Assembly (NCBI GenBank): GCA_902634765.1
Contig: CACPLH010000005.1
Coordinates: forward strand, 10,015 to 74,014
DNA: 64,000 nucleotides
Reading direction: 5' to 3'
Origin: an uncultured Pelagibacteraceae bacterium
Lineage (GTDB): Bacteria; Pseudomonadota; Alphaproteobacteria; Pelagibacterales; AG-422-B15
Part shown: positions 1 through 64,000 of the stretch, in pieces
How positions within the stretch are numbered: position 1 is the stretch's first letter
Layout: each line of letters begins with the position of its first letter
Notes under the pieces: model-generated
What the model was told of the DNA's origin: nothing
The model's input: the letters and a program-made list of their open reading frames with translations, nothing else
Databases searched by the model: none
Made by a program: the position numbers and the translations under genes

Positions 1-98
1 TCCAAGGTAATCTTATGCTCATAAGAAAACAGGACATGTCACACATTCAGAACAAGAAAATTAATTTTTAAATCGACTTTAGACTTTCTTTAGTCAGA

Positions 99-2135
99 CT
101 AATCATTAGATACAAGATTTATCAGAAAAGCATTATCTAATGCACTCTCTTCAAGTGTATTCAATCTTCCACTTTTACCTGCATGTCCACCAACTAAGTT
201 CATCTTCATTAATATTGGATTATCTGAAGTAGAGTTTTCTCTAAGTTTTGGAACGTATTTTGCAGGTTCATAGTACTGAACTTGTGAGTCATAAAGGCTT
301 GATGTCACAAGAACAGCAGGATAATTAGACGGCTTAATGTTGTCATATGGAGAATAACTTTTGATATAATCATATTCTTCTTTGTTGGCTGGATTTCCCC
401 ATTCTTTGTACTCAAACGTTGTTAAAGGTATCGACTCATCAGACATGGTGGTTACAACATCTACAAATGGAACGGCAGATATAATTCCCGTATACAACTC
501 TGGCTCCATGTTAATCACTGCCCCCATCAAAAGACCTCCTGCACTACCACCCATTGCAAACACATTTTTACTATCACCATAACCGTTCTCAATTAACGAT
601 TTAGTTGCATCAATAAAGTCATAAAAGGTATTTTTCTTATTTAAAATTTTACCATCATCATACCACTGACGCCCCATTTCAGATCCACCTCTAATATTTG
701 CAACAGCAAAAATGAAACCCCTGTTCAATAAGGGAAGAATTGAAGTTCTGAATGCAGCATCAATAATGATGCCATAAGATCCATAACCATAAACAAGAAT
801 TGGGGCTTTTTTTAAATCAATACCTTTCTTGTAAACTAGTGATATGGGTACTTTAGTATTATCTCTTGCGCTTATTTTCTGTCTCTCCACTTTGTATAAG
901 CTTTCATCATAATTACTAACCATTTGTTGCCATACCAGATCACTTTCACCAGATTGAATATCTTCTTTAAAAATCGAACTAGGTTTTTTTGGACTTGAAT
1001 AACCATAGTAAAATTCTGTATCAAGATAATTGTTATTGGTTGCTAAATAACATGAAAAAGCAGGTTCACTGAATTCTATGTATTTTCTTTCAAGTGTGTT
1101 TCTATTTATTTTGAGAATCTTAGGCAGTCCATCTTCTCTTATTTCCAAATATAAATATTGAGGAAAGGCAATAAAGTCTTCAATTAAAATCTTACTATCA
1201 TGCTCAATAACTGTTTCCCAACTATCGTAATTACTAATTTGGTCGAGATTGAATTTTAAAATTTCAAAGTTTTTTCTATCATTTGCGTTACTGCTGGCGT
1301 AAAAACATTCTGGAGTATCTTCAATGGAATAAAGATGCTTTTCGGATCTATCTAAAACGCAGAAAGGCTTACTATTTTCATCGTCTAAATCAAGCAACCA
1401 TGTTTCGGATGCTTCAGTTTTACTACTATAAATGTTGAGATATTTCTTTGTTCTAGACTCAAATATATGTAAATGAAATTCTGTATCCTTTTCTTCGTAT
1501 ATTAGAATATCTTCTTTTGTGTCAGTACCCACTTTATGTTTAAACACTTTATTTTCAATCAAGGTAACAGGGTCTTTAAGTGCATAATAAATGGTATCAT
1601 TATTTTGGTTCCATACCACAGTTCCTGAAGATCTTTGTATACTCTCGTCAATTATCTGACCTGTTTCTAAATTCTTGATCCTTATATTGTATTCTCTACG
1701 TCCGGATAAATCTTCTGCATAAGCTATATACTGATTATTTGGTGAAGGAATAATAGAGGCCACATTAAAATAATCTAAATCTTTTGCTAATTTATTTACA
1801 TCAAGGACTAATTCTTTTTTTCCATCAATTTCACGATAATATGTTTTGTATTGTTGATCTGAACTAATCTCTGAAAAATATAAATAATTACCAAACTTAA
1901 CCTTCATAGAAACTTCATGAGGTGGAATGAAGCTTACTAATTCATCATAAATTTCTTTTCGACAATCGTTCTTACTTTCAAACCAGGTCTCTAAATATTT
2001 ATTTTCAGATTCTAAATACGAAATGACCTCTGGATTTTTACGAGTATCATCTCTAAGCCAGTAATAATTATCAACACGTTTATCTCCATGAGCAGTATGA
2101 ATTTTTTTAATTTTTTTAGGCTGAGGAGGCTTCAT
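99..2135 (-). CDS. ptrB: Oligopeptidase B (S9A prolyl oligopeptidase family)
   Basis: 678 aa; N-terminal HGDKRVDNYYWLRD; catalytic GGSAGG, YDSQVQYYEPAK and C-terminal GGH motifs. Confidence 0.92.
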   Translation of the reverse strand: MKPPQPKKIKKIHTAHGDKRVDNYYWLRDDTRKNPEVISYLESENKYLETWFESKNDCRKEIYDELVSFIPPHEVSMKVKFGNYLYFSEISSDQQYKTYYREIDGKKELVLDVNKLAKDLDYFNVASIIPSPNNQYIAYAEDLSGRREYNIRIKNLETGQIIDESIQRSSGTVVWNQNNDTIYYALKDPVTLIENKVFKHKVGTDTKEDILIYEEKDTEFHLHIFESRTKKYLNIYSSKTEASETWLLDLDDENSKPFCVLDRSEKHLYSIEDTPECFYASSNANDRKNFEILKFNLDQISNYDSWETVIEHDSKILIEDFIAFPQYLYLEIREDGLPKILKINRNTLERKYIEFSEPAFSCYLATNNNYLDTEFYYGYSSPKKPSSIFKEDIQSGESDLVWQQMVSNYDESLYKVERQKISARDNTKVPISLVYKKGIDLKKAPILVYGYGSYGIIIDAAFRTSILPLLNRGFIFAVANIRGGSEMGRQWYDDGKILNKKNTFYDFIDATKSLIENGYGDSKNVFAMGGSAGGLLMGAVINMEPELYTGIISAVPFVDVVTTMSDESIPLTTFEYKEWGNPANKEEYDYIKSYSPYDNIKPSNYPAVLVTSSLYDSQVQYYEPAKYVPKLRENSTSDNPILMKMNLVGGHAGKSGRLNTLEESALDNAFLINLVSND

Positions 2136-2171
2136 ATAATTGATTGTTATTAATTTTAGAATAAATTTCTA

Positions 2172-3365
2172 TTAGAAATATTTAGCAATTTTAATCTTGA
2201 AATTTGAGTCATCTTTAAATGCATAGTTATAATCGCTACTATCAATACTACCACTAATAATAGCTTCTATAAAAATTTTGAAATCATTCTTTAATCGCTG
2301 CTCATACTCAATAAAAAACTGATTCGAATTACCATCTAAATCAACAATTGATCCAGCTAGTAAGGTAGTTGAGTTAATATCATTTTTAGTCCACCGTATT
2401 CCAATAGAACCCTCATTATTGAAGGGTTGATCATTCCTATCATCAAACAAATATTCAATGATTAATCCTAAATCTTGGGATGAATTATTGAATCCATAAT
2501 ACGTGTACTCAAAACCACCTGCTGTACTAAAATATTGTTCTGACATTAATTCAGCAAATATTACCTCAAGTTTATATAACCATGCATCTTTGGTTGCTTG
2601 AATATCAATACCAGTTTGAGATAATAAAGGGTAATATTGATCTAATTTTAAACTCGTTTGATTAATACTTAATTTTGGATTTCTTGAATTTCCATAGAAA
2701 TGATAAAATCCGATATCAAAATCATCAATCATTGTTGAATATCTTATTGCAAAATCTGTATGTTTTTCTGCTTTTGAAGACTCATATGAAATTGAATTTT
2801 CATCAATTTCTAAGTTTAACCTTGGTCGACCATTAGCACCTGGGAATATTTGTTCCCTGAAATAAGGCAATATATAAAAATCAACATCACCAAAATCTCT
2901 ATAAAGAGATACAGCTATCATAGGCTGACCTAGCTTTTTTGTTCCTGACAAGTTCTCAGCTAAATTTGATTGGTTAATAATATCAACCAAATGAAAACTT
3001 TCATTAACTCCCCAGAAGACAACCTCATTTCCTAGTTTAATTGTTGCGTCATCAAAGTAATACTCATACTTGAGTTTTTGGAAATCGAAGTATGTTCTAT
3101 TATGATCTTCTCGATCATATCTACCTAAAGTACTTATTGATATTTTAGCATTATCATCTTGAATAAATGTTGTGAAATTTGCTGTTCCTAATATGGATGG
3201 TTTTTCTCGTGATTGATTATGTCTACCATCACCATTTATGAATAGAGAGTATTCAGGTTGAATACTTCCATATAGATTATATTCAAAAGATAAAGCTCTA
3301 CTTGAAGATAGCAATGCCGCAATAATGAATGTATAAATTAAATAAAGCTGTATTAATCTAATCAC
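2172..3365 (-). CDS. Putative outer-membrane beta-barrel protein associated with the MMPL/LolA-like pair
   Basis: Signal peptide, alternating aromatic/polar strands, C-terminal Phe (KIKIAKYF), VFWGVNESFHLVDIINQ segment; co-oriented with the two upstream genes. Confidence 0.65.
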   Translation of the reverse strand: MIRLIQLYLIYTFIIAALLSSSRALSFEYNLYGSIQPEYSLFINGDGRHNQSREKPSILGTANFTTFIQDDNAKISISTLGRYDREDHNRTYFDFQKLKYEYYFDDATIKLGNEVVFWGVNESFHLVDIINQSNLAENLSGTKKLGQPMIAVSLYRDFGDVDFYILPYFREQIFPGANGRPRLNLEIDENSISYESSKAEKHTDFAIRYSTMIDDFDIGFYHFYGNSRNPKLSINQTSLKLDQYYPLLSQTGIDIQATKDAWLYKLEVIFAELMSEQYFSTAGGFEYTYYGFNNSSQDLGLIIEYLFDDRNDQPFNNEGSIGIRWTKNDINSTTLLAGSIVDLDGNSNQFFIEYEQRLKNDFKIFIEAIISGSIDSSDYNYAFKDDSNFKIKIAKYF

Positions 3366-3374
3366 TTATAATTA

Positions 3375-4163
3375 TTAGTTAGATAATTTTTGAAGACTTG
3401 ATTTTTCAAAATCTTTCTTATTTAAGCCTACATTAAGTTTTCGATTTTTCCACTTAAGTATAGTTGTATTTTTATTTTGATGATTTACAACTCTAAATGT
3501 ATCTGCATTCCAAATTTTATTATTGTATAATTTATAATCTTCAAAAAAAATTGTCTTTAAAAGCTGTCCTTTGCGATCATAGTAATCAATTTTACTAGCT
3601 CTAAAGAGACTATCAGTAAGTCCTACTCTTTTTGAATATCCTGAATTCTTATCTTTGGGATAAGACTCTATCTTAGACTGAAGTTCTCCCTGATAATTTT
3701 CTTCACCAATATATTTCCAATTATACTTCCGATAATCTAATCCAGAAAAATCTTCAAAAGCTATTTCACTTCCCATAAATGAACCAGATTTATTACTTGA
3801 AGAAATTCTTTTTACTCTTCCAAGTGCGGGGAGGTATAGCCATTGGTCATCATCATCATTTACATGCGTATGAGAGAGCATAACGGTTCCCTCAACATCT
3901 TTTGGTTTATTAAAATATGTTATTGACCTATCTCCATCATCTGGATCAAGGTTTTCTAATGTTTTACCTGAAATTTCTCTTTCAACTTTATTTCCTTGAG
4001 GATCAATAAGTATCATAATTTGATCTGACTCACTATCCACAAAACCTCTCGAATTTTCATAAGATTTTTTTGCGATATTTTTACCCTTTTCTTCAAGAGT
4101 TTCAGCAATCGAAAAAGAAGGTAGCGTTAAAATAAAAATGAAAGTGAATAATTTTTTTAACAT
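3375..4163 (-). CDS. Outer-membrane lipoprotein-sorting (LolA-like) periplasmic protein
   Basis: DDDQWLYLPALGRVKRISSSNKSGSFMGSE motif; start moved to ATG 4163 (MLKKLFTF), which gives a signal peptide and removes the overlap with the MMPL gene. Confidence 0.82.
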   Translation of the reverse strand: MLKKLFTFIFILTLPSFSIAETLEEKGKNIAKKSYENSRGFVDSESDQIMILIDPQGNKVEREISGKTLENLDPDDGDRSITYFNKPKDVEGTVMLSHTHVNDDDDQWLYLPALGRVKRISSSNKSGSFMGSEIAFEDFSGLDYRKYNWKYIGEENYQGELQSKIESYPKDKNSGYSKRVGLTDSLFRASKIDYYDRKGQLLKTIFFEDYKLYNNKIWNADTFRVVNHQNKNTTILKWKNRKLNVGLNKKDFEKSSLQKLSN

Positions 4164-4171
4164 AGTGTATA

Positions 4172-6463
4172 TTAAGCCTTTCTGGATGAGATTAATAGCA
4201 GTGCTGGTAATAAAAGTAAGTCTACCAAAAGTGCAATAGCAATAATTAAAGCGCACATTCCTCCTATAATATAATTAGATATGAAGATCGACTGAGTTAA
4301 GAATAAAAAGCCAATAAATAAACATATTGACGCAATAATTATCGGATAACCAACGTACTTAAAACAATATTGAATTGAATTTTGAGGAGATAAGCCTAAT
4401 GCTATCGCTTTTTTATATTTTGTTAAAAAATGAATTGTTGCGTCAACGACTAGTCCTATAGATATTAATACTGATGTTTGATGTGGGCCTTGAATCATTC
4501 CTGAGGTTAATGCTCCAATAACTCCAAATCCTAAAATAAACGGAACAATATTTGGTATAATGCTTATAAGACCGTACTTGAAACTTCTAAGTGCAAATCC
4601 AATAAGAATTACTATAAAAGTAAATGAGAAGACTAATCCTGTCATAAGACCCATGGAGTTTTGTTGGTTTAAATATGAAAACATAACAGGTATGCCTGCT
4701 AAACCATCAGTTTTGTATGGTCCCATATTTGAGTTTATCCACTTAATAATTTCATCATTAATTTTCACAACTTCTGATGCTGTTGCATAGTTGATTCTTA
4801 CTAATAATCTTGAGTCAGATTTGTCAGCTGTCATTTGATTTTTAAGGTCCATGCCAAAAGGCACAGAAAACTCATATAGGAGAAGATACTGTGCGATTAA
4901 TGCCTTGTTATCAGGGACACTATAATACTTTTCTTGCCCTCCATTCATATTCTTATTTAAAGTTTTAATAACATTTGAGACTGTCGTTACATTAATAAAT
5001 GTATATTGCTCCTCTAAGTAATTACTAAAATCTTCTAATTTCTTTAAATACGCTGGATCAGTAATACCGTCTGATTGATCTGTTTTTATATCTGCAAAAA
5101 GAAAAAAAGAGCTTCCAAATTCTTTATCGACTACATCCTTTACTTCTAGCCATGAGGGTACTCGATCAAAATAATTATCCCACTTTTCATCAAAGTATAG
5201 ATTCGCTAAAAAACTAAATAGAACTATTGATATTGTTCCCATAGTTATTAAGAGAGTATATTTAAAATTAAATATAAATATTCCCAGGCGTTCTAAAGCA
5301 CCAAGAATTATAACTGACTTTACTTTAGATTTAATTGGTAAGAGTGAAAATAAAATAGGCAGCAATGTAACAGAAAGAATGAAGCTATAAGCAGAACCTA
5401 CTACAACAGTATTCGCCATTTCTGAAAAAGCAGGAATTTTACCTAAGTTAACTCCTCCCATTCCAATAGCAGTTGTTAAGCTCGTCAAGAAAACAGGAAC
5501 AAAATTAATCTTCATACTTTCAACAACAGCTTGATTTCGACTCATGCCTTCTGACATGTTTGTCATAGCGATTGAAATTATGTGTATCGAATGAGCCAGA
5601 GCAATAGTTAAGATAATAATTGGAGCAATAATTAGTGGAGGATTAACATCAAATCCAAACCAACCTGCTGACCCCATTGACGGCAAAATAGAAAGAATAA
5701 TAACAAAGATCGTAATTAAAGAGGCAAGAATAGATCTTAATAAAATATAACTTAGTATAAATATTAGGATTACAAAAATTGGATACATTGTTTGAGCATC
5801 TCGTTCTGCAGTAGTCTGGAAATTATGTGCATACTGAACAGTTCCTGCGATACCAACGAAAATGTCAGGATACTTTTCTTCAAAATATTCTTTCTGCTCT
5901 TTAGCAAACTCCATCGGTTCAGTAAAAGTAACATCTTCTGGCATTTCTAGATAAATGTTAACAAGACTAGCTTTCGAATTTTCAGAGAGGATAAAATGAA
6001 CAACATTATCTTCCTTTAATGCTAAGCTCTTTAGATTACTCAGGTCATCTTCAGTGAGACTATCAATATTAGTTATGAAATCTCCAATATCTATATCATC
6101 GCCATTTACTTTTGTGTATTGGTGATTTGTTATGGACTCTACTCTCGATGAATAAGGTGTTTGCCAAGAATTATTAGTAAGTTCATCAATTAATAGTAAT
6201 ACATCCTTCTGGAATATATCGCCTTCATCAGCTTTAATTGCATATGTTAATACATCTATCTTTCCATACTTTTCCTCTAGATTTGTAATGTTTTTGTAGT
6301 GCGTAAACTCATTTTCGACAAAACCCCTGTAACCAGAAGGAGTCTCTAAAAAACGCATACCAGAAGAAATAAAAAGAATTATTATAGATAATAGTAATAT
6401 CGATTTGAATCTGTGAGATATCAAAAGATTTGTATATTTTTCTATATATGAGTCGATGTTCAT
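4172..6463 (-). CDS. MMPL/RND family transporter
   Basis: 763 aa; two repeats of 1 TM, periplasmic loop and 5 TM; PVFLTSLTTAIG and GLVVDATIHF motifs. Confidence 0.88.
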   Translation of the reverse strand: MNIDSYIEKYTNLLISHRFKSILLLSIIILFISSGMRFLETPSGYRGFVENEFTHYKNITNLEEKYGKIDVLTYAIKADEGDIFQKDVLLLIDELTNNSWQTPYSSRVESITNHQYTKVNGDDIDIGDFITNIDSLTEDDLSNLKSLALKEDNVVHFILSENSKASLVNIYLEMPEDVTFTEPMEFAKEQKEYFEEKYPDIFVGIAGTVQYAHNFQTTAERDAQTMYPIFVILIFILSYILLRSILASLITIFVIILSILPSMGSAGWFGFDVNPPLIIAPIIILTIALAHSIHIISIAMTNMSEGMSRNQAVVESMKINFVPVFLTSLTTAIGMGGVNLGKIPAFSEMANTVVVGSAYSFILSVTLLPILFSLLPIKSKVKSVIILGALERLGIFIFNFKYTLLITMGTISIVLFSFLANLYFDEKWDNYFDRVPSWLEVKDVVDKEFGSSFFLFADIKTDQSDGITDPAYLKKLEDFSNYLEEQYTFINVTTVSNVIKTLNKNMNGGQEKYYSVPDNKALIAQYLLLYEFSVPFGMDLKNQMTADKSDSRLLVRINYATASEVVKINDEIIKWINSNMGPYKTDGLAGIPVMFSYLNQQNSMGLMTGLVFSFTFIVILIGFALRSFKYGLISIIPNIVPFILGFGVIGALTSGMIQGPHQTSVLISIGLVVDATIHFLTKYKKAIALGLSPQNSIQYCFKYVGYPIIIASICLFIGFLFLTQSIFISNYIIGGMCALIIAIALLVDLLLLPALLLISSRKA

Positions 6464-6568
6464 GAGTTGGAAAATACTATTTAATCATCATAAAGGAAGT
6501 AAAATTTCTATATACAATAAAGATATTTAATCAGTTTTTTATTAATAATCTAAAAATTCTTAATAGTC

Positions 6569-6642
6569 TGGTGCCCCTAGCTGGTTACGCTCCAGCGGCT
6601 GATCATTACCAATGACCTGCTTTACTATTAAGCGATAGGGGC
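6569..6642 (-). tRNA. tRNA-Thr(GGU), 74 nt, encoded CCA, non-canonical D- and T-loops
   Basis: Reverse complement GCCCCTA TC GCTT AATAGTA AAGC A GGTCA TTGGTAA TGATC AGCC GCTGG AGCGTAA CCAGC TAGGGGC A CCA; all four stems pair; anticodon GGT; Thr identity pairs G1-C72 and C2-G71. Confidence 0.9.
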
Positions 6643-6652
6643 ATTAATTTAA

Positions 6653-6681
6653 ACTATAGATGGCACATCATATGATAGCAA
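6653..6681 (-). promoter_or_regulatory. Sigma70-type promoter for tRNA-Thr
   Basis: Minus strand TTGCTA (6681-6676), 17-bp spacer, TATAGT (6658-6653), 10 nt upstream of the tRNA. Confidence 0.65.
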
Positions 6682-6693
6682 AAAAATTGAAAT

Positions 6694-6737
6694 TGTTAAA
6701 AATTACACTACATGATGTTAAAAATTACACTACATGA
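6694..6737 (+). repeat. Perfect 22-bp tandem duplication
   Basis: TGTTAAAAATTACACTACATGA twice (6694-6715 and 6716-6737), just upstream of the cytochrome c start. Confidence 0.95.
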
Positions 6738-6746
6738 AAAGTAATC

Positions 6747-7187
6747 ATGAAAGCCGCAATAATTACCTTAGCTATATTAGTTATTACCTTCTTTATATAT
6801 CAGTATAACTCAAATAATAGAATTGAAGAAGAAGTTGCAAAAGTACAACAATCAATTCAACCTAAAACTATAGCGCTTTATCAAGATTATTGTGCATCAT
6901 GTCATGGTGTAAAATTAAAAGGTCAAGAAGGTTGGCAGAATAAACTCGATGAAGATGGCCATCGACTTGCTCCTCCTCTTAATGGAACAGGTCATACATG
7001 GCATCATTCTCCTGATTATTTATTTCGTGTTATTAAATATGGGTTTCAAAGCTATGATCCTTATTATGAGGGTAAAATGGTTGGGAATAGCAACCTTAGT
7101 GATACTGAGGTTTGGGATTTAATAGCTTATTTAAAGCAGGAATGGCCTACTCAAATACAAGATGTTTATAATAGTAGATACGAGTAA
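6747..7187 (+). CDS. Monoheme cytochrome c, N-terminally anchored
   Basis: CASCH heme motif; APPLNGTGHTWHH segment; Met axial-ligand candidate in GKMVG. Confidence 0.88.
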   Translation: MKAAIITLAILVITFFIYQYNSNNRIEEEVAKVQQSIQPKTIALYQDYCASCHGVKLKGQEGWQNKLDEDGHRLAPPLNGTGHTWHHSPDYLFRVIKYGFQSYDPYYEGKMVGNSNLSDTEVWDLIAYLKQEWPTQIQDVYNSRYE

Positions 7188-7214
7188 CCTTATAATGTAT
7201 TTAAGTTAATCTAA

Positions 7215-7231
7215 TTATCCACATATCCACA
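7215..7231 (+). promoter_or_regulatory. Tandem DnaA-box matches
   Basis: TTATCCACA (7215-7223, perfect) followed by ATATCCACA (7223-7231, 8/9). Confidence 0.5.
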
Positions 7232-7296
7232 ACTTAACAAATATGAAAATTTTTTTTCTTCTTTAATAATTTTTTTTAATCAATTAGAATTGTTTT

Positions 7297-7409
7297 ATCG
7301 GCGCGTAGAAGTCGAAAGCCCTTCGGGGAGTTTGGTCAGAAGCGTGGCGTGTTTCGGGGTTGTAGAGAGAGCTTTTCGGAGTGATTTGTACAACCCCGTT
7401 TCTTTTTTT
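7297..7409 (+). ncRNA. Candidate structured small RNA of unassigned family
   Basis: 56 of 101 bases G+C (7298-7398) in very AT-rich intergenic DNA; hairpins TCGGC/GTCGA, CCC-TTCG-GGG and CGGGGTTGTA/TACAACCCCG with apical TTCG; 3' U-tract; TAGAAT -10 at 7285-7290. Confidence 0.65.
7355..7409 (+). terminator. Intrinsic terminator-like long hairpin
   Basis: 10-bp stem 7355-7364/7389-7398 followed by TTTCTTTTTTT. Confidence 0.7.
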
Positions 7410-7415
7410 ATTCTC

Positions 7416-8441
7416 TCATTTATCAAAATCTAATTTAAGTGGTGATAATAAAATATTCCCTCTTATGTCTCCGATTAAAACATGAGAGCAATCAGGTAAC
7501 GAAGATATAGCTGAAATCTCTAAACCGGTAGGATTTTGTATCAATATGGGATTTTTATACTCATCTACCTCTGAAAAAAAAACCTTACCATCTCGAAAAC
7601 CTGCAAAAAAAGCATTTTCTCCTGACAAAGGCTCTATGAATGTTACATTTTGGTCACCGCCATTAGTAAGGCAAATTGGTTTACGTTCTTGTGGCCCATT
7701 TTTTCCATCAAAAGGCCAACATATCGACTCTTTTGCACCTGAAGTTATAAGAAAAGGCGTGTCTCCAACCCAAGCAAAACTTTTTATTTTTTCTGAATAG
7801 CCTGACATTGCCATATTAATTTTGTCACGAATACGCCATATATGAAGCTCATTTTCCTGCATCGCCGTGATAAGGTATTTTCCGTCTGGGCTAAAACTCA
7901 CCTTACCATGAGAACCTTTCCATACAAATCTCGAGGGCTTCCATTTTTTATTGCCTAATCGCCATACTGTTGCCCCTCCATAACAAGATATTGCTATTCG
8001 TTTTCCATTTTGATCGATTGTAATTCCACCAACAGTACTATCATGTTCTAGTAATTTTGGATTCTTATCACCATTCGACCAAACATAAGCAGTTCGACCA
8101 GAAGAACAAACAAGATTGTCCTCGAATACAGCTAAACAATCTACCCAACGAGTACCAAAATTAGTTATTTCATTTATTTTACCATCAATAGAAATCTGCA
8201 AAAAACGTCCATCATCTCCACCTGTATAAATATACTTACCATTTGATGACATACATAACACAACACCATTATGTGCTTTTATCACATGCGGCTCCTCACC
8301 ATAACGAAAGAAACGTACTGTTCCATCTCCAAAGCTAACAGCAATTGCATCATGAAGTGGAACTGCTCCTATAACAGGAGCACCAACATCAAACTTTATA
8401 CCTTTTCGCTCAAATTCTGTTTGATTAAATTCAGCACTCAT
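7416..8441 (-). CDS. WD40-repeat beta-propeller protein (COG0523-associated)
   Basis: Repeated H..V...A/S and W-x patterns ([29 protein letters not shown]); 4-bp overlap with the COG0523 gene. Confidence 0.82.
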
Positions 8442-9409
8442 GCTGATTTGCAGCCTTCAAATCCCTCCTGAAGATTCATACTCTCAAGATTTCTTCCAAT
8501 GAATACTACCCTTGAATTACGATCTTTATTTTTGGGCCAAGGTCCCATAGGTGATGCATCCATAAGCATGTGCACACCCTGAAACACATAACGTTCTTCT
8601 TCACCTTTAAAATCAAGAATTCCTTTAGATCTTAAAATATCTTGACCTTTTGTTTGTAAAAGCTCTCCAAACCATGACTCAAATTTTTGCATATCAAGAG
8701 GAATTTCAGAAACAAATGAAACACTGGTAACATCATCGTCATGGTCATGGTCATGATCGGACTCTAAGAAATCAGGCTCTACTTCAAGAACACGATCAAG
8801 ACTAAAGGCATTAAGACCAAGAATCTCTTCAAGAGGAGCTTCGCAACGATTGGTTTTAATTATTCTTGTATAAGGATTGATTTTTCGAATTCGCTCTTCA
8901 ACACCTACAAGTTTACTTTCATCTACTAGATCAATTTTATTTAACAATACAACATCTGCAAATGCAATTTGTTCTTCTGCTTCGTGATGGCTCCCCAACT
9001 GTGAACTCAAATGAACAGCATCAGCAACAGTTACAATTGCATCAAGTTTTGTACGATCAGAAACATCTTGATCGACAAAGAATGTTTGTGCAACTGGAGC
9101 TGGATCAGCGAGTCCAGTAGTTTCAACAATGATTGCATCAAGTTGATCTGCTCGTTTCATAAGACCGCCAAGAATACGTATTAGGTCACCCCGTACAGTA
9201 CAACAGATGCATCCGTTATTCATCTCAAACACTTCTTCGTCAGCGTCAACAACAAGGTCATTATCAATTCCCTGTTCTCCAAATTCATTTACAATAACCG
9301 CGTAACGACGACCATGCTGTTCTGTTAGAATTCGATTTAAAAGTGTTGTTTTACCAGCTCCCAAAAAGCCTGTTAATACCGTGACTGGAACTTGAGAAAT
9401 ATCATTCAT
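8438..9409 (-). CDS. COG0523/CobW-family G3E GTPase, zinc metallochaperone
   Basis: [18 protein letters not shown] and NKID motifs; DHDHDHDD linker; CobW C-terminal domain; upstream Zur box. Confidence 0.93.
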
Positions 9410-9473
9410 AATTTTTACATTTATTATTTTAAAAAAAATAATTTTAGTCTTTTATTGAAAATTTTGCGATATA

Positions 9474-9493
9474 AAATGTTATATTATAACGAT
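9474..9493. promoter_or_regulatory. Zur box upstream of the COG0523-WD40 genes
   Basis: AAATGTTATATTATAACGAT; palindromic core GTTATA-T-TATAAC matches the proteobacterial Zur consensus. Confidence 0.85.
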
Positions 9494-9514
9494 AAAAATT
9501 ATTAATAATTTTTT

Positions 9515-9979
9515 CTAATACTCATAAGGAATAATGTTGTGCGCAACCATTTCATACCCTGCATTAGCTTGATATGTTTCATGGGGGTTCAGAGATATTA
9601 TAGTATCTTGACCGCCTATTGATATCTCTCCCGTAATCCAAATTGGATCCCAAATAAAATCATTTTCCCAAGGCAAATCACTAATGACATATACCAACTG
9701 GTTTGCAGGAGGAGGAGGTACATGGATACAGGCGCCAATATATGGCACTAACATAAATTCTTTAATTTCTCGAGCTTCATAGTGTAATGGAATTAGATAC
9801 CCCGGTATCTTAACTACTTTTCCGTTGAGACTCTTATTAAATTTTACATCGCTAGGACTAAATATCGATGTAAAAGGAATTAAATCACTCCAACCAATTT
9901 CTTTTGAGTCATCAGTCTGCGAACAAGAAGATAATAGAAATAGAATAACTAAAATTGATAGAAATTTATTTGGACTCAT
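9515..9979 (-). CDS. DUF3299 family lipoprotein (ZrgD-like)
   Basis: Lipobox LLSSC; FMLVPYIGACIHVPPPPANQ signature. Confidence 0.85.
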   Translation of the reverse strand: MSPNKFLSILVILFLLSSCSQTDDSKEIGWSDLIPFTSIFSPSDVKFNKSLNGKVVKIPGYLIPLHYEAREIKEFMLVPYIGACIHVPPPPANQLVYVISDLPWENDFIWDPIWITGEISIGGQDTIISLNPHETYQANAGYEMVAHNIIPYEY

Positions 9980-11229
9980 TATATTTTTATTGTCATCCCA
10001 TCATTAATTGAAAACCAATATGCCCTTATAGCTGGTATTAAACTTACAAGCATTGCAGAAATAATAAACAGTATGAAGATTAATAAATCCTTTAAAGACA
10101 ATAATTCAATATTTATTAAAATTCCATAAGTATCATCAATCCAGGGTTGTAATGTATTTAGCAATATATACAGCAAGATACTACTAACCAAAGTACTTAA
10201 AAAAGAAATAATAAATGCTTCTAACATAAGTATTCCAATAACAACATTTGGGGAAGCTCCCATTGCCCTCCAAATTGCCATTTCACGCCTTCTTTCATTT
10301 AAACTAGAAAATATTATTGCAGCCATCCCTATTAATGTAGTAAAAATTACAATAACTGAAATCCCTAATAGAAGATTTTCTACTATACCAATAATTCTCC
10401 AAAGTTCATGAAGTGCAACACCTGGCAAGATTGAAGTCAATGCTTCCTCAGGATATTCGTTGATCCATCTCTGCAACTTAAAAATATTTAATTTTGATTT
10501 AACTCCAATGAAAGCAGCAGTGATATTTTTTGCTGATAGATCCATTTTTCGAATTTCTTCAATGGGAGTTTCTTGACCAGGTATTTTTGCACCACTTGAC
10601 CAATCAACATGAATAGCCTCTATTGCCTCTAAACTCACAATAACTGTGTTATCAACTGGAGTTCCAGTTTTCTCTAATATACCTGATACCTTAAAGGGCT
10701 GATCATCGTGATCAGTAAAAGATTTTATTCCATGTGAGACAATAATTGACTTGCCTATGTTATATTTTAACTTCTCTGCAACTGCAGCTCCTAGAACTAC
10801 ATCATACAAATCATCAAAATAATTTCCTTCACTTATCTTTATTGATTGACCTCCTCTATATTTGTATCTCTTAAAAAAGTCCAAATTTGTTCCCATAACT
10901 CTGAAGCCTTTATGACTATCTCCCAGAGAAATTGGTACAGACCATTCGACTTCATCTTTATTCATAATTTCTTCATAGCTCTCCCAAGTAATATTATTGG
11001 TGGCATTTCCAACCCTAAAAACAGAGTATAATAAAAGTTGAATTGAACTAGTTCTTGACCCTAAAATTAAGTCAGTTTGAGAAATAGTATCTGTAAAACT
11101 CGTATAAGCAGAAGTTCTTAATTTCTCTACACTCAAGTAAAGCATTAATGATAGCGATATCGCAAATACAGTCATGCTGACTGTTAAAAGACGTGCATAT
11201 AATGAAGCTAATGCAAGTTTAAGAAGCAC
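9979..11229 (-). CDS. FtsX/MacB-type ABC permease (ZrgC-like)
   Basis: VPISLGDSHKGFRVMGT and LNERRREMAIWRAMGA motifs; 4-TM topology. Confidence 0.87.
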   Translation of the reverse strand: MLLKLALASLYARLLTVSMTVFAISLSLMLYLSVEKLRTSAYTSFTDTISQTDLILGSRTSSIQLLLYSVFRVGNATNNITWESYEEIMNKDEVEWSVPISLGDSHKGFRVMGTNLDFFKRYKYRGGQSIKISEGNYFDDLYDVVLGAAVAEKLKYNIGKSIIVSHGIKSFTDHDDQPFKVSGILEKTGTPVDNTVIVSLEAIEAIHVDWSSGAKIPGQETPIEEIRKMDLSAKNITAAFIGVKSKLNIFKLQRWINEYPEEALTSILPGVALHELWRIIGIVENLLLGISVIVIFTTLIGMAAIIFSSLNERRREMAIWRAMGASPNVVIGILMLEAFIISFLSTLVSSILLYILLNTLQPWIDDTYGILINIELLSLKDLLIFILFIISAMLVSLIPAIRAYWFSINDGMTIKI

Positions 11230-11935
11230 GACTAATCCCTTCCTTCAGTATATCATTGATATGAATAACTCGATCAAAATGTTTTGAAAGAGACTCATCG
11301 TGTGAAACCATTAACAAAGTTGATTGACTATCAGAAATTTGTGAAAACATTAAATCTATAAATATATTTTGAGCATTAGTGTCTAGAGATGATGTTGGCT
11401 CATCAGCTATAATTAGAGATGGGTTACCAATTAATGCTCGTGCAACTGCAACTCGTTGTTGTTGACCAACACTTAGTTTGCTTGCTTGCATATTTACAAT
11501 TTCATCAGGAAGTCTAAGAGATTTACATAGATTTGAAGCAGTTTCATCTTTATTAATGACATTATTAGCCCTTGTTTTAGAAAAATAGAGAGGTAATAAA
11601 ATATTATCTTTAACCTTAGCGTATGGAAGAAGATTGAATTGCTGAAATATTATTCCAATATTGTCTGATCTATATTGATCTTTTTTGCGAGCTGACAATT
11701 TATTTATTGACTCATCATTAATGTAGATATTTCCAGAAATAGGAGTTAAGAATCCACAAATTAGTGAAAGTAAAGTTGTTTTACCAGATCCACTTTCTCC
11801 TATAAGTAAAACGTTTTCACCTTTACTAATTTTAAGCTCAGGTACAAAAATTTTAAATTCGCTCTTGTTTGCCCAATGAAAGTTGACAGAGTCTATTAGT
11901 ATCTTATTTTCATTCAAATTAGATTTTTCCATCAA
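11219..11935 (-). CDS. ABC ATP-binding protein (ZrgB-like)
   Basis: Walker A GESGSGKTT, LSVGQQQRV, IIADEPT; true start may be a few codons downstream. Confidence 0.9.
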   Translation of the reverse strand: MMEKSNLNENKILIDSVNFHWANKSEFKIFVPELKISKGENVLLIGESGSGKTTLLSLICGFLTPISGNIYINDESINKLSARKKDQYRSDNIGIIFQQFNLLPYAKVKDNILLPLYFSKTRANNVINKDETASNLCKSLRLPDEIVNMQASKLSVGQQQRVAVARALIGNPSLIIADEPTSSLDTNAQNIFIDLMFSQISDSQSTLLMVSHDESLSKHFDRVIHINDILKEGISRAS

Positions 11936-12539
11936 TATTTATAGAAGGTTCTTCTGCTTCAACCTCAAAGCTAACAGATCCTTTACTAGAAATAAACTGA
12001 ACTTCCAACTCCCCAGAATTTGGAAATGTTGAAAAATAGGGAAATTCTACGTTATTGATTGCTTTTATATCACCGCACTCAAACGAATATTTAGCATAAA
12101 ACTCATTATGATTTTCTTCAGCATGCTCATCATGGTCATGTTCGTCATGGTCATCATGTTCGTCATGGTCATCATGTTCGTCATGGTCGTCATGGTCGTC
12201 ATGTTCGTCATGGTCGTCTTCATCTTCTTTAAGAGCTACTTGTTTTCCAGTAAGTTGACAAAGACTATTCTTAGGAAGAGTAAAAATATTCTCATAATTC
12301 TCAAAAGTTTGAAGAGCCATATTTATACTAGCAATATCAGCATCACTTTTAGCAACATATTCAAATCCCACAATATCTGCACCTGGGATCATAAATTCAA
12401 ACTCAATTACAGAACCTTCTGTTGCAATATTGAGCTCACCTACACCATGTTCATGCTTATCTACTTGACGAGTTTCTTCAGCGTAAACTCTTGCTAATGT
12501 AAAATTAAAAATAATTAATATTGATAAAATAATTTTCAT
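11919..12539 (-). CDS. DUF2796/ZrgA-like periplasmic zinc-binding protein
   Basis: Signal peptide; HEHGVGELNIA and DIVGFE motifs; His/Asp-rich loop; two Cys. Confidence 0.85.
   Translation of the reverse strand: MKIILSILIIFNFTLARVYAEETRQVDKHEHGVGELNIATEGSVIEFEFMIPGADIVGFEYVAKSDADIASINMALQTFENYENIFTLPKNSLCQLTGKQVALKEDEDDHDEHDDHDDHDEHDDHDEHDDHDEHDHDEHAEENHNEFYAKYSFECGDIKAINNVEFPYFSTFPNSGELEVQFISSKGSVSFEVEAEEPSINIDGKI
12123..12227 (-). repeat. 9/18-bp periodic coding repeat encoding a (DDH/DEH)n metal-binding tract
   Basis: TCATGGTCRTCATGTTCG units; protein EDEDDHDEHDDHDDHDEHDDHDEHDDHDEHDHDEH. Confidence 0.9.
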
Positions 12540-12567
12540 AGTGATCTCCTTTAAAAAAAATTCTTAT

Positions 12568-12990
12568 TTATGACTCATGAATTTGTTCACAAGATTTACA
12601 AGTTCCAAAGAATTCTAAATTATAACCAGCAAATTGTGCTCCACTTGAGTCTTTAAAACCTGACAAAAATTCCAATAGTTTTGGGTCATTGATTTCTAAA
12701 ACTTCATCACAGGTATTACAAATTGAAAATGCAGTAGTATGAGACGATGTACAATGTTTAGTATTACAAGCAATAAATGAATTTTGACTTTCAATCTTAT
12801 GAATCTTACCTATTCTGATTAGCTTATCCAAGGCTCTATAGACTTGTGGCGGCGCTTTAATACCCTTCTTTTGAACATTTGATAATATAGAATAAGCCTT
12901 AACGGGTTTTTTGTGTTTCTGAATAAAATCTAAAACTATTTTTTGATTTTTCGATAAAACTTTATTTTCATTTTTCATAATTTTGTTCAT
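12568..12990 (-). CDS. zur: Zinc uptake regulator (Fur family)
   Basis: KAPPQVYRALDKL helix-turn-helix; CxxC pairs CNTC and CKSC; directly downstream of znuB. Confidence 0.9.
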   Translation of the reverse strand: MNKIMKNENKVLSKNQKIVLDFIQKHKKPVKAYSILSNVQKKGIKAPPQVYRALDKLIRIGKIHKIESQNSFIACNTKHCTSSHTTAFSICNTCDEVLEINDPKLLEFLSGFKDSSGAQFAGYNLEFFGTCKSCEQIHES

Positions 12991-12991
12991 A

Positions 12992-13783
12992 TTAATATTT
13001 CTTTTGAACTCTAAATAATGACAAGATAAATAATACTAAGGCAACAGTTACTATACTAGGGCCAGAAGCAGTATTTATCTCAAGAGAAGCATATAAACCA
13101 ATAAAGACAGATAACAATCCACCTATAATAGATAGTATTACCATTTGTTTTGGATTATTTGATAAGTTGCGTGCCATGGCTGTTGGAATAATCAATAATC
13201 CAGTGATTAGTAATACTCCAACCATCTTAATTGAGATGGCAATTAGTGCTGCTAATAAAATTGTGAATATAGCATTTACTCTCTCAGGCCTCATACCCTC
13301 AGCTTCAGCAAGTTCAAAATTTACCGTTGAAGCAAATAGAGGTTTCCAAATATACCATAAAACTATTAGTATCAGTCCTCCACCAATCCAAACAGCGAGT
13401 ATGTCGTTCGTATTTACTGACAGTATATCTCCAAATAAAACTCCCATAATATCAAATCTGATAAATGATAAAAAACCTAGTATTACCAACCCAATTGCCA
13501 AAGAAGAATGGGAAATTAATCCAAGTAAAGAATCGCCTGCTAAGTTAGTTGACTTCTGCAACTTAAGTAAGAGTAAAGCCACTAGAGAAGAAACAGCAAA
13601 AATTGTTATAGAAACATTAATATTAAAAGTTATTGAAAGTAAGACGCCTAATAAAGCCGAGTGCGCTAATGTATCACCAAAAAATGATAATCGCCTCCAG
13701 ACAACAAAACATCCCAATGGTCCAGCGACCAACGCAATTCCAATCCCAGCAATTAGCGCTCTTACTAAAAAATCATCTAACAT
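12992..13783 (-). CDS. znuB: Zinc ABC transporter permease
   Basis: GPLGCFVVWRRLSFFGDTLAHSALLG; LFGDIL; VGVLLITGLLIIP. Confidence 0.93.
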   Translation of the reverse strand: MLDDFLVRALIAGIGIALVAGPLGCFVVWRRLSFFGDTLAHSALLGVLLSITFNINVSITIFAVSSLVALLLLKLQKSTNLAGDSLLGLISHSSLAIGLVILGFLSFIRFDIMGVLFGDILSVNTNDILAVWIGGGLILIVLWYIWKPLFASTVNFELAEAEGMRPERVNAIFTILLAALIAISIKMVGVLLITGLLIIPTAMARNLSNNPKQMVILSIIGGLLSVFIGLYASLEINTASGPSIVTVALVLFILSLFRVQKKY

Positions 13784-13785
13784 AT

Positions 13786-14535
13786 TTACTTAACTTCTTT
13801 CATAATATTTCCATCTAAATCATGAATATGGTCATGATTATGCTCATATATTGATAGTAATTGAGAAGATTTTTCGCCAAATAGCTCTTTATAATGATCA
13901 CTCTTAGCTACATCCTTAGGGGTTCCACAGCAGCAAACATGCCCATTTAGACAGACTACATAATCAGTAGCTGACATAACAACATGTAAGTCATGAGAAA
14001 TTAGAAGGATTCCACATTTTAAGGTTTCAGAAATTTTCTTAATCAAATTATATAGTGCAACTTCACCATTAAAATCAACACCTTGAACTGGTTCATCTAG
14101 AACTAAGAGTTCAGGTTTTTTTGCAATAGCCCGTGCTAATAAAACTCTTTGAAACTCGCCACCTGATAAATCTCTTAGATTATTATTTTGTAAATGCTCG
14201 ACACCAGTAAGGCTTAGAGCATATTTTATATCTTCAGTTTTTAGAACTTGCGTTAAAACCATAAAGTCAATTACTCTTAAAGGAAGAGTCCAATCGATGG
14301 ACACTTTTTGAGGCACATATGAGATATTATTAGTGAATCTCTCTACACTTCCTTTTATGTTCTTATGCAAACCCAAAGCTATTTTAGCAGTCGTTGTTTT
14401 TCCTGATCCATTGGGACCAATTAATGTTACGATCTCTCCTTTTTTAATTTCTAAATCAACATCTCGTACAAGCCATTTATTACCCTTAAAAATACCAGCA
14501 TTGGATAATTTTACTAAAAGACCATTTTCACTCAT
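13786..14535 (-). CDS. znuC: Zinc ABC transporter ATPase
   Basis: GPNGSGKTT, LSGGEFQR, LDEPVQGVD, CLNGHVCC and a His-rich tail. Confidence 0.93.
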   Translation of the reverse strand: MSENGLLVKLSNAGIFKGNKWLVRDVDLEIKKGEIVTLIGPNGSGKTTTAKIALGLHKNIKGSVERFTNNISYVPQKVSIDWTLPLRVIDFMVLTQVLKTEDIKYALSLTGVEHLQNNNLRDLSGGEFQRVLLARAIAKKPELLVLDEPVQGVDFNGEVALYNLIKKISETLKCGILLISHDLHVVMSATDYVVCLNGHVCCCGTPKDVAKSDHYKELFGEKSSQLLSIYEHNHDHIHDLDGNIMKEVK

Positions 14536-14558
14536 TAAAAAAACTTGCTAAATAATTT

Positions 14559-14573
14559 TGTTATAATATAACA
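14559..14573. promoter_or_regulatory. Zur box in the divergent znuC/znuA promoter
   Basis: Perfect 7-1-7 palindrome TGTTATA-A-TATAACA. Confidence 0.92.
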
Positions 14574-14606
14574 CTAGGCTAAATATTTAATGAAAGCAAT
14601 AAATCT

Positions 14607-16076
14607 ATGAAGTTCCATCTAAAATTAAGCCTAATAATTTCAACTATATCACTATTATCAATTATGTCTTATGCTAATGCAGAAACAAAAGTTGTAGCTT
14701 CGATTAAACCACTGCATTCATTAGTTAGCTATGTAATGGATGGTGTTGGTACTCCAGATATACTTGTAGATGGAAGCGCTTCGCCTCATACTTTTCAACT
14801 TAAGCCATCACACGCGACTATGCTGCAAGAAGCTGATATCGTTTTTTGGATTGGAGAAGATTTAGAGTCTTTTCTAGAAACTCCTCTCGAATCAATAGCT
14901 GCAAACTCAAGACATGTTACATTAATGGAGTCTAATGAGATTGAATTATTAAAATTTAGAGAAAAAAATATTTTTGGTGGCCATGATGAGCATGATGACC
15001 ATGACGAACATGCTGATGAACACGGTGATGAGCATGATGACCATGACGAGCATGCTGATGAACACGGTGATGAGCATGATGACCATGACGAGCATGCTGA
15101 TGAACACGGTGATGAACATGATGAACACGGAGATGGGCATGGAGATCATGCTTTTGAGTGGGCAGGTGTCTTTGAGTTAGAGGCAGGAACATATAAATGG
15201 TCTTTTGCAAAAGTAGATGGTGACTATGCAGATCCTGCAATGAAAATGGTTATTCTTCAATCTGATGACATTGAAGCGTCTGAAGAAAAAGCTGAGGAAT
15301 TATTGGAGTCTAAAGAATCAGAGTCCAAATCTCATAACGAAATACTAGCTGTAAACGAGAAGGCCTTTATGCTTAATTTTGATGATAATAAAGATATAAC
15401 AATGTTTACAGTTGAAATTAAAGAAAGTGGTAAATTTGCTTTCTTTACAGAACACATGCCTTTTGAGTTTGAGGCCGATGAACACTTCTTAAAAGATCTT
15501 TCAGGTCAAGATATTGAACCAATAGCACAAGCTCCAGACTCTGGACACCACGATCATCATGGACATGCACATGGCGAACACGATATTCACTTTTGGCTTG
15601 ATCCTGAAATTGCAAAAACGATCGTAGGAATTGTTGCACGAGAATTATCTGAAATTGATCCTGCTAATGCATCAACTTATAAATCAAACTCTACAAAAGC
15701 TATGAATGAGATTGATCAACTGATAAGTGATACAAAGAGCAAAATTAATAGCAATGCAAGTTATGTTGTGTTTCATGATGCATATCAATACTTCGAAAAA
15801 AGATTTGGTGTTGAAGTTGTTGGAGCGTTAACAGTAAATCCTGAAGTTTTACCAGGAGCAAAACAGTTATCAGAAATAAGAGAAGTTATAGAGCATGAAA
15901 ACATAAATTGTTTATTTTCTGAGCCTCAATTTAATCCAAGTATTGCAGAAACGATTGCTAAGGATACTGGTGTGAAAGCAGCAATTATAGATCCTCTTGG
16001 AGCTGAATTAAATCCAGGAAAAAATTTATATTTTGATCTTATAGGTAATATTGCTTCTTCATTTGAGAGTTGCTAA
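14607..16076 (+). CDS. znuA: Zinc ABC substrate-binding protein with enlarged His loop and inserted domain
   Basis: VVASIKPLHSL, SPHTFQLKPS, HFWLDP, VFHDAYQYFE and FSEPQF motifs; 489 aa versus about 310-340 aa typical. Confidence 0.92.
   Translation: MKFHLKLSLIISTISLLSIMSYANAETKVVASIKPLHSLVSYVMDGVGTPDILVDGSASPHTFQLKPSHATMLQEADIVFWIGEDLESFLETPLESIAANSRHVTLMESNEIELLKFREKNIFGGHDEHDDHDEHADEHGDEHDDHDEHADEHGDEHDDHDEHADEHGDEHDEHGDGHGDHAFEWAGVFELEAGTYKWSFAKVDGDYADPAMKMVILQSDDIEASEEKAEELLESKESESKSHNEILAVNEKAFMLNFDDNKDITMFTVEIKESGKFAFFTEHMPFEFEADEHFLKDLSGQDIEPIAQAPDSGHHDHHGHAHGEHDIHFWLDPEIAKTIVGIVARELSEIDPANASTYKSNSTKAMNEIDQLISDTKSKINSNASYVVFHDAYQYFEKRFGVEVVGALTVNPEVLPGAKQLSEIREVIEHENINCLFSEPQFNPSIAETIAKDTGVKAAIIDPLGAELNPGKNLYFDLIGNIASSFESC
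14985..15110 (+). repeat. Three near-identical 42-bp tandem coding repeats (DEHDDHDEHADEHG)
   Basis: GATGAGCATGATGACCATGACGARCATGCTGATGAACACGGT three times. Confidence 0.95.
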
Positions 16077-16120
16077 TACGCCTAGTTCATTAGTTTAAAT
16101 AAGAAGTAGAAGTAATTCTG

Positions 16121-16771
16121 ATGAATATTTATCAAAGTAATAAACTTCAAGATCTAAAAAATTTTGATGAGTACTCTGCTCAACTTGGAATTATTGAGCG
16201 GAGTATGCCAGTAGGTGTGGATGCATTCTTTCAAAAACTAATGAGATCACATTTCAAATTCTCTGGTGAAGTCTCCAAAGACGCAGCATTCTTGGATATA
16301 AGAAATATTTTAAATAAAGAATTTTCTCAAGAAATAAAAGCCGAACTTTTATACGATGAATGGCTGGAAGATATGGCAGAAGTTTGTAAAACGTTTTGTG
16401 TATTAGAAAAAATAGAAGCTGTAAGCTTTCACTTGGGTACACAGCGTGCTTGTCGAAGATACCATATAGATAATGTTCCAAAGCGTATGCTTGTTACATA
16501 TGCTGGAAAAGGGACAGAATGGCTACCTGATGAAGCTGCCGATCGTGAGGCTTTCTTAAGTGGAGAGCCAAATGAGAAAATTATTAAAGACCCTTCAGCA
16601 CTTCAATTTATAAATCAGTGGGATGTTGCTGTATTTCGAGGTGGTCCTGAGGGAGTCTTACACAGAACACCTGATGCAGCCTTAAATGGTCCCTCAATAC
16701 TTATGAAACTTGATCATCCTGAATTTTTGAAAAATATAATTCCTGGTATTGAAATATTTGAAGAATATTAA
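16121..16771 (+). CDS. DUF1826 family protein
   Basis: CRRYHIDNVPKRMLVTYAGKGTEWL and GVLHRTP motifs; family commonly found near COG0523/Zur loci. Confidence 0.82.
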   Translation: MNIYQSNKLQDLKNFDEYSAQLGIIERSMPVGVDAFFQKLMRSHFKFSGEVSKDAAFLDIRNILNKEFSQEIKAELLYDEWLEDMAEVCKTFCVLEKIEAVSFHLGTQRACRRYHIDNVPKRMLVTYAGKGTEWLPDEAADREAFLSGEPNEKIIKDPSALQFINQWDVAVFRGGPEGVLHRTPDAALNGPSILMKLDHPEFLKNIIPGIEIFEEY

Positions 16772-16774
16772 AAT

Positions 16775-17656
16775 CTAACTTAATACTGACTTAATGGTAT
16801 CACCAATTACTGAAGGGTTTTTTGAAATTGTAACTCCACATTCTTTAAGCAGTTCAACTTTCTCTACAGCACTTTCACCATAAGCAGAAACAATTGCACC
16901 AGCGTGACCCATCACACGTCCTTTTGGAGCGGTAAGTCCAGCAATATAGGCTACAACAGGTTTCTTCATGTTCTCTTTTGCGAATTGGCCTGCATCAACT
17001 TCTTGTGGACCTCCAATTTCACCAATCATCAAAATGACATCAGTATCTGGATCTGCTTCGAAACGTGATAAAATATCTCGAAATGAACTACCATTAATTG
17101 GGTCGCCTCCGATTCCTACACTCGTTGAAACACCTATGTCGAGAGCTTTCATTTGAGAGGCAGCTTCGTAACCCAATGTTCCTGATCGACCAACTATTCC
17201 CACATTACCTTTTTTGTAAATATGACCAGGCATAATTCCCATCATTGCTTTTCCAGGACTAATGATCCCAGCACAATTTGGACCGATCATTGTCATTTTT
17301 TCAGACTTTGTATATCTACGCATGTAGCGTTTTACTCTTATCATGTCATGAGCAGGAATTCCGTCAGTAATTGCCACACAAACTTTAATACCTGCATCAG
17401 CAGCTTCCATTGCAGAGTCTGCTGCAAAACTGGGTGGGACAAATAATATACTGGCTTCTGCGCCAGTTTCTCTCACTGCATCTTTTACAGTGTTGAAAAC
17501 TGGTAACCCTAAATGAGTAGAGCCTCCTTTTCCTGGAGTTACTCCTCCTACTAAGTTAGAGCCATATTCCATCATTTCTTGAGCATGAAAACTTCCAATT
17601 TTTCCAGTAAATCCCTGGACAATCATTTTTGTATTTTCATCAATAAGTATGGACAT
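16775..17656 (-). CDS. mtkB: ADP-forming acyl-CoA ligase alpha subunit (malate-CoA ligase/SucD-type)
   Basis: MSILIDENTK start at 17656; GGVTPGKGG, IGPNCAG, and MGHAGA with the phospho-His. Confidence 0.75.
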   Translation of the reverse strand: MSILIDENTKMIVQGFTGKIGSFHAQEMMEYGSNLVGGVTPGKGGSTHLGLPVFNTVKDAVRETGAEASILFVPPSFAADSAMEAADAGIKVCVAITDGIPAHDMIRVKRYMRRYTKSEKMTMIGPNCAGIISPGKAMMGIMPGHIYKKGNVGIVGRSGTLGYEAASQMKALDIGVSTSVGIGGDPINGSSFRDILSRFEADPDTDVILMIGEIGGPQEVDAGQFAKENMKKPVVAYIAGLTAPKGRVMGHAGAIVSAYGESAVEKVELLKECGVTISKNPSVIGDTIKSVLS

Positions 17657-17657
17657 A

Positions 17658-18833
17658 CTAATTACTCTCAACGTCCTTTAATGCTGCAACAGCCTTATTA
17701 GCAGCATCTTCAAGTGACAAAGCCTCAATATAATTAATCTTACTATCTCTTAATATTTGATTGCCTTTTTCTACATTTGTACCTGCAAGACGAATGACCA
17801 ATGGCATATCAATTTTAATTTGATCTAAAGCTTGAACGATTCCTTCAGCGATCCAATCACAGCGGTTTATCCCAGCAAAAATATTAACGAGTATTACTTT
17901 GACCTTATCATCAGACGATACAAGTTTGAATGCTTTCACAATTTTTTCAGGAGTAGCTCCACCACCAACGTCTAAGAAGTTTGCTGGTTCACCACCTGCC
18001 AATTTAATCATGTCCATTGAGGCCATTGCTAGACCAGCACCATTTATTATATTTCCAATATTTCCATCAAGACCAACATAGTTTAATCCTCGATCTGATG
18101 CATACACTTCACTTGGATTTTCTTGAGATTTATCTCTTAATTCTGATACTTCATTTCTTCTAAACAATGCATTGTTATCAAAACTCATTTTACAATCTAG
18201 TGCAAACACGTGCTTATCTTTAGTTATAACTAGAGGATTGATTTCAACCATAGTTGCATCAAGTTCGCTAAACACACGATAACAATTTCTGATTACATCA
18301 GCAGTTCGTGAAACAAGCTCTGGCTCTATTCCAAGATTAAAAGCAATTTCTCGCGCTTGAAACTCTTGCATTCCAACCGCAACTTCTATTTTTGATCGTA
18401 TAATTGTTTCAGGTTTTTCACTTGAAATTTCTTCAACGCTCATACCACCTTCGGTTGAAGCAACGACCATTATACACTCTGATCCACGGTCAAAAACAAG
18501 TCCTAGATATAGTTCTTTCTCTATGTCTGACGCTTCTTCGATATAAACTCGATTAATGATTTTGCCGGCTGGACCTGTTTGATTAGTTATTAATTTTTTT
18601 CCTAATAATTTATCTGTAGCTTGAGCAACTTCCAATGCATCGTTGCAAACTATAATGCCACCTGCTTTTCCTCGAGCACCCGAATGGACTTGAGCTTTAA
18701 CAACCCATTTTGATCCACCAATTTCTTTCGCTTTGTATTCTGCATTTTCAGGACTATAAGCAATGCCTCCTTTTGGTATGCCTATCCCAAAATCAGATAA
18801 GATTTTTTTTGCTTGATACTCGTGTATATCCAT
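17658..18833 (-). CDS. mtkA: ADP-forming acyl-CoA ligase beta subunit (malate-CoA ligase type)
   Basis: MDIHEYQAK, KAQVHSGARGKAGG, NGAGLAM; NIFAGINRCDWIAEG resembles MtkA more than SucC (NIFGGIVRCD). Confidence 0.75.
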   Translation of the reverse strand: MDIHEYQAKKILSDFGIGIPKGGIAYSPENAEYKAKEIGGSKWVVKAQVHSGARGKAGGIIVCNDALEVAQATDKLLGKKLITNQTGPAGKIINRVYIEEASDIEKELYLGLVFDRGSECIMVVASTEGGMSVEEISSEKPETIIRSKIEVAVGMQEFQAREIAFNLGIEPELVSRTADVIRNCYRVFSELDATMVEINPLVITKDKHVFALDCKMSFDNNALFRRNEVSELRDKSQENPSEVYASDRGLNYVGLDGNIGNIINGAGLAMASMDMIKLAGGEPANFLDVGGGATPEKIVKAFKLVSSDDKVKVILVNIFAGINRCDWIAEGIVQALDQIKIDMPLVIRLAGTNVEKGNQILRDSKINYIEALSLEDAANKAVAALKDVESN

Positions 18834-18908
18834 AGAAAAAAATTCTATATGATCTTAAATATAGATCGAGAAGAAAATTGCCCAAAATATGAATTTTTTT
18901 ATTGATAA

Positions 18909-19748
18909 TTAAGCCCTTTTATCACTTAAAACTGTGATCCGATTCATAATCCGCTGATGAGGCATATAATCACCTATGGCATAGTGCATCGTACAACGAT
19001 TATCCCAAATTACTAATGTGTCAGATGTCCACTGAAACCTTATTTGAAATTCAGGCTTATTCATAAAATTAAATAAATAGGAAAGTAAATTATTAGAGTC
19101 AGTTGTCGTCATTCCAACAATCTGAGATGTAAAGCTGGGATTGATATAAAGAAATTTCTTTTTTGAAACAGGATGAATTTTTACAACAGAATGAACGGCA
19201 TTTCCAAATTCTTCAAAACCTTTGTTTAACTTATTTGCAGATTCAATATCATCCTCTTGCATATAGTTGTTTCGAAAGCTTCCCATATCATGAATAGCCC
19301 TCAATGTTTCAAGATTTTTTTTCATCTCATCTGGGAGTGCATCATATATTTTTGACAATGAACTCCATAATGTATCACCACCAACTGGTGGGATTACTTT
19401 GCTACATAAAACAGTAGCAAAGGGTGGATCATTTTTAAAAGTTAAATCTGTATGCCATTCGTCTGTATCAGGTGGATTGTCTTTATTATTTTCAAGTAAT
19501 ACAATTTCAGGAAATCCTTCTACATGCGGATAAATAGGATGTGGATCTTCAATTGTTCCAAGGCTTTTTGCAATCTCAATATGTTTCTCAGGAGAAATTT
19601 TTTGATTACGAAAAAAAATAACATTGTACTTTATCAAATCATCATAGATTTGATTGAGTTGCTCATTAGATAAATCATTTGAAAGATCTATTCCTGTAAT
19701 TTCGGCTCCGAGTGAAGGCGTTAACTGTTGAGCAGAATAATCATTCAT
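18909..19748 (-). CDS. tauD: TauD/TfdA-family Fe(II)/2-oxoglutarate dioxygenase
   Basis: WHTDLTF (HxD), GGDTLW and WDNRCTMHYA motifs; start set at ATG 19748 (TAATG coupling with the upstream stop). Confidence 0.8.
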   Translation of the reverse strand: MNDYSAQQLTPSLGAEITGIDLSNDLSNEQLNQIYDDLIKYNVIFFRNQKISPEKHIEIAKSLGTIEDPHPIYPHVEGFPEIVLLENNKDNPPDTDEWHTDLTFKNDPPFATVLCSKVIPPVGGDTLWSSLSKIYDALPDEMKKNLETLRAIHDMGSFRNNYMQEDDIESANKLNKGFEEFGNAVHSVVKIHPVSKKKFLYINPSFTSQIVGMTTTDSNNLLSYLFNFMNKPEFQIRFQWTSDTLVIWDNRCTMHYAIGDYMPHQRIMNRITVLSDKRA

Positions 19749-21673
19749 TATTTTATCCATATAGGAGACGACCAAGCCATCTCCGCCATTGTTGAGCTAT
19801 ACGCTTTTGATATTTGTTGTCCTGTCCTCAGACTATCATAAGTGGTCCATCGACATGTTGGGTTTTGAATGACTCGAGCATAATAGAATGCATTTTGATC
19901 AGGACTATAGTCTTCATCAGTCCATAAGACTTGTAGCTCATCTGCTCCTCGATCTTGATCAATAGTACACGTTTTTAAATTAACTTTTATGTTTAATGAT
20001 TTACATCGCTTAGAATTATCATTTATTTCCCTGTTTTCACTACAGATAACATCCATAACTTCTTCCTTCACCTTTCCATTCTCCATCCAGCCTTTAATTA
20101 TCTGTATCTTATCTAGAGGAGCATCAATTGGATCTTTCTTGGCGCTGATAAAAAATGATGGTGCTTTATCTTGACTATGTTCAATTGTGCTTCCCATCGG
20201 TCTTCCATTTTCATAGGCATCGTTGATTTGCTCAGTCGATGATAGTAAGCTTTCACTATAATTAAAGCCTCCAAAAAACCTTAATTCAATTCGAGTGCCG
20301 CTTGTTGCATACACCTCTTTATTTTCCATTGCCTCAAAAAGATCATTACGGGTATTTTCTCTAGCCCAAATTGCGGCAAGTCCACCGGGATTATTTATAT
20401 ATTGTGGAATATGTGTATTTTCATTGATTCTGACCATTGCAGGAGCCACAACATTACTTACCCCCCTGTAATCCCACTCTTCTGTATCTCCAGGATTTGA
20501 ATTATGAGTATCGGAGCTACCAATCATCCCCAAATCCAATGGATTAAAACCTAACTCCTGTTCTAATTCCATGCCTCGCTTTAAAGCATCTCTTACCATT
20601 GAAGTTGGCTGAATACATAATGTATCGCCCTCTTTTTCACATTTTGGATAAATTTGCTCTACGTTGCATTCTTCATCCGTGCTTCCAAAAAAAGTACTAC
20701 ACTCAGAGTTTCCTTTAATCTGAAACATTTCAACAATTGGTTCATTCTTATCTCTTATAGCCCAATCATCTTCAGTATAATTATCTCCATCAATAGTTTG
20801 GTTTGCAAAAGCGACACCCCATGATCTATTACTATTGTGAGGTATTGTAATAAACTCACATGGATAGTTACAACTCGATAGTAATTTCTTCCACAAATCT
20901 ATAGCAGTATGTGCATCAAAAAGTGAAAATGCTTTTTCAGGTACTGTATTATTTTTAAAAATAACATTTCGATGATTATATCCACCATCAGGTAAGGTAG
21001 GTGAATATTCATAAGCAATAAATGTTGTAAACTTACCAGGATCATTATGTCTTTCAGCTGCATTGATAATTTTATTCCATGTAGATTTAATAAATCGTTC
21101 TTCTTTCTCTTTATCACCAATTGCCTCTGACATAATACTTACAGGCGGTCGAGCAACTGATGTTTCGCGAAGTTCCATAAAATATTTAAAGCTCGGTGAT
21201 TCCAGTCTGTCACAGGTATATTGTTGTTCATCAGAAATTTCTGGATCGGCACAAGCTTCATGTAAACCAAAAGTTTCAGCATGATCTGTAATGGCAGCAA
21301 AATCTAGAGGTCTTGAAATTTGCATTGTTTCTCCGTACATATTTAGCAATGGTTTACCTCTAGCAAACGCATATGACTCGTCTGGATCGAAACGAGTATT
21401 AAAAATATAGGCATCAAAAGAAAAACTGGAGTGAACATGTAGGTCTCCAAAATAAACATTCTTTAGTTCATTTTTTTCTTTAAATCTATTTTCTTGAAAT
21501 TCCCATTGCAGAAAGGCATCTTCATTCTGTTGTGCTGCTATCGCTTTATACTTTTCAATATCTTCTTTAGTTAATAAAGGGGCATTTAAGTATGATTGCA
21601 GATAAAAATATCCACCAAGTAAAATTGCAATAAAAGTGAGCAATCCTATAATGATCAAATTCTTTTTACTCAT
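19748..21673 (-). CDS. DUF3604 family (PHP-like metal-dependent hydrolase), N-terminally anchored
   Basis: YFGDLHVHSSFSFDA, LDFAAITDHAE, IPHNSN, GSSDTHN, FYYARVIQNPTCRW and AWSSPIW motifs. Confidence 0.87.
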   Translation of the reverse strand: MSKKNLIIIGLLTFIAILLGGYFYLQSYLNAPLLTKEDIEKYKAIAAQQNEDAFLQWEFQENRFKEKNELKNVYFGDLHVHSSFSFDAYIFNTRFDPDESYAFARGKPLLNMYGETMQISRPLDFAAITDHAETFGLHEACADPEISDEQQYTCDRLESPSFKYFMELRETSVARPPVSIMSEAIGDKEKEERFIKSTWNKIINAAERHNDPGKFTTFIAYEYSPTLPDGGYNHRNVIFKNNTVPEKAFSLFDAHTAIDLWKKLLSSCNYPCEFITIPHNSNRSWGVAFANQTIDGDNYTEDDWAIRDKNEPIVEMFQIKGNSECSTFFGSTDEECNVEQIYPKCEKEGDTLCIQPTSMVRDALKRGMELEQELGFNPLDLGMIGSSDTHNSNPGDTEEWDYRGVSNVVAPAMVRINENTHIPQYINNPGGLAAIWARENTRNDLFEAMENKEVYATSGTRIELRFFGGFNYSESLLSSTEQINDAYENGRPMGSTIEHSQDKAPSFFISAKKDPIDAPLDKIQIIKGWMENGKVKEEVMDVICSENREINDNSKRCKSLNIKVNLKTCTIDQDRGADELQVLWTDEDYSPDQNAFYYARVIQNPTCRWTTYDSLRTGQQISKAYSSTMAEMAWSSPIWIK

Positions 21674-21693
21674 TACTGGTTAGTGTAGACTAT

Positions 21694-22335
21694 TTATGGA
21701 TAGTTTAGACCATCTTTTTTGAGCATTTCAACTAGATCATCAAATCGATCTTGCCCAAAAAAGAACTTATCTTTATAGACTGACAAAGGAACGCCGTGAT
21801 GACCTGCCTCTAACTGTTCTTTTTGATTAATTTTTATCTCATTTATCAAATTTTCTTCGTTCGCAATTCGCTTCTCTTCAATTTGTGCAAAATTTAACCC
21901 TACTTTTAGAGATGATTCTGAAATTGACTCATCAGAATTCCAATTTTTAAATCCGCTCCAAATTTTATGTGAAACTTCTACTGCGAAGTCAAGTTGCTTA
22001 TCTTTATCAATTGCTTGGCAAAAATGACATAATTTAAAAATATATGGCTGGTGATCAGATATTTTACCTGTAAGCAAATTTTGATTGATTGGATCAGGGT
22101 TTGGCTTAACAAATATCATATTATTTTTTTTAGCCTGTCTAACATAATCAATTCTTCTAATTAAAAAATATGTAAAAATATTTTTACCCTTAAAAAATTC
22201 TGGCTCTCTTATAGCTAAGGGATAAACTTGTTTAAAATTGATATCGATTCCATATTTGTCTCTTAATTTTACTATTCGAGGTAAAATTAAATATGAATAA
22301 GGACTCCGAAATGAAAAATATAAATCTACTTTCAT
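21694..22335 (-). CDS. DsbA-like/kappa-class GST (HCCA isomerase family)
   Basis: LYFSFRSPYSYL, GHHGVP and FFGQDRFD motifs. Confidence 0.82.
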   Translation of the reverse strand: MKVDLYFSFRSPYSYLILPRIVKLRDKYGIDINFKQVYPLAIREPEFFKGKNIFTYFLIRRIDYVRQAKKNNMIFVKPNPDPINQNLLTGKISDHQPYIFKLCHFCQAIDKDKQLDFAVEVSHKIWSGFKNWNSDESISESSLKVGLNFAQIEEKRIANEENLINEIKINQKEQLEAGHHGVPLSVYKDKFFFGQDRFDDLVEMLKKDGLNYP

Positions 22336-23381
22336 ATTATATTCAAAATTTTCTCACAGCCCGTGCCATCTAATAAATTATCAACTTTTTCCATATCTAT
22401 CTTGGATAACATATTATATTCCTCATTAATCCATTTCAAACATTTTGCCTGGTAAGGGAATGATTTTTGTCTCCAAATACATCCATCAATCTCTGTTTCC
22501 CATTCTTTTTCTTCATTTTCAATTGCTTTTGCATTTGCAAGCAATGCGGGAACATAGCCTTTTCCAATCTCAGTCAATAGTTCTTTAATCGTAGATGGAA
22601 TATCTTCATATTTAAACCAGTCATCATCTGAAACTTCTAAGCCCGAGAGATCCTCAATAACACCAACCCACGCTACTGTTCTCATTGAAACCTCATGTAC
22701 TATTTCTCGTGGTGTTGGATCAAAATTCACTAGCTGACTAAATTGTCCAAATAGGGCGAAGTCACTTGATGATGGCCTTTTACCAATTAAATATGGAAAA
22801 GATGTAAAATGCTTTTGAAGAATTACAAGAAGTCTCCTTAAGCTTGCATCAATAATTGGCGCCGTATCTTTATTAGAACCGACAACCCATAATCTATCAA
22901 TTTGTCTTTTACTAAACATTTTATTGAAGTTATCTAGCACTTCATCAGGTATTGACCCCATAATCTGAAGGGGCAAAATTGTTCCAGCATTTTCGGCATC
23001 TTTCTTGTCATTCCACCTGTAGTGAAACATAAATTTTGTACACCATTCATCAGCAAAATCCTCTAACAGATAATTTAAAAAAGCTAGAACTGGATCTGTT
23101 GGAATTGTACTACGTTCACCTGCTTCACTTTCAATTCTTCGAATAAGTGGAGTTGAGTCAGTTTCAGCTTTTAAATCACCATTTTCATCTGGCAAAAGGA
23201 AAGTTGGAAATAAAACTGGTTTTGGTTTTTCTATTTCTATTTTTGTTTTACTGAAATAAGTATCAACATCACTCCAAATCATTGTGTAAGGTATTCTCTT
23301 ATACCTCAAAAAAGACAACATCTTACGAGTATAAGGTGATCCATTTGCACCTATTAATTTTATTGGATTTGGTAAACTCAT
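22332..23381 (-). CDS. Glutathione S-transferase-like protein (long form)
   Basis: GSPYTRK, DSTPLI, EDFADEW and YLIGKRPSSSDFALFGQ motifs. Confidence 0.8.
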   Translation of the reverse strand: MSLPNPIKLIGANGSPYTRKMLSFLRYKRIPYTMIWSDVDTYFSKTKIEIEKPKPVLFPTFLLPDENGDLKAETDSTPLIRRIESEAGERSTIPTDPVLAFLNYLLEDFADEWCTKFMFHYRWNDKKDAENAGTILPLQIMGSIPDEVLDNFNKMFSKRQIDRLWVVGSNKDTAPIIDASLRRLLVILQKHFTSFPYLIGKRPSSSDFALFGQFSQLVNFDPTPREIVHEVSMRTVAWVGVIEDLSGLEVSDDDWFKYEDIPSTIKELLTEIGKGYVPALLANAKAIENEEKEWETEIDGCIWRQKSFPYQAKCLKWINEEYNMLSKIDMEKVDNLLDGTGCEKILNII

Positions 23382-23397
23382 AAATAATTTCTCTTAT

Positions 23398-24084
23398 TTA
23401 CTTCTGAATAATTTTTGAACCTGTATTCTGCAGTTCATCAGATTTTTTCATATTTTTCATCATAGCTACGATATCAATTGGAACTGAAACACCTTTCTTG
23501 CAAGCGGGACGCTCCTCCATCGTATTCATCCATCTTTGAAGTCCATCGAGACCATCAATATTAATGCCTGACCATTTATAAATTCTTACCCAGCACCAGT
23601 TGGCAATATCAGCGATACTAAAATCGTCTGCTAGATATTCGTTATCTCTCAAACGAGTTTCCATAACTTCAAACAATCGTCTTCCTTCATTCTGATAACG
23701 ATCAATTGCAGGTTGAATTTTCTCACCAGGCCAATACCTATAAAATACATTGGCTTGTCCCATCATGGGGCCAATTCCTCCCATCTGAAACATGAGCCAC
23801 TGCATGACTTTTGACCTAGCTTTTGTCTCAGTTGGCAACAACTTTCCTGCTTTTTCAGCTAAATAAATCAACTGAGCACCACTCTCCATAATAGATAAAT
23901 TATCATTATCTGTATCGACTATTACGGGTATTCTACCATTAGGATTTAACTCTAAAAATTCTGGTTTCTTTTGATCACCAGATTGTAAGTTCACGACATG
24001 AACATTATAAGGAATGTCTAATTCCTCAAGAGCAACAGATATTTTGTAACCATTTGGTGTAGGTGAAGTATACAACTCAATCAT
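23398..24084 (-). CDS. Glutathione S-transferase (YfcG/Nu-class-like)
   Basis: [12 protein letters not shown] start at 24084; [13 protein letters not shown] and [11 protein letters not shown] motifs. Confidence 0.9.
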
Positions 24085-24517
24085 CAAATATGCCTTCAAC
24101 TGATTCAATATTTAACTGTCCTGCAAGTCCTGCTTCTCTGTGTTGATAGCCTTCTAATAATTCAGGGTCTGACGGCATCATATTTTCACCCATGACTTTT
24201 TTCGATGGCCACTTAGCAATTGCAACAGCGTCCCATAATTCATCAACTTTACCAACTGTAATTCTTGTTACTTTGGATTTAAATATTATTTCTCCACCGA
24301 TTTCTATGAGATGTTTTTCCATAATTTCACCATATAGTGCGTAAGCTTCACGTCCACTGAGTGATGTTTCTCTCCCATCTTTATATTCAGCTTTTTCTTT
24401 AAACTTTAAAAGGTTGATCATAAAAATAGGCTGATTGTCACTATCCTCTTCAAAAAAACCTTTAATCTGTTCTCGGTTTGGATAAATCCTGTTTTCAAAT
24501 TCCATTTTTCCTCCCAA
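24077..24517 (-). CDS. DUF1330 family protein
   Basis: [22 protein letters not shown] and HREAGL motifs. Confidence 0.8.
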
Positions 24518-24525
24518 TTAACTTT

Positions 24526-25449
24526 TTAAAATACATGAGAACTCATCTTTTTGCATACCTCATTAAATTGAGTAATCGTCTCATTAATAATTTTATCAAC
24601 ATTTTTAATTTCATCAATTAAACCAATTGATTGTCCAGCAAGCGCAGGCGCAGCATTCATATCTCCATCAAAATATAAGTTTTTAATTCCCATCATAGAT
24701 GACATATCCATGTGTCCTTCATCGTAAATTTTTTTGGTAAAATCAGTTTTTAATGCTCTAACACATGGTTTTGATTTTTTATTTAATATATATGTTCCTT
24801 GCTCATCTGAATTCAGGATTGTTTGTTTGAAATTTTCATGTACTGGACTTTCCTTTGAGGAAACAAATCTTGTTCCCATTTGAATACCTTCAGCTCCAGC
24901 TGCAAAAGCTGCAGCCATCCCAACTCCATCAACAATTCCACCTGCGGCTATCATCGGTAAATCTGTATGTTTGCGAATTGATTGCAATAACACAAATAAA
25001 CCAACTTCTTCTGGATTTTTGAATCCACCGCCTTCAGTTCCCTCAACCACCAACCCATCAACTCCTGCTCTTACAGCTTTGAGAGCGCCAGCAAGATTGG
25101 GAACAGCGTGAAATACTTTTATCCCAGCATCTTTGAGAACATGAATATACTTTGCTGGATCACCAGCTGAAGTTGTCACAAATTTTATATTCTCATCTAT
25201 AACTAGATTAATCATACTTTCATCTTGAAGAAATAAGATTGGAAGATTAACACCAAAAGGTTTATCAGTTAGGTCGCTCATTGCTCTGATTTCATTCTTA
25301 CAGTTTTCTGTCTCACCTGATGATGTCTCAATGATTCCAAATCCCCCAGCATTTGAAACAGCTGAAGCTAATTGACTTCTAGCAATCCAGCCCATTGGTG
25401 CTTGTATGATTGGATATTTTGAACCTAATATCTTAGTAATTCTGTTCAT
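24526..25449 (-). CDS. Nitronate monooxygenase/FabK-like flavin oxidoreductase
   Basis: PIIQAPMGW, EGTEGGG, IAAGGIVDG and QMGTRF motifs. Confidence 0.87.
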   Translation of the reverse strand: MNRITKILGSKYPIIQAPMGWIARSQLASAVSNAGGFGIIETSSGETENCKNEIRAMSDLTDKPFGVNLPILFLQDESMINLVIDENIKFVTTSAGDPAKYIHVLKDAGIKVFHAVPNLAGALKAVRAGVDGLVVEGTEGGGFKNPEEVGLFVLLQSIRKHTDLPMIAAGGIVDGVGMAAAFAAGAEGIQMGTRFVSSKESPVHENFKQTILNSDEQGTYILNKKSKPCVRALKTDFTKKIYDEGHMDMSSMMGIKNLYFDGDMNAAPALAGQSIGLIDEIKNVDKIINETITQFNEVCKKMSSHVF

Positions 25450-25464
25450 TGTTCAATGCTAATG

Positions 25465-25487
25465 TATTGACACTATTAATGTCAATA
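25465..25487. promoter_or_regulatory. Inverted repeat; likely TetR operator overlapping divergent -35 elements
   Basis: TATTGACA-N7-TGTCAATA in the 65-bp gap between the divergent oxidoreductase and TetR genes. Confidence 0.7.
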
Positions 25488-25514
25488 TATATCCTTAACT
25501 AAATTTTAGATATT

Positions 25515-26129
25515 ATGACCATTAAATCAGAGCAAAAATCACTGTCGACAAAAAAAGATGGCCGTCATCTAAGAAGTGTAAAAACACAAGAGTCGATTGT
25601 TAATTCAACGATTGAATTATTAATGGAGTCTACTTCGACTCAATGGCCTACTGCAGAACAAGTGGCAAAGCATTCAAATATTGGTTTGAGAACTGTTTTT
25701 AGACAATTTGATGATATGGATGGCCTTATAAGCTCTTGCCATGAAAAAATTATGGCTGAATTTGAAAATTTTTTATCTATCAAGCCGTCAAAAGAGAAGG
25801 CTCTAGGAAATCGTATTACATTTTTAATTAAGGAAAGAATAGAGATATACTCAAAATATAAGAATGTATTTGCATCCTCAATTATGAATATGCAAAGGTT
25901 CAAAAGTGTTCGTGAAGGATTCATTGAAGGAAATTTAAGACTCAAAAAAAGATTTGAAGATATTATACCAGAAGCTCTTAAGCTGTCTTTACTAGATCAA
26001 GCCTATTTAGATACATCTATTTCATTTGCATCTTGGTACAGACTCTCAATTTTTTATAAATTTTCAGATCAAATGATAATTGATAAATTTTCATCTGAAA
26101 CAAACAAACTCTTAAACCTAGAAGGATAA
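25515..26129 (+). CDS. TetR/AcrR family regulator
   Basis: DGRHLRS and helix-turn-helix PTAEQVAKHSNIGLRTVFRQF. Confidence 0.85.
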   Translation: MTIKSEQKSLSTKKDGRHLRSVKTQESIVNSTIELLMESTSTQWPTAEQVAKHSNIGLRTVFRQFDDMDGLISSCHEKIMAEFENFLSIKPSKEKALGNRITFLIKERIEIYSKYKNVFASSIMNMQRFKSVREGFIEGNLRLKKRFEDIIPEALKLSLLDQAYLDTSISFASWYRLSIFYKFSDQMIIDKFSSETNKLLNLEG

Positions 26130-26133
26130 ATAA

Positions 26134-26985
26134 ATGTATAAATCATTAGTTTCTAAGACAATAATAATTCTTTTGAGTTTTTTGATTATTCTCGCATTAT
26201 CGCTTCCAATATTATTGAAGTCTCTTGGACTTCATCCTGATTATGATAGCAAAACATTTGAACTTAATGGAAGGAAAGCATTAATAATTACTTCAAGCCA
26301 CAATGTATTAAATTTTCCCGGAGAAGTTAGAGGAAAACCAACTGGAGTAGCGAGTTCAGAAATTACTGTCCCTTATTATGAGTTCATGAATAGTGGCATG
26401 AATGTAGACCTTGCAAGTATTAAAGGTGGTGAAATACCAATTGATCCTGAAACATTAATTTATTTGATAAGAACACAATCAGATAAAAAATTTCAAAATG
26501 ATATCGAAGCAATGAAAAAACTTAAAAACTCAATGCTCATTGATAATGTAGATTTCACTAAATACGATTTGATCTATATAGCGGGTGGCTGGGGAGCTGC
26601 TTACGATTTAGGCTATTCTGAAATTCTGGGTTCAAAAATATCTGAAGCTTACTACGCAAATAAGATTATTGGTGCGGTATGTCATGGTCCACTTGGACTG
26701 ATAAATGCTAAAGACAAGAATGGAAACTTACTTATTTCTGGAAGAAAGATGACAGGAGCAACTGATAAACAAATTAAAGAACTTGGAATTGAAATGACTC
26801 CTCAGCATCCAGAAACTGAGTTGAGGAAAGCAGGGGTTATATTTGAGAGTAAGTCAAAATTCAATGATCTTTTTGCAAATCATGTTGCTATTGATGATGA
26901 AAGACGTTTTGTAACTGGTCAAAATCAGAACGCAGGACATGAAACTGCTCAAATGATGATGTCAATATTAGTCGAGGAGATCTAA
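26134..26985 (+). CDS. DJ-1/PfpI (type 1 GATase-like) protein, N-terminally anchored
   Basis: AGGWGAAYDL, nucleophile elbow AVCHGP, VTGQNQ. Confidence 0.85.
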   Translation: MYKSLVSKTIIILLSFLIILALSLPILLKSLGLHPDYDSKTFELNGRKALIITSSHNVLNFPGEVRGKPTGVASSEITVPYYEFMNSGMNVDLASIKGGEIPIDPETLIYLIRTQSDKKFQNDIEAMKKLKNSMLIDNVDFTKYDLIYIAGGWGAAYDLGYSEILGSKISEAYYANKIIGAVCHGPLGLINAKDKNGNLLISGRKMTGATDKQIKELGIEMTPQHPETELRKAGVIFESKSKFNDLFANHVAIDDERRFVTGQNQNAGHETAQMMMSILVEEI

Positions 26986-27363
26986 ATGAATAAATTTTTA
27001 GTAGTTTTAATTACAATCTTTGGTTTTCAATTTTTAATCATAGGTCTTATGTGGATTGCATCACCTTATAATGCTGCTGCAACATTTGGAATTTTTTCAC
27101 TTTCCGAAGGCATTGGTTTGAGTTCTCAATTAGGCGATACGGGATCATACTTCCTAAGTTTAGGCATTATGATAATTGCTGCAGTATATACTCAGAAATC
27201 AATATGGTTCTATGCGCCATCAATCATGTTATCTATAACTGCAATTTATAGGATACTATCTTGGCTACTTCATGATGCTGCATTTGCAACTCAATTCATA
27301 GCCGCTGAAATATTTATTGTTCTTTTGCTTCTATATACTTCAAAGAGGATTTCTGAAAAATAA
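26986..27363 (+). CDS. Small 4-TM membrane protein
   Basis: Four hydrophobic segments; abuts both neighbours in the operon. Confidence 0.7.
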   Translation: MNKFLVVLITIFGFQFLIIGLMWIASPYNAAATFGIFSLSEGIGLSSQLGDTGSYFLSLGIMIIAAVYTQKSIWFYAPSIMLSITAIYRILSWLLHDAAFATQFIAAEIFIVLLLLYTSKRISEK

Positions 27364-28428
27364 ATGAGGGTATTAAAATATATTATTTTTGCTCTATTAT
27401 TTTCAATTGTTGCTGGATTCTTTGCATTAAGGACAGAAATTGTTCAAATGTATCTTGTAGAAATGCAGGTTGAGAGAATACTTAATCGACCAAGTCCTCT
27501 TCCAGAAAAAGATTCTTTATCTGGACTACTTTGTGGATCGAGAGGACCATTACCCTCAGTTGGCACTGCTGAAACATGCATTTTAATCAAAGCTGGTGAA
27601 AGAATGTTTATCGTGGATGCGGGAGATGGAAGCATAACAAACTTAAGAGATTGGGGAATTGATTTAGGTAAGATTGAGGCATTTTTATTAACGCACACTC
27701 ACTCAGACCATTTTTCTGATTTAGCTGATTTACACTTGAATGCATGGGTAACTCAAAATCGAACAGATAAACTAGATGTTTATGGACCAGAAGGAACGCA
27801 GAAGGTTACAGATGGATTTGAAGCAACTTACGCCCTTGATTACAAATGGAGATATGAACATCATGGTAATGATGTTGCCCCAATAGAATTTGCTGGTTTT
27901 GACACTCATATAATTGATATAGAGAGTTCAATTGTCATTGAGGATGATGATTTAAAGGTCACAGCTTTTTTAGTTGATCATGACCCTGTTAAACCATCTA
28001 TAGGATACAGATTTGATTACAAAGGTCGGTCCATCACTATAAGTGGCGATACATCTTATAGTGAAAATGTAATTAAACATGCAGATAAAACTGATCTGCT
28101 GTTTCATGAAGCGCTCTCTTACAGACTTAATGAAGCTGCAGCTACCGCCGCGTATAAAGTCGATGAAACAGGCAACTTATCAACCGTTCTCATTGATGTG
28201 CTTGATTACCACACATCTCCAACGCAGGCTGCTAAGGTTGCTCAATTAGCAAAAGTAAAACATCTTATTTTTTATCATCTCATTCCATATCCGGAAGGAT
28301 TAGTTGCTAAAATGTTATTCTTTGATGGTGTAAATGATATTTATAAAAATTGGACAATTGGTCGAGATGGAGTAATGGGTATTCTTCCCTTAAATTCTGA
28401 CAAAGTTAAAATAACATACATAGATTAA
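27364..28428 (+). CDS. MBL-fold metallohydrolase (RNase Z/AtsA-like), N-terminally anchored
   Basis: THTHSDH, VDHDPV, SGDT, HEA and DYHT motifs. Confidence 0.85.
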   Translation: MRVLKYIIFALLFSIVAGFFALRTEIVQMYLVEMQVERILNRPSPLPEKDSLSGLLCGSRGPLPSVGTAETCILIKAGERMFIVDAGDGSITNLRDWGIDLGKIEAFLLTHTHSDHFSDLADLHLNAWVTQNRTDKLDVYGPEGTQKVTDGFEATYALDYKWRYEHHGNDVAPIEFAGFDTHIIDIESSIVIEDDDLKVTAFLVDHDPVKPSIGYRFDYKGRSITISGDTSYSENVIKHADKTDLLFHEALSYRLNEAAATAAYKVDETGNLSTVLIDVLDYHTSPTQAAKVAQLAKVKHLIFYHLIPYPEGLVAKMLFFDGVNDIYKNWTIGRDGVMGILPLNSDKVKITYID

Positions 28429-30089
28429 TGTTAAAAAAAATCTTTTTTGGCATTGCATTATTAATTCTCATTTCAGCTACACTTTGGATTTACCGAGTTG
28501 AAGTTGTGGTGTGGGCAATTCCAAAGATACTTAAATTCACAGAACCAGTAGCAGAATATAAAGAAGTGGTGTGGCCCGAAGGTCCATCAGCTCCTGAACT
28601 CCCGTTGCAAGATAGAAAACCAAACATTATTCTCATTCTAGCTGATGATTTGGGGTTTAATGATGTTTCTCTATACAATGGAGGAGCAGGTGACGGAACT
28701 CTCATGACACCTAACATTGATAGAATTGGAAAAGAAGGTGTTCAATTCAATAATGGATATGCAGCAAGCGCAAGCTGTTCGCCATCCCGCGCATCTCTTA
28801 TGACAGGTCGATATGCTACGAGGTTTGGCTATGAATTTACTCCTTTTTATTCTATTGGACGAACAATTTTTAAATGGATGGATGAAATTGAAAATCCTCT
28901 CATAAGGACTCAATTTGCTGAGGTTTCTGAAGAAAATTTTATTGGAGATGAAGGATATGCAGGGATGCCATCCAGTGAAATAACAATTGCTGAAGTTTTA
29001 AAACAACAAGGATATTATAATGCTCACATCGGTAAGTGGCATTTGGGTGATACGAAAGGACAGCTGCCAACTGACCAAGGCTTTGATGATAGCTTACAGT
29101 TATTAAGTCCTCTCTATCTTCCTAAAGATGATCCAAATGTTGTCAACGCACATACAGATGCAGGAGTTGATCGAATGGTTTGGGCCGCCTCTCAGTTTTC
29201 AGTAAGGTTTAATGGAGGTGAGTCATATGAGCCTGGAGGTTATATAACTGATTTTTATACTGATGAAGCTCTTAAAGTTATTAAAAATAATAAAAATAGA
29301 CCTTTCTTTCTCTATTTAGGGCACTTTGCTCCTCATAATCCTCTTCAAGCATTAAAAAAAGATTACGATCATTTTCATCATCTATCAAAAGAAGATGATC
29401 ATGGACTTAGAGTTTATTCTGCAATGATTAGATCATTAGATCGCAGTGTTGGAAAAGTACTTAATGCTCTTGAGGAATATAATCTTTCTGAAAATACCTT
29501 AATTATATTTTCAAGCGATAACGGAGGTGCAAATTATATTCATCTCTCTGATATTAATAAGCCTTATCGAGGTTGGAAGTTAAACCATTTTGAGGGAGGA
29601 TTGCACATACCATTCATGGCAAAATGGCCTACTGAAATAAAACCAGGAACTATTTTTGATCATCCAATACATCAGAATGATATTTTTAGCACATTCGCAG
29701 CAGCAGCTGGCGCATCCATTCCTGATGATAGAATTATAGATGGTAAAAATATCATACCCTATATAAAGGAAAATAAACCTCCTCACGAAACTCTTTTTTG
29801 GAGATCAGGAAGACTTCAAACTGTTTTGCACGATGAATGGAAAATGATTGTCGATAAAAACCAAAATAAAAAATGGCTTTTTGATTTGAGCAATGACCCA
29901 ACCGAGAGGAATAATTTAGTAGCTCAGATGTCAGAGAAAGTAGAATTATTAGAAAAAATACTTGAAGAGCATAACAGTCAACAAGTTGAACCAAATTTTA
30001 TGAGTGTTATTGCAACTCCTGTTCGTTTAGACAAACATGATGGAGAGGAATGGACAGAAGACGATGAATATACGTTTTGGGATAATTGA
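28428..30089 (+). CDS. Formylglycine-dependent sulfatase (Cys-type)
   Basis: PNIILILADDLG; CSPSRASLMTG; GKWHLG; SSDNGG. Confidence 0.92.
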   Translation: MLKKIFFGIALLILISATLWIYRVEVVVWAIPKILKFTEPVAEYKEVVWPEGPSAPELPLQDRKPNIILILADDLGFNDVSLYNGGAGDGTLMTPNIDRIGKEGVQFNNGYAASASCSPSRASLMTGRYATRFGYEFTPFYSIGRTIFKWMDEIENPLIRTQFAEVSEENFIGDEGYAGMPSSEITIAEVLKQQGYYNAHIGKWHLGDTKGQLPTDQGFDDSLQLLSPLYLPKDDPNVVNAHTDAGVDRMVWAASQFSVRFNGGESYEPGGYITDFYTDEALKVIKNNKNRPFFLYLGHFAPHNPLQALKKDYDHFHHLSKEDDHGLRVYSAMIRSLDRSVGKVLNALEEYNLSENTLIIFSSDNGGANYIHLSDINKPYRGWKLNHFEGGLHIPFMAKWPTEIKPGTIFDHPIHQNDIFSTFAAAAGASIPDDRIIDGKNIIPYIKENKPPHETLFWRSGRLQTVLHDEWKMIVDKNQNKKWLFDLSNDPTERNNLVAQMSEKVELLEKILEEHNSQQVEPNFMSVIATPVRLDKHDGEEWTEDDEYTFWDN

Positions 30090-30107
30090 TTTAATTAATT
30101 ACCCTTG

Positions 30108-31205
30108 TTAAAATGAAAAAGCGGGCTGATCATTTGTATGACAATGTACACCCCCACCGGCAGCCCAGGAACTTAACATTTCTATTATATACACGTCACG
30201 GTTAGGAAAATAACTCTCAATACGAGATTTCGCTTTAGCATCTGTTATAGGGTTCCCAAAGCCTGGGGCAATTACAAACCCATTTCCCACCAACCAATTC
30301 ATATAATTTGTATCAAATTTTTGATTATTATATTGAACAAAGCCTTCAATAGGTTCTCTTATGACATTGAACCCTGCTTCCTCTATTATTTTTGCTGCAT
30401 TATCATAAATCTTGGCATCTTTACTATTGGGTCGGCATAATGAATTAGATGTACATTGAACTACAACAACAGTTCTTGTTTCAATAAATCGAGCAATACC
30501 ATCTATATGACCTTTAGTTAGATCACCATCTGGAATTCCCTCTATGAAAATTACGTTTGAAATGCCAAAATATTTCTTCAAATCGTACTCGGCTTGCATT
30601 TTATCATAATTAATATTTCGGCTTGGATCTCCTAGTGTGCTCCAATTTAGCATGACTGTGTCTAATCCATTAAATTCTAAGTTGCCTCGTTCATGCACAA
30701 TATCCACATAATCAACAGGCATTTCAAGAATTCTTCCTACTTCAACAGGGACTAAATTATCTAAATTAAAAGGAACATCCGATCCAAAGGCTCCACCCCA
30801 TGCATCGAAATTCCAATTCTGAATTCTTAACTCATTATTCTCTAAAACGTAAACAGGTCCATTGTCCCTCATCCATGCGTTATCATTAGGTACTTCATAC
30901 CAATTAATATTATTATTAGGGTCTGCGCCAATATCACTTATTGCTTTGCGTGCATCGTCAAAAATTTTTTCTGTGCCATATAGAATATGAAGTTTTTCAT
31001 AGCGAGAAATAATTTCAGACATCTTTGCAAAAGTAGGTTCATAAGCCTTTTCCCAATGACCAGGCCATTGCATCCAAATTGCTTCTTGTGGTTCCCACTC
31101 AGCTGGAACGCGCTTCAAAGAATTATTAGTTTCATTTGAATGCACATTTATACCCAATGTTAAAAATAGAAATAATGTTAAAAAAATACAAATTTTACTT
31201 TTCAA
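30108..31205 (-). CDS. Agmatine/peptidylarginine deiminase family protein with signal peptide
   Basis: PAEWEPQ, WMRDNGP, GHIDG and GGGVHC (catalytic Cys) motifs; hydrophobic N-terminal leader. Confidence 0.85.
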   Translation of the reverse strand: MKSKICIFLTLFLFLTLGINVHSNETNNSLKRVPAEWEPQEAIWMQWPGHWEKAYEPTFAKMSEIISRYEKLHILYGTEKIFDDARKAISDIGADPNNNINWYEVPNDNAWMRDNGPVYVLENNELRIQNWNFDAWGGAFGSDVPFNLDNLVPVEVGRILEMPVDYVDIVHERGNLEFNGLDTVMLNWSTLGDPSRNINYDKMQAEYDLKKYFGISNVIFIEGIPDGDLTKGHIDGIARFIETRTVVVVQCTSNSLCRPNSKDAKIYDNAAKIIEEAGFNVIREPIEGFVQYNNQKFDTNYMNWLVGNGFVIAPGFGNPITDAKAKSRIESYFPNRDVYIIEMLSSWAAGGGVHCHTNDQPAFSF

Positions 31206-31209
31206 TTTT

Positions 31210-33618
31210 TTATTGTCTTAAATTTTTGCCTGACTCATCATAACAAGGTTTATCAATAATTGAAGCGTTATAAAAATCTCCATTAATTTCTACTTGTAAG
31301 ACTTCTTCAGTTTTCAACAAATCATTATTCAAATATGCAAAGGCAATACTTTTTTGTACATAGTGACCAAAGCCTCCAGATGTTACATAGCCAATACAAA
31401 TATCATTCTGCATAACAGCTTCATTGTTAGTCACATCAATGTCATCAGTTTCAATTACTAAAGAAAATAACCTGTGATTGCTGTCATCTTTATCTGCAGC
31501 ATCCTTGCCAATAAAATCTTTATCCCAATTTATGAATGAAGAAAGGCCTGTCTCTTTTGAAGTAAAATCAGATCTAAAATCAAGTGTCCATGCGCCCCAG
31601 TTTTTTTCAAGCCTCATTGACATTAAAGCTCTTCCTCCAAAAGGTTTTATGTTGAATTGTTGCCCCGCTTCTTCAATGGCCTCGTACAACTTGAGCTGAT
31701 AGTGTGGTGCTACATACATTTCATATCCCAGTTCTCCAGTAAATGATAACCGATTAACTAATGCAGGAACACCAGCAACAAATATTTGTCTCGAGTCTCT
31801 AAATTTAAATGTCTCATTTGAAACATCTTCTCTAACTAATAATTGTAGTAAATCTCTTGATTTTGGACCTGAAATAGCAAGGCCATGATAATCGTCAGAT
31901 CTATTTGTATAATCAACTTCATATTGATCTAAGTTTTGTTCAAACCATCGTCGATGTGCCTCCTGTGCAGCGCCAGAACCATAAACCATAAAATGATCTT
32001 CACTAAGACATGAAACAGTAAGGTCTCCATATAGTTTGCCTTTTTTAGATAACATTGGACTTAAAGCTATACGCCCTACTTTTGGTATTCTACCTGCCAA
32101 AATATAGTCTAAAAATTTTCTTGAATCTTTGCCCTTAAATTCATGTTTAGAAAAATTAGCTATTTCTGTTACTCCAACATTTTCTCTTACATTCTTAACT
32201 TCATTTGAAACATACTTATGGGAACGGGAACGTTTAATAGTTGGATCCTCATATGCATCTTCAGGATTATCGGCAAACCAAAGAACATTTTCGAGTCCGA
32301 AGCTGTCACCCATAACTGCACCCATGTTAACAAAACGATCATATAAAGCTGTCGTCTTTTGTTTTCTCCCTTTTGGCAACGTTTCATTTGGAAATGTCAT
32401 AATGAACCTTCGTTCATAATTTTCAGATGATTTAACTGTTCCATAATGTGGAGAGGCATAATCACCAAACCGTGCAACATCCATTGCCCAAACATCTATA
32501 GAAGGCTCGCCATCAATAATCCATTCTGCAATACATTTACCCACACCTCCTCCTTGACAAAATCCAGCCATAACGCCAACTGCTACCCAATAATTTTTCA
32601 TACCTGGAACTGGCCCAATTAAAGGACTTCCATCAGGGCCAAATGTAAAAGGACCATTAATAATATTTTTAATTCCTGCTTTTTCCAAAGCTGGCATTCT
32701 CTCAAAACCGATAGCTAATCGATCTTGAATATTTTCTAACTTTGGCTCTAACAGTTCATGCCCAAAGTCCAGAGGAGTTCCTTCCACTTTCCATGGTGTT
32801 GACTTAGGTTCATATGTACCAAGCAACATACCTTGCCCTTCTTGTCTAAAATAAATATTTCCATCAAAATCAGTTCCAATTGGCAGTCTTGATCCCTGGG
32901 GCATCTCAGCTATTTCTGGAATTGTATCAGTAATTAAATAATGATGTTCCATTGGTTGTACAGGCAAATTTAATCCTGCAAGTTTTCCAACTTCTCTTGC
33001 CCAGAGTCCTCCAGCATTAATAACAATTTCTGCATGAATATTTCCCTTATCAGTAAATACATCCCATGTTCCATCTTCTCTTTGCTTAGTATCCTTAACT
33101 TCAGTATTTGTATGGTAGTTAGCTCCATGAACTTTTGCAGATTTTGCAAATGCATATGTAACACCCGATGGATCTACTTCTCCATCGATTGGATCCCATA
33201 AAGCTGAAATATATTTTTTTGGATCAATAAGAGGATTCTTTTTTGCAACCTCTTCCAATGAAATAAACTCCTGATCAAGACCCATATATCTAGCTTTTGT
33301 TCTCTCTCTTTTCAGATAGTCAGACCAAACTTCATTTGATGCTAAATAAAATCCTCCGCTTGGTTTAAATCCAACTGAATGACCTGATGTCTCCTCAATT
33401 TCCTTATACAAGTTTATTGTATAGGCCATTAGTCTGGATATGTTTGGATCTGAAGAAATAACATGGACGTTTCCTGCGGCATGCCAAGAAGATCCTGCTG
33501 TTAATTCTTTTCGTTCTAGAAGAACGCAGTCCTTCATCCCAAACTTTGCTAAATGAAAAAGAATGGAGCATCCTACAACTCCCCCACCGATTACAACAAC
33601 TTTGGCGTGAGTCTGCAT
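31210..33618 (-). CDS. Dimethylglycine dehydrogenase-like flavoprotein (DAO + GcvT domains)
   Basis: GGGVVG; TAGSSWHAAG with the covalent-FAD His; C-terminal GcvT SFTGELGYE; follows bhmT. Confidence 0.85.
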   Translation of the reverse strand: MQTHAKVVVIGGGVVGCSILFHLAKFGMKDCVLLERKELTAGSSWHAAGNVHVISSDPNISRLMAYTINLYKEIEETSGHSVGFKPSGGFYLASNEVWSDYLKRERTKARYMGLDQEFISLEEVAKKNPLIDPKKYISALWDPIDGEVDPSGVTYAFAKSAKVHGANYHTNTEVKDTKQREDGTWDVFTDKGNIHAEIVINAGGLWAREVGKLAGLNLPVQPMEHHYLITDTIPEIAEMPQGSRLPIGTDFDGNIYFRQEGQGMLLGTYEPKSTPWKVEGTPLDFGHELLEPKLENIQDRLAIGFERMPALEKAGIKNIINGPFTFGPDGSPLIGPVPGMKNYWVAVGVMAGFCQGGGVGKCIAEWIIDGEPSIDVWAMDVARFGDYASPHYGTVKSSENYERRFIMTFPNETLPKGRKQKTTALYDRFVNMGAVMGDSFGLENVLWFADNPEDAYEDPTIKRSRSHKYVSNEVKNVRENVGVTEIANFSKHEFKGKDSRKFLDYILAGRIPKVGRIALSPMLSKKGKLYGDLTVSCLSEDHFMVYGSGAAQEAHRRWFEQNLDQYEVDYTNRSDDYHGLAISGPKSRDLLQLLVREDVSNETFKFRDSRQIFVAGVPALVNRLSFTGELGYEMYVAPHYQLKLYEAIEEAGQQFNIKPFGGRALMSMRLEKNWGAWTLDFRSDFTSKETGLSSFINWDKDFIGKDAADKDDSNHRLFSLVIETDDIDVTNNEAVMQNDICIGYVTSGGFGHYVQKSIAFAYLNNDLLKTEEVLQVEINGDFYNASIIDKPCYDESGKNLRQ

Positions 33619-33620
33619 TC

Positions 33621-34661
33621 TTAAGGTGTAAATTCTTTATTTACCCGCTTAAGAGTTTCGTCTGTTCCATGATGAAAATGTTTTCTCATGTCCGGCATAT
33701 ATTTCATCGAAATTGGTTTCTTGCCCACAGCTACTGACATTTCTCTCACGTGATGTGCTTCAGCGCCACAGCAAATTCCAATGAAGTTTATATTTTTTTC
33801 CATACAGTCTGTTGCAAATTTAGCCATCTCAAAACGATTGCATAATAGATTATCCAAGGCTACAGGAAATGCATTGTCACCAGGAATACAGTTACATCCA
33901 TCATCTGAAATATTTAAAAAACCAGGTTCTTCTTCTGTAGTCCGATAAGGTACTGGCAATCCAGCAACATGACAGGATACTTTATCTCTTACTTTGTTTA
34001 AAAGTTTCATGGTCATGTCAGGTCCTCTATAACAGTTTAAACCAACTACATCTGCACCTAAATCTTCCATCATCTTACAAGCATCTTCAGGTGTATGTCC
34101 TTCTCTTGTTTTATCTCCCCTTGGTATCGCAAAATTTGCAACCGCAATCATTCCTTCATCTTTGATTGCTTTAAGTGCAATTTTCATTTCTTCAGTCCAG
34201 TTAATTGTCTCAGCAACTATAAAATCAACTCCTGCTTCCTTTGCCCACGCCACTTGTTCTTCATACATTTTTTGGCATTCAATAATTGATTGCTTATCAT
34301 TTGGGTCATAAATATTTGTATTTGCGACATCTCCACAAACCATAAGATCTAGATCCTTGTATTCATTGGCAGCGTCTTTAGCAATTTGTAGAGCATTTTT
34401 TTGTAAAGACTCCAATAAATGTTCTTTCCCTATGATTCGTAATTTTTCTCTATGGCCATAATAAGTAAAAGCTTGAACGACATCAGATCCCGCTCTAATA
34501 AATTCTCTATGCAATTGTGTCACAACTTCTGGATGCTCTAAAACGACTTCTGGAACAAAAGCACCGGCGGATAAATATCCTCTTCGTTCCATTGCAAATA
34601 GATAGCCCTCAGCACAAATGATTGGGCCTTCATTTAATCTGGTAATCAGATCTTTTTTCAT
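33621..34661 (-). CDS. bhmT: Betaine-homocysteine S-methyltransferase
   Basis: AEGYLFAMERRGY, HREFIRAGSDVVQAFTYY; Zn ligands in GLNC and GICCG. Confidence 0.87.
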   Translation of the reverse strand: MKKDLITRLNEGPIICAEGYLFAMERRGYLSAGAFVPEVVLEHPEVVTQLHREFIRAGSDVVQAFTYYGHREKLRIIGKEHLLESLQKNALQIAKDAANEYKDLDLMVCGDVANTNIYDPNDKQSIIECQKMYEEQVAWAKEAGVDFIVAETINWTEEMKIALKAIKDEGMIAVANFAIPRGDKTREGHTPEDACKMMEDLGADVVGLNCYRGPDMTMKLLNKVRDKVSCHVAGLPVPYRTTEEEPGFLNISDDGCNCIPGDNAFPVALDNLLCNRFEMAKFATDCMEKNINFIGICCGAEAHHVREMSVAVGKKPISMKYMPDMRKHFHHGTDETLKRVNKEFTP

Positions 34662-34772
34662 GACAGTTACCTCTTAAACTATTCAGATTATAAATAAAAA
34701 TTATACCTAATTTAATATTCTGTCGAATTAAAAAATAACAAGGTTATTTGTTTTTGTAATATATACGGACTT

Positions 34773-36113
34773 CTATTTTGAAAACAGTCGCTCGTCGAGC
34801 GGATAAGTAGAAATTGTTTCGTAGCCATTGTTTGTGACGACACCCTGATCCTCAAGCTTGATCATGTGGTCTCCATTAATTTCACCTACCAGAGCCTCTA
34901 CACAAAGAGTCAAGCCCGGTTCAAGAACAGCGTCGAAAGCATTCTTAACCAAGCGGTCTGGGTAAGCGATCATAGGCCATTCGTCACACATCCCGACACC
35001 ATGTATAGGCGATGAATACTTGAGCGCCTGATACTTGTCCTGCAACACGTGCAAAGAACGAGTCAAGTCTTCCATGTGGAGACCGGGCTTTAGAAGTTTT
35101 GTGTTATAGCGAATGTGTTCAACTGCCTCTGCATAACTCTCGCGCATATTAGCTGGTGCTAAACTGTCGCCAATCCACCAGGTACGACTGAGATCTGCAC
35201 AAATCCCATAAGGACCGATCAAATCAGTATCGAAAGCAAGAATTTCATTCTCGGATATGATCCTTGGCCCACATTCTTGAAACCATGGGTTGGTGCGTGG
35301 CCCCGAAGTAAGCAGTCGCGTCTCAATCCACTCGCCACCCCTTTTAATATTCTCTGCATGGAGCACTGCCCAAACATCATCCTCTGTCACACCACCTTTT
35401 GAAATTTCTGTGCGTGCAAATTCCTCCATAACTGCCATCGAGCGTTCACAAGAATAAATAGAGCAGCGCATGGCTCGTAATTCATGCTCGGTCTTTATAG
35501 CTCGTGCGCGTTCTGTCACTTCCTCACCGTCACGATACTCAAGCCCCGCTCGGCGGACCGCGTCTAAACCTGCAGGCTGAATTTTGTCTATACCGACTTG
35601 TGTACAACCTGGAGCGTGAGTAGTAAGCAGGTCTAATACTTCAGCTGCGAAAGAGTCAGCTGCTGGCCCGATCCGATCACCTCGAGCGAAGTAAAACATA
35701 TCCGCTCCTGAGCGACTTTCTCGAACGAGTGGATTATATTGGGCAAGAAACGGTGCATTCTTATAATCCCAGAGTACCATATATCCGTCAGCGCAGAGTA
35801 AACAAGCCCTGAACGGATTGTGGGTGTTCCACAATTGCATATTTGTCGTGTCGGTTGCATAACGAATGTTAAGGGGATCAAACATCAATAACCCTCCATA
35901 ACCGCGAGCTACAATTGCATCAGTTAGGCGCTTATGCCTGGCTTTACGCACCTCATTTAAATCCGGCAATGCCAGCCCTGCGTCTTGCCACTCTGCATAG
36001 GCAAGTGCAGTTGGCCCAATTTCGACACGGTCACCGTCATTGACTGTTCCATCGCCAAGACGCATCCCCTGGTTTGGATCGATCTTACGATTATCACTAT
36101 AGTGAATATTCAT
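34773..36113 (-). CDS. dddP: DMSP lyase DddP (M24 fold)
   Basis: N-terminus MNIHYSDNRKIDP...EIGPT; FDPLNIRYATD, GGEWIETRLL, DTDLIG...D.SRT, HGVGMCDEWP, KLEDQ; start at ATG 36113; GC well above the flanks. Confidence 0.9.
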   Translation of the reverse strand: MNIHYSDNRKIDPNQGMRLGDGTVNDGDRVEIGPTALAYAEWQDAGLALPDLNEVRKARHKRLTDAIVARGYGGLLMFDPLNIRYATDTTNMQLWNTHNPFRACLLCADGYMVLWDYKNAPFLAQYNPLVRESRSGADMFYFARGDRIGPAADSFAAEVLDLLTTHAPGCTQVGIDKIQPAGLDAVRRAGLEYRDGEEVTERARAIKTEHELRAMRCSIYSCERSMAVMEEFARTEISKGGVTEDDVWAVLHAENIKRGGEWIETRLLTSGPRTNPWFQECGPRIISENEILAFDTDLIGPYGICADLSRTWWIGDSLAPANMRESYAEAVEHIRYNTKLLKPGLHMEDLTRSLHVLQDKYQALKYSSPIHGVGMCDEWPMIAYPDRLVKNAFDAVLEPGLTLCVEALVGEINGDHMIKLEDQGVVTNNGYETISTYPLDERLFSK

Positions 36114-36126
36114 ATCTGCTAATTTG

Positions 36127-37326
36127 TTAGAAGGCATTAGATTTAGCGGTTAAATTATCTGCAACCCATTTATGAAATAGGTGTGTTGGACTATCCATAA
36201 TAGGAGAAAAATTTCCACCATTATAAACTGGAGATTTTCTACCTTTTTGCATTCCCTCGATAGCGCTAACATCTTCATTCATAACTTGCTGCCAGAATAT
36301 GAAATTCTTTTCTCTTAGTTCTTCATATTCATCACTGCATGCACTTTCCTGACCAACATAATACATTTCAAAATGTTCTTTAGTTTGCGTCATTGATATT
36401 GGTTCAAGCCAAAATGCAAAAAAATGATCTACATGAATTCCCAGCATTAAGTTAGGAAATAGTGAAACGTATTCCGAATTTTCATATAAATTATTGGGCC
36501 AATTTGGAAATGTAGAAAATTTTTTATTTCCATCAAATTGCTGAGAATATTTTTTACTACCTTGTCCTGAAAATGTCATATTTTCATCCTCAATATGGTA
36601 GTGATCCTCAATATTTGAAACACGATTTAACTCTGGATGAATAGTTGGCAGATGATAACTCTCACAGTAGTTTTCAATTGCAAATTTCCAATTACTGTTC
36701 ACACACATTTGAAAATTGCCAAAGTTTTTAGCACGATGAATTAATTTTTGATCATCATTAGTTATGAACTTTGACCACCGATCTTCAATTGGTTTTATAT
36801 GTTGATTGAAACTTTTTGCATTAGAATTAATATTGACAAATATTAAATCCATCCAAACATTGGATCGAACTTCTTTCAAATTATTACGACTTTTATCAAA
36901 GCTTTCGAGTTTATGCTGATTCAATCCTCCGATATGTGGTGTTCTTTCAAGTTCTCCATTAAAATTATATGACCACGAATGATAAGGGCACACTATGAAG
37001 TTTTTTTGTTTACAGGGTTTATCAATTAGTTTGTGACCTCTATGACTACACACATTATGAAATACTTTTATTTTTTGATTTTTGTCCCTAACAACAATTA
37101 ATGGAATACCTAGCAAGTCAAATGGGATTGTGTCACCAGCTTCAGGAACAGAGCTAGCTGTTCCAATAACTGTCCAGCTACTAGCAAAAACGTTATCCCT
37201 TTCAAATTCTAAATATTCTTCACTTATATAACATTCATTTGGAAGGCCATGAGCTTGATTAATCTCACTCTTGACCACTTCAATTTTATCTAATGATAGA
37301 ATTTCTGATAAATTTTTTTTAGACAT
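36127..37326 (-). CDS. Rieske non-heme iron oxygenase alpha subunit (quaternary-amine group)
   Basis: CSHRG and CPYHSW Rieske motifs; NWKFAIENYCESYHLPTIH; ED...IEGMQKG. Confidence 0.87.
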   Translation of the reverse strand: MSKKNLSEILSLDKIEVVKSEINQAHGLPNECYISEEYLEFERDNVFASSWTVIGTASSVPEAGDTIPFDLLGIPLIVVRDKNQKIKVFHNVCSHRGHKLIDKPCKQKNFIVCPYHSWSYNFNGELERTPHIGGLNQHKLESFDKSRNNLKEVRSNVWMDLIFVNINSNAKSFNQHIKPIEDRWSKFITNDDQKLIHRAKNFGNFQMCVNSNWKFAIENYCESYHLPTIHPELNRVSNIEDHYHIEDENMTFSGQGSKKYSQQFDGNKKFSTFPNWPNNLYENSEYVSLFPNLMLGIHVDHFFAFWLEPISMTQTKEHFEMYYVGQESACSDEYEELREKNFIFWQQVMNEDVSAIEGMQKGRKSPVYNGGNFSPIMDSPTHLFHKWVADNLTAKSNAF

Positions 37327-37335
37327 TTATTTAGC

Positions 37336-39321
37336 CTAAGTTTGAAATCCAAGTTTTTGCTTCATCTGATTTGACCATTCAACCAAAAGCCTATCAGCCG
37401 TCAAACCAATAAACGCTACACATAAACCAATGATTAATCCTTTACCACCATCATTGAATGACAAGGCTCTAAATATTTCTTGAGATAAATCTACAGTACC
37501 TATAAATCCAGCAATCATCACCATGAATAAGGCAAACATCAGAGTTTGATTAAGGCCTAATAGAATCTCAGGAAAAGCCAGAGGCATACGAACTTTCCAT
37601 AATATCTGTCGAGGAGTGCATCCCGAAGTTATTGCGGCCTCAATAATATGAGCTGGAACATTTCGTAGTCCAAAAATTGTATAACGAGTAATGGGAATTG
37701 ATGAATAAATAACTATTGCAAATATTGCCGACACATCACTTATTTGAAATAACATAACTGCGGGTAATAGGTATATGAAAGATGGAAAAGTTTGGAACGT
37801 ATCACATATATTTAAAACAATCTTTGTTCTACTTTCTTTTTTAGATGCCCAGATTCCTCCTGGAATACCAATCATTGCACATATAATAAGAGATACAAAA
37901 ACCATATATAATGTAATCATTGCTCTCACCCAATACCCAGACGTAGCAATAAATAAAACAAATAAAATAACTGTTAATGCAAGTTTGAATTTACCCAAAC
38001 GCCAGCCTACGCATCCAACAAGTGTAACTACCGCTATCCATGGTAAATACTGAAAAGCCGCTTTAGTTGGAACAAAAACATAGATTAATAGAAAATCTCT
38101 CAGAGCACCCAAGGGCTTGTACAATGAAGTTGTGATAAATTTAATCATAGCATCTAAATATCCAGACAATGATATGGTCATTTCCTTTGGAAGCTTCGCA
38201 GCCATTGGTGTTAAGTAAGCTAATAATATTGAGAAGAAAAATACGGCAATTGCAGCTGTAATGTAAGGATGACGGACCCAAAACGATCCTTCTTTCAAAC
38301 GTTCTGGTTCTTTCTGCGAAAAAGCCTGGCTATATCGATCAAGTGTAATTGCTATAAAAACCACAGCGACACCAATTTCAAATGCTTGACCAAGCCTTAA
38401 GTTTTGAAGCCTTGTTAAAAGATCATGTCCTAAACCTGCCTGTCCTATAAATGATGCAATAACGACCATTGCAAGACACTGCATAATAACTTGATTAATA
38501 CCAAGCATAATAGATGCACGAGCAGCAGGTAATTCAACTTTGAATAACATTTGCAACCTAGTACATCCTGCCATGATGCCTGCTTCAATAATTTCTGGTG
38601 ATACACCTTTCAATCCAAGTATCGTAAGACGGGTCATTGGGGGGAAAGCAAAAATAACTGTAGCTATAACTCCAGCTTTAGAGCCAATCCCAAAAAAAAT
38701 AGCGACCAGAATTAAATATGAAAAATGTGGAAGTGATTGAAGCACATTTAAAAATGGCCATACAAAACTATGAACTCTTTTTCTTTTAGCGGCTAAAATT
38801 CCTAGAGCTATTCCAATAATAGCTGCTAACGGTGTTGAAACTGCAATTGCAGATAAAGTCTTCATAGATAATTCCCAAATACCTCTCTGACTAAAAAGAG
38901 CTAGGTAAAAAAAACAGCCCCCACCTAGTAGCGCGAGTCTCCATCCTTTTAAGTACAGCCCAAGGACAATCGCAAGACCAAAAATCATGATCCAGGGCAT
39001 TGGCCCAATACCAGCATCAGCAAATCCTTTATGCAATATGGCTTCTGTAAAACCTAATAAGACATCCACTCCATCAGCAATTGAGCGGGTAAACTCTCTA
39101 AAAGTAAAAAGACCAAATATTTCATAACTTCTTAAAAATTGAATTCCATCATTAGTCCATTGAACAAATGGAATCATACCCTCTATTGTGCCGCATCCTC
39201 CAAGACAACTCTTTGGAGGTACCAATGACCACTTAGGTAAAAATGGTTTTAATGATATTAAAATTAAAAATGGTGCAAATATAAAAAAAAAACCAGACTT
39301 AAAGAAATTATTAATACTCAT
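37336..39321 (-). CDS. tmoV: ABC permease with two fused ProW-like modules
   Basis: Duplicated Q(S/T)xPxFxYL and EAA loops (IIEAGIMAG, IIEAAITSG); downstream of tmoX and tmoW. Confidence 0.78.
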   Translation of the reverse strand: MSINNFFKSGFFFIFAPFLILISLKPFLPKWSLVPPKSCLGGCGTIEGMIPFVQWTNDGIQFLRSYEIFGLFTFREFTRSIADGVDVLLGFTEAILHKGFADAGIGPMPWIMIFGLAIVLGLYLKGWRLALLGGGCFFYLALFSQRGIWELSMKTLSAIAVSTPLAAIIGIALGILAAKRKRVHSFVWPFLNVLQSLPHFSYLILVAIFFGIGSKAGVIATVIFAFPPMTRLTILGLKGVSPEIIEAGIMAGCTRLQMLFKVELPAARASIMLGINQVIMQCLAMVVIASFIGQAGLGHDLLTRLQNLRLGQAFEIGVAVVFIAITLDRYSQAFSQKEPERLKEGSFWVRHPYITAAIAVFFFSILLAYLTPMAAKLPKEMTISLSGYLDAMIKFITTSLYKPLGALRDFLLIYVFVPTKAAFQYLPWIAVVTLVGCVGWRLGKFKLALTVILFVLFIATSGYWVRAMITLYMVFVSLIICAMIGIPGGIWASKKESRTKIVLNICDTFQTFPSFIYLLPAVMLFQISDVSAIFAIVIYSSIPITRYTIFGLRNVPAHIIEAAITSGCTPRQILWKVRMPLAFPEILLGLNQTLMFALFMVMIAGFIGTVDLSQEIFRALSFNDGGKGLIIGLCVAFIGLTADRLLVEWSNQMKQKLGFQT

Positions 39322-40337
39322 TCTTTTTCAAATAGAACATTTACAATATCTTGTTTTGTAATACTGCCAACAACATTAGAGTTATCATCAGTTACTGCTG
39401 CTGGAGCGTTATTCATAAGAATTTCTTTTGCAATCTCAGCAACTTTTGCACTCTGAGATACTTTTATTTCAGCTCCCTCGACCTTTTGTTTATTCATTAT
39501 ACTTCCTACTGAAAGTAATTTTGCTCTTGGTATATCTTTTGTAAATTCTGCTACATAATCATTCGCAGGATTGGTAATTAATTCTTCTGCATTACCGACT
39601 TGAACAATATTGCCTTCATTCATAATCACGATTCGATCTGCTAATCTTATCGCCTCATCAAAATCGTGGGTGATAAATACAATTGTTTTTTGAAGCATAC
39701 TTTGCAGTCTTAAAAATTCATTTTGCATTTCTTTTCTGATTAACGGATCTAATGCGGAAAAAGGTTCATCTAAAAACCATACATCAGGCTCAACTGCCAA
39801 TGATCGAGCAAGGCCTACTCTTTGCTGCTGGCCTCCAGAAAGCTCTCTTGGATAATATTTTTCTCGTCCTTCCAGTCCTACAAGCTTTATTACATCTTCA
39901 GCGCGCGACTCCCTTTTATCACGGTCAATACCTTGAACTTCCAGAGGAAAGGCAACATTTTGAAGAACTGTTCTATGTGGAAGTAAAGCAAAATGCTGGA
40001 AGACCATTCCCATTTTATGCCTTCTAATCTCAATCAATTCTTTTTGAGAAGTTTTAATCAAATCTTTTCCTTCAAAAAAAACTTGTCCATGAGTTGGCTC
40101 AATTAACTTTGACATGCAACGCAGCAAGGTAGATTTTCCTGAGCCACTTAAGCCCATAATGACTAATATTTCCCCAGTCATTACATCAATATTTGCATCA
40201 CGAACTGCTGGAATATACTTCTCAGACCTTATTAAATTTGATGAAGGATTAAAATCATTTGCCGCAAGAAACTTTTCAGGATTCTCACCATATAGTTTCC
40301 AAATATTTTTACATGAGATTTTTACATTATCATTCAT
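39318..40337 (-). CDS. tmoW: ProV-like ABC ATPase of the TMAO/betaine transporter
   Basis: MGLSGSGKST, LSGGQQQRVG and DEPFSALDPLIR motifs; C-terminal CBS-like region. Confidence 0.8.
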   Translation of the reverse strand: MNDNVKISCKNIWKLYGENPEKFLAANDFNPSSNLIRSEKYIPAVRDANIDVMTGEILVIMGLSGSGKSTLLRCMSKLIEPTHGQVFFEGKDLIKTSQKELIEIRRHKMGMVFQHFALLPHRTVLQNVAFPLEVQGIDRDKRESRAEDVIKLVGLEGREKYYPRELSGGQQQRVGLARSLAVEPDVWFLDEPFSALDPLIRKEMQNEFLRLQSMLQKTIVFITHDFDEAIRLADRIVIMNEGNIVQVGNAEELITNPANDYVAEFTKDIPRAKLLSVGSIMNKQKVEGAEIKVSQSAKVAEIAKEILMNNAPAAVTDDNSNVVGSITKQDIVNVLFEKE

Positions 40338-40364
40338 AAATCTAGAGAAAGAGTATCATATTTT

Positions 40365-40399
40365 AAAAAAAAACGAACCAGCAACAAGCTGGTTCGTTT
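40365..40399 (-). terminator. Intrinsic terminator or stabilising hairpin between tmoX and tmoW
   Basis: AAACGAACCAGC-N5-GCTGGTTCGTTT with a T-run following on the minus strand. Confidence 0.8.
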
Positions 40400-40445
40400 A
40401 ATTTCTTTCTTTAAAACTAAGGAAATTAGTAAGTTCTAAAAAGTA

Positions 40446-41390
40446 TTAATTTACCCAGTTAGACCATTTAGACTCATGTTCATCTAACCACTTTTGAGCG
40501 GCAGCTGGAACTTCTAAGCCATCAGTATCAACATAGTTGGCCATTTTATCAATATCAGGGCCAGAAAAGTTCATCTGCTTTAATACTTTGTATCCAGCAG
40601 GATGGTTTTTGCTAAAGTCTTTGTTAACTGCAAGTTTTAAGTATCCACTTGCTGGGTTACCACAGTCATAAAGAGCATTTGGATTTACACCCCATGATGC
40701 ATCAGTTGTACATTTAGGATCATGAGTTGGAAACTCAACAAATTTTCCTGGGTACTTCGCACCAATAAAGTTTGGACTCCAGTTAAAGATTACTACAGGC
40801 TTATTTTGAGCAACACCTGCATCTAATTCAGCCCAGATTGCTCCAGCTGAACCTGCGTTTCTAACTTCAAAGTTCATGCCTAAAGCTTCAACTTTTTCCG
40901 CATCATGTTTTAACCAGTCAACTGGACCACCGATAAATACACCTTTGCCTCCAGAGTCAGCTCTTGCAAACTGATCTGAGCATGCATTTAATGCTTCCCA
41001 TGAAGGTAAGCCAGGGCAAGTTTCTTCAACAAAATTTGGATACCACCAATCTTCTCTTGTAACAGCATCATGAGTTAAGATTTCTTCTACGTTTCCAGTA
41101 GCAAGAGACTTCTCGTAAGATGCACCGAATGCACCCTCCCAAATCTCATGAACTAAATCAATATCTCCATCAGCCATTGATTGATAAACAGTTTGGCTAT
41201 CCATTGGAATGTATTCAATTTCCTCGCCAACCATTTTCAACAACTCGCCAACTACTTCAGCGCCAACAAGTTGGCTTGACCAGTTGTGAGTAGGAATTTT
41301 AACAACTCCACTTTTATCTGCACTAGCTGTTCCAAGTGAAATACCTGTAACAATTAAAAAAGCAGATAAAAAACTTATCATTTTTTTCAT
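40446..41390 (-). CDS. tmoX: TMAO ABC transporter substrate-binding protein
   Basis: IPTHNWSSQ, EIWEGAFG, HDAVTREDWWYP, GPVDWLKH and YDCGNP match TmoX as recalled; adjacent to tdm. Confidence 0.87.
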   Translation of the reverse strand: MKKMISFLSAFLIVTGISLGTASADKSGVVKIPTHNWSSQLVGAEVVGELLKMVGEEIEYIPMDSQTVYQSMADGDIDLVHEIWEGAFGASYEKSLATGNVEEILTHDAVTREDWWYPNFVEETCPGLPSWEALNACSDQFARADSGGKGVFIGGPVDWLKHDAEKVEALGMNFEVRNAGSAGAIWAELDAGVAQNKPVVIFNWSPNFIGAKYPGKFVEFPTHDPKCTTDASWGVNPNALYDCGNPASGYLKLAVNKDFSKNHPAGYKVLKQMNFSGPDIDKMANYVDTDGLEVPAAAQKWLDEHESKWSNWVN

Positions 41391-41550
41391 TATTTATTCT
41401 CCTAGATTTGTAATATTTAATTAATCCTACAAATATTATACGCACATATTGTTACTAATCTGAAATGAAAATTTTATAATTCTTCTTATCAATACCTAGA
41501 TGTTGATAAACTAATAAAAGCACATACTACTGGTAGATATATTTTTCTTT

Positions 41551-43908
41551 TTATGCTTTTACTCTGCTTTTTGTGGGGTCATAAAATGGAAACTCAATTA
41601 TCTTAGCTTTCAATCTTCTTTGATGACCATCAAGCTTTCCCACTTCAACTTCAGTACCTATTTCTGATGAATGAACGTCTATTCGACAAAATGCAATATT
41701 CTTATCGAGAGTTGGAGAAATCATACCACTCGTAATAACGCCAATCTGTCCTTTTCCGATGTGAACACAATCTCCATGACCGCATCTTTCATTGCCTTCG
41801 ATTTCAAGACCCACTAATTTTCGATGAGGATTCTCTTTTCTTCTGATCAAAGCATCACGACCGATAAAATTTGCGTCTTTTGATTTAAGTGGAACCGTAA
41901 ATGAAATACCTGCCTCAAAAGGATCTGTCTCGTCGCTAAATTCGTTTCCTCCTAAGATCAATCCTGCTTCAATTCTAAGCATATCCAAAGCATCAAAGCC
42001 CATTGGGACTATATCATATTCTTGTCCAGCTTCCCAAATTGCATCCCACACTGCAGGAGCGTCTTTTGGATGACAATAAACTTCATATCCAAGCTCCCCT
42101 GTATAACCAGTTCGAGACAACATTACCGGTATGCCCTGATGATCGTTCAATCTGCTGATATTAAAATGAAACCATTTCAAATCCTCAATTCCAGGACTTG
42201 CAGGTGTCGTCCACATTATTTTTGATAAAACTTTACGACTGTTTGGACCCTGAACCGAAAGGTTGTGTAATTGATCCGTAGAAGATTTAACTGAAGCTCT
42301 CAAATTTAATTTTAAAGCTAATTCACGTAACCATTCTCCAGAATAATCACTTCCACCAATCCATCGAAAGTTGGTGTCTCCCAGTCTAAAAAGTGTTCCA
42401 TCATCGATCATTGTTCCATTTTCATAACACATTGCTGTGTATACAACTTGGCCTACTGATAATTTCTTCACATTTCTCGTTAATGCAGTATTCATTAGCT
42501 CTTCTGCATCGGGACCAATAACTTCAAACTTTTTTAGTGATGATAGGTCCATCATAACAACATTATTTCGACAGGCGGTGTACTCCGCTACGGTTCCATG
42601 ATTGTCATATTTTCGAGGAATCCAAACACCAGCGAATTCAATGTAATCTTTTGTCAACTTTGAGGTTCTGTCGTGAAAACCTGTTTGAGTTGTTAAATCT
42701 ATATCTGCTTCCACACTCTTTCGATATCCTATTGCTTTAGAGAAAAAATTCTCCTTAGAGTAAATTCTAACGCAAATATCTGTCGGGTTCCAGTCATTAG
42801 CTGCATCAATGTCACAAGGGCAAGCGGACGACAAAGAGACTAAGTTCTTTTGTGCTTGAAAGAGAACATAATTTCCTGGTACTGACCACGGTACATCAAA
42901 AAAGAAAACATTTGTTGCATCAAGACCAGTATTAAAAAATAGATTAATAGCCTGCCAAGCTCTTCTCTTTTCTACACCGTAGGCATCCAATGCCTTGTTA
43001 AAATTATCTGAACAATTTGCATGACCAAAATAACCTACATCTTCATAGTATTTTGAGCTGCATGCATTTCCAAAAGTATCATGCCTGCCACAAGTATCTT
43101 GAATGACTTCAACTAACGCATCTTGATCCTGATCAAAGTATTTTGAAAATAGTCCTGGTACAGCATAATTCATTCCAATAATACTTCTTGTGACCATTGG
43201 ATCTATCGACAGCTCTTTTCCTTTTTCTAATTTTAAAGAATCAAAAACTTGAAAATCAGAACACTGTCTGCCATATAAATCAATCACTTGAATAAAATCA
43301 CCTGCCTCAACTTCATATGATATTGCTGTACTGTTATCGACAATAAACTCTTCTTTAATCTCTGCTAAAGGAGGGGGTAAATAATAATTAGCTTTGTTAT
43401 TAGTTTTATTTAGCCTTTTAATTTTAACCTCTAAATCAGTTGGTGGATTTTGACTATCAACTGACATATCAGTACCGGGGGCAGCAATAATAATGAATCC
43501 ATCATTTTCACAGGTAAACTCTTCAACTGTTCCAGCAATTGTCTCTTGATCAAACAGATTAATTGAATGGGCTTTATGAAAATCAATATTTTTCTTCTTT
43601 AATTTTGATAATAAATAATCTTTTTCTGATTTATTCGATAATACTTCTTTAGCAAAAATAGCATCACCATTACTTTTCGATCCAATTGATTCTGGTGAAG
43701 ACTTTCCCGCACTATCAAAAACAACAACTTCAGCTTTTTGACTTCCTTCAACATTTTTAATTGAAATATGGTCACCCTTAAAGAACTCAATTCCAGTCAG
43801 CCCCATGGCTTTTGCTACATAGCGCTCAACTCCATCTGGAAGACCTATGACTCCAGCATCATAAGGGTTTGTTTTTCTTACGTTAAAATTTTCTAAATTA
43901 ATATCCAT
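41551..43908 (-). CDS. tdm: TMAO demethylase (DUF1989 + GcvT-like)
   Basis: 785 aa; GRQCSDF, DTCGRHDTFGNAC, GHANCSDNF, ACPCDID; C-terminal aminomethyltransferase SRTGYTGELGYE. Confidence 0.9.
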   Translation of the reverse strand: MDINLENFNVRKTNPYDAGVIGLPDGVERYVAKAMGLTGIEFFKGDHISIKNVEGSQKAEVVVFDSAGKSSPESIGSKSNGDAIFAKEVLSNKSEKDYLLSKLKKKNIDFHKAHSINLFDQETIAGTVEEFTCENDGFIIIAAPGTDMSVDSQNPPTDLEVKIKRLNKTNNKANYYLPPPLAEIKEEFIVDNSTAISYEVEAGDFIQVIDLYGRQCSDFQVFDSLKLEKGKELSIDPMVTRSIIGMNYAVPGLFSKYFDQDQDALVEVIQDTCGRHDTFGNACSSKYYEDVGYFGHANCSDNFNKALDAYGVEKRRAWQAINLFFNTGLDATNVFFFDVPWSVPGNYVLFQAQKNLVSLSSACPCDIDAANDWNPTDICVRIYSKENFFSKAIGYRKSVEADIDLTTQTGFHDRTSKLTKDYIEFAGVWIPRKYDNHGTVAEYTACRNNVVMMDLSSLKKFEVIGPDAEELMNTALTRNVKKLSVGQVVYTAMCYENGTMIDDGTLFRLGDTNFRWIGGSDYSGEWLRELALKLNLRASVKSSTDQLHNLSVQGPNSRKVLSKIMWTTPASPGIEDLKWFHFNISRLNDHQGIPVMLSRTGYTGELGYEVYCHPKDAPAVWDAIWEAGQEYDIVPMGFDALDMLRIEAGLILGGNEFSDETDPFEAGISFTVPLKSKDANFIGRDALIRRKENPHRKLVGLEIEGNERCGHGDCVHIGKGQIGVITSGMISPTLDKNIAFCRIDVHSSEIGTEVEVGKLDGHQRRLKAKIIEFPFYDPTKSRVKA

Positions 43909-44000
43909 TTATATCGTCAAGCATACATCAAATTTGAATTGACAACTATCGCGAAGTAAGAAAAATGCTAATTATTAGATTTAAAATTTAGGATTAAATA

Positions 44001-45344
44001 ATGTCGATACCTGATAAAGCTGATTATGTAATTATCGGTGCTGGAATTCACGGACTAAGCACGGCCTACCATTTGGCTGCAAAATTAAAAGCACAAGGGA
44101 AAGGCGATGGAAGTAAAATCTTAATTATTGAAAAAGACTCAATTGCTGCAGGAGCAACTGGGGTTGCATGTGGCGTGGTAAGAAATAATTATTTTCAACC
44201 TGCAATGAGAGAGTTAATGGCGCACTCAGTAGAAGTTTGGGAAACAGACCCTAAAGCATATCATTATCACAGTGTTGGTTATATGCAGATCAGTCCAGAG
44301 TGTATGGAAGAAGATGTTACTTCCATATATGAACAACAAAAAAATATTGGATACGACTCAGAGTTCATTCAAGGAAAAGAAGATTCTGAAAAATATATGA
44401 AATCAATGTTTGGTGATTGGCAAGCAAAAGGAATTACGAGCGTGCTTCATGAAAAAAGAGGAGGTTATGCTAATAATACATCTGCTATGTATGGTTTAGC
44501 TGATAAGGCTGAACATGAAGGTGTAAGACTTTTAACAGGGGTTACAGTTAAAGGTTTTCAATATGGTTCAAACTCTGATGCCGTAACTGCTGTGGACACT
44601 GATAAAGGATCAATAAAGTGCGATCAAGTTATAATCGGTGCAGGTCCTTGGGCACAATCATTTTGGAATATGCTAGAGCTACCAAAAGAAGTTAGTATTA
44701 AAAGCAATGGAACAGTTCATGAAAATATTCCCATGTGGCAATACTGGTTTTTAGTTGAAGGAGTTCTCAACGTTGATCCAAATTTCTTAAAAACTGAAGA
44801 TGGGAACATGCCTCCTGTCATTCATGTTGATACTGACGCACCTCTTTATTCTGATGTCGATAAATCTCTAATCACAGATAAATTATGGGGAATTTATTAT
44901 AAGCCTGATTTTCATTTTGGAGGAATTCAAGGTGGGGCTTCTCCTTATAAAGTAGGTAAGCCTGGTGGAGCTGGAATAGAAGTAGATCCTTATGGACCAT
45001 CATCTAAAAACTTTGTGATTGATGATAACTTTGCCCATATGTGGACTTCTGCACTAGCGTTCTGCCATAAAAGATTTGAGGGAAAATCGCACTTGTTTAA
45101 GAAAGGTGCTACTGGTGGACTAGGATGTTTTACTCCTGATTCTTTTCCTGTATTTGATCAATTTAGAGAAAATGTTTACATGATTGCTGACTCAAATCAT
45201 GGATATAAAATGTTAGGCGTAGGAAAGCTTGTTGCCGATGAAATCCTTGGTGAAAAAAGTAGCTTATTAGAACCATTCAGATACTCAAGATATGAAGAAG
45301 GCAAGCTACACCCTACATCAAACAGTCCCTTTCCTTGGAGTTGA
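44001..45344 (+). CDS. FAD-dependent oxidoreductase (DAO/monomeric sarcosine oxidase-like), tdm-linked
   Basis: GAGIHGLSTAYHL, GATGVACGVVRNNY, DSNHGYKM and terminal SNSPFPWS. Confidence 0.8.
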   Translation: MSIPDKADYVIIGAGIHGLSTAYHLAAKLKAQGKGDGSKILIIEKDSIAAGATGVACGVVRNNYFQPAMRELMAHSVEVWETDPKAYHYHSVGYMQISPECMEEDVTSIYEQQKNIGYDSEFIQGKEDSEKYMKSMFGDWQAKGITSVLHEKRGGYANNTSAMYGLADKAEHEGVRLLTGVTVKGFQYGSNSDAVTAVDTDKGSIKCDQVIIGAGPWAQSFWNMLELPKEVSIKSNGTVHENIPMWQYWFLVEGVLNVDPNFLKTEDGNMPPVIHVDTDAPLYSDVDKSLITDKLWGIYYKPDFHFGGIQGGASPYKVGKPGGAGIEVDPYGPSSKNFVIDDNFAHMWTSALAFCHKRFEGKSHLFKKGATGGLGCFTPDSFPVFDQFRENVYMIADSNHGYKMLGVGKLVADEILGEKSSLLEPFRYSRYEEGKLHPTSNSPFPWS

Positions 45345-45386
45345 GCAAAATCGTTCTATATAATTAAACTTTAAAGGTTATTTGTT

Positions 45387-46643
45387 TTGAAAAAATACTC
45401 AGTATTCAGTCTGGTTAAAAATGCTCTCAATCATCATAAAGATTGGGATGTTGCTTGGAGAGATCCTGAGCCAAAAAAAGAATATGAAGCAGTTATCATT
45501 GGTGGCGGTGGTCATGGATTAGCGACTGCTTATTATTTAGCAAAATATTACGATCTAAAAAATATCGCTATCCTAGAAAAAGGTTGGATTGGCGGGGGAA
45601 ACGTTGGAAGAAATACCACGATTTTAAGATCTAATTATATGCATGATGCCAATAACTTGTTCTATGAACAAGGAATGCAAATGTGGAAAGACCTGAGTCA
45701 GGAATTAAATTATAATGTAATGTATTCACCCAGAGGAATACTAAATCTTGCTCACTCAGATGCTCAATTAAACACTTACGCTAGAAGAGGAAATTCAATG
45801 AGGTTGAATGGGATTGATGCAGTACTTCTTGGAAGAGAAGAGGTAAGAAAGATGATTCCATTTGCAGATTTTACTGAGAATGCTCGATTCCCGATTTTTG
45901 GAGGGCTTCTTCAGCCAATTGGTGGAACGGCAAGACATGATGCAGTTGCATGGGGATACGCAAGGGCAGCTGATGACATGGGAGTAGACATAATACAACA
46001 TTGTGAAGTAAACGGTTTTGATATTGAGAATGGCAAAGTCATTGGAGTACAAACATCAAAAGGTAATATCAAAACAAATAAAGTTGGGCTTTGTGTTGCA
46101 GGAAGTACTTCCATACTAGCTGAAAAATTAAATATGACTCTTCCAATTGAGGCTCATGTTTTACAAGCTTGCGTTTCAGAGCCGGTGAAACCTCTGCTTG
46201 ATGGAGTTGTAACATTTGGCGCTGGTCATTTTTATTGCAGTCAATCTGATAAAGGTGAAATGGTTATGGGTGGAGATTTAGATGGATATAATAGTTATGC
46301 CCAAAGAGGAAATTTGCCTACGATCCAACATGTTCTAACTGAAGGTGTCGCACTTTTTCCGAATTTAAGTCGATTAAAGATATTACGAACATGGGGTGGG
46401 ATTATGGATATGTCCATGGACGGTTCTCCTATAATTGATAAAACTCACATTGATGGCGTCTACTTAAATTGTGGTTGGTGCTATGGTGGCTTTAAAGCAA
46501 CACCAGTTTCAGGGCTGACTTTTGCTCATACCATTGCCTGTAATGAACCTCATGAATTAAATGTTCCATTTAAATTAGATCGATTCCATACAGGACACTT
46601 AATTGACGAAAAAGGTCTCGGAACAAAAACCTGGATTAGTTAA
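45387..46643 (+). CDS. soxB: Heterotetrameric sarcosine oxidase/N-methylglutamate dehydrogenase beta subunit
   Basis: GGGGHGLATAYYLA, GGGNVGRNTTILRSNY, ARHDAVAWGY, GWCYGGFKATP; TTG start. Confidence 0.88.
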   Translation: MKKYSVFSLVKNALNHHKDWDVAWRDPEPKKEYEAVIIGGGGHGLATAYYLAKYYDLKNIAILEKGWIGGGNVGRNTTILRSNYMHDANNLFYEQGMQMWKDLSQELNYNVMYSPRGILNLAHSDAQLNTYARRGNSMRLNGIDAVLLGREEVRKMIPFADFTENARFPIFGGLLQPIGGTARHDAVAWGYARAADDMGVDIIQHCEVNGFDIENGKVIGVQTSKGNIKTNKVGLCVAGSTSILAEKLNMTLPIEAHVLQACVSEPVKPLLDGVVTFGAGHFYCSQSDKGEMVMGGDLDGYNSYAQRGNLPTIQHVLTEGVALFPNLSRLKILRTWGGIMDMSMDGSPIIDKTHIDGVYLNCGWCYGGFKATPVSGLTFAHTIACNEPHELNVPFKLDRFHTGHLIDEKGLGTKTWIS

Positions 46644-46645
46644 TT

Positions 46646-46912
46646 ATGCTTGAAATAAAATGTCCATATTGTGGAAATAGGTCTCAAAATGAATTTGCCT
46701 ATGGTGGAGATGCAACTGTTAAGAGGCCAGAATTAAACACTGAAGTTTCAGATCAAGATTGGGACAATTTCGTTTATTATCGTAAGAATCCAAGAGGTAA
46801 TCACTTAGAACTATGGCATCATATATCAGGATGTCGTCAATGGTTTAAAGTCCTGCGAAACACAGCTACTCACGATATTATTCAAACGATGGAAATGAAA
46901 GAAAACCCCTAA
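46646..46912 (+). CDS. soxD: Sarcosine oxidase delta subunit
   Basis: CPYCG and ELWHHISGCRQW Zn motifs. Confidence 0.9.
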   Translation: MLEIKCPYCGNRSQNEFAYGGDATVKRPELNTEVSDQDWDNFVYYRKNPRGNHLELWHHISGCRQWFKVLRNTATHDIIQTMEMKENP

Positions 46913-46913
46913 A

Positions 46914-49910
46914 GTGTCTCAAGAATTTAGAATAACATCTGGAGGCCTCATTGATAGAAGTAAAGAAATTAGCTTTATATTTAATGGTAAAGAATATACT
47001 GGCTATAAAGGCGACACTTTAGCTTCAGCTTTACTGGCAAATGGTGTTCATCTTATCGGGAGGAGTTTTAAATATCACAGGCCAAGAGGTATTATTGCTG
47101 CAGGAGTTGAGGATGCAAATGGGAAAGTCCAATTATATAAAGACAATATTACAGAGCCAAATGTTAATGTTACTGAGGTAGAATTAGTAGAAGGCTTAAG
47201 GATTGAAAGTCAGAATTGTTGGCCATCAGTAAACTTTGATGTTGGAGGGATAAATAATTTTTTAAATCGTTTTTTTCCTGCTGGTTTTTATTACAAGACA
47301 TTTATGTGGCCAAAAAGTTTTTGGTATCATGTTTACGAACCTTTTATAAGAAAGGCTGCGGGAATGGGTAGGGCATCTTTGGATCCTGACCCTGATCGAT
47401 ATGAACATCAGTACGAACATTGTGATATTCTAGTTGTTGGATCGGGACCTTCCGGTATCGCAAGTGCCCTATCTGCTGCAAAAAATGGAGCGCGTGTTAT
47501 TCTTGCCGAGGATAAAGCTCGATTTGGCGGATCGTTACTGACTGACAATGTAACTATTGGCAATAAGAATGGAGATGAGTGGGTTGAAGACTCTATTAGT
47601 GAGTTAAAATCAATGCCAAATGTAATCATAAAAAAACGTTCTCAGGTTTTTGGCTACTATGATCATAATATGCTTGTCATGTTTGAAAGATGCAAAGATC
47701 ATCTCAATAACCCTGAGCCTTATACTCCTCGTCAAAGACTTTGGTATATAAGAGCTAAACATGTTTTAATATCTACCGGTTCAATTGAAAGACCTCTTAT
47801 TTTTGCTAATAATGACAGGCCTGGCATCATGTTGGCATCGTCTGCTCGCGAATATTTAAAAGTGTATGGAGTTCTACCAGGAAAAAAACCAATTATTTTC
47901 ACAAACAATGATACAGCATATGAAACAGCAATTGAGTTTAAATCTCATGGAATAGATACAATTATTTTAGATACCAGGAAGTCATCGGATGCCGGAGTAG
48001 TCATCGAAGCTAAAAATATTGGAATAGAAGTTAAATTTAACCATGGGATTGCAAATACTGCTGGATATAGAAAAGTTAAATCAGCTACCATTGGTGAACT
48101 TACTGAATCTAGAGATGGCTATAAAAATTTAACGACAATTCCATGTGACTCTATTTTTGTATCTGGCAACTGGACACCTACTGTTCATCTTGCATCTCAA
48201 TCAGGAAACAAACTTAAATATGAAAGTGAAACAGATACATTTTTACCTGATCAATCAAGACAGAAAGAAACTGTGACTGGCTCAGCTAATGGCTCTTTTA
48301 CATTAAAAGAAAGTTTAGCTGATGGTTTCAAAAAGGGGTATCAGCTTTCAGACGAGATCACAAAAAATGGAAGAGAAACTTCAATCCCAATTTCAGATGA
48401 AAAGGATTTTGGTTCTCATGATAAATTCTGGTGCATGCCACTTCCAGACAACAAACACTATAAGAGATTTGTTGATTTTCAAAATGATGTAGCTGTTTCA
48501 GATATCCAATTGGCAGTGAGAGAAGGTTTCAGATCAATTGAACATGTAAAAAGATATACCACTCTTGGAATGGCTACGGACCAAGGTAAAACAAGTAATC
48601 TGAATGGCTTACAACTGGTTTCAGATCTAGAAAAGAAAATTGTTCCAGAAGTTGGACACACAACTTTTAGACCGCCTTATACATCGGTAACTATCGGTAC
48701 TATTATTGGTCGTGAAGTTGGAAAAAATTATCGTGCAACAAGAAAATCTCCAATCCATGAATGGCACGAAAAGAATAACGCTGTATTTGTTGATGCAGGA
48801 CTATGGCTACGCCCAAGATATTATAAGAGAGGTAATGAGACTCTCCAAGAAGCCGCTAAAAGAGAAGCTTTAAATGTGAGACAAAATGTTGGTATATGTG
48901 ATGTAACGTCACTTGGAAAAATTGATATTAAAGGAAAAGACTCTGCAGAGTTTCTTAATCGAGTATATACAAACGCCTTTCTCAAATTACCTGTTGGAAA
49001 AGCACGATATGGTGTGATGTTAAGAGAGGATGGTATGGTTTTTGATGATGGAACTACAACAAGATTAGCTGAAAATCATTTTCATATGACAACTACAACA
49101 GCACAAGCCGCAAATGTTCTATCACATCTTGAATATTACCTTCAAGTTGTCTGGCCAGAGCTTGATGTTAATGTTGTATCAACCACTGAACAATGGGCAG
49201 GAGCTGCTATTGCAGGTCCAAAATCTAGAGAATTGCTTCAAAGACTTTTTCCTGAAGAGGATATGAGCAACGAAGAATTTCCATTTATGGGTTTCAAAGT
49301 ATTAAAATTTAAAAATACTATTGCGAGAGTTTTTCGCATCTCTTTTTCAGGTGAATTAGCCTTTGAAATGAATGTAATGTCTGATTATGGAGAGGAAATG
49401 TGGAATGAAATTATAAATCAAGGTGAAGATTTTGGTATACAGCCTTATGGCACCGAAGCTCTTTCAACACTTAGGATTGAAATGGGTCATGTTGCTGGTT
49501 CTGAGATCGATGGACGCACAATTGCTTATGATCTTTCTCTAGAAGGAATGCTTAGTCAGAAAAAAGATTTTATTGGAAAGAGATCACTTAATAGAAAGGC
49601 ATTTACAGAGAATAATAGAGAGAAAATTGTGGGAGTTGTTCCAATTGATAAAAAAACATCAATACCTGAAGGCTCTTATCTTGTGAAAAATGCAAAAGTA
49701 AGTTTTCCAAATCCTAAACTAGGTCATGTATCTGCTTCTTGTTGGAGTGTTGAATATGATAATCCTTTTTCACTAGCAATTATTAAAGATGGTAAAAATA
49801 AAAAAGGTGAAAAGCTATTTGCCGTATCACCTCTCAAAAATAAAATAATCCCTGTTGAAATTGTATCTCAACACTATGTAGATCCTGAGGGAAAAAGAGT
49901 GCGTTCATGA
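46914..49910 (+). CDS. soxA: Sarcosine oxidase alpha subunit
   Basis: GDTLASALLANG, RSFKYHRPRG, EHVKRYTTLGMATDQGK and a GcvT domain. Confidence 0.92.
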   Translation: MSQEFRITSGGLIDRSKEISFIFNGKEYTGYKGDTLASALLANGVHLIGRSFKYHRPRGIIAAGVEDANGKVQLYKDNITEPNVNVTEVELVEGLRIESQNCWPSVNFDVGGINNFLNRFFPAGFYYKTFMWPKSFWYHVYEPFIRKAAGMGRASLDPDPDRYEHQYEHCDILVVGSGPSGIASALSAAKNGARVILAEDKARFGGSLLTDNVTIGNKNGDEWVEDSISELKSMPNVIIKKRSQVFGYYDHNMLVMFERCKDHLNNPEPYTPRQRLWYIRAKHVLISTGSIERPLIFANNDRPGIMLASSAREYLKVYGVLPGKKPIIFTNNDTAYETAIEFKSHGIDTIILDTRKSSDAGVVIEAKNIGIEVKFNHGIANTAGYRKVKSATIGELTESRDGYKNLTTIPCDSIFVSGNWTPTVHLASQSGNKLKYESETDTFLPDQSRQKETVTGSANGSFTLKESLADGFKKGYQLSDEITKNGRETSIPISDEKDFGSHDKFWCMPLPDNKHYKRFVDFQNDVAVSDIQLAVREGFRSIEHVKRYTTLGMATDQGKTSNLNGLQLVSDLEKKIVPEVGHTTFRPPYTSVTIGTIIGREVGKNYRATRKSPIHEWHEKNNAVFVDAGLWLRPRYYKRGNETLQEAAKREALNVRQNVGICDVTSLGKIDIKGKDSAEFLNRVYTNAFLKLPVGKARYGVMLREDGMVFDDGTTTRLAENHFHMTTTTAQAANVLSHLEYYLQVVWPELDVNVVSTTEQWAGAAIAGPKSRELLQRLFPEEDMSNEEFPFMGFKVLKFKNTIARVFRISFSGELAFEMNVMSDYGEEMWNEIINQGEDFGIQPYGTEALSTLRIEMGHVAGSEIDGRTIAYDLSLEGMLSQKKDFIGKRSLNRKAFTENNREKIVGVVPIDKKTSIPEGSYLVKNAKVSFPNPKLGHVSASCWSVEYDNPFSLAIIKDGKNKKGEKLFAVSPLKNKIIPVEIVSQHYVDPEGKRVRS

Positions 49911-50494
49911 TTAAAACTTCTCCATTATCAAATTCACATGAATTAGGAATCCACGGTAATTGTAAAAATAAGGATCAGGCTAACTTATTAGCTATAAGAG
50001 AGATCACAAATATAAATATTTATCAAATCTCTAAATTTAAAAAGAGTAATTTTGACATTAATAATTTTTCACTAGATGGTTATAAGCTTCCAACTAAAGC
50101 GGGGCTATCTACAGGTAATGAGAACTTAAGAATACAATGGCAAGCACCAGATGTTTGGATGATACTTTCTCATAATAAAAATATTATTCAAGAAATTGAG
50201 AATCAATGTGAAGATGATGATTTTGCAATTACTGATCTGTCTCACTCAAGAGCAATTCTTGAAGTTAAAGGAAAAGATGCACTTAATGTAATCAAAAAAG
50301 GATCACCACTTAATCTCAATAATTTTAGAAAGAATAATTGTGCAAACTCAGTTTATCACGGCATTACAATATCTATCGACATGATCAATGATGAACCTAT
50401 AACATTAAATATTATGGCGTCGAGAAGCTTTGCAGGATCCTTTTATCACGCTATAACTGATGCTTCACTTGAATTTGGTTTTAATGCAATTTAA
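49907..50494 (+). CDS. soxG: Sarcosine oxidase gamma subunit
   Basis: Position after soxA with 4-bp overlap; WQAPDVW, TDLSHSR and RSFA motifs. Confidence 0.82.
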   Translation: MIKTSPLSNSHELGIHGNCKNKDQANLLAIREITNINIYQISKFKKSNFDINNFSLDGYKLPTKAGLSTGNENLRIQWQAPDVWMILSHNKNIIQEIENQCEDDDFAITDLSHSRAILEVKGKDALNVIKKGSPLNLNNFRKNNCANSVYHGITISIDMINDEPITLNIMASRSFAGSFYHAITDASLEFGFNAI

Positions 50495-50505
50495 AATCAA
50501 CATAA

Positions 50506-51534
50506 ATGAGATTTGAAAACATCATTTTAGATATACTTAGAGTTCTTCCTAAATCGATTCTTAAATTAATTGCTGGTCCACCATTAGTAATTGATGGAAA
50601 TCAGCTAGATCTAAATATTCAAGTTGCAGAAAAACTCTCTGAAAAAGAAATGAAAAAAACTCGTATTACTACTCATGATTATAGAGAAGCGGCAAAAAGA
50701 TTTGACTTAACAGGCCTACCTCGAGTCAAAAAAATTAAAATTAAAGATATAGAGCTAAATGGCCCAGTTGAAACTCTCAAAGCTAGAATTTATTACCCTA
50801 AAATTATATCTAGTCATGATGGTGCAGTTCTTTTTTTTCACCAGGGAGGTCTTGTATTGTGGGATCACTTAACCAACGATTATTTTTGTTCACTTCTCGC
50901 AGATAAGTGTAATGCTAAAGTTATTTCACTTGATTACAGACTCTGTCCAGAAAATGAGTTTCCTGCGCCAATTGAGGATTGCTTATTTCTTTGGGACTAT
51001 GTGCAAGAAAATGGTTCTAAATTGGGAATAAATCCTAATAAGATTGCTCTTTCAGGTGATAGTGCCGGTGGAATGATATCAAGCACAATGAGCATTCTAT
51101 TAAGGGACCGAGGAGGAGTACAGCCTATTGCTATGTGCATCGCCTACCCATGGGTTACGTCAAGTTTTGACGATCAACCTTCCTTACAAAGTTGTGCAGA
51201 TACATTTCCACTATCAAGAGAAACTGTAGAGTTTTTTAATAAAAGTGTTTTTCCTGACGGAAAAAACCTTCATCACCGATGGGCAAATCCTTTGTATGAA
51301 AATGATTTAACAAACTTGCCTCCAACAATAATTGCAACAGCTGGCTTTGATCCAATTAGAGATCAAGGAAATAATTTTGCAGAGAAGCTAATTAATAATA
51401 AAAATGAAGTAAAACACCATTTCTTTTCAAACTTATCGCACAGTTTTTTAATACTAGGGCGTATAAGTAATGAGGCTAATAATGCATGTATTCAATTAGC
51501 AAATGAATTAGCTCAATATTTTGATCATAATTAG
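50506..51534 (+). CDS. HSL-family alpha/beta hydrolase (esterase)
   Basis: HQGG (HGGG variant), DYRLCPE, GDSAGG, FDPIRD and HSF triad motifs. Confidence 0.88.
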   Translation: MRFENIILDILRVLPKSILKLIAGPPLVIDGNQLDLNIQVAEKLSEKEMKKTRITTHDYREAAKRFDLTGLPRVKKIKIKDIELNGPVETLKARIYYPKIISSHDGAVLFFHQGGLVLWDHLTNDYFCSLLADKCNAKVISLDYRLCPENEFPAPIEDCLFLWDYVQENGSKLGINPNKIALSGDSAGGMISSTMSILLRDRGGVQPIAMCIAYPWVTSSFDDQPSLQSCADTFPLSRETVEFFNKSVFPDGKNLHHRWANPLYENDLTNLPPTIIATAGFDPIRDQGNNFAEKLINNKNEVKHHFFSNLSHSFLILGRISNEANNACIQLANELAQYFDHN

Positions 51535-51565
51535 CTTATCTTTCCAAGTAATTCTGATTTTATGA

Positions 51566-51594
51566 TTGTATTTTTTGTCATGTAACAGCATAAT
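51566..51594 (+). promoter_or_regulatory. Sigma70 promoter ending 5 nt before the gmaS ATG
   Basis: TTGTAT (51566-51571), 17-bp spacer, CATAAT (51589-51594); no Shine-Dalgarno sequence. Confidence 0.55.
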
Positions 51595-51599
51595 TCTTT

Positions 51600-52919
51600 A
51601 TGGCTGAGAGTTTAGCTAAAATTGCTGCAAGAAAAAAAATTAAATATTTTCTTATAAGTTTTGTAGACTTATTTGGAGTTCTAAGAGCAAAATTAGTACC
51701 TGCTCAAGCCATTGCTGAAATGCAAAAAAATGGTGCTGGATTCGCTGGCTTTGCAACTTACTTAGACATGTCGCCATCTGACTCAGATATGCTTGCCATA
51801 CCTGATCCAAAAAGTCTAATTCAATTACCGTGGAAGCCTGAAGTTGGATGGCTTGCAAGTGATCTGTACATGGATGGTAAGATTGTTGATCAATGTCCTC
51901 GGGTAATTTTAAAAAAACAAATAGAAAAACTATTTGATAAAAAAATGATTATGCAATCAGGTGTCGAGTGTGAGTTTTTTCTATTAAATGAGGAAGGAGA
52001 TGAGGTTGGTGATAAATTCGATACTTCCGCTAAGCCATGTTATGAGCAAAATACTCTTATGCGACGGTATGATGTAATAAAGGAAATTTGTGACTCAATG
52101 ATTAAATTAGGATGGAAGCCTTATCAAAATGATCACGAAGATGCAAATGGTCAATTTGAAATGAACTGGCACTATTCAGATTGTCTCACCACTGCAGATC
52201 GACATGTCTTTTTTAAATTTATGGTCAAATCTATAGCTGAGAGATACGGCTTGAGAGCAACTTTTATGGCTAAACCTTTTCCAAACTTAACAGGAAACGG
52301 ATGTCATGCTCATGTTTCACTCTGGGATAAACAAAAGAAAAAAAATCTTTTTGAAGATGCTAATGATGAACTTGGATTATCAAAATTAGGATATTCATTT
52401 ATAGGTGGAATGATGAAGTCTGCTGATTGTTTTTCTGCAATATTTAATCCGTCAATAAACAGCTATAATCGTATTGGAGCATCAAATACTTTGTCAGGAG
52501 CTACTTGGTCTCCCAGTACAGTTACTTATACTGGAAACAATAGAACTCATATGATCCGTATACCTGATTCAGGAAGATTTGAAGTTCGACATGCTGATGG
52601 ATCTGTAAACCCTTATCTATTGCAAGCAGGATTGATTGCGCTTGGTTTAGACGGAATAAATAATAATCGCAAACCAGGCAAAAGATTAGATATAAATATG
52701 TATACGCAGGGACATAAAGTTAAAAGAGTTAAAAAACTTCCAACAAATTTAAATGATGCTATCAAGTTGTTTCATCAAAGTGACGTTGCAAAAAAATCTT
52801 TTTCAACAAGTGTTGTTTCAAAGTTTGTAAAGTTGAAAAAAAGAGAATTAAAAGAATTTTCCAGTCAATCAGAAGAAGATGCATATGATTGGCAGCGAAA
52901 TAATGCAATAGATTGCTAA
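51600..52919 (+). CDS. gmaS: Gamma-glutamylmethylamide synthetase (GlnT-type glutamine synthetase family)
   Basis: KYFLISFVDLFGVLRAKLVPA, GAGFAGFA, YQNDHEDANGQFEMNW and SGATWSP motifs; methylamine gene context. Confidence 0.85.
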   Translation: MAESLAKIAARKKIKYFLISFVDLFGVLRAKLVPAQAIAEMQKNGAGFAGFATYLDMSPSDSDMLAIPDPKSLIQLPWKPEVGWLASDLYMDGKIVDQCPRVILKKQIEKLFDKKMIMQSGVECEFFLLNEEGDEVGDKFDTSAKPCYEQNTLMRRYDVIKEICDSMIKLGWKPYQNDHEDANGQFEMNWHYSDCLTTADRHVFFKFMVKSIAERYGLRATFMAKPFPNLTGNGCHAHVSLWDKQKKKNLFEDANDELGLSKLGYSFIGGMMKSADCFSAIFNPSINSYNRIGASNTLSGATWSPSTVTYTGNNRTHMIRIPDSGRFEVRHADGSVNPYLLQAGLIALGLDGINNNRKPGKRLDINMYTQGHKVKRVKKLPTNLNDAIKLFHQSDVAKKSFSTSVVSKFVKLKKRELKEFSSQSEEDAYDWQRNNAIDC

Positions 52920-52923
52920 ATAA

Positions 52924-53697
52924 ATGTTACTCAAAAATAAAAAGGTGGTTATATCTGCTGGAGCAAGCGGTATAGGTTGGGCTGCTGCTAAAGTATTACA
53001 CAGAAGAGGAGCAAGAGTATTTCTATGTGATATTGATGAAAAACGCATACAAAAAATAAATCAAGATAAAAAAAATAACATGCGTGCTTACTTATGTGAC
53101 GCCGATGACGAGAAAGGTGTTAGAAGCTTTTTTAGAGAAATAAAAAAATATACTAGGTCAATAGATTGCCTTATCAATAATGTAGGAATTGCAGGTCCTA
53201 CAGGGGTAATCGAAAAATTGAACACTGAAAATTGGAGTCAAACTCTTAAAACAAATGTTATTAGTCATTTTTTATTTACAAAAAATGCTATTCCAATGCT
53301 TAAAAAAAATAAAGGAGGCTCCATAATTAATATTTCTTCAACTGCGGGTATTTTTGGTTTTCCACTTAGATCTCCCTATGCTGTTAGTAAGGCGGCAACA
53401 TTAAGTTTTACTAAGACTGCAGCAATGGAATTGGGAAGGTATAAGATAAGAGTTAATGCTATTCTTCCCGGTGTAACAAGAGGATCAAGAATGAACAGAG
53501 TCATTGATGCCAAAGCCAAGTATTTAGGTGTATCAAAAAAAAGTATCGAAAAAGATTTTGTATCTATGGCATCAATGAATAGCTGGATTGAAGAAGAAGA
53601 TATTGGTAAATTGTGTTCATTTCTAATGTCTGATGATAGCAATAAAATTTCTGGACAATCTATTGCTGTTGATGGCAATACATTACGAGCTGATTAG
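52924..53697 (+). CDS. Short-chain dehydrogenase/reductase
   Basis: AGASGIG, NNVGIAGP and YAVSK (YxxxK) motifs. Confidence 0.9.
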   Translation: MLLKNKKVVISAGASGIGWAAAKVLHRRGARVFLCDIDEKRIQKINQDKKNNMRAYLCDADDEKGVRSFFREIKKYTRSIDCLINNVGIAGPTGVIEKLNTENWSQTLKTNVISHFLFTKNAIPMLKKNKGGSIINISSTAGIFGFPLRSPYAVSKAATLSFTKTAAMELGRYKIRVNAILPGVTRGSRMNRVIDAKAKYLGVSKKSIEKDFVSMASMNSWIEEEDIGKLCSFLMSDDSNKISGQSIAVDGNTLRAD

Positions 53698-53704
53698 ATT
53701 TTTA

Positions 53705-54883
53705 TTATAAATTTCCTTCAAATGAATTTAGGTAAAGTGTTTTCATATCATCTTCACTTAAATCAAGTGGATTAGTAGGTGTTGAGGGGTCAACAATTGC
53801 CATCTTGGACAATTTTTCAAAATCAAATTCAAGGTTCAGATCTTTTAGAGTATGAGGAATTGAAAGCTCATTTCTCAAATCTAAGATCCATTTTAGAAAC
53901 CCATCAAATGTTTGGTTATCTAAATCAATATATTTAGAGAGGGAGACAATTCTTTCTTCTATTTGGGATTGATTGAATTTAATTACATACGGCATGAAAA
54001 TTGCATTCGATAGTCCATGATGAACATCATTTACAGCATTGATTGGATGGCTTAATGAGTGAATCGCGCCCAATCCTTTTTGAAATGCGGTTGAACCCAT
54101 TGTTGAACTAACCAACATTTTTGCTCTAGCTTCAATATCTTTCGGAGTATTATAAGCGTTAATTAAATTTTCCTTAATTATTTTAATGCCCTCTATAGCA
54201 ATTCCATGTGCCATTGGATGAAAAACATTTGAACAATAAGCTTCAAGACAATGAGCTAAAGCATCCATCCCAGTTGCTGCTGTCAAATGTTTAGGTAAAG
54301 AAACCGTAAGAGAAGGATCAAGGACAACTAAATCTGGCAGCATTGTTGGATGAAAAATAATTTTTTTTGTATACGTTTTCTCATCCACAATTAGAGATGC
54401 TCTTCCTGTTTCAGATCCAGTCCCTGCTGTGGTTGGAACAGCTATTACTCTTGGTAAATTTTCAATGATAGCTCTTGTCCAATTATCTCCAACATCTTCG
54501 AAGTACCAAATATTTTCCTTTTGTTTAGACATAAAAGCAATTGCTTTTCCTGCATCAAGCGAACTTCCTCCACCAATTGCAATTACGCCATCATTTTCAT
54601 CTTTAAGAAAAACTTCAACTCCATCATTAATATTTTGTCCAGTTGGGTTTCCTTTTATTTCTGAAAAAATGCTTAATTTGATTTCTGATTTATTCAGGTT
54701 TTCAACAATGGTATTAAATTGTTCAATTTCTCTAAATTGAGGGTCAGTTACAATCAGAGGATTTTTAATTCCCAATTCATAAATAAACTCTGCAAGTTCA
54801 TGAATTCTATTAACGCCAAATTTAATTGGTGTTGGATAATTCCAATTTATATTTTGAATATTAGTTTCCAATTTTAACCTCAT
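53705..54883 (-). CDS. Iron-containing alcohol dehydrogenase
   Basis: GGGSSLD, PTTAGTGSE, GMDALAH, HSLSH and HHG motifs; ATG 54883 is preceded by GAGGAGG. Confidence 0.88.
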   Translation of the reverse strand: MRLKLETNIQNINWNYPTPIKFGVNRIHELAEFIYELGIKNPLIVTDPQFREIEQFNTIVENLNKSEIKLSIFSEIKGNPTGQNINDGVEVFLKDENDGVIAIGGGSSLDAGKAIAFMSKQKENIWYFEDVGDNWTRAIIENLPRVIAVPTTAGTGSETGRASLIVDEKTYTKKIIFHPTMLPDLVVLDPSLTVSLPKHLTAATGMDALAHCLEAYCSNVFHPMAHGIAIEGIKIIKENLINAYNTPKDIEARAKMLVSSTMGSTAFQKGLGAIHSLSHPINAVNDVHHGLSNAIFMPYVIKFNQSQIEERIVSLSKYIDLDNQTFDGFLKWILDLRNELSIPHTLKDLNLEFDFEKLSKMAIVDPSTPTNPLDLSEDDMKTLYLNSFEGNL

Positions 54884-55814
54884 AGCCTCCTCTTCTTGGA
54901 GTATCATCAATAAGCTCTGATGGAAAACCATCAGCTCTCAAGTCGGCTTGACATGCATCTTCTAGTCTTTTAACTATCATCGAAGACCAAGCCCTATCTC
55001 CATATTTATCACGTCCTTTTTTAAAAATTTCAGTTATTAACGGAGATATTTCTGTTGGAATATCCATTGATTTAGCAAGGTCATCAAATAAACCAACGTC
55101 TTTACAAACTAGGTCCATAGTAAAATTTATATTATAACTTCCATTCATAATGACCTGGCTTTCAGTTTCATGAACGAATGAATTTCCTGAGCTAATCTTA
55201 ATTCCTTCATAGACTTTCTGCATGTCAATTCCTGCTTTTTTACAAACCATTAAACCTTCTCCCAAAGCGGCAAGATGAGTTGAAGCTAAATAATTTGTAA
55301 CAACTTTTAAAACTGAGGCTTTTCCTAAATCTCCAACATGTAAAATTTGATAACCCATAGCTGAAAGAGCTGGAAAAGCTTTATCAAAAGCAATTCGTGA
55401 TCCACCAACCAAAATCGCTATATTTCCAGTAGCAGCTCTGTGGCACCCTCCTGAAACAGGAGCTTCACAACAATGAACCCCTCTGTTCTCCATTAATTTC
55501 CCTAATCGTGACATCTCTTTACTGTCAGTAGTACTCATCTCAATCCAGACCTTTCCTTCTGAAATCCCTTGAATTATGCCATTGTCTCCTTCCACAACAT
55601 TTGCTACTGCTTCAGGGCTAGGAAGACAAGTAATTGCTATTTCAGATAAAGATGAAAGTTCTTTTGGAGAGTCAGTCCATACAGCACCAGATTGAATTAA
55701 TTCTTCAGCATTGCTTTTTTCAAGATCAAAAATATATAAATGATGTCCAGCCGATAATAAACTGTTGGCTAATTTAAAACCTACATTGCCTAGTCCTATA
55801 AATCCTATTTTCAT
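54861..55814 (-). CDS. 3-hydroxyisobutyrate dehydrogenase-family NAD(P) oxidoreductase
   Basis: GFIGLGNVG, EAPVSGG, KVVTN and KDVG motifs. Confidence 0.87.
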   Translation of the reverse strand: MKIGFIGLGNVGFKLANSLLSAGHHLYIFDLEKSNAEELIQSGAVWTDSPKELSSLSEIAITCLPSPEAVANVVEGDNGIIQGISEGKVWIEMSTTDSKEMSRLGKLMENRGVHCCEAPVSGGCHRAATGNIAILVGGSRIAFDKAFPALSAMGYQILHVGDLGKASVLKVVTNYLASTHLAALGEGLMVCKKAGIDMQKVYEGIKISSGNSFVHETESQVIMNGSYNINFTMDLVCKDVGLFDDLAKSMDIPTEISPLITEIFKKGRDKYGDRAWSSMIVKRLEDACQADLRADGFPSELIDDTPRRGGYEVKIGN

Positions 55815-55834
55815 ACAAATTGATCCTTTCAGTC

Positions 55835-56743
55835 TTATAAAGTTGGTGGTTCAGGTTTTTGTCTTGTTCCGATAGCATGAAATGCAATTGAAAAAACTAT
55901 GATTAAACCACCAATTAATGTGTAAGCTGCTGGTACTTCGTTTACTCCAAACAGAGGTATCCAACACCAGATTACTCCTCCCACCACCTCTGTTAAAGAA
56001 AGCAGCATAAACTCAGCGGCAGGTAGGTACTTTGATCCAATACTCAAAAGAATTAATCCAGATGCTACAAATGATCCATGCAAAATACTAAGAAGAATAT
56101 TTCTTGTAGGCATCGTGAGATTTTCTGAAAAAATTAGTATCATTATGATTGAGAACAAGGCACAGGTTACGCCTGATATCATGATGGTAGTAAATTTAGG
56201 CGTATCAGGTTGCCATCTTAAAGTTACAGCGAAAGTTGCAAATGAAATTGAACAGAATAGTCCAAAAAACCAGCCTAAGAAAGTTCCAGACTGCCAATCA
56301 CTATAGGCCATAATAAACATTCCTCCAAGAGAGATTAAACAAGCAATTAAAGTAGCGGCTCTAATGTATTCTCTCAAAAATATATAAGCAAAGAGGCCTG
56401 CAAATAACGGTTGGGTTCCAATCATAAATAGTGTTGTTGCGGCAGATGTATATGTCATTCCAAAAATAAAAAAAATGAAAGCAAACGCCAATGCGACTCC
56501 TCCAAGTAATCCAGTTAGGCCCACTCTTTTGAAATTATGTCGAAATGCAAAACCTTCTTTATAAAGTAAAAAAATCAATAAAATTGTAGCTATAGTTAAG
56601 CCTCTACAGAATAAATAATGCCATTGATACATTTGGGCATCAACCATATGTCTTACAATTGGAGCGCCAAAGCTCCAAATCAATCCTGCTGATAGAGCAA
56701 GTATAAATCCTAAAAAATATTTTTTATTGTAATCGGAACTCAT
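55835..56743 (-). CDS. DMT/EamA family transporter
   Basis: About 10 TM segments; PLFAGLFAYIFLRE; start set at ATG 56743 to avoid overlap with the divergent gene. Confidence 0.85.
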   Translation of the reverse strand: MSSDYNKKYFLGFILALSAGLIWSFGAPIVRHMVDAQMYQWHYLFCRGLTIATILLIFLLYKEGFAFRHNFKRVGLTGLLGGVALAFAFIFFIFGMTYTSAATTLFMIGTQPLFAGLFAYIFLREYIRAATLIACLISLGGMFIMAYSDWQSGTFLGWFFGLFCSISFATFAVTLRWQPDTPKFTTIMISGVTCALFSIIMILIFSENLTMPTRNILLSILHGSFVASGLILLSIGSKYLPAAEFMLLSLTEVVGGVIWCWIPLFGVNEVPAAYTLIGGLIIVFSIAFHAIGTRQKPEPPTL

Positions 56744-56789
56744 ATGGCTTGAAAAAGAATATATAAAAAAACTGCTTATTACACTATAA

Positions 56790-57923
56790 ATGATACACAT
56801 GATTGATCGAGAAATCAGGGGGTTTTGTAACAATAACTTTCAAAACGTTACTGAAGCATTTTCTAAAAATTTAAATAGTGATGATGAAATTGGTGCTTCA
56901 TTTACTGTAATTCAAAATGGTCAAATTTTAGTAGATATTCACGGGGGTTATAAAGATAAAGAACAAACCGACCCATGGAATGCCGACACATTAGTAGGAG
57001 TTCACTCAACAGGAAAGGGTATAATCTCAATGATTATAGCTCTATTAATTGATCAAAACAAACTGAGCCTGGATGAAAATGTATCTACTTACTGGCCAGA
57101 GTTTAAAGGAGACGGCAAAGAAGAAATTAAAGTTAGAACTTTATTGTCTCATCAGGCTGGAATGTACGCATGGAGGGAAAAAGTTCATGAAGATGATTTT
57201 CATAATTGGGAATACGTTGTTGAACTTCTTGAAAAACAGTGTCCATTTCATAAACCGCATGAACTGATTTGCTATCATCCAAAAACAATAGGATTTTTAG
57301 TTGGAGAACTTGTAAGAAAAGTTACTAAGAAATCATTGGGAGAATTTCTTAAAGAACAATTATCAACTCCATTGAATGCTCATTGTTTCATTGGAACTCC
57401 TGAAATCTACCATAAAAATATAGCTACATTGATTAGTGCTCCAAGTTTGAGGAAAGCTTTTAGTGATCCAAAAAATATTGACGAATATACTCTCGTATCA
57501 TTCCTCAATCCTGGAAATAGAACCAAAACAGCAAATACAAGAGAATATCGTCTTGCTGAAATACCTGCTCTCAATTGTCATAGTAATTCACGATCACTTG
57601 CTCAGATTTATGATTATTTTTTTAATAGTAATTTTATTAGTAAAGAAACATTAAATAAAGTTACATCAATAGAAGTAAAAGGAGAAGATCAAGTGATGAA
57701 AAGGCCCATGCAGTGGAGTCCGGTTGGTTTTAGCATTGGTGGGGGTAAATTATTCGGTGAAAGTAATCAATCATTTGGACACACAGGATGGGGAGGCTCA
57801 ATGGCATTTGCAGATCCAGAAAATAACCTTAGCATATCCTATACAATGAATATGCTTACAGGGTCTATGCTTGGTGACCAGAGAGCATTAAACTTAGTAG
57901 AGGCTACCTATAAAAATTTATGA
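56790..57923 (+). CDS. Serine hydrolase (beta-lactamase-like/EstA family)
   Basis: STGK (SxxK), LLSHQAG, CYH and FGHTGWGGS motifs. Confidence 0.88.
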   Translation: MIHMIDREIRGFCNNNFQNVTEAFSKNLNSDDEIGASFTVIQNGQILVDIHGGYKDKEQTDPWNADTLVGVHSTGKGIISMIIALLIDQNKLSLDENVSTYWPEFKGDGKEEIKVRTLLSHQAGMYAWREKVHEDDFHNWEYVVELLEKQCPFHKPHELICYHPKTIGFLVGELVRKVTKKSLGEFLKEQLSTPLNAHCFIGTPEIYHKNIATLISAPSLRKAFSDPKNIDEYTLVSFLNPGNRTKTANTREYRLAEIPALNCHSNSRSLAQIYDYFFNSNFISKETLNKVTSIEVKGEDQVMKRPMQWSPVGFSIGGGKLFGESNQSFGHTGWGGSMAFADPENNLSISYTMNMLTGSMLGDQRALNLVEATYKNL

Positions 57924-59245
57924 AATTAAGCTTTAGATCAAAACTTTTTTATGGTGGTGGAGACTTTGCCATCAATATTATGTGGCAGTTAACTGTTTTT
58001 TACTTACTATTTTTTTATACAGATATTTTTGGTCTTTCCCCTGCAAACGCTGGTTTAGTATTTTTTATTGCAAAAATCTGGGACGCAATAACAGATCCAA
58101 TTATGGGCTATATTGCTGACAATACCTCTACAAGGTGGGGAAAGTTTAGACCATACATACTATTTGGATCAGTGCCTGCACTGATTATGATTGTTTTATG
58201 CTTTACATCACCTGATCTGTCTCAATCAGGAAAATTTTACTGGGCTCTTTTTACATATATCACGTTTACAACTTTATACACTGTAATAGCTATTCCAGTT
58301 GGCTCATTAATTCCTGCCATGACCCAAGATCGAGATGAAAGAACTTCACTTGCATCTTTTCGATTCTTAGGTGCAAGCTCAGGGTCTATTGCAGTTGCAG
58401 TTTTAACTTTGCCACTTGTAGGATTGTTTAGTAGTCCACAATATGGCTTTCCAATTGTAATTGCCTGCCTTGCTTTTTTTGGGGCAATTTTTGCATTCCT
58501 TTGTTTTTATAATACAAAAGAAATTTACTCTAAGCCTTACGAAAAAAATATTGGATTTAAAGAAATCATTAAAATGATTTTTACAAATTTTCCATTACAT
58601 TTTGTAATTTTAGCATTACTCACAACTTGGGTAGCAAATAACACAAAGCAACTGACAACAATTTACTTTGTTAAATATAATTTAAATCTAGAGGCATATT
58701 TCAGTCCAATCTTACTAGGAGTAATTCTTCAAATTATGTTTGGTGCCTACTTAACCAATTTAATAAAGCATAGATTTGAGAAAAAATCATTATTCATGAT
58801 TGGAACATTTCTTTATGTAATAACAGATTTAATTGTTTATTTTATTACTGGTTATGAAAATTTTTGGCTCTTAGCATTTGTTACCAGCTTTGGTTTTATT
58901 GGCTTTGGAATGGCAGGGGTAATGGCTTGGTCTATGATTGCTGATACAGTTGAATATGGAGAGTGGAAATCTGGATTTCGTGCAGAAGGACTACTTAATG
59001 CGGCACATGTGTTTGTATTTAAATTAAGTGTTGGGGTTAGTGCTTGGCTGGCTGGTTTTGTATTAGAAACTACAAATTATGTTGCAAATGCTCCAATACA
59101 AAGTCAAGAAACTTTAGAGGGACTTACTATAATGGGTTTTATTTTCCCAGCGATAGCAGGAACGACAGCTATAATCGTCACATATTTTAACAAGTATGAT
59201 AGCGCTTTTTATGAAAAAATATTTACTGACCTCAAACAAAGATAA
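57920..59245 (+). CDS. GPH family (MelB-like) glycoside:cation symporter
   Basis: WDAITDPIMGYIAD, RWGKFRPY and ADTVEYGEWKSGFRAEG motifs. Confidence 0.9.
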   Translation: MKLSFRSKLFYGGGDFAINIMWQLTVFYLLFFYTDIFGLSPANAGLVFFIAKIWDAITDPIMGYIADNTSTRWGKFRPYILFGSVPALIMIVLCFTSPDLSQSGKFYWALFTYITFTTLYTVIAIPVGSLIPAMTQDRDERTSLASFRFLGASSGSIAVAVLTLPLVGLFSSPQYGFPIVIACLAFFGAIFAFLCFYNTKEIYSKPYEKNIGFKEIIKMIFTNFPLHFVILALLTTWVANNTKQLTTIYFVKYNLNLEAYFSPILLGVILQIMFGAYLTNLIKHRFEKKSLFMIGTFLYVITDLIVYFITGYENFWLLAFVTSFGFIGFGMAGVMAWSMIADTVEYGEWKSGFRAEGLLNAAHVFVFKLSVGVSAWLAGFVLETTNYVANAPIQSQETLEGLTIMGFIFPAIAGTTAIIVTYFNKYDSAFYEKIFTDLKQR

Positions 59246-59253
59246 TCTTTTAA

Positions 59254-60288
59254 ATGAATAACTTTTCTGACGGTGAAGCATTCGGTAGGGTAAATCTTAT
59301 TGGCGAGCATCTTGATTATAACCAAGGGTGCGTTATGCCTCTTCAAATTAATAAATCAGTAAAAGTATCCCTAAAGAAAGATACTGCAATAGAAGGAATT
59401 AAAATTAAATCTGAAAACTTTGATTATGAAATTGTAACATCTACCATAAATAAGAAGTTGGATAGCTGGGCAGATTTTATCATAGGATCATTGTATTTGT
59501 TTAGTAAAAAATATAATTTAAAAATTGAACAACTATCTATCGAAGTCCAAAGTGATCTTCCAATTGGCATTGGTGTTTCTTCTTCTGCGGCAGTAACTGT
59601 TTCTACATTAAGGGCGTTATATGGTTTATTTAATAAAAAAATTGAAAATAGTGAATTAGTTGAACTAGCTCATTCAGTTGAAAGAGATTTCGTTGGAGTT
59701 GCTGGAGGCGTCATGGATCAATTTGCTTCAATATATGGCTCTCAAGATCAAGCTTTATTTCTTGATACAAAAACAAGTAATTACGATCTCATTAAGCTTT
59801 CTGATGAGTATATTTTTTTCATAATTGATAGCGGAACACAAAGAATACTTACTGATGGCAGCTTAAATAAAAAAAAAGAAGTCTGCAAAAAAATTTCATC
59901 TAAATTAAACGTTGAATACCTCTGTCAGTTAGATGAATTAGATAAAGATCATAAAAAGATATTAACTGATGAGGAGCTTGATATAGCAAGGCATGTTATT
60001 TATGAAAACCAAAGATCGATATTGGGTAAAAAAGCACTTATAGAAAATAACATAGAAAAATTTGGTAGCCTGATGACACAAAGTCATGTTTCCTTAAGAG
60101 ACTTATATAGAGTTTCAACCAGTGAATTAGATTTACTAGTTGATCTGTGTAATAAATTTGGTTCTATGGGATCAAAGTTAACTGGAGCTGGATTTGGTGG
60201 AGCTATAGTAACCTTAATCAAAAAAGAAATGGTAGAAGATTTAAAAATGTTTATTGTAGAAAATTATCCAAATGCTAAATTCTTATAA
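59254..60288 (+). CDS. galK: Galactokinase (GHMP kinase)
   Basis: GRVNLIGEHLDYN, PIGIGVSSSAA, GVMDQ and KLTGAGFGG motifs. Confidence 0.88.
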   Translation: MNNFSDGEAFGRVNLIGEHLDYNQGCVMPLQINKSVKVSLKKDTAIEGIKIKSENFDYEIVTSTINKKLDSWADFIIGSLYLFSKKYNLKIEQLSIEVQSDLPIGIGVSSSAAVTVSTLRALYGLFNKKIENSELVELAHSVERDFVGVAGGVMDQFASIYGSQDQALFLDTKTSNYDLIKLSDEYIFFIIDSGTQRILTDGSLNKKKEVCKKISSKLNVEYLCQLDELDKDHKKILTDEELDIARHVIYENQRSILGKKALIENNIEKFGSLMTQSHVSLRDLYRVSTSELDLLVDLCNKFGSMGSKLTGAGFGGAIVTLIKKEMVEDLKMFIVENYPNAKFL

Positions 60289-61530
60289 ATGAAATTAAAT
60301 TTACCAAATAATTTTATATGGGGTACTGCTACTGCGGCTCACCAAGTTGAAGGAGATAATAAAAACTCGGATTTTTGGTTTTTAGAAAACTTTAAAAATA
60401 CTACATTTGCTGAGCCCTCAGGGATAGCATGTGATCAATGGAATCGCTATGAAGAGGATATTAAAATCATGGTAGATCACTCGATTCAGTCATATCGAAT
60501 GTCATTGGAGTGGGCAAAAATAGAACCAGAAGAAGGAATTTACTCAAATGAAGCAATTGATCATTATCGAAAAGTTCTTGAGTGTTGTAGAAAAAATAAT
60601 TTAAAAACTTGTGTTACTTACCAGCATTTTACCTCACCACTTTGGTTTACTGCTAAAGGTGGATGGGAAAAAAGTGAAAATGTAAAACATTTTTTAAGAT
60701 ATGCAGAAAAAGTTACAAATGAACTTGGTGATCTAATTGATATTGTATGCACAATAAATGAGGCGAACCTTACTGCCTGCTTTGCACATAGTTTTCAAAG
60801 CTATCCTGAAAATGGAATGAAAGCTATTATGCCATTTATAAAAGAAGCAGCAGAAGAGTGTGGGTCAACTCTTGAAAACTTTGGACCCTTCTTATTTGGC
60901 CACCCTTTTAAAATTCGTGATTGTATGATGGAAGCTCATGTAAAATCTGTACCCATTATAAAAAGTATTTTAAATAACAATCAACCTGTTGGCGTCACTT
61001 TATCTATAATGGATTATCAAGCCGCTGAAGGTGGAGAAAAAGTAAGAGATCAAGCATACGCTGAGTCAGTTGATTGTTGCTTGGATCAAGTGATCAATGA
61101 TGATTTTGTGGGAGTTCAGATGTATACTCGACATACATATGGGCCTGATGGCATCATTAAGCCAAAGGCCGATGATCCTAATATGCTTGTAATGGGATAT
61201 GAATATTATCCAGAGTCGCTTGAAAATGTAGTTCGCTACGTATCATCTAAAATTAAAACACCAATTATGATTACTGAAAATGGTATTGGTACTGATGATG
61301 ATAATCAAAGGATAGAATATCTCACGACTGCTCTGCAGGGGCTTCAAAAATGTCTTGATGATGGTATAGATGTTAGAGGATATTTTTGCTGGTCATTACT
61401 AGATAACTTTGAATGGCTTTTTGGCTATAAACCACGATTTGGATTGGTTGAAGTTAATCGAGAAACTCTGGACAGAACAGCAAAAGAAAGTTTTAAATTT
61501 TTTAAAGATGTAATTGATCAGTCTTCTTAA
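60289..61530 (+). CDS. Glycoside hydrolase family 1 (beta-glucosidase/galactosidase)
   Basis: FIWGTATAAHQVEG; acid/base TINEAN; nucleophile ITENG; WSLLDNFEW. Confidence 0.93.
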   Translation: MKLNLPNNFIWGTATAAHQVEGDNKNSDFWFLENFKNTTFAEPSGIACDQWNRYEEDIKIMVDHSIQSYRMSLEWAKIEPEEGIYSNEAIDHYRKVLECCRKNNLKTCVTYQHFTSPLWFTAKGGWEKSENVKHFLRYAEKVTNELGDLIDIVCTINEANLTACFAHSFQSYPENGMKAIMPFIKEAAEECGSTLENFGPFLFGHPFKIRDCMMEAHVKSVPIIKSILNNNQPVGVTLSIMDYQAAEGGEKVRDQAYAESVDCCLDQVINDDFVGVQMYTRHTYGPDGIIKPKADDPNMLVMGYEYYPESLENVVRYVSSKIKTPIMITENGIGTDDDNQRIEYLTTALQGLQKCLDDGIDVRGYFCWSLLDNFEWLFGYKPRFGLVEVNRETLDRTAKESFKFFKDVIDQSS

Positions 61531-61965
61531 TTAAATTTGCTCGTAATCTGACATTGATAAAATACATCCTGCTATCAGCCAATCATTATTTTCCTGCTTT
61601 TCCATCATGTATGTTGCTGTTACAAAGTTTCCGTCTGGATCGACTAAAAAAACATTGAGTGCAGGACTATTTCTATAAGTAGTAACATCTCCAAACGTTA
61701 CCTTTTTTGGTCGATAAACAGCAGGATACTGATTGATAACCATTAACTTGAAATTATCAGGAGACGAAAAAATCTTTTTTATAGATGGAGCAGCATATTT
61801 GAATGCCTGATCAAAGTCATCTTCTGCAAAAGCTTGCAATTGACTTTTGACAGTTTTTTTAATCGCCTCTTCATCAAAGTCAGACAAATCAAATGAGATT
61901 GCCTGACTTTGTAGAATTATTAAAATTAAGAATAATGAAGAAAAGAAGATTCTGAATGTATTCAT
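61531..61965 (-). CDS. DUF4864-like secreted protein
   Basis: Signal peptide; QLQAF...AFKYAAPSI...F..MV...YP.VYRP and W.IAGC motifs. Confidence 0.75.
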   Translation of the reverse strand: MNTFRIFFSSLFLILIILQSQAISFDLSDFDEEAIKKTVKSQLQAFAEDDFDQAFKYAAPSIKKIFSSPDNFKLMVINQYPAVYRPKKVTFGDVTTYRNSPALNVFLVDPDGNFVTATYMMEKQENNDWLIAGCILSMSDYEQI

Positions 61966-63147
61966 CTATAGAATTTCAAATAGTCCAGCGACACCCATAC
62001 CGCCGCCAACACACATAGTTGCGACACCATATTTTGCATTGCGTCTTTTACCTTCTATTAATAGATGTCCTGTCATTCTAGATCCTGTCATTCCATACGG
62101 ATGACCAATAGAAATTGATCCTCCATTGACATTTAATTTTTCATTATCAATACCTAACTTATCGCGGCAATATAAAACCTGTACTGCAAATGCCTCATTA
62201 AGCTCCCACAAATCAATGTCATCAACAGTTAGATTATGCTGCTCCAACAACTTTGGAACTGCAAATACTGGTCCGATACCCATCTCATCTGGTTCACATG
62301 CTGCAACTGATAGTCCTCGAAAAATTCCCATCGGCTCAATATTTCTTTTTTCAGCTTCTTTTAAATCCATAAGTACGCAAGATGAGGCTCCATCAGAAAG
62401 CTGACTTGCATTTCCAGCTGTAATATACTTATCAGGACCCATTACTGGCTGTAGACCAGACAGACTTTCCATTGTTGTTTGAGGTCTATTACATTCGTCT
62501 TTATCAACTGTAACTTCTTGCTCTGAAACCTCTTTCGTTTCTTTGTTCATTACATCCATCATTGTTTTTAAAGGTACGATTTCATCTTCAAACTTACCTT
62601 CGTTTTGAGCGGCTGCAGTTCTTTGTTGACTTTGCAAAGAATATTCATCTTGATACTCCCTGCTTACTTTATATCGATCAGCAACAACATCAGCTGTATT
62701 TATCATTGGCATCCATAGTGCTGGACATACTTTTTGAAGCTCTGGTTCGATTAAATGCTTCATATTCATATTTTGCTGAGTCATTGAAATTGACTCAACG
62801 CCACCCCCTATTGCTACTTTAATTCCATCAACAATAATTCTTTGAGCAGCAACAGCAATTGATTGTAATCCGGATGAGCAAAATCTATTTATAGTAGTAC
62901 CAGGCACGGTCACTGGACATCCGCCAGCTATAGCAACATTTCTTCCAATATTATGTCCTGTAGCTCCTTCAGGTTGTCCACATCCAAAAATAACATCTTC
63001 TACTTCACCTGACTCTATGCCAGCTCTTTCGATTGCGTGCTTAACAGTGTGTCCACCCATGGTAATACCATGTGTTTTGTTAAAACCGCCCCTCATTGCC
63101 TTAGCAAGACCAGTTCTAGCAGTCGATATAATAGCAGCTTCTCTCAT
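61966..63147 (-). CDS. Acetyl-CoA C-acyltransferase (thiolase)
   Basis: NRFCSSG, NEAFA, GHPYGMTG and MCVGGGMG motifs. Confidence 0.93.
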   Translation of the reverse strand: MREAAIISTARTGLAKAMRGGFNKTHGITMGGHTVKHAIERAGIESGEVEDVIFGCGQPEGATGHNIGRNVAIAGGCPVTVPGTTINRFCSSGLQSIAVAAQRIIVDGIKVAIGGGVESISMTQQNMNMKHLIEPELQKVCPALWMPMINTADVVADRYKVSREYQDEYSLQSQQRTAAAQNEGKFEDEIVPLKTMMDVMNKETKEVSEQEVTVDKDECNRPQTTMESLSGLQPVMGPDKYITAGNASQLSDGASSCVLMDLKEAEKRNIEPMGIFRGLSVAACEPDEMGIGPVFAVPKLLEQHNLTVDDIDLWELNEAFAVQVLYCRDKLGIDNEKLNVNGGSISIGHPYGMTGSRMTGHLLIEGKRRNAKYGVATMCVGGGMGVAGLFEIL

Positions 63148-63343
63148 ATGGATTCCTTTAATTTAAATATATAAGTGAGTAACATATCTATTTTAGAGCA
63201 AAAAAAAAGTCAAAAAATCGACTAATAATTGAGTTTTTTAAATAAAAAATATCCCAAAATCTGGCAGTAATTTAATTTATTTATTCTTGACCATGTATCA
63301 CATGAGAGGTAGAAATTGGCCACTTCAAACGAAGAGAATCGCT

Positions 63344-63781
63344 ATGGTAATGCTTAAAACAGAGTCTTCTATTCCAGCTTGGGTGCCTGAAGGCTATAGA
63401 AAATTAGGCTGGCATGCTGGATTTGATGTTTTAATTGGCCCGATGTATTACAAAAAAGATGAGGATGGTAATTTTAAATTTATTACCAAAATTCTTGATA
63501 AACATCTAAATGCTAATGGAGTAGCACATGGTGGATTTTCAATGACATTAACTGATATTTTCTTTGGCACTTTAGCTTTCGTTGCTAGCGGCAAAAAACT
63601 TACTAGCACTGTATCGCTAAACTGTAATTTTGTCAGTCCAGGCCTTCAGGATGAAATTATAGAATGCGAAGCAAAAGTTACTAGAACAACTAGATCTATG
63701 GTTTTTATTGATGGAAATCTAATCAGTAAAGATAAAGTAATAGTTTCAGCTTCTGGTATTTGGAAAATTTTAAATCAATAG
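63344..63781 (+). CDS. PaaI family thioesterase
   Basis: HLNANGVAHGG hot-dog motif; start uncertain (63344 or 63350); the TTG at 63287 looks like a -35 element (TTGACC-17-TAGAAA). Confidence 0.82.
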   Translation: MVMLKTESSIPAWVPEGYRKLGWHAGFDVLIGPMYYKKDEDGNFKFITKILDKHLNANGVAHGGFSMTLTDIFFGTLAFVASGKKLTSTVSLNCNFVSPGLQDEIIECEAKVTRTTRSMVFIDGNLISKDKVIVSASGIWKILNQ

Positions 63782-63999
63782 TTTTTAAAAAATTCATTTA
63801 AAGATACGTAAGTTTTCATATCTTTAAAAAAATTATTCTCCAACATCTTTTGAACTTCTTTAAAAGATTTAATTTTTACCTCCAATATTTCATCTTCATC
63901 TAAGTTTTGTTCATCAAACACTATACATTCAGCTTGATAACAAAATATCTGACACGAATTGTATGCCGGAGATGGATAATAGCTTCCAAGTGATTTCCA
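63775..63999 (-). CDS. NUDIX hydrolase (ADP-ribose pyrophosphatase-like), C-terminal part only
   Basis: Manual translation WKSLGSYYPSPAY...QNLDEDEILEV...FKDMKT...stop; runs off the window edge. Confidence 0.65.
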   Translation of the reverse strand, partial: WKSLGSYYPSPAYNSCQIFCYQAECIVFDEQNLDEDEILEVKIKSFKEVQKMLENNFFKDMKTYVSLNEFFKNY

Positions 64000-64000
64000 A

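Follow-up and report, generated by a model that had tools for sequence, protein, structure and literature searches.

Can a tRNA remain the working decoder of its codons after the nucleotides that are thought to support its L-shaped structure have been replaced? This question is raised by a tRNA-Thr(GGU) gene of an uncultured Pelagibacteraceae bacterium, which is located on the minus strand at positions 6569..6642 of the 64,000-nucleotide stretch of DNA analyzed here (hereafter, the window). According to the accessible part of PMC7912444, U54, U55, G18 and A58 are conserved, with the A54-A58 of the eukaryotic initiator as an exception, and in the parts of PMC7912444 and PMC7609411 available to us, G18-pseudouridine55 and T54-A58 are treated as near-universal supports of the L shape. 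In the gene of the window, the canonical elbow nucleotides G18, U54, U55 and A58 are replaced by A18, A54, G55 and U58. The initial annotation of this DNA proposed that the product is a functional tRNA and that the changes at 18/55 and 54/58 are compensatory.

The gene is composed of 71 nt and an encoded CCA (6571-6569), all on the minus strand. From the 5' end, the acceptor strand to the D-arm reads GCCCCUA UC GCUU AAUAGUA AAGC A, followed by GGUCA UUGGUAA UGAUC AGCC for the anticodon arm and the variable loop, and by GCUGG AGCGUAA CCAGC UAGGGGC A CCA for the T-arm to the 3' end. The D-loop AAUAGUA (6623..6629; A14 A15 U16 A18 G19 U20 A21) has 7 nt and contains no GG, with A in place of G18. 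The anticodon GGU (6608..6610) is inside the loop UUGGUAA (6606-6612), which has U33 and A37, and the T-loop AGCGUAA (6585..6591; A54 G55 C56 G57 U58 A59 A60) is closed by G53-C61 and G52-C62. The variable loop AGCC (6597..6600) has 4 nt, and therefore 15/48 is A/C, with C48 facing A15. U8, A14, A21, G19, C56 and G53-C61 are kept. All four stems are paired, and the cloverleaf is the minimum-free-energy fold of the sequence (-27.8 kcal/mol; z = -3.07, with 0/200 shuffles equally good). The loops, the paired stems, the encoded CCA, the retained G19-C56 and the A-C at 15/48, as described in the initial annotation, were thus all confirmed on the minus strand. The identity elements used by E. coli ThrRS are G35 and U36 of the anticodon, G1-C72 and C2-G71. 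All of these threonine marks are present in the gene, together with A73.

The Rfam model RF00005 matched the gene over its full length (1-71) at 50.9 bits (gathering score 29; E = 5.7e-8), and the gathering score was thus reached without the canonical nucleotides at 18, 54, 55 and 58; this score is the lowest among the 26 tRNA matches of the genome. ARAGORN called no tRNA in the whole window, and it failed on 6/6 of the sequences tried that have this pair of loops, D-loop AAUAGUA and T-loop AGCGUAA (designated type 1). The expectation that scanners may miss such a gene therefore holds for ARAGORN but not for Rfam, which detects type-1 sequences. A consensus scan found the promoter-like TTGCTA-17-TATAGT (6653..6681, minus strand), whose -10 element ends 11 nt before G1. 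The promoter with 17-bp spacing proposed earlier is therefore present, but it is not significant by itself, as 6 promoter-like sites were counted in 6400-6800 against 3.3 +/- 1.8 in shuffles. About 15 nt upstream of the gene, including TATAGT, align at ~95% with the loci of 11 relatives. A perfect tandem repeat (6694-6737; 2.0 copies of the 22-bp unit TGTTAAAAATTACACTACATGA) is situated between the promoter region of the tRNA and a cytochrome c gene (6747-7187, plus strand), and may be an operator or regulatory site. In marine RNA libraries, 10 runs contained sampled words of the tRNA (2 words only), and contigs of 110-405 nt with depth 2-9 from four runs (X3, X5, X6 and X11) covered the tRNA sequence. 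These contigs continue into flanking DNA unlike that of the window, being from other strains, or possibly DNA or precursor, and therefore they are not evidence of a transcript.

The need of the cell for this gene was estimated from the assembly (1.21 Mb, 46 contigs, 78% complete, 32% G+C). The remaining 25 tRNAs of the genome all have a UUCRANY T-loop and GG in the D-loop. The initial annotation had called for a check for another Thr(GGU) gene; none was found in this assembly, which is 78% complete so that another copy could be unassembled, and the 100%-complete relative G051 has a single Thr(GGU)-scoring match. The codons ACU and ACC account for 49% of the Thr codons, ~24 per 1000 codons in 682 long ORFs. 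The acceptor stem of Thr(GGU) is identical to that of Thr(UGU) of the same genome, and Thr(UGU) might read ACU too. The neighbours of the gene encode an MMPL transporter, a LolA-like protein, cytochrome c, a WD40 protein and CobW. These are ordinary genes, and no integrase was found near the tRNA gene, and therefore the copy in the window shows no sign of an island location. The flanks align with one same-genus genome only.

The 74 nt were 100% identical in 33/59 genomes of the family, distributed in 4 genera. One more family genome has the 3' 50 nt only, at a contig end, and 5 have variants of 86-99% identity, which depart from it by paired stem changes and leave both loops intact. A scan of one genome per species (185,579 species), with the D-loop, the anticodon loop and the T-loop at fixed spacing, gave 66 matches, consisting of 65 tRNAs and a chance match on the Omnitrophica contig L103. 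The 65 tRNAs split into two lineages, 37 that are window-like and 28 whose stems differ in every one of the four helices, and the D-, variable and T-loops are identical between them. The second lineage is another order of the same class, the Alphaproteobacteria, in which type 1 was found in 28/34 matched genomes. The T-loop AGCGUAA was thus unchanged in the genes of 65 bacterial species, although relatives are not independent and few evolutionary events may lie behind the bacterial counts; counts that include the genomes G114 and G439 shift by one without them, and none of the conclusions depends on these two genomes. Among 11 distinct bacterial type-1 sequences, the D-loop AAUAGUA was constant except for U20C in two, and the variable loop was AGCC in 11/11. 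The generic type-1 pattern was found in 0/400 other genomes sampled across the phylum. In a sample of 151 alphaproteobacterial families, the 29 best Thr(GGU) genes had the T-loops UUCRAYY (24), UCCGAUU (4) and AGCGUAA (1). The UCCGAUU genes of other alphaproteobacterial families (L074, L082, L099 and L101) have C55 for U55 and keep GG.

Covariation was analyzed on an alignment of 23 distinct type-1 Thr sequences, 11 bacterial and 12 from phages, from which the viral L211 and L217 (acceptor stem 4/7 pairs) were omitted. In this alignment, 97.1% of the stem cells were paired, and two-sided changes occurred at 17/21 pairs. The covariation score was 0.763 as compared with 0.239 in shuffles, and 0/500 shuffles reached it. 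G1-C72 and G53-C61 were present in 23/23 sequences, and C2-G71 in 22/23.

The alleles at this locus were surveyed with a generic pattern that has R at position 18 and a free T-loop; the results cover 50/50 family matches and 150/277 matches overall. Type 1 was found in 38/50 matched family genomes, and the other 12/50 had type 2, with the D-loop AAUGGNA and the T-loop GUCAGUA (G54, G58). Type 2 also occurs in 104/274 sampled genomes of the large Pelagibacter-like sister genus g6 (loci L063-L072), and type 0, with the D-loop AAUGGNA and the T-loop UUCRAUU, in the sister genus, including the closed genomes G061-G064. Hybrids, in which A18 stands with U55 or G18 with G55, were found in 0/50 family genomes and not among the 150 of 277 matches covered. 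The second order yielded 28 type 1, 6 type 2 and 0 hybrids among its 34 genomes, and one genus of it has a canonical 75-nt Thr(GGU) gene. A canonical 76-nt gene is present in two other genera of the order to which the window belongs; the closed genome G059 has such a gene, as detected by Rfam plus ARAGORN.

The flanks of a type-2 locus (G030) and a type-1 locus (G040) are 92% and 90% identical up to the gene, and therefore the alleles replace each other as cassettes; upstream of the gene, G040 is longer than G030 by ~420 bases, in which there is a small ORF. The 5' halves are common to the type-1 and type-2 genes of the second order, with 37/50 non-loop positions shared. Type 1 may have moved between the two orders or arisen twice, and the non-loop positions do not say clearly which. 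Partial copies were also observed. At L182 (G017:C1, ~109090-109457), an intact type-2 variant is placed head to head with a 3'-half remnant of the type-2 gene usual in the family, ~250 nt apart, and the pair appears to record a replacement or integration event at the anticodon loop. At L062 (G057), the 3' half of the type-1 gene is present a second time, in decayed form, 2 kb from the intact copy.

The same elbow was searched for in viral contigs. When the Thr anticodon loop, AGCGUAA and CCA were fixed and the D-loop was left free, 22 viral loci were obtained; 5 were chance matches, and the 17 that fold as tRNAs have A18 G19 in 17/17. With GG-AGCGUAA-CC and CCA fixed, the D-loop free and any anticodon allowed, at least 125 viral loci were found, and cloverleafs were modelled by script; 30 of the 125 had no cloverleaf by this script and were counted as chance. 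Among the matches listed, U-A-G was present in the D-loop of 87/87 unique tRNAs with 20 anticodons, which have 28 different D-loops. A scan that fixed both loops and allowed any anticodon gave at least 125 loci, containing at least 88 unique cloverleaf tRNAs with 21 anticodons; among the matches listed, C48 occurs in 76/88 and G52-C62 in 86/88 of the phage tRNAs with a 7-nt D-loop. In the reverse scan for Thr, the D-loop AAUAGNA was fixed and the T-loop was free. It returned at least 137 matches, and 101 of the 137 listed were chance. Among the matches listed, G55 was present in 18/19 unique tRNAs and UUCRANY in 0/19; the T-loops were AGCGUAA (11), AGCAUAA, GGCGGUA and GGCAGUA (2 each), UGCAAUU and AUCGUUA (1 each), and the 54/58 combinations were A/U in 14, G/G in 4 and U/A in 1. 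The phage Thr tRNAs with the T-loop GUCAGUA had GG in the D-loop in 7/7. This pairing of T-loops and D-loops in the scans shows that 18/55 (G-U or A-G) and 54/58 (U-A, G-G or A-U) behave as two separate, co-varying tertiary pairs. These one-loop-fixed scans and the lack of hybrids in both bacterial orders support the proposal of compensatory changes, and the homologues in both bacteria and phage contigs show covarying rather than random loop changes. With U-A-G in its D-loop and G55 C56 in its T-loop, the tRNA of the window is a member of the A18/G55 class. The elbow class to which type 1 belongs occurs much more often in phage tRNAs than on bacterial chromosomes.

Among the viral loci with GUCAGUA (L349-L359), L358 is identical to the bacterial form and is located at a viral contig end. 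Two unique rewired-elbow phage tRNAs among the matches listed have the anticodon CUA (amber suppressor), and several viral contigs carry 2-3 rewired tRNAs. No match to the window tRNA was obtained by blastn against GenBank phages, nor to the phage locus L260, which has two rewired tRNAs, and for the phage locus L286 only ordinary tRNAs matched. The Aeromonas phage AhSzq-1 (MG676224, L474), reached through L286, was rejected as a named phage with the rewired elbow; its array at 60188-63779 of the record is 3.6 kb long and unannotated, contains 17 tRNA genes by ARAGORN and 16 by Rfam, and has canonical T-loops except for one UUAAAGU. The GenBank phage searches identified no named phage with the rewired elbow.

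This distribution brings up the possibility that a phage-type tRNA displaced the native gene by cassette exchange and was kept because its elbow escapes a nuclease, a toxin or a modification-dependent factor. The abundance of the elbow in phage contigs, set against its absence from the 400 genomes sampled across the phylum, is consistent with this explanation, as are the alternation of alleles among close relatives at one locus and the small islands with restriction and other defence-type genes that the locus borders. Against it, a phage tRNA close to the window sequence was not found, the 38-nt 5' half of the gene is absent from viral contigs, and the 5' halves shared by type 1 and type 2 in the second order also fit a change in place; furthermore, no elbow-directed nuclease was identified here. 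Displacement followed by escape is therefore possible but rather doubtful as a whole. Phage origin and escape function are each plausible, the evidence for both being the distribution of the elbow. As for the suggestion in the initial annotation that the tRNA is phage-derived, the elbow did prove to be common in phage tRNAs, but no close phage tRNA was found and transfer may have run in either direction.

The islands at this locus were recognized in 5 relatives, in which nt 1-38 of the tRNA, a segment that ends at the anticodon loop, recur exactly at 2.6-11.5 kb upstream of the full gene (L197, L198, L199, L200 and L201, in G044, G023, G039, G026 and G049, respectively). The cargo between the copies is variable. 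T5orf172 and DUF4116 proteins are encoded in it, as are an Eco57I-type restriction-modification enzyme accompanied by an SNF2/PLD helicase and a CHAT protease accompanied by a ResIII helicase, and it also contains a urease operon together with a urea ABC transporter. These duplicates flanking variable cargo indicate that the locus is an integration site. An integrase is absent from the cargo of the 5 islands, which look like integrase-less elements inserting at the 5' half of tRNA-Thr(GGU). The exact 38-nt 5' half was searched for in viral contigs as a phage attachment site, and it was not present there.

An RNA that is made but not used by the ribosome, either as a special-purpose tRNA or mainly as a conserved attachment site for islands, could also be considered for a locus of this kind, and the nt 1-38 copies with their variable cargo do mark an integration site. 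Staphylococcal cell-wall tRNA-Gly species are special-purpose, non-ribosomal tRNAs with an altered T-arm, and the altered T-arm of the present gene matches them in this respect. We regard this explanation as quite improbable, since no other GGU tRNA was found even though ACY makes up 49% of the Thr codons, selection for an attachment site would not maintain pairing in all four stems, and the elbow is shared by phage tRNAs with 20 different anticodons, which is easier to reconcile with general translation than with one special pathway. A decaying or dead gene, left as a pseudogene once Thr(UGU) had become the reader of all four ACN codons, would account for the lowest Rfam score of the 26 tRNAs, the rejection by ARAGORN and the loss of four near-universal nucleotides (G18, U54, U55 and A58), but is hardly credible given the identical sequence with its CCA in 33 genomes of 4 genera, the compensated stem changes with constant loops, the finding of just one Thr(GGU)-scoring match in a relative that is 100% complete, and the same loop pair in at least 87 unique phage tRNAs, where decay would give random loop changes.

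The conservation, the compensation in the stems, the lack of a substitute gene and the intact identity marks support the reading that we prefer, that the gene most probably encodes a working tRNA-Thr(GGU), the only decoder assigned to ACC and ACU, in which a normal cloverleaf with threonine identity marks is combined with a second, co-adapted elbow. The functional tRNA proposed in the initial annotation is thus supported, as far as sequence comparison can support function. At the level of the genes compared, A18, C48, G52-C62, A54, G55, G57, U58 and A59 are inherited as a block, A18 accompanies G55, G19-C56 and G53-C61 stay, and 54/58 takes the forms U/A, G/G or A/U.

For a working tRNA with such an elbow, A54 and U58 would still be paired across the T-loop, and this pair could be of the Watson-Crick type, replacing the reverse-Hoogsteen U54-A58. 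A18 would contact G55 in place of the G18-pseudouridine55 contact, and G19-C56 would still cap the elbow, so that the L shape survives and RNase P, EF-Tu and the ribosome presumably still accept the tRNA. A different T-loop fold, e.g., a GNRA-like turn of G55...A59, may also be formed. Pseudouridine55 and any modification of U54 would be impossible on this tRNA; that TrmA/TrmFO and TruB cannot modify 54/55, as the initial annotation pointed out, follows from the letters. These enzymes were searched for in five genomes, the window genome G000 and its relatives G051, G030, G064 and G407. TrmA (PF05958) was not found in any of the five, and TrmFO was not found above its cut-off in any of them, and therefore these streamlined lineages may have no m5U54 at all. 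TruB was found in the window genome and 3/4 relatives, and was not found in the closed, 99%-complete G064.

A broader reading, which we offer tentatively and consider unlikely in its full form, joins the bacterial and phage data. The elbow would have two independently switchable pairs, with the settings G-U or A-G at 18/55 and U-A, G-G or A-U at 54/58; phages would use the alternatives widely, perhaps hiding their tRNAs from elbow-directed nucleases or modification enzymes, and abundant ocean bacteria of SAR11-like lineages would have repeatedly exchanged the only Thr(GGU) gene they have for such an allele, by cassette exchange at an island-bordering locus. If this joint reading is true, nature provides an allelic series for testing the purpose of the 'universal' elbow nucleotides.

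With regard to the textbook rule, a tRNA encoded by a single chromosomal gene in a widespread marine lineage would do without the near-universal elbow supports, and the replacement elbow obeys strict rules across hundreds of phage tRNAs. The canonical, G54/G58 and A18/G55+A54/U58 alleles in close relatives form a comparable series at one locus, and they can be compared for folding, processing, charging, decoding and sensitivity to tRNA-targeting enzymes. In practice, ARAGORN-based pipelines would report tRNA-Thr(GGU) as missing in such genomes and under-count phage tRNAs. Our full-text literature search, which covered sources other than subscription journals, found no published description of A18/G55, A54/U58 or an AGCGUAA T-loop, and in the available part of the SAR11 tRNA paper PMC3937112, the words 'T-loop' and 'tertiary' occur 0 times. 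The new features are the occurrence of the A18/G55 elbow in a chromosomal gene that SAR11-like bacteria have in single copy, its joining to A54-U58, and the allelic series.

Compared with the canonical bacterial Thr(GGU), the tRNA of the window shares the cloverleaf, U8, A14, A21, G19-C56, G53-C61, U33, A37, the GGU anticodon, G1-C72, C2-G71, A73 and the encoded CCA, but differs by G18 to A, U54 to A, U55 to G, A58 to U, A/C at 15/48, the 7-nt D-loop and the 4-nt variable loop. The sister alleles (GUCAGUA with GG, and UUCGAUU with GG) occupy the same chromosomal position in close relatives and, like the window gene, are 74-nt Thr(GGU) genes whose D-loop has 7 nt and whose variable loop has 4 nt; they differ by keeping G18 and U55 and by having U48 instead of C48, and their 54/58 is G54/G58 in one and the canonical U54/A58 in the other. 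The eukaryotic initiator tRNA-Met, in which the accessible part of PMC7912444 describes an A54-A58 Hoogsteen pair stacked on G53-C61, is likewise a natural functional tRNA whose 54-58 is not U-A, function in our case being predicted from the gene. However, as far as that source covers it, the initiator keeps A58, G18 and U55, whereas the window tRNA, a bacterial elongator, has U58 and changed 18/55. tRNA-Pyl and type II mitochondrial tRNAs without G18 G19 and/or T-pseudouridine-C still work, according to the available part of PMC7609411; as described there, their loops are shrunken or variable and the D/T contact, including G19-C56, is lost or remodelled, whereas the window tRNA has loops of near-normal size, keeps G19-C56 and has strictly conserved replacement nucleotides. 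The rewired phage tRNAs are like the tRNA of the window in having U-A-G in the D-loop and G55. In contrast, they are extra and mobile tRNAs, and the tRNA of the window, which joins A54-U58 to this design, is encoded by a single chromosomal gene for one anticodon in a free-living bacterium.

Follow-up and report, generated by a model that had tools for sequence, protein, structure and literature searches.

The window, a 64,000-nt stretch of DNA from an uncultured Pelagibacteraceae bacterium (GCA_902634765.1, CACPLH010000005.1:10015-74014), harbors a short GC-rich island in AT-rich intergenic DNA. The GC content amounts to 0.55 at 7300-7399, compared with 0.17 at 7200-7299, 0.27 at 7400-7499 and about 30% in the surrounding DNA. 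The island is flanked by a cytochrome c gene on the plus strand and a convergent WD40-repeat gene on the minus strand, so that both the base composition and the gene arrangement described in the first-pass annotation are borne out. The conserved unit is longer than first noted and begins at 7215 with two DnaA boxes. The following features were located at the locus (window coordinates):

6747-7187, plus strand: cytochrome c gene (PF13442/PF00034), upstream neighbor of the RNA
7215-7409, plus strand: whole conserved unit, comprising DnaA boxes, promoter, RNA and terminator
7215-7223, plus strand: candidate DnaA box 1, TTATCCACA, matching the consensus at 9/9 positions; the 1.2-Mb assembly has just 10 such perfect boxes
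7223-7231, plus strand: candidate DnaA box 2, ATATCCACA, matching at 8/9 positions; overlaps box 1 by one base, giving an 8-nt period
7232-7262, plus strand: AT-rich spacer with a T-run between boxes and promoter, kept among relatives in length but not in sequence
7263-7268, plus strand: -35-like hexamer TTAATA from the promoter scan; relatives have a TTTAAA-like block at the equivalent place
7285-7290, plus strand: putative -10 hexamer TAGAAT
7297-7409, plus strand: predicted RNA of ~113 nt, with an inferred start at A7297, 7 nt past the -10 hexamer, and a predicted end within the U-tract
7299-7349, plus strand: 5′ domain, a single long irregular hairpin in the minimum-energy fold, with P1 (C7299-G7349, G7300-C7348), P1b (7302-7306 with 7342-7346) and then P2
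7313-7334, plus strand: P2 core CGAAAGCCCUUCGGGGAGUUUG, a near-invariant hairpin capped by a UUCG loop and containing a 2x2 AG/AG internal loop
7355-7398, plus strand: predicted terminator hairpin of 44 nt, with a 10-bp GC-rich base, internal loops and an inner UUCG-capped stem
7399-7409, plus strand: U-tract UUUCUUUUUUU, directly 3′ of the terminator hairpin
7416-8441, minus strand: WD40-repeat gene, convergent downstream neighbor

Folding of the two strands agrees with the earlier preference for the plus strand. The plus strand reaches -42.3 kcal/mol (z -3.37), a value matched by only 1 of 200 shuffled sequences, whereas the minus strand reaches -21.6 kcal/mol (z -0.85; 37 of 200 shuffles as good), and invariant G-U pairs exist on the plus strand only. 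The overall fold consists of two separate hairpins (7299-7349 and 7355-7398) with unpaired ends, and the RNA begins with a near-invariant AUCGG. Both UUCG-capped structures drawn in the first-pass annotation are present: the C-UUCG-G hairpin forms the tip of the long 5′ hairpin, and the long terminal hairpin is directly followed by TTTCTTTTTTT. The proposed first hairpin (TCGGC/GTCGA) can be drawn, but it is not part of the minimum-energy fold and competes with the conserved lower stem of the second hairpin. The segment taken for a G-rich linker pairs through its 3′ end with the 5′ CGG, in the window as well as in relatives, which leads to the one hairpin of 7299-7349. In the predicted structure the first hairpin is therefore better drawn as the closing stem of the long 5′ hairpin. 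A simple terminator scan of 7100-7500 called no site, as internal loops break up the stem; the fold, the U-tract and the covariation described below allow 7355-7409 to be called a predicted intrinsic terminator.

For the comparison with other genomes, the source genome is designated G000, its genus g1, a sister genus of the same family g4 and a sister family f2. A BLAST search of the element against 60 relatives gave matches with E ≤0.0011 in G000, in four of the five other g1 genomes and in all 23 g4 genomes, and chance-level matches only in g2, g3 and f2. A covariance model of 113 positions and 24 pairs (R1), which matches the window at 7296-7409 with 93.9 bits (E 1.4e-20), was searched in 150 genomes of the order and found one strong match per genome (90-128 bits; E 1e-19 to 1e-29) in 46 of them. 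These comprise G000 with four of the five other g1 genomes and 41 of 46 g4 genomes; there was no match in g2 (0/5), g3 (0/2) or f2 (0/91). Most of the g1 and g4 genomes lacking a match are only 55-79% complete. At the class level, R1 had no match in 150 other alphaproteobacterial families represented by one genome each, and among the 151 genomes G000 alone matched. With a specific sequence pattern, 18 further marine metagenome contigs were found to carry the element, and the named element-bearing records are single-cell genomes labelled “uncultured Pelagibacteraceae bacterium” (at least four contigs among the matches listed). No second copy was detected by a short BLAST search of the RNA against the G000 genome. 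The RNA is a single-copy element restricted to two genera of one SAR11 family.

In total, 65 loci were collected, seven rows being second copies from genomes that entered the set twice; the remaining 58 distinct loci comprise 47 distinct RNA sequences. Two alignments were analyzed, A1 with 28 sequences and A2 with 48 distinct rows, one of which is a weak reverse-strand match adding slight noise to the counts. Standard pairs occupy 90.9% of the pair cells in A2; the corresponding values are 85.6% for shuffles and 28-58% after sliding of the partners. Changes on both sides of a pair occur in 11 pairs where 5.7 are expected, a number reached in none of 500 shuffles. Nearly all of this signal is held by the terminator stem, in which 9 of 17 pairs change on both sides with pairing kept. 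Further features of the terminator are five invariant basal pairs, a U-rich tail of 7-11 nt and a UUU just before the stem. The seven P2 pairs are paired in 99.4% of the cases in A2 without real covariation; since the positions of the 5′ hairpin hardly vary, its pairs are neither supported nor contradicted by this analysis. A1 shows no variation in the AUCGG 5′ end, in the greater part of the hairpin CGAAAGCCYUUCGGGGAGUUUG, in the UUU preceding the terminator or in the five basal terminator pairs, and these blocks change in few of the 47 distinct sequences. The strongest conservation resides in the 5′ hairpin rather than in the terminal hairpin, whereas conservation confined to the latter had been named beforehand as counting against the element.

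The sequences fall into four types: type A in the genus of G000, type A′ in G011 and four metagenome contigs, and types B and C in the sister genus. The closing stem P1 has a calculated pairing probability of 0.83-0.99 in all 25 distinct sequences of types A, A′ and B, and one type B sequence shows a compensatory change from A-U to U-A in P1. In contrast, the probability is at most 0.35 in 20 of 21 sequences of type C, the commonest type. A small local hairpin, UCGGC-loop-GCCGA, takes the place of P1 in 20 of 21 type C sequences, so that the 5′ end stays single-stranded over 17 nt. The predicted 5′ fold hence differs across the family, type C lacking the closing stem P1.

The region preceding the RNA is conserved as well. 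A promoter scan of the window gave TTAATA-16-TAGAAT with 9 of 12 consensus matches, the TAGAAT already noticed just upstream of the RNA being located 5 nt before T7296. From all loci, 70-170 nt of upstream sequence were aligned on the RNA start, resulting in 57 distinct rows. In most of these rows a TAnnAT motif precedes the first aligned base by five bases, several rows departing from it; a TTTAAA-like -35 region is also kept, and most type C rows show an extended -10 of the form TGcTAATAT. Transcription likely begins with the A of AUCGG, 7 nt downstream of the -10 hexamer. By consensus match, a putative promoter is thus conserved at a fixed distance from the RNA, as looked for in an independent sRNA gene.

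Further upstream, a tandem of abutting 9-mers of the DnaA-box consensus was found in all 57 distinct rows. It reads TTATCCACATATCCACA in types A and A′ (window 7215-7231), TTATCCACTTATCCACA in type C and TTTTCCACTTATCCACA in type B, and at least one 9-of-9 box was recognized in every listed row read (by eye, without a formal count). Counted from the first aligned base (T7296), the final CCACA of the tandem begins at -67 to -70 without exception, and the interval from the boxes to the -35 region drifts in sequence while its length is maintained. In the G000 assembly, which has 10 perfect TTATCCACA boxes in all, the tandem is unique; two copies with one mismatch were set aside, both lying inside long ORFs. 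Among the 150 genomes of the order, exact tandem matches occur once per genome and in g1 and g4 only, and in the six genomes compared (G000, G001, G003, G004, G005 and G032) the tandem is found 65-66 nt from the RNA match. The 91 genomes of f2 contain six scattered tandem matches with one mismatch. The fixed linkage between the boxes and the RNA is a new observation. Residues 375-467 of the G000 DnaA protein could be aligned with 1j1v, the complex of E. coli domain IV with DNA (E 1.5e-28), and the protein has the stretch GGRDHTTVIHA in common with the B. subtilis chain without any difference; recognition of standard boxes by this protein is therefore a fair inference. Judging from the consensus, DnaA would bind to the boxes and may affect transcription from the adjacent promoter.

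Evidence for expression comes from one seawater metatranscriptome, X1, in which a 124-nt contig was found whose central 86 nt match 7311-7396 with three differences and are bordered by adapter on both sides. The insert lies wholly within the predicted RNA and has a low depth of 5, similar to that of the flanking genes (2-3). This contig is the sole expression evidence; it shows neither strand nor ends, and DNA carry-over is possible. It fits a transcript of the predicted RNA. The RNA runs had been chosen as sharing words with 6500-8500, and in three others (X3, X4 and X5) the flanking genes, the tRNA or the T-rich tract at 7246-7280 were covered and the RNA was not, the contigs being uninformative on absence.

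Searching the whole window against Rfam 15 at the gathering threshold, as the first-pass annotation had advised, returned only a tRNA at 6572-6642. A permissive search of 7150-7500 (E up to 10) yielded one meaningless match of 15.4 bits to a mammalian lncRNA with a threshold of 70 bits, and a permissive search of nine homologous loci (E up to 5) gave nothing on the RNA. The accessible portions of the literature on structured and small RNAs of SAR11 and on DnaA-linked ncRNAs hold no description of this RNA; in a Red Sea mdRNA-seq paper, as far as its accessible part goes, SAR11 reads are mapped to strain HTCC7211. The initial proposal of an independently transcribed, structure-constrained and uncatalogued ncRNA is supported by the single copy in 46 of 150 genomes, the -10 hexamer at a fixed distance, the covariation in the terminator, the lack of a conserved ORF and the lack of an Rfam match. 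In all likelihood, the locus is a real, conserved and structured non-coding RNA gene absent from Rfam, and the RNA is a new family within bacterial small RNAs.

Regarding its function, we consider it on balance somewhat probable that this is a free-standing small RNA gene of SAR11 controlled by DnaA. A free-standing gene is preferred because the RNA has its own putative promoter and a strong predicted terminator, stays intact amid changing neighbors, is present in a single copy in two genera and shows no convincing antiterminator. The two abutting DnaA boxes at about -65 to -80, ahead of a promoter of the sigma-70 type, would be the likely control input, and their occupancy by DnaA would set the synthesis of the RNA. 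From the promoter, an RNA of ~113 nt beginning with AUCGG would be produced, which would form the long 5′ hairpin with its near-invariant tip and end at the strong intrinsic terminator. Searches of five SAR11 genomes, of which four are ≥96% complete, detected no Hfq (PF17209), ProQ or CsrA, and classical trans-acting sRNA action is less likely for this reason. The RNA might instead regulate independently of these proteins through its invariant 5′ end and hairpin, by protein binding or short basepairing. When the 5′ 62 nt were compared by RNAduplex with 1,151 crude translation-start regions, only duplexes of unrealistic full length resulted, and a short BLAST search of the genome for targets gave only the U-tract and chance matches of 11-15 nt; neither comparison yielded a usable target, and action in trans is putative. 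In the sister genus, read-through of the terminator would probably be the main transcript source for a downstream LysE exporter gene.

This exporter gene is at the center of the main competing explanation, which regards the RNA as a cis-acting leader, i.e. a riboswitch or attenuator in which a metabolite or protein sensed by the 5′ domain would determine how often the terminator is read through. In 50 of 51 type B and C rows, the RNA is followed at a distance of 25-35 nt by the start of a same-strand gene of the LysE family (PF01810, E 3.8e-21), the downstream DNA of the remaining row being only 26 nt long. The earlier statement that the element is not a 5′ leader is accordingly true in the window and fails family-wide, because these 50 rows directly precede LysE. 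The gap to the start codon of LysE is too short for a separate promoter, the lack of detectable Hfq, ProQ and CsrA would suit a leader, and the near-invariant loops and bulges of the 5′ domain are aptamer-like. In addition, a LysE-family gene of the sister family likewise has a conserved hairpin and poly-U directly upstream, the “rhtB element”, according to the accessible part of its description (PMC2704228).

The genomic context in g1 points in the other direction. The gene upstream of the RNA varies among the g1 loci (cytochrome c at three loci, an aldehyde-dehydrogenase-like ORF at one and another enzyme at one), and the RNA itself retains 85-96% identity; types A′, B and C have an MFS transporter gene in the upstream position. 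The downstream gene in g1 is always convergent, either a DUF3299 gene or, in the window, the WD40 gene, so that read-through would be antisense there, into the convergent WD40, DUF3299 or CobW genes. The RNA is fully conserved in the 14 type A and A′ rows, the window included, although none of them has a downstream gene in the same direction. Conversely, the LysE orthologues of g1 (69% identity) and g2 (64%) are located elsewhere behind plain AT-rich upstream regions without the RNA. Inspection of the folds and the alignment revealed no convincing antiterminator, the alternative pairings being 3-4 bp long and the closing stem and the terminator not overlapping. Type C, which is most tightly linked to LysE, lacks the P1 and P1b stems that would close an aptamer, and a distribution over two genera is narrow for a riboswitch class. 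Considering both sides, we judge the leader explanation rather unlikely; in its full form, it offers the alternative of a new riboswitch class in the 5′ domain, for the LysE exporter and, in g1, for antisense control of the convergent operon. A small RNA and a leader are nevertheless compatible, and a constitutive RNA with a leaky terminator feeding LysE would fit all data.

A second alternative assigns the function to the DNA, as a DnaA titration or reactivation locus comparable to datA or DARS or as an origin relic, with the hairpins serving as the terminator of a neighboring gene. The tandem is the strongest pair of canonical DnaA boxes in the assembly and is followed by an AT-rich tract, and it is conserved as strictly as the RNA. 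Two boxes are, however, few for a titration site; datA and DARS of E. coli carry more boxes and in mixed orientation. The GC skew shows no flip at the locus, neither in G000, where its sign is unchanged across the locus on contig C5, nor in G008, where it rises steadily from ~460 to 630 kb on the complete sister-genus contig C1 with the locus at 608.9 kb. Since the skew does not switch there in two genomes, the locus is not the chromosomal origin (oriC), which was rejected as an identity. An origin-like dense cluster of DnaA boxes was detected neither in G000 nor in 250 kb of G008; dnaA is on another G000 contig than the RNA locus, and in the G000 assembly no DnaA box was found near dnaA. The fixed spacing to the -35 and -10 regions and ~110 nt of strand-specific conserved structure make sense only with a transcript, and a purely DNA-based function seems quite improbable to us.

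Still less can be said for an elaborate intrinsic terminator or 3′ UTR of the upstream gene, that is cytochrome c here and the MFS transporter in the sister genus. Transcripts from upstream would indeed end at the terminator of the RNA, because no other terminator-like hairpin was seen between the upstream stop codon (7187) and 7355. Against this stand the persistence of the module while the upstream gene differs among loci, the promoter and DnaA boxes kept between the upstream stop codon and the RNA, and conservation that peaks in the 5′ hairpin instead of the terminal hairpin, which together make this explanation highly improbable.

Finally, a diverged housekeeping RNA (SRP/4.5S or 6S RNA) or a small-protein gene is scarcely credible, even though the size and single copy resemble 4.5S RNA, Rfam detects 6S RNA in none of five genomes and open frames of 43-47 codons span the region. 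SRP RNA (RF00169) is encoded elsewhere in all five genomes (in G000 at C17:14820-14918 with 56.5 bits), and at the locus RF00169 does not match even at E up to 10, so that this identity was rejected; the earlier remark that no SRP or 6S signature is visible thus holds. The model of 6S RNA (RF00013) matches neither the locus nor any other place in the five genomes. 6S RNA is a rod of ~180 nt with paired ends and a central bubble, and a 6S identity was rejected on architecture, the RNA folding into two hairpins with unpaired ends and not into a single long rod. A small-protein gene was rejected as well: the open frames differ between types and are without start codons, no start codon or frame is conserved across types, and a 2-nt indel shifts the frame between them.

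Returning to the small RNA gene controlled by DnaA, its input can tentatively be specified further. The load of ATP- and ADP-DnaA on the boxes might set the level of a chaperone-independent RNA that relays the replication status to other genes, a “DnaA-sensing RNA switchboard”, and read-through would reach an amino-acid exporter; we regard this extension as speculative and doubtful at present. SAR11 bacteria are among the most abundant cells of the ocean and have tiny genomes with very few regulators and many riboswitches. To our knowledge, almost no small RNAs and almost no transcription factors have been described in them. The maintenance of a GC-rich, single-copy RNA gene against strong AT pressure in two genera suggests a likely important role, and its fixed coupling to consensus DnaA boxes gives a concrete input signal open to test. 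The covariance model is ready for locating the RNA in marine metatranscriptomes.

In comparison with known systems, the RNA shares with terminator-type riboswitches the order of promoter, conserved structured domain and intrinsic terminator and, in types B and C, a gene directly downstream. It differs from them in that no antiterminator was found on inspection, one type is without the closing stem and Rfam gives no match. Riboswitches driving antisense or orphan transcripts are represented by the B12-AspocR system and SreA of Listeria. Generic bacterial sRNA genes have in common with the locus their own -10 and -35 regions, a length of ~110 nt, stem-loops, a UUU followed by a terminator and a long U-tail, a single copy and a narrow range. 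Differences from these genes are that Hfq, ProQ and CsrA were not found, that types A and B have no obvious single-stranded seed and that both apical loops are of the UUCG type, which is a structural rather than a pairing loop.

The rhtB element of Candidatus Pelagibacter ubique (Meyer et al. 2009, PMC2704228) is, as far as the accessible part of the report shows, a conserved hairpin, often with poly-U, upstream of a LysE/RhtB-type gene, which the authors took to be regulatory or a terminator. Like the RNA in types B and C, it is a structured element of SAR11 directly upstream of an exporter gene of this type. The consensus in the supplementary alignment is a single bulged AT-rich hairpin, GAUAGUCCU...UAGCCAUC...AGGACUAUC, from which the RNA described here differs in sequence and architecture. 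The strings GGGGAGUUUG and UUCGGGGAG, diagnostic of the RNA described here, do not occur in the eight supplementary alignment files of that report that were searched. The rhtB element was recognized in G040; the gene it precedes encodes a paralogue that shares only 24-30% identity with the LysE protein considered here.

The closest described counterpart is CcnA of Caulobacter crescentus (PMC8959179), an RNA of 182 nt that, in the accessible part of that report, is encoded within the origin, is transcribed from a promoter with a CtrA box and acts on mRNAs. Both are alphaproteobacterial ncRNA genes physically tied to DnaA boxes; the CcnA promoter also has a site for a master cell-cycle regulator, and no dedicated chaperone is described for CcnA there. 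In contrast to CcnA, the RNA of this study has ~113 nt and a location outside the origin, with two consensus boxes upstream of its promoter. The two RNAs are unrelated in sequence, in line with the lack of R1 matches in 150 other alphaproteobacterial families. If the link to DnaA is true, the locus would show how a streamlined cell couples gene expression to replication, and should the RNA also relay replication status as outlined above, it would be the first small RNA known under direct DnaA control and the first regulatory small RNA of SAR11 with a defined input.

Among five SAR11 genomes searched in full, comprising the genome of this window (G000) together with G003, G006, G008 and G036, no genes for the sRNA chaperones or partners Hfq, ProQ and CsrA were detected, and the Rfam model of 6S RNA gave no hit in any of the five. 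SRP RNA is present in all of them, and the completeness is at least 96% in four of the five.

In the window, the predicted small RNA (7297-7409, + strand) lies in the neighborhood of the following features:

6572-6642, - strand: tRNA gene (Rfam RF00005, 50.9 bits)
7416-9409, - strand: gene cluster convergent on the RNA, encoding a WD40 repeat protein and a CobW/COG0523-type GTPase, plus a DUF3299 protein in the four other genomes of the genus (loci L002-L005)

The tRNA gene is flanked by an MMPL-family gene and a cytochrome c gene, and the same tRNA is found at the homologous locus L003. The convergent genes are clustered both in the window and at loci L002-L005 of the other genomes. Since the DUF3299 gene is missing from the window, the WD40 gene ends there only 7 nt past the U-tract of the RNA.

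Further sequence features accompany the RNA types B and C of the sister genus, in which the LysE exporter gene follows on the same strand in 50 of 51 rows. Loci of type B, such as L006 (- strand), have a second conserved 9-bp hairpin, UUUGUGUCU...GGAUACAAA, within the approximately 50 nt that separate the U-tract from the LysE start. The loop of this hairpin repeats AUCGG, the invariant 5′ motif of the RNA. Type C loci instead carry GCCCCC immediately 3′ of the U-tract, a repeat of the 3′ arm of the terminator. The distance from the upstream MFS transporter gene to the putative DnaA boxes is about 440 nt in most type C loci; types A' and B have about 110-135 nt there. The type C stretch (e.g. 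L043, about 1060-1420) is well conserved (CATGAAAGAATATGGAATTC...).

The cumulative GC skew of the contig, C5, turns from negative to positive at a minimum near window 42000-46000 (about 53 kb in contig coordinates). Minima of this kind are characteristic of replication origins and of switches in gene strand. Near it, only weak DnaA-box variants occur, namely TTATCGACA twice and TTATCAACA once.

A different structured element was located in G040, a genome of the sister family:

L069, about 2095-2175, - strand: rhtB element of Meyer et al. 2009 (PMC2704228)

This AT-rich bulged hairpin, GATAGTCCTT...AAGGACTATC, is followed by a T-run and lies directly 5′ of a LysE paralogue's start codon. Thus, in different SAR11 families, LysE-type exporters have a hairpin with a U-tract in front of them, the two elements being unrelated.

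Follow-up and report, generated by a model that had tools for sequence, protein, structure and literature searches.

A predicted beta-sandwich module of an undescribed family, probably a metal-capture domain, in the His-rich loop of a SAR11-type ZnuA

ZinT/YodA is a free periplasmic zinc chaperone which works with ZnuA via the His-rich loop of the latter. Streptococcal AdcA is a ZnuA-like binding protein fused to a ZinT-like second domain, which probably feeds the primary site; its PDB entry 7jj9 is among the matches to the ZnuA described here. On the side of the membrane channels, the ectodomain of mammalian ZIP4 is mostly helical. In surface seawater, zinc and cobalt are present at picomolar levels and, to our knowledge, it is largely unknown how SAR11 and Prochlorococcus acquire them. 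The window (the whole 64-kb stretch of DNA that was analysed) contains a SAR11-type znuA with a module inserted in its His-rich loop. The features of this gene and of its neighbours are listed in Table 1.

Table 1. Features of znuA and of the surrounding genes in the window (positions are those of the window)
Feature	Position	Strand	Basis
WD40 gene	7416-8441	-	behind second Zur-box-like palindrome with COG0523 gene
COG0523/CobW gene	8438-9409	-	cobW and CobW_C cover full protein
Second Zur-box-like palindrome, 1 mismatch, upstream of COG0523/CobW gene	9477-9491		pattern scan
DUF3299 gene	9515-9979	-	Pfam
FtsX/MacB-type permease	9979-11229	-	Pfam
ABC ATPase	11219-11935	-	Pfam
ZrgA-family gene	11919-12539	-	Pfam
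Fur-family regulator, presumably zur	12568-12990	-	Pfam FUR
znuB	12992-13783	-	Pfam ABC-3
znuC	13786-14535	-	Pfam ABC_tran
Perfect palindrome TGTTATAATATAACA, Zur-box-like, in the znuC/znuA divergent intergenic region	14559..14573	.	exact match
znuA, 489 aa, periplasmic zinc-binding protein with enlarged His-loop	14607..16076	+	ORF; Pfam PF01297 2.1e-60; PDB E. coli ZnuA 2.3e-55
Predicted Sec signal peptide, residues 1-25 (...SYANA/ETK)	14607..14681	+	by eye from sequence; cleavage site inferred
ZnuA N-lobe, residues 26-124, with His61 in SPHTF	14682..14978	+	aligned with E. coli ZnuA residues 22-121
First His/Asp/Glu tract, residues 125-181	14979..15149	+	holds 42-nt x 3.4 tandem repeat
Inserted ~130-aa module (predicted beta-sandwich), residues 182-313, undescribed family	15150..15545	+	translation, family search, AlphaFold2
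Second His tract, residues 314-327, HHDHHGHAHGEHDI	15546..15587	+	sequence
ZnuA C-lobe, residues 328-489, with His328 (HFWLDP) and His390 (VFHDAY), and stop codon	15588..16076	+	aligned with E. coli ZnuA residues 134-306
DUF1826 gene, directly downstream of znuA	16121..16771	+	Pfam PF08856 1.3e-26

The protein belongs to the Pfam ZnuA family PF01297, which it matches in two stretches with 204.9 bits against a cut-off of 29. The NCBIfam ZnuA equivalog NF007091 gives 262.1 bits (E 6.6e-78), which is below its cut-off of 268; the shortfall of 6 bits is probably because the loop of ~190 residues splits the match in two. E. coli ZnuA (PDB 2ogw) covers only residues 23-138 and 319-489 of the 489-aa protein, and ~180 extra residues lie at the position of its His-loop. 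E. coli ZnuA has its EH, H.W and FHDAY motifs at the positions of His61, His328 and His390, which we take to be the zinc ligands of the primary three-His site. A single-sequence AlphaFold2 model of the whole protein has a pLDDT of 37 and is uninformative.

Both ends of the enlarged loop are acidic or His-rich tracts. The first tract has 57 residues, including 17 His, 19 Asp and 11 Glu, and is encoded by a 42-nt tandem repeat of 3.4 copies with a 97% match (14984-15124), the copy count of which varies among same-genus relatives. In the second tract, 7 of the 14 residues are His, and HFWLDP follows directly. Between the two tracts, positions 15150-15545 translate in frame to 132 residues (AFEWAG...APDSG). 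An earlier note on this DNA had described an ordered, globular segment of ~130 residues here, outside of the ZnuA fold; its position is exact, and the E. coli ZnuA alignment skips it. AlphaFold2 with a 37-row alignment gives the insert a mean pLDDT of 94.4 and a pTM of 0.88, and predicts a beta-sandwich of about nine strands with one long and one short helix. By this model the insert is a folded module and not a loop. A complex prediction with two domain copies and two Zn has a score of 0.00, with the mark at 0.42, and has no bearing on dimerisation either way.

The insert alone matches no family at E<=1 in Pfam-A (2025 copy) or NCBIfam 20.0, and a 37-sequence profile of it has no match at E<=10 among 177,635 distinct PDB sequences. 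Foldseek with the insert model finds no PDB match at E<=1e-3. In a VIA-align comparison with 48,161 chains the highest Z is 4.7 and no chain reaches 5, which is below the meaningful level of the tool. The weak fold neighbours at Z <=4.7 are sandwiches of the carbohydrate-binding, GOLD and ephrin-receptor types, with CBM32, CBM35 and GOLD at Z 3.8-4.7; a ZinT-type chain is absent among the 50 VIA-align matches listed, which are all weak. Neighbours of the insert in the Atlas are clusters named 'hypothetical protein' with no Pfam family in common. No account of the insert was found in the openly available full texts that were searched, among them PMC3323870, PMC4771312, PMC8786288 and PMC9337993. 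At the level of sequence, the family is undescribed in Pfam, NCBIfam and the PDB, which bears out the description of the segment as a poorly described module and distinguishes it from ZinT. Database entries for the carriers read only "zinc ABC transporter substrate-binding protein", which leaves the module hidden.

Relatives of the insert form 463 representative clusters at E<=1e-3, 24 of them at E<=1e-30, which is well above what chance would give. The domain boundaries are constant across the relatives (query residues 1-130, in one or two copies), and of the 142 listed representatives with a long match, 22 have the module in tandem. The partner census covers 150 listed representatives of the 463 clusters. 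ZnuA is the partner in 32 and Pfam Zip in 34, where the module is N-terminal to the ZIP membrane domain and follows the signal peptide. The remaining partners are one each of CbiM-like, Hint, HMBD and a Meth_synt_2 fragment, and 80 representatives have no other Pfam domain; ZnuA or ZIP is found in 66 of the 70 listed representatives bearing a second Pfam domain. One of the ZIP carriers is eukaryotic (Chlorarachnion reptans), and the labels of the module-bearing sequences comprise Bacteria, Archaea (one MAG) and Eukaryota. As far as seen, the module family is large and is limited to metal-uptake proteins. The module recurs with very little change in the zinc-uptake proteins of Prochlorococcus, of further marine bacteria and of an archaeon and, in a more distant form, on algal zinc channels, so that it looks like a shared add-on for scarce-metal scavenging. 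The earlier note had suggested similar motifs in ZIP transporters of marine algae and a possible sharing across domains of life, and the link to ZIP is real. Its proposed link to COG0523 finds no support, with no cobW/CobW_C protein among the 150 listed of 463, and its interpretation as a whole is partly supported. A close-match scan of viral contigs gave six pattern matches, none of which encodes a relative, and so yielded no phage carrier.

The module was also said to be mobile and grafted, and its distribution confirms this. Four unrelated ZnuA scaffold types carry it (SAR11, Prochlorococcus, Roseibium/Magnetovibrio and a Nitrosopumilus MAG), with 68-78% identity in the insert, while the scaffolds share only 18-30%. 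Same-genus ZnuAs with scaffolds 91-95% identical are cleanly without the insert; they have 340-367 aa and the tract only. In the taxonomic family ZnuA is present in 45 of 59 genomes and the module in 8 of 59, and in the order-level sample the module is present in 5 of 400 genomes. ZnuA as such can thus do without the module, which is cleanly gained or lost and has been transferred between ZnuA scaffolds that are unrelated to each other. At the DNA level, non-SAR11 loci resemble the window at 15051-15618 only, apart from one further weak match in the His-tract repeat (L012, 14982-15049). Third-codon-position identity at identical residues is 38-68% between lineages and does not point to a very recent transfer; a recent sweep is rejected. 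A quick tree has a poorly supported backbone, with 49 of 87 inner branches open, so no claim is made on donors or on the order of transfers. Within SAR11 the insert is 73-82% identical compared to 81-86% for the scaffold, a divergence about equal to that of the scaffold or above it; constraint on most of the insert surface is therefore moderate. In situ, contigs from three RNA libraries (three studies) run through the module and its two junctions with 0-2 differences and leave the remainder of the gene uncovered; this is weak evidence because an RNA library can hold DNA. Run X1 holds insert-plus as well as insert-minus forms.

Conservation was calculated over 134 full copies and the window copy (135 rows). 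In domain numbering, the conserved residues are E3 (0.99), W4 (0.99), Y26 (0.99), D28 (0.87), M31 (0.94), H102 (0.98), E106 (0.98), F107 (1.0), E108 (0.96), H112 (0.94), D121 (0.88) and E123 (0.91). The family signature, E3-W4-x-G6, Y26-x-D28, M31, H102-x-P104-x-E106-F107-E108 and H112, is complete in the window copy and is conserved at 0.87-1.0 over the 135 rows. In ZnuA numbering the conserved positions are E184, W185, Y207, D209, M212, H283, P285, E287, F288, E289 and H293. A provisional name for the family is the FEWAG ... EH-P-EFE ... H domain. The window copy has three His, two of which are the conserved pair; these are the only two conserved His in the family, and Cys is absent from the bacterial copies. 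In 95 of the 134 copies, at least three His lie within 30 residues on at least one flank. The module of the window sits in the periplasmic loop of ZnuA with a His tract on each side.

The genes around znuA also point to zinc. The znuB, znuC and Fur-family genes (12568-14535, minus strand) are divergent from znuA, and the intergenic palindrome, which we take to resemble the Zur-box consensus, has three matches at <=1 mismatch in the window compared to 0.04 expected. The block of ZrgA, ABC, FtsX/MacB and DUF3299 genes (9515..12539, minus strand) is on the same strand as zur and directly downstream of it. The znuA gene is thus predicted from these sequence features to lie in a Zur-controlled zinc island. 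Profile comparison of the insert with the ZrgA and DUF3299 proteins of the window found no relation (probability 0.1% for ZrgA), and metallophore biosynthesis or TonB-type receptor genes were found nowhere among the genes scanned around znuA.

Taken together, the module is probably an autonomous extracytoplasmic beta-sandwich domain for Zn/Co capture, a cassette set into the His-rich loop of a SAR11-type ZnuA. We infer metal binding, the choice of metal and the hand-off from the conserved His/Glu, the His-rich flanks, the fusion partners and the Zur-box context. The module would bind a divalent metal (Zn2+, possibly Co2+) via its near-invariant carboxylates and imidazoles, with His283, Glu287, Glu289 and His293, probably together with Glu184 and Asp209, as putative ligands. 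With the flanking His/Asp/Glu tracts it could act as a tethered antenna for scarce periplasmic metal, which would pass to the primary three-His site of ZnuA and then to ZnuBC. At the cell surface of eukaryotic plankton, the module may serve the same function on ZIP transporters and on single-pass proteins. Points counted against a capture role are that only two His are conserved and that the weak fold neighbours bind ligands or proteins rather than metals. The rarity of the module in the family and order and the moderate constraint on its surface are also counted against it.

In surface seawater, organic ligands hold most of the dissolved Zn and Co, and the module might instead be a receptor for organically bound metal (a zincophore-like or natural seawater Zn/Co complex), stripping or docking the complex at the transporter. 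The CBM32, CBM35 and GOLD neighbours are ligand-binding sandwiches, and the conserved aromatics W4, F8, W17, Y26 and F107 would suit a ligand pocket. These fold matches, however, are under the meaningful level of the tool, the conserved polar residues are of types that typically bind metals directly and the scanned neighbourhood lacks metallophore or TonB-type receptor genes, so that we consider such a receptor unlikely. The module may also bind a metal but have a physiological substrate other than zinc, which could be Co2+, Cd2+, Fe2+, Mn2+, Ni2+ or Cu. The CbiM-like (Co/Ni family) and HMBD-bearing fusions and the conservation of Met31 are consistent with this. A further point is the Prochlorococcus Zn/Mn-type binding protein cluster CK_1600, which according to the review PMC8786288 is up-regulated under Fe stress and Co-inhibited, and which may correspond to the insert-bearing protein. 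A non-zinc substrate is nevertheless very unlikely, given the predominance of ZnuA and ZIP among the listed fusions and the position of the window gene behind a Zur-box-like site, in an island with zur, znuBC, ZrgA and COG0523.

Another possible role is that of a protein-protein or regulatory element, either a docking surface in the envelope (for example for ZrgA, a porin or a surface layer) or a metal-sensing plug which throttles ZnuA at rising zinc. A regulatory role was reportedly once proposed for the His-rich loop of Synechocystis ZnuA (Wei et al. 2007, cited by PMC8786288), and the module occupies this loop. The tandem copies are also compatible with such an element, and the ZIP, CbiM-like and single-pass carriers would fit a common docking partner. 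However, the carriers belong to Bacteria, an archaeal MAG and eukaryotes, whose envelopes are very different, so a shared protein partner is unlikely; the lack of a profile relation between the insert and the ZrgA and DUF3299 proteins of the window is silent on binding. This explanation is improbable, and capture of Zn/Co remains the preferred reading.

A broader proposal, which is possible but which we hold only tentatively, is that an unrecognised metal-capture cassette has spread among the plankton groups which are most numerous in the oligotrophic ocean. Its carriers would include SAR11-type bacteria, Prochlorococcus, other Alpha- and Gammaproteobacteria, Desulfobacterales and a Nitrosopumilus MAG, and older relatives would sit on the ZIP channels and surface proteins of eukaryotic algae, always in or beside His-rich tracts. 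The simple CAY-GAY codon repeats of the His tracts may in this case serve as a landing pad for recombination. If so, the presence or absence of the module in 95% identical ZnuA alleles would be an ecotype-level adaptation which sets the lowest Zn or Co supply that can sustain a cell. The module offers a testable handle, as it is confidently folded in the model, of an unknown family, apparently specific to metal uptake, present or absent between near-identical alleles and shared across domains of life. It provides a natural plus/minus experiment for accessory-domain function in ZnuA-type importers, could mark metal stress or niche in metagenomes and shows with unusual clarity how a single domain can be transferred laterally to one and the same loop in unrelated scaffolds.

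Like streptococcal AdcA, the ZnuA of the window is a cluster A-I zinc-binding protein with His-rich segments and a further extracytoplasmic domain. In AdcA this domain is ZinT-like and fused at the C-terminus, whereas the module described here sits inside the His-rich loop. Like ZinT/YodA, the module is an accessory periplasmic element of the predicted Zur regulon which would raise zinc capture for ZnuABC; ZinT, however, is a separate protein of another family, while this module is covalently linked to ZnuA, is found on ZIP channels as well and has no sequence relation to ZinT. The diatom protein ZCRP-B was considered as a form of this module and, as described in the openly available text (Kellogg et al. 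2022, PMC9010474), is NikA-like and hence different. Compared to the ordinary His-rich loop of ZnuA in E. coli and Synechocystis, the loop is at the same position of the fold and keeps a His/Asp/Glu tract at either end. The ordinary loops are short, disordered stretches, whereas this one holds a folded 130-aa domain (as modelled) between two tracts. The position N-terminal to the ZIP membrane domain in the 34 listed Zip representatives is like that of the mammalian ZIP4 ectodomain, but the module matches no solved chain by sequence and is a predicted beta-sandwich, whereas the ZIP4 ectodomain is mostly helical. Finally, accessory zinc proteins of the ZrgA/AztD type are likewise periplasmic helpers beside zinc ABC importers, with a ZrgA-family gene in the same island; these are separate proteins, whereas the module is a domain inside the binding protein.

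The 489-aa product of znuA matches ZnuA in Pfam (PF01297 at 2.1e-60), and scores 262 bits against the NCBIfam ZnuA equivalog, slightly below the 268-bit cut-off. E. coli ZnuA structures match it at 2.3e-55, and this alignment is restricted to residues 23-138 and 319-489; therefore, about 180 surplus residues occupy the position of the His-rich loop. His61, His328 and His390 fall on the E. coli motifs EH, H.W and FHDAY and are presumably the metal ligands of the primary site. The enlarged loop has three parts, listed with the other features in the table. The number of repeat units in the first tract varies between same-genus ZnuAs, so the tract is length-polymorphic. In two SAR11 loci (L001 ~963-1043 and L040 ~945-1095, minus strand), a second stretch, upstream of znuA by 2.4-3 kb, has 75-87% nucleotide identity to this repeat; presumably it is the His-rich region of another island gene.

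Features of the znuA region and its surroundings (window coordinates unless residues are stated)
Feature	Position	Strand	Remarks
Zinc island	7416-16771		WD40, COG0523, Zur-box-like site, DUF3299, FtsX permease, ABC ATPase, ZrgA, Fur-family regulator, znuB, znuC, second Zur-box-like site, znuA, DUF1826
Palindrome copy	9477-9491		one mismatch; upstream of COG0523 gene, then WD40 gene
ZrgA-family gene, ABC ATPase, MacB/FtsX-type permease, DUF3299	9515-12539	-	directly downstream of znuCB-zur, same strand
Minus-strand run		-	znuC, znuB, Fur-family gene, ZrgA-family gene, ABC ATPase, FtsX-type permease, DUF3299
Perfect 15-bp palindrome	14559-14573		between divergent znuC and znuA
znuA	14607-16076	+	ORF
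First His/Asp/Glu tract	residues 125-181	+	57 aa; encoded by the 42-nt repeat
Tandem repeat	14984-15124		42-nt unit, 3.4 copies, 97% match; codes for HDEHADEHGDEHDD units
Module	15150-15545; residues 182-313	+	132 aa; middle part of loop
Second tract		+	HHDHHGHAHGEHDI; third part of loop, after module
DUF1826 gene			next after znuA
TauD-family dioxygenase and DUF3604 genes	18909-21673	-	adjoin sucCD; no connection to module seen

The earlier note had claimed that the middle segment is globular and foreign to the ZnuA fold. This agrees with the E. coli alignment, which skips the segment, and with a confident model (AlphaFold2, 37-row alignment; mean pLDDT 94.4, pTM 0.88). In the model, about nine strands form a beta-sandwich, and there are two helices, one long and one short. 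A match to a characterised domain, which would have spoken against a poorly described module, was not found: for the module alone, neither Pfam nor NCBIfam gives a family at E<=1, and the alignment profile is without a match at E<=10 in the 177,635 distinct sequences of the PDB. Foldseek of the model against the PDB gives nothing at E<=1e-3 (TM <= 0.34). Exhaustive structural alignment against 48,161 chains has a top Z of 4.7, with none >=5, and the highest-ranked chains are sandwiches of a generic type (CBM, GOLD and ephrin-receptor domains); by the calibration of the tool, such scores mean a common arrangement at most. In the protein Atlas, the neighbours of the module are all clusters named "hypothetical protein" that have no Pfam family in common; a few members are labelled Myxococcota or Haptophyta and serve as leads only. 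Full-text searches of openly accessible papers gave no description of the module. The module is a real domain of a so far undescribed, apparently new family.

HMMER, run in full over 1.84 billion representatives, yields 463 clusters at E<=1e-3, of which 194 pass 1e-10 and 24 pass 1e-30. Architectures were listed for 150 of the 463 clusters. Every match among these representatives spans query residues ~1-130, with one copy in 120 proteins and two in 22. Pfam scans of all 150 (E<=1e-4) identify ZnuA in 32, with the module internal, and Zip in 34, with the module N-terminal behind a signal peptide. CbiM, Hint, HMBD and Meth_synt_2 (a fragment) occur once each, and 80 have no second Pfam domain. 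The suggested link to ZIP transporters thus holds, and one ZIP carrier comes from a transcriptome of the eukaryote Chlorarachnion reptans; the suggested link to COG0523 proteins finds no support among the 150 listed, none of which has cobW. Single carriers include a 366-aa CbiM-like membrane protein (P0031) in which a loop joining membrane segments holds the module, with His tracts on both sides, a 571-aa protein (P0072) with EF-hands, module and ZnuA, and a 201-aa protein (P0151) with HMBD and module. In P0102 (357 aa), the order is signal peptide, module, Asp/His tract and Hint autoprocessing domain.

Many carriers without a Pfam domain are fragments; others are secreted and have a single C-terminal hydrophobic segment. 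Many stand-alone forms have a Cys-rich segment (SCAC ... IDCT ... QAHHDYC-like) before or after the module (columns ~330-480 of the alignment of relatives; P0274). These forms are presumably eukaryotic, and their C-terminal hydrophobic tail suggests surface-anchored proteins. In the window copy and 134 further full-length copies, the near-invariant positions are E3, W4, G6, F8, W17, Y26, D28, M31, H102, P104, E106, F107, E108, H112, D121 and E123. At least three His lie within 30 residues on at least one side in 95 of the 134 copies. Two Cys are present in 82 of the 134 and none in 36; copies from named prokaryotic loci contain no Cys.

When one genome is scanned for each prokaryotic species, 338 stretches prove to encode close relatives. 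Among the best 80, by record title, 52 are from Prochlorococcus or Synechococcaceae, 15 from "uncultured Alphaproteobacteria" single-cell genomes and 6 from Pelagibacteraceae. Halothiobacillaceae, Magnetovibrio, Roseibium, Rhodospirillales, a gammaproteobacterial MAG, a SAR202 MAG and a Nitrosopumilus MAG account for one each. The ZnuA scaffold on the SAR202 contig (L037) is SAR11-like, 77-82% identical to that of the window, and this contig is probably mis-binned. The Nitrosopumilus protein (L068), cut by the contig end, has its own scaffold type and a membrane anchor at the N-terminus. The bin label is the basis for calling it archaeal, and such MAG labels may be wrong. With this label and the Chlorarachnion protein, the module occurs in sequences labelled as Bacteria, Archaea and Eukaryota, in line with the proposed occurrence in different domains of life. 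ZnuAs with two module copies exist under a Desulfobacterales label. A single copy is present in the window's own genome (1.2 Mb, 78% complete). Of the genomes in the scan, a Pelagibacteraceae single-cell genome comes closest to it (N-lobe, insert and C-lobe identities of 86, 81 and 82%).

The module is also mobile at the domain level, judging from sequence comparison and as the earlier note had proposed. In the window's family, ZnuA is found in 45 of 59 genomes, many of them incomplete, and the module in 8; an order-level sample has it in 5 of 400. Three same-genus ZnuAs, 91-95% identical to the window scaffold, lack exactly the module, and their H/D/E tract is unbroken with a variable repeat number. 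One seawater metagenome contig reaches across the whole module, past both junctions, with 2 differences, and other low-depth contigs of the same run join ~15040-15082 to ~15555-15559, omitting ~472-518 bases. These joints represent an insert-less form beside the insert-bearing one, and close relatives may be their source.

Four scaffold types (SAR11/E. coli-like, Prochlorococcus-type, Roseibium/Magnetovibrio-type and that of the Nitrosopumilus MAG) share the insert at 68-78% identity in every pairing, and the scaffolds of different types are only 18-30% identical. In BLASTP, the window has no N-lobe match to the Prochlorococcus proteins and only 19-25% C-lobe identity. DNA similarity of znuA to non-SAR11 loci is limited to 15051-15618, the module and adjoining His-tract codons, apart from one weak match in the His-tract repeat (L012, 14982-15049). 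Insert divergence within SAR11 equals or exceeds that of the scaffold; therefore, slow evolution alone cannot account for the cross-phylum similarity. Synonymous positions are not unusually similar between lineages (38-68%), so the transfers are not very recent. In a quick tree, whose backbone is unresolved, the prokaryotic inserts all cluster tightly together, and the two Prochlorococcus copies derive from tandem duplication. From the shared flanks, we infer that the His-tract codon repeats may be a landing pad for the module.

The znuA gene lies in a compact zinc-starvation island of the streamlined 1.2-Mb genome. The palindrome occurs three times at <=1 mismatch against 0.04 expected, and its resemblance to Zur boxes leads us to take the copies as putative sites. 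The gene set at 9515-12539, which we take to resemble the zinc system ZrgABCDE of Vibrio, may share a transcript that starts at the znuC promoter. In three RNA libraries, from three studies, contigs run through the module and over its two junctions with 0-2 differences, which is compatible with transcription at sea but short of proof. The COG0523-WD40 pairing is the same as that adjoining zur/znuABC in picocyanobacteria, according to Barnett et al. 2012 (PMC3323870).

The module is thus a discrete, folded, extracytoplasmic domain, specific as far as seen to divalent-metal uptake proteins, flanked by His-rich tracts and located in a predicted Zur-controlled island. It is rather probable that it binds Zn2+, perhaps Co2+, through His283, Glu287, Glu289 and His293 with Glu184 and Asp209, and it would then act as a tethered capture station handing metal to the ZnuA primary site. 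Rival readings are that its substrate is another metal, that it is a receptor for organically complexed metal, or that it is a docking or regulatory element. Most related ZnuAs lack the module, which argues against an essential role.

Capture of zinc and its hand-off to the primary site is the role proposed for ZinT and for the second AdcA domain. The module lies outside both families by sequence and resembles them functionally as an accessory zinc module; its likeness to His-rich loops and ZIP ectodomains is likewise functional, with no sequence membership. Overall, this appears to be a known type of system, a ZnuA importer with an accessory domain, built on an apparently new domain family.
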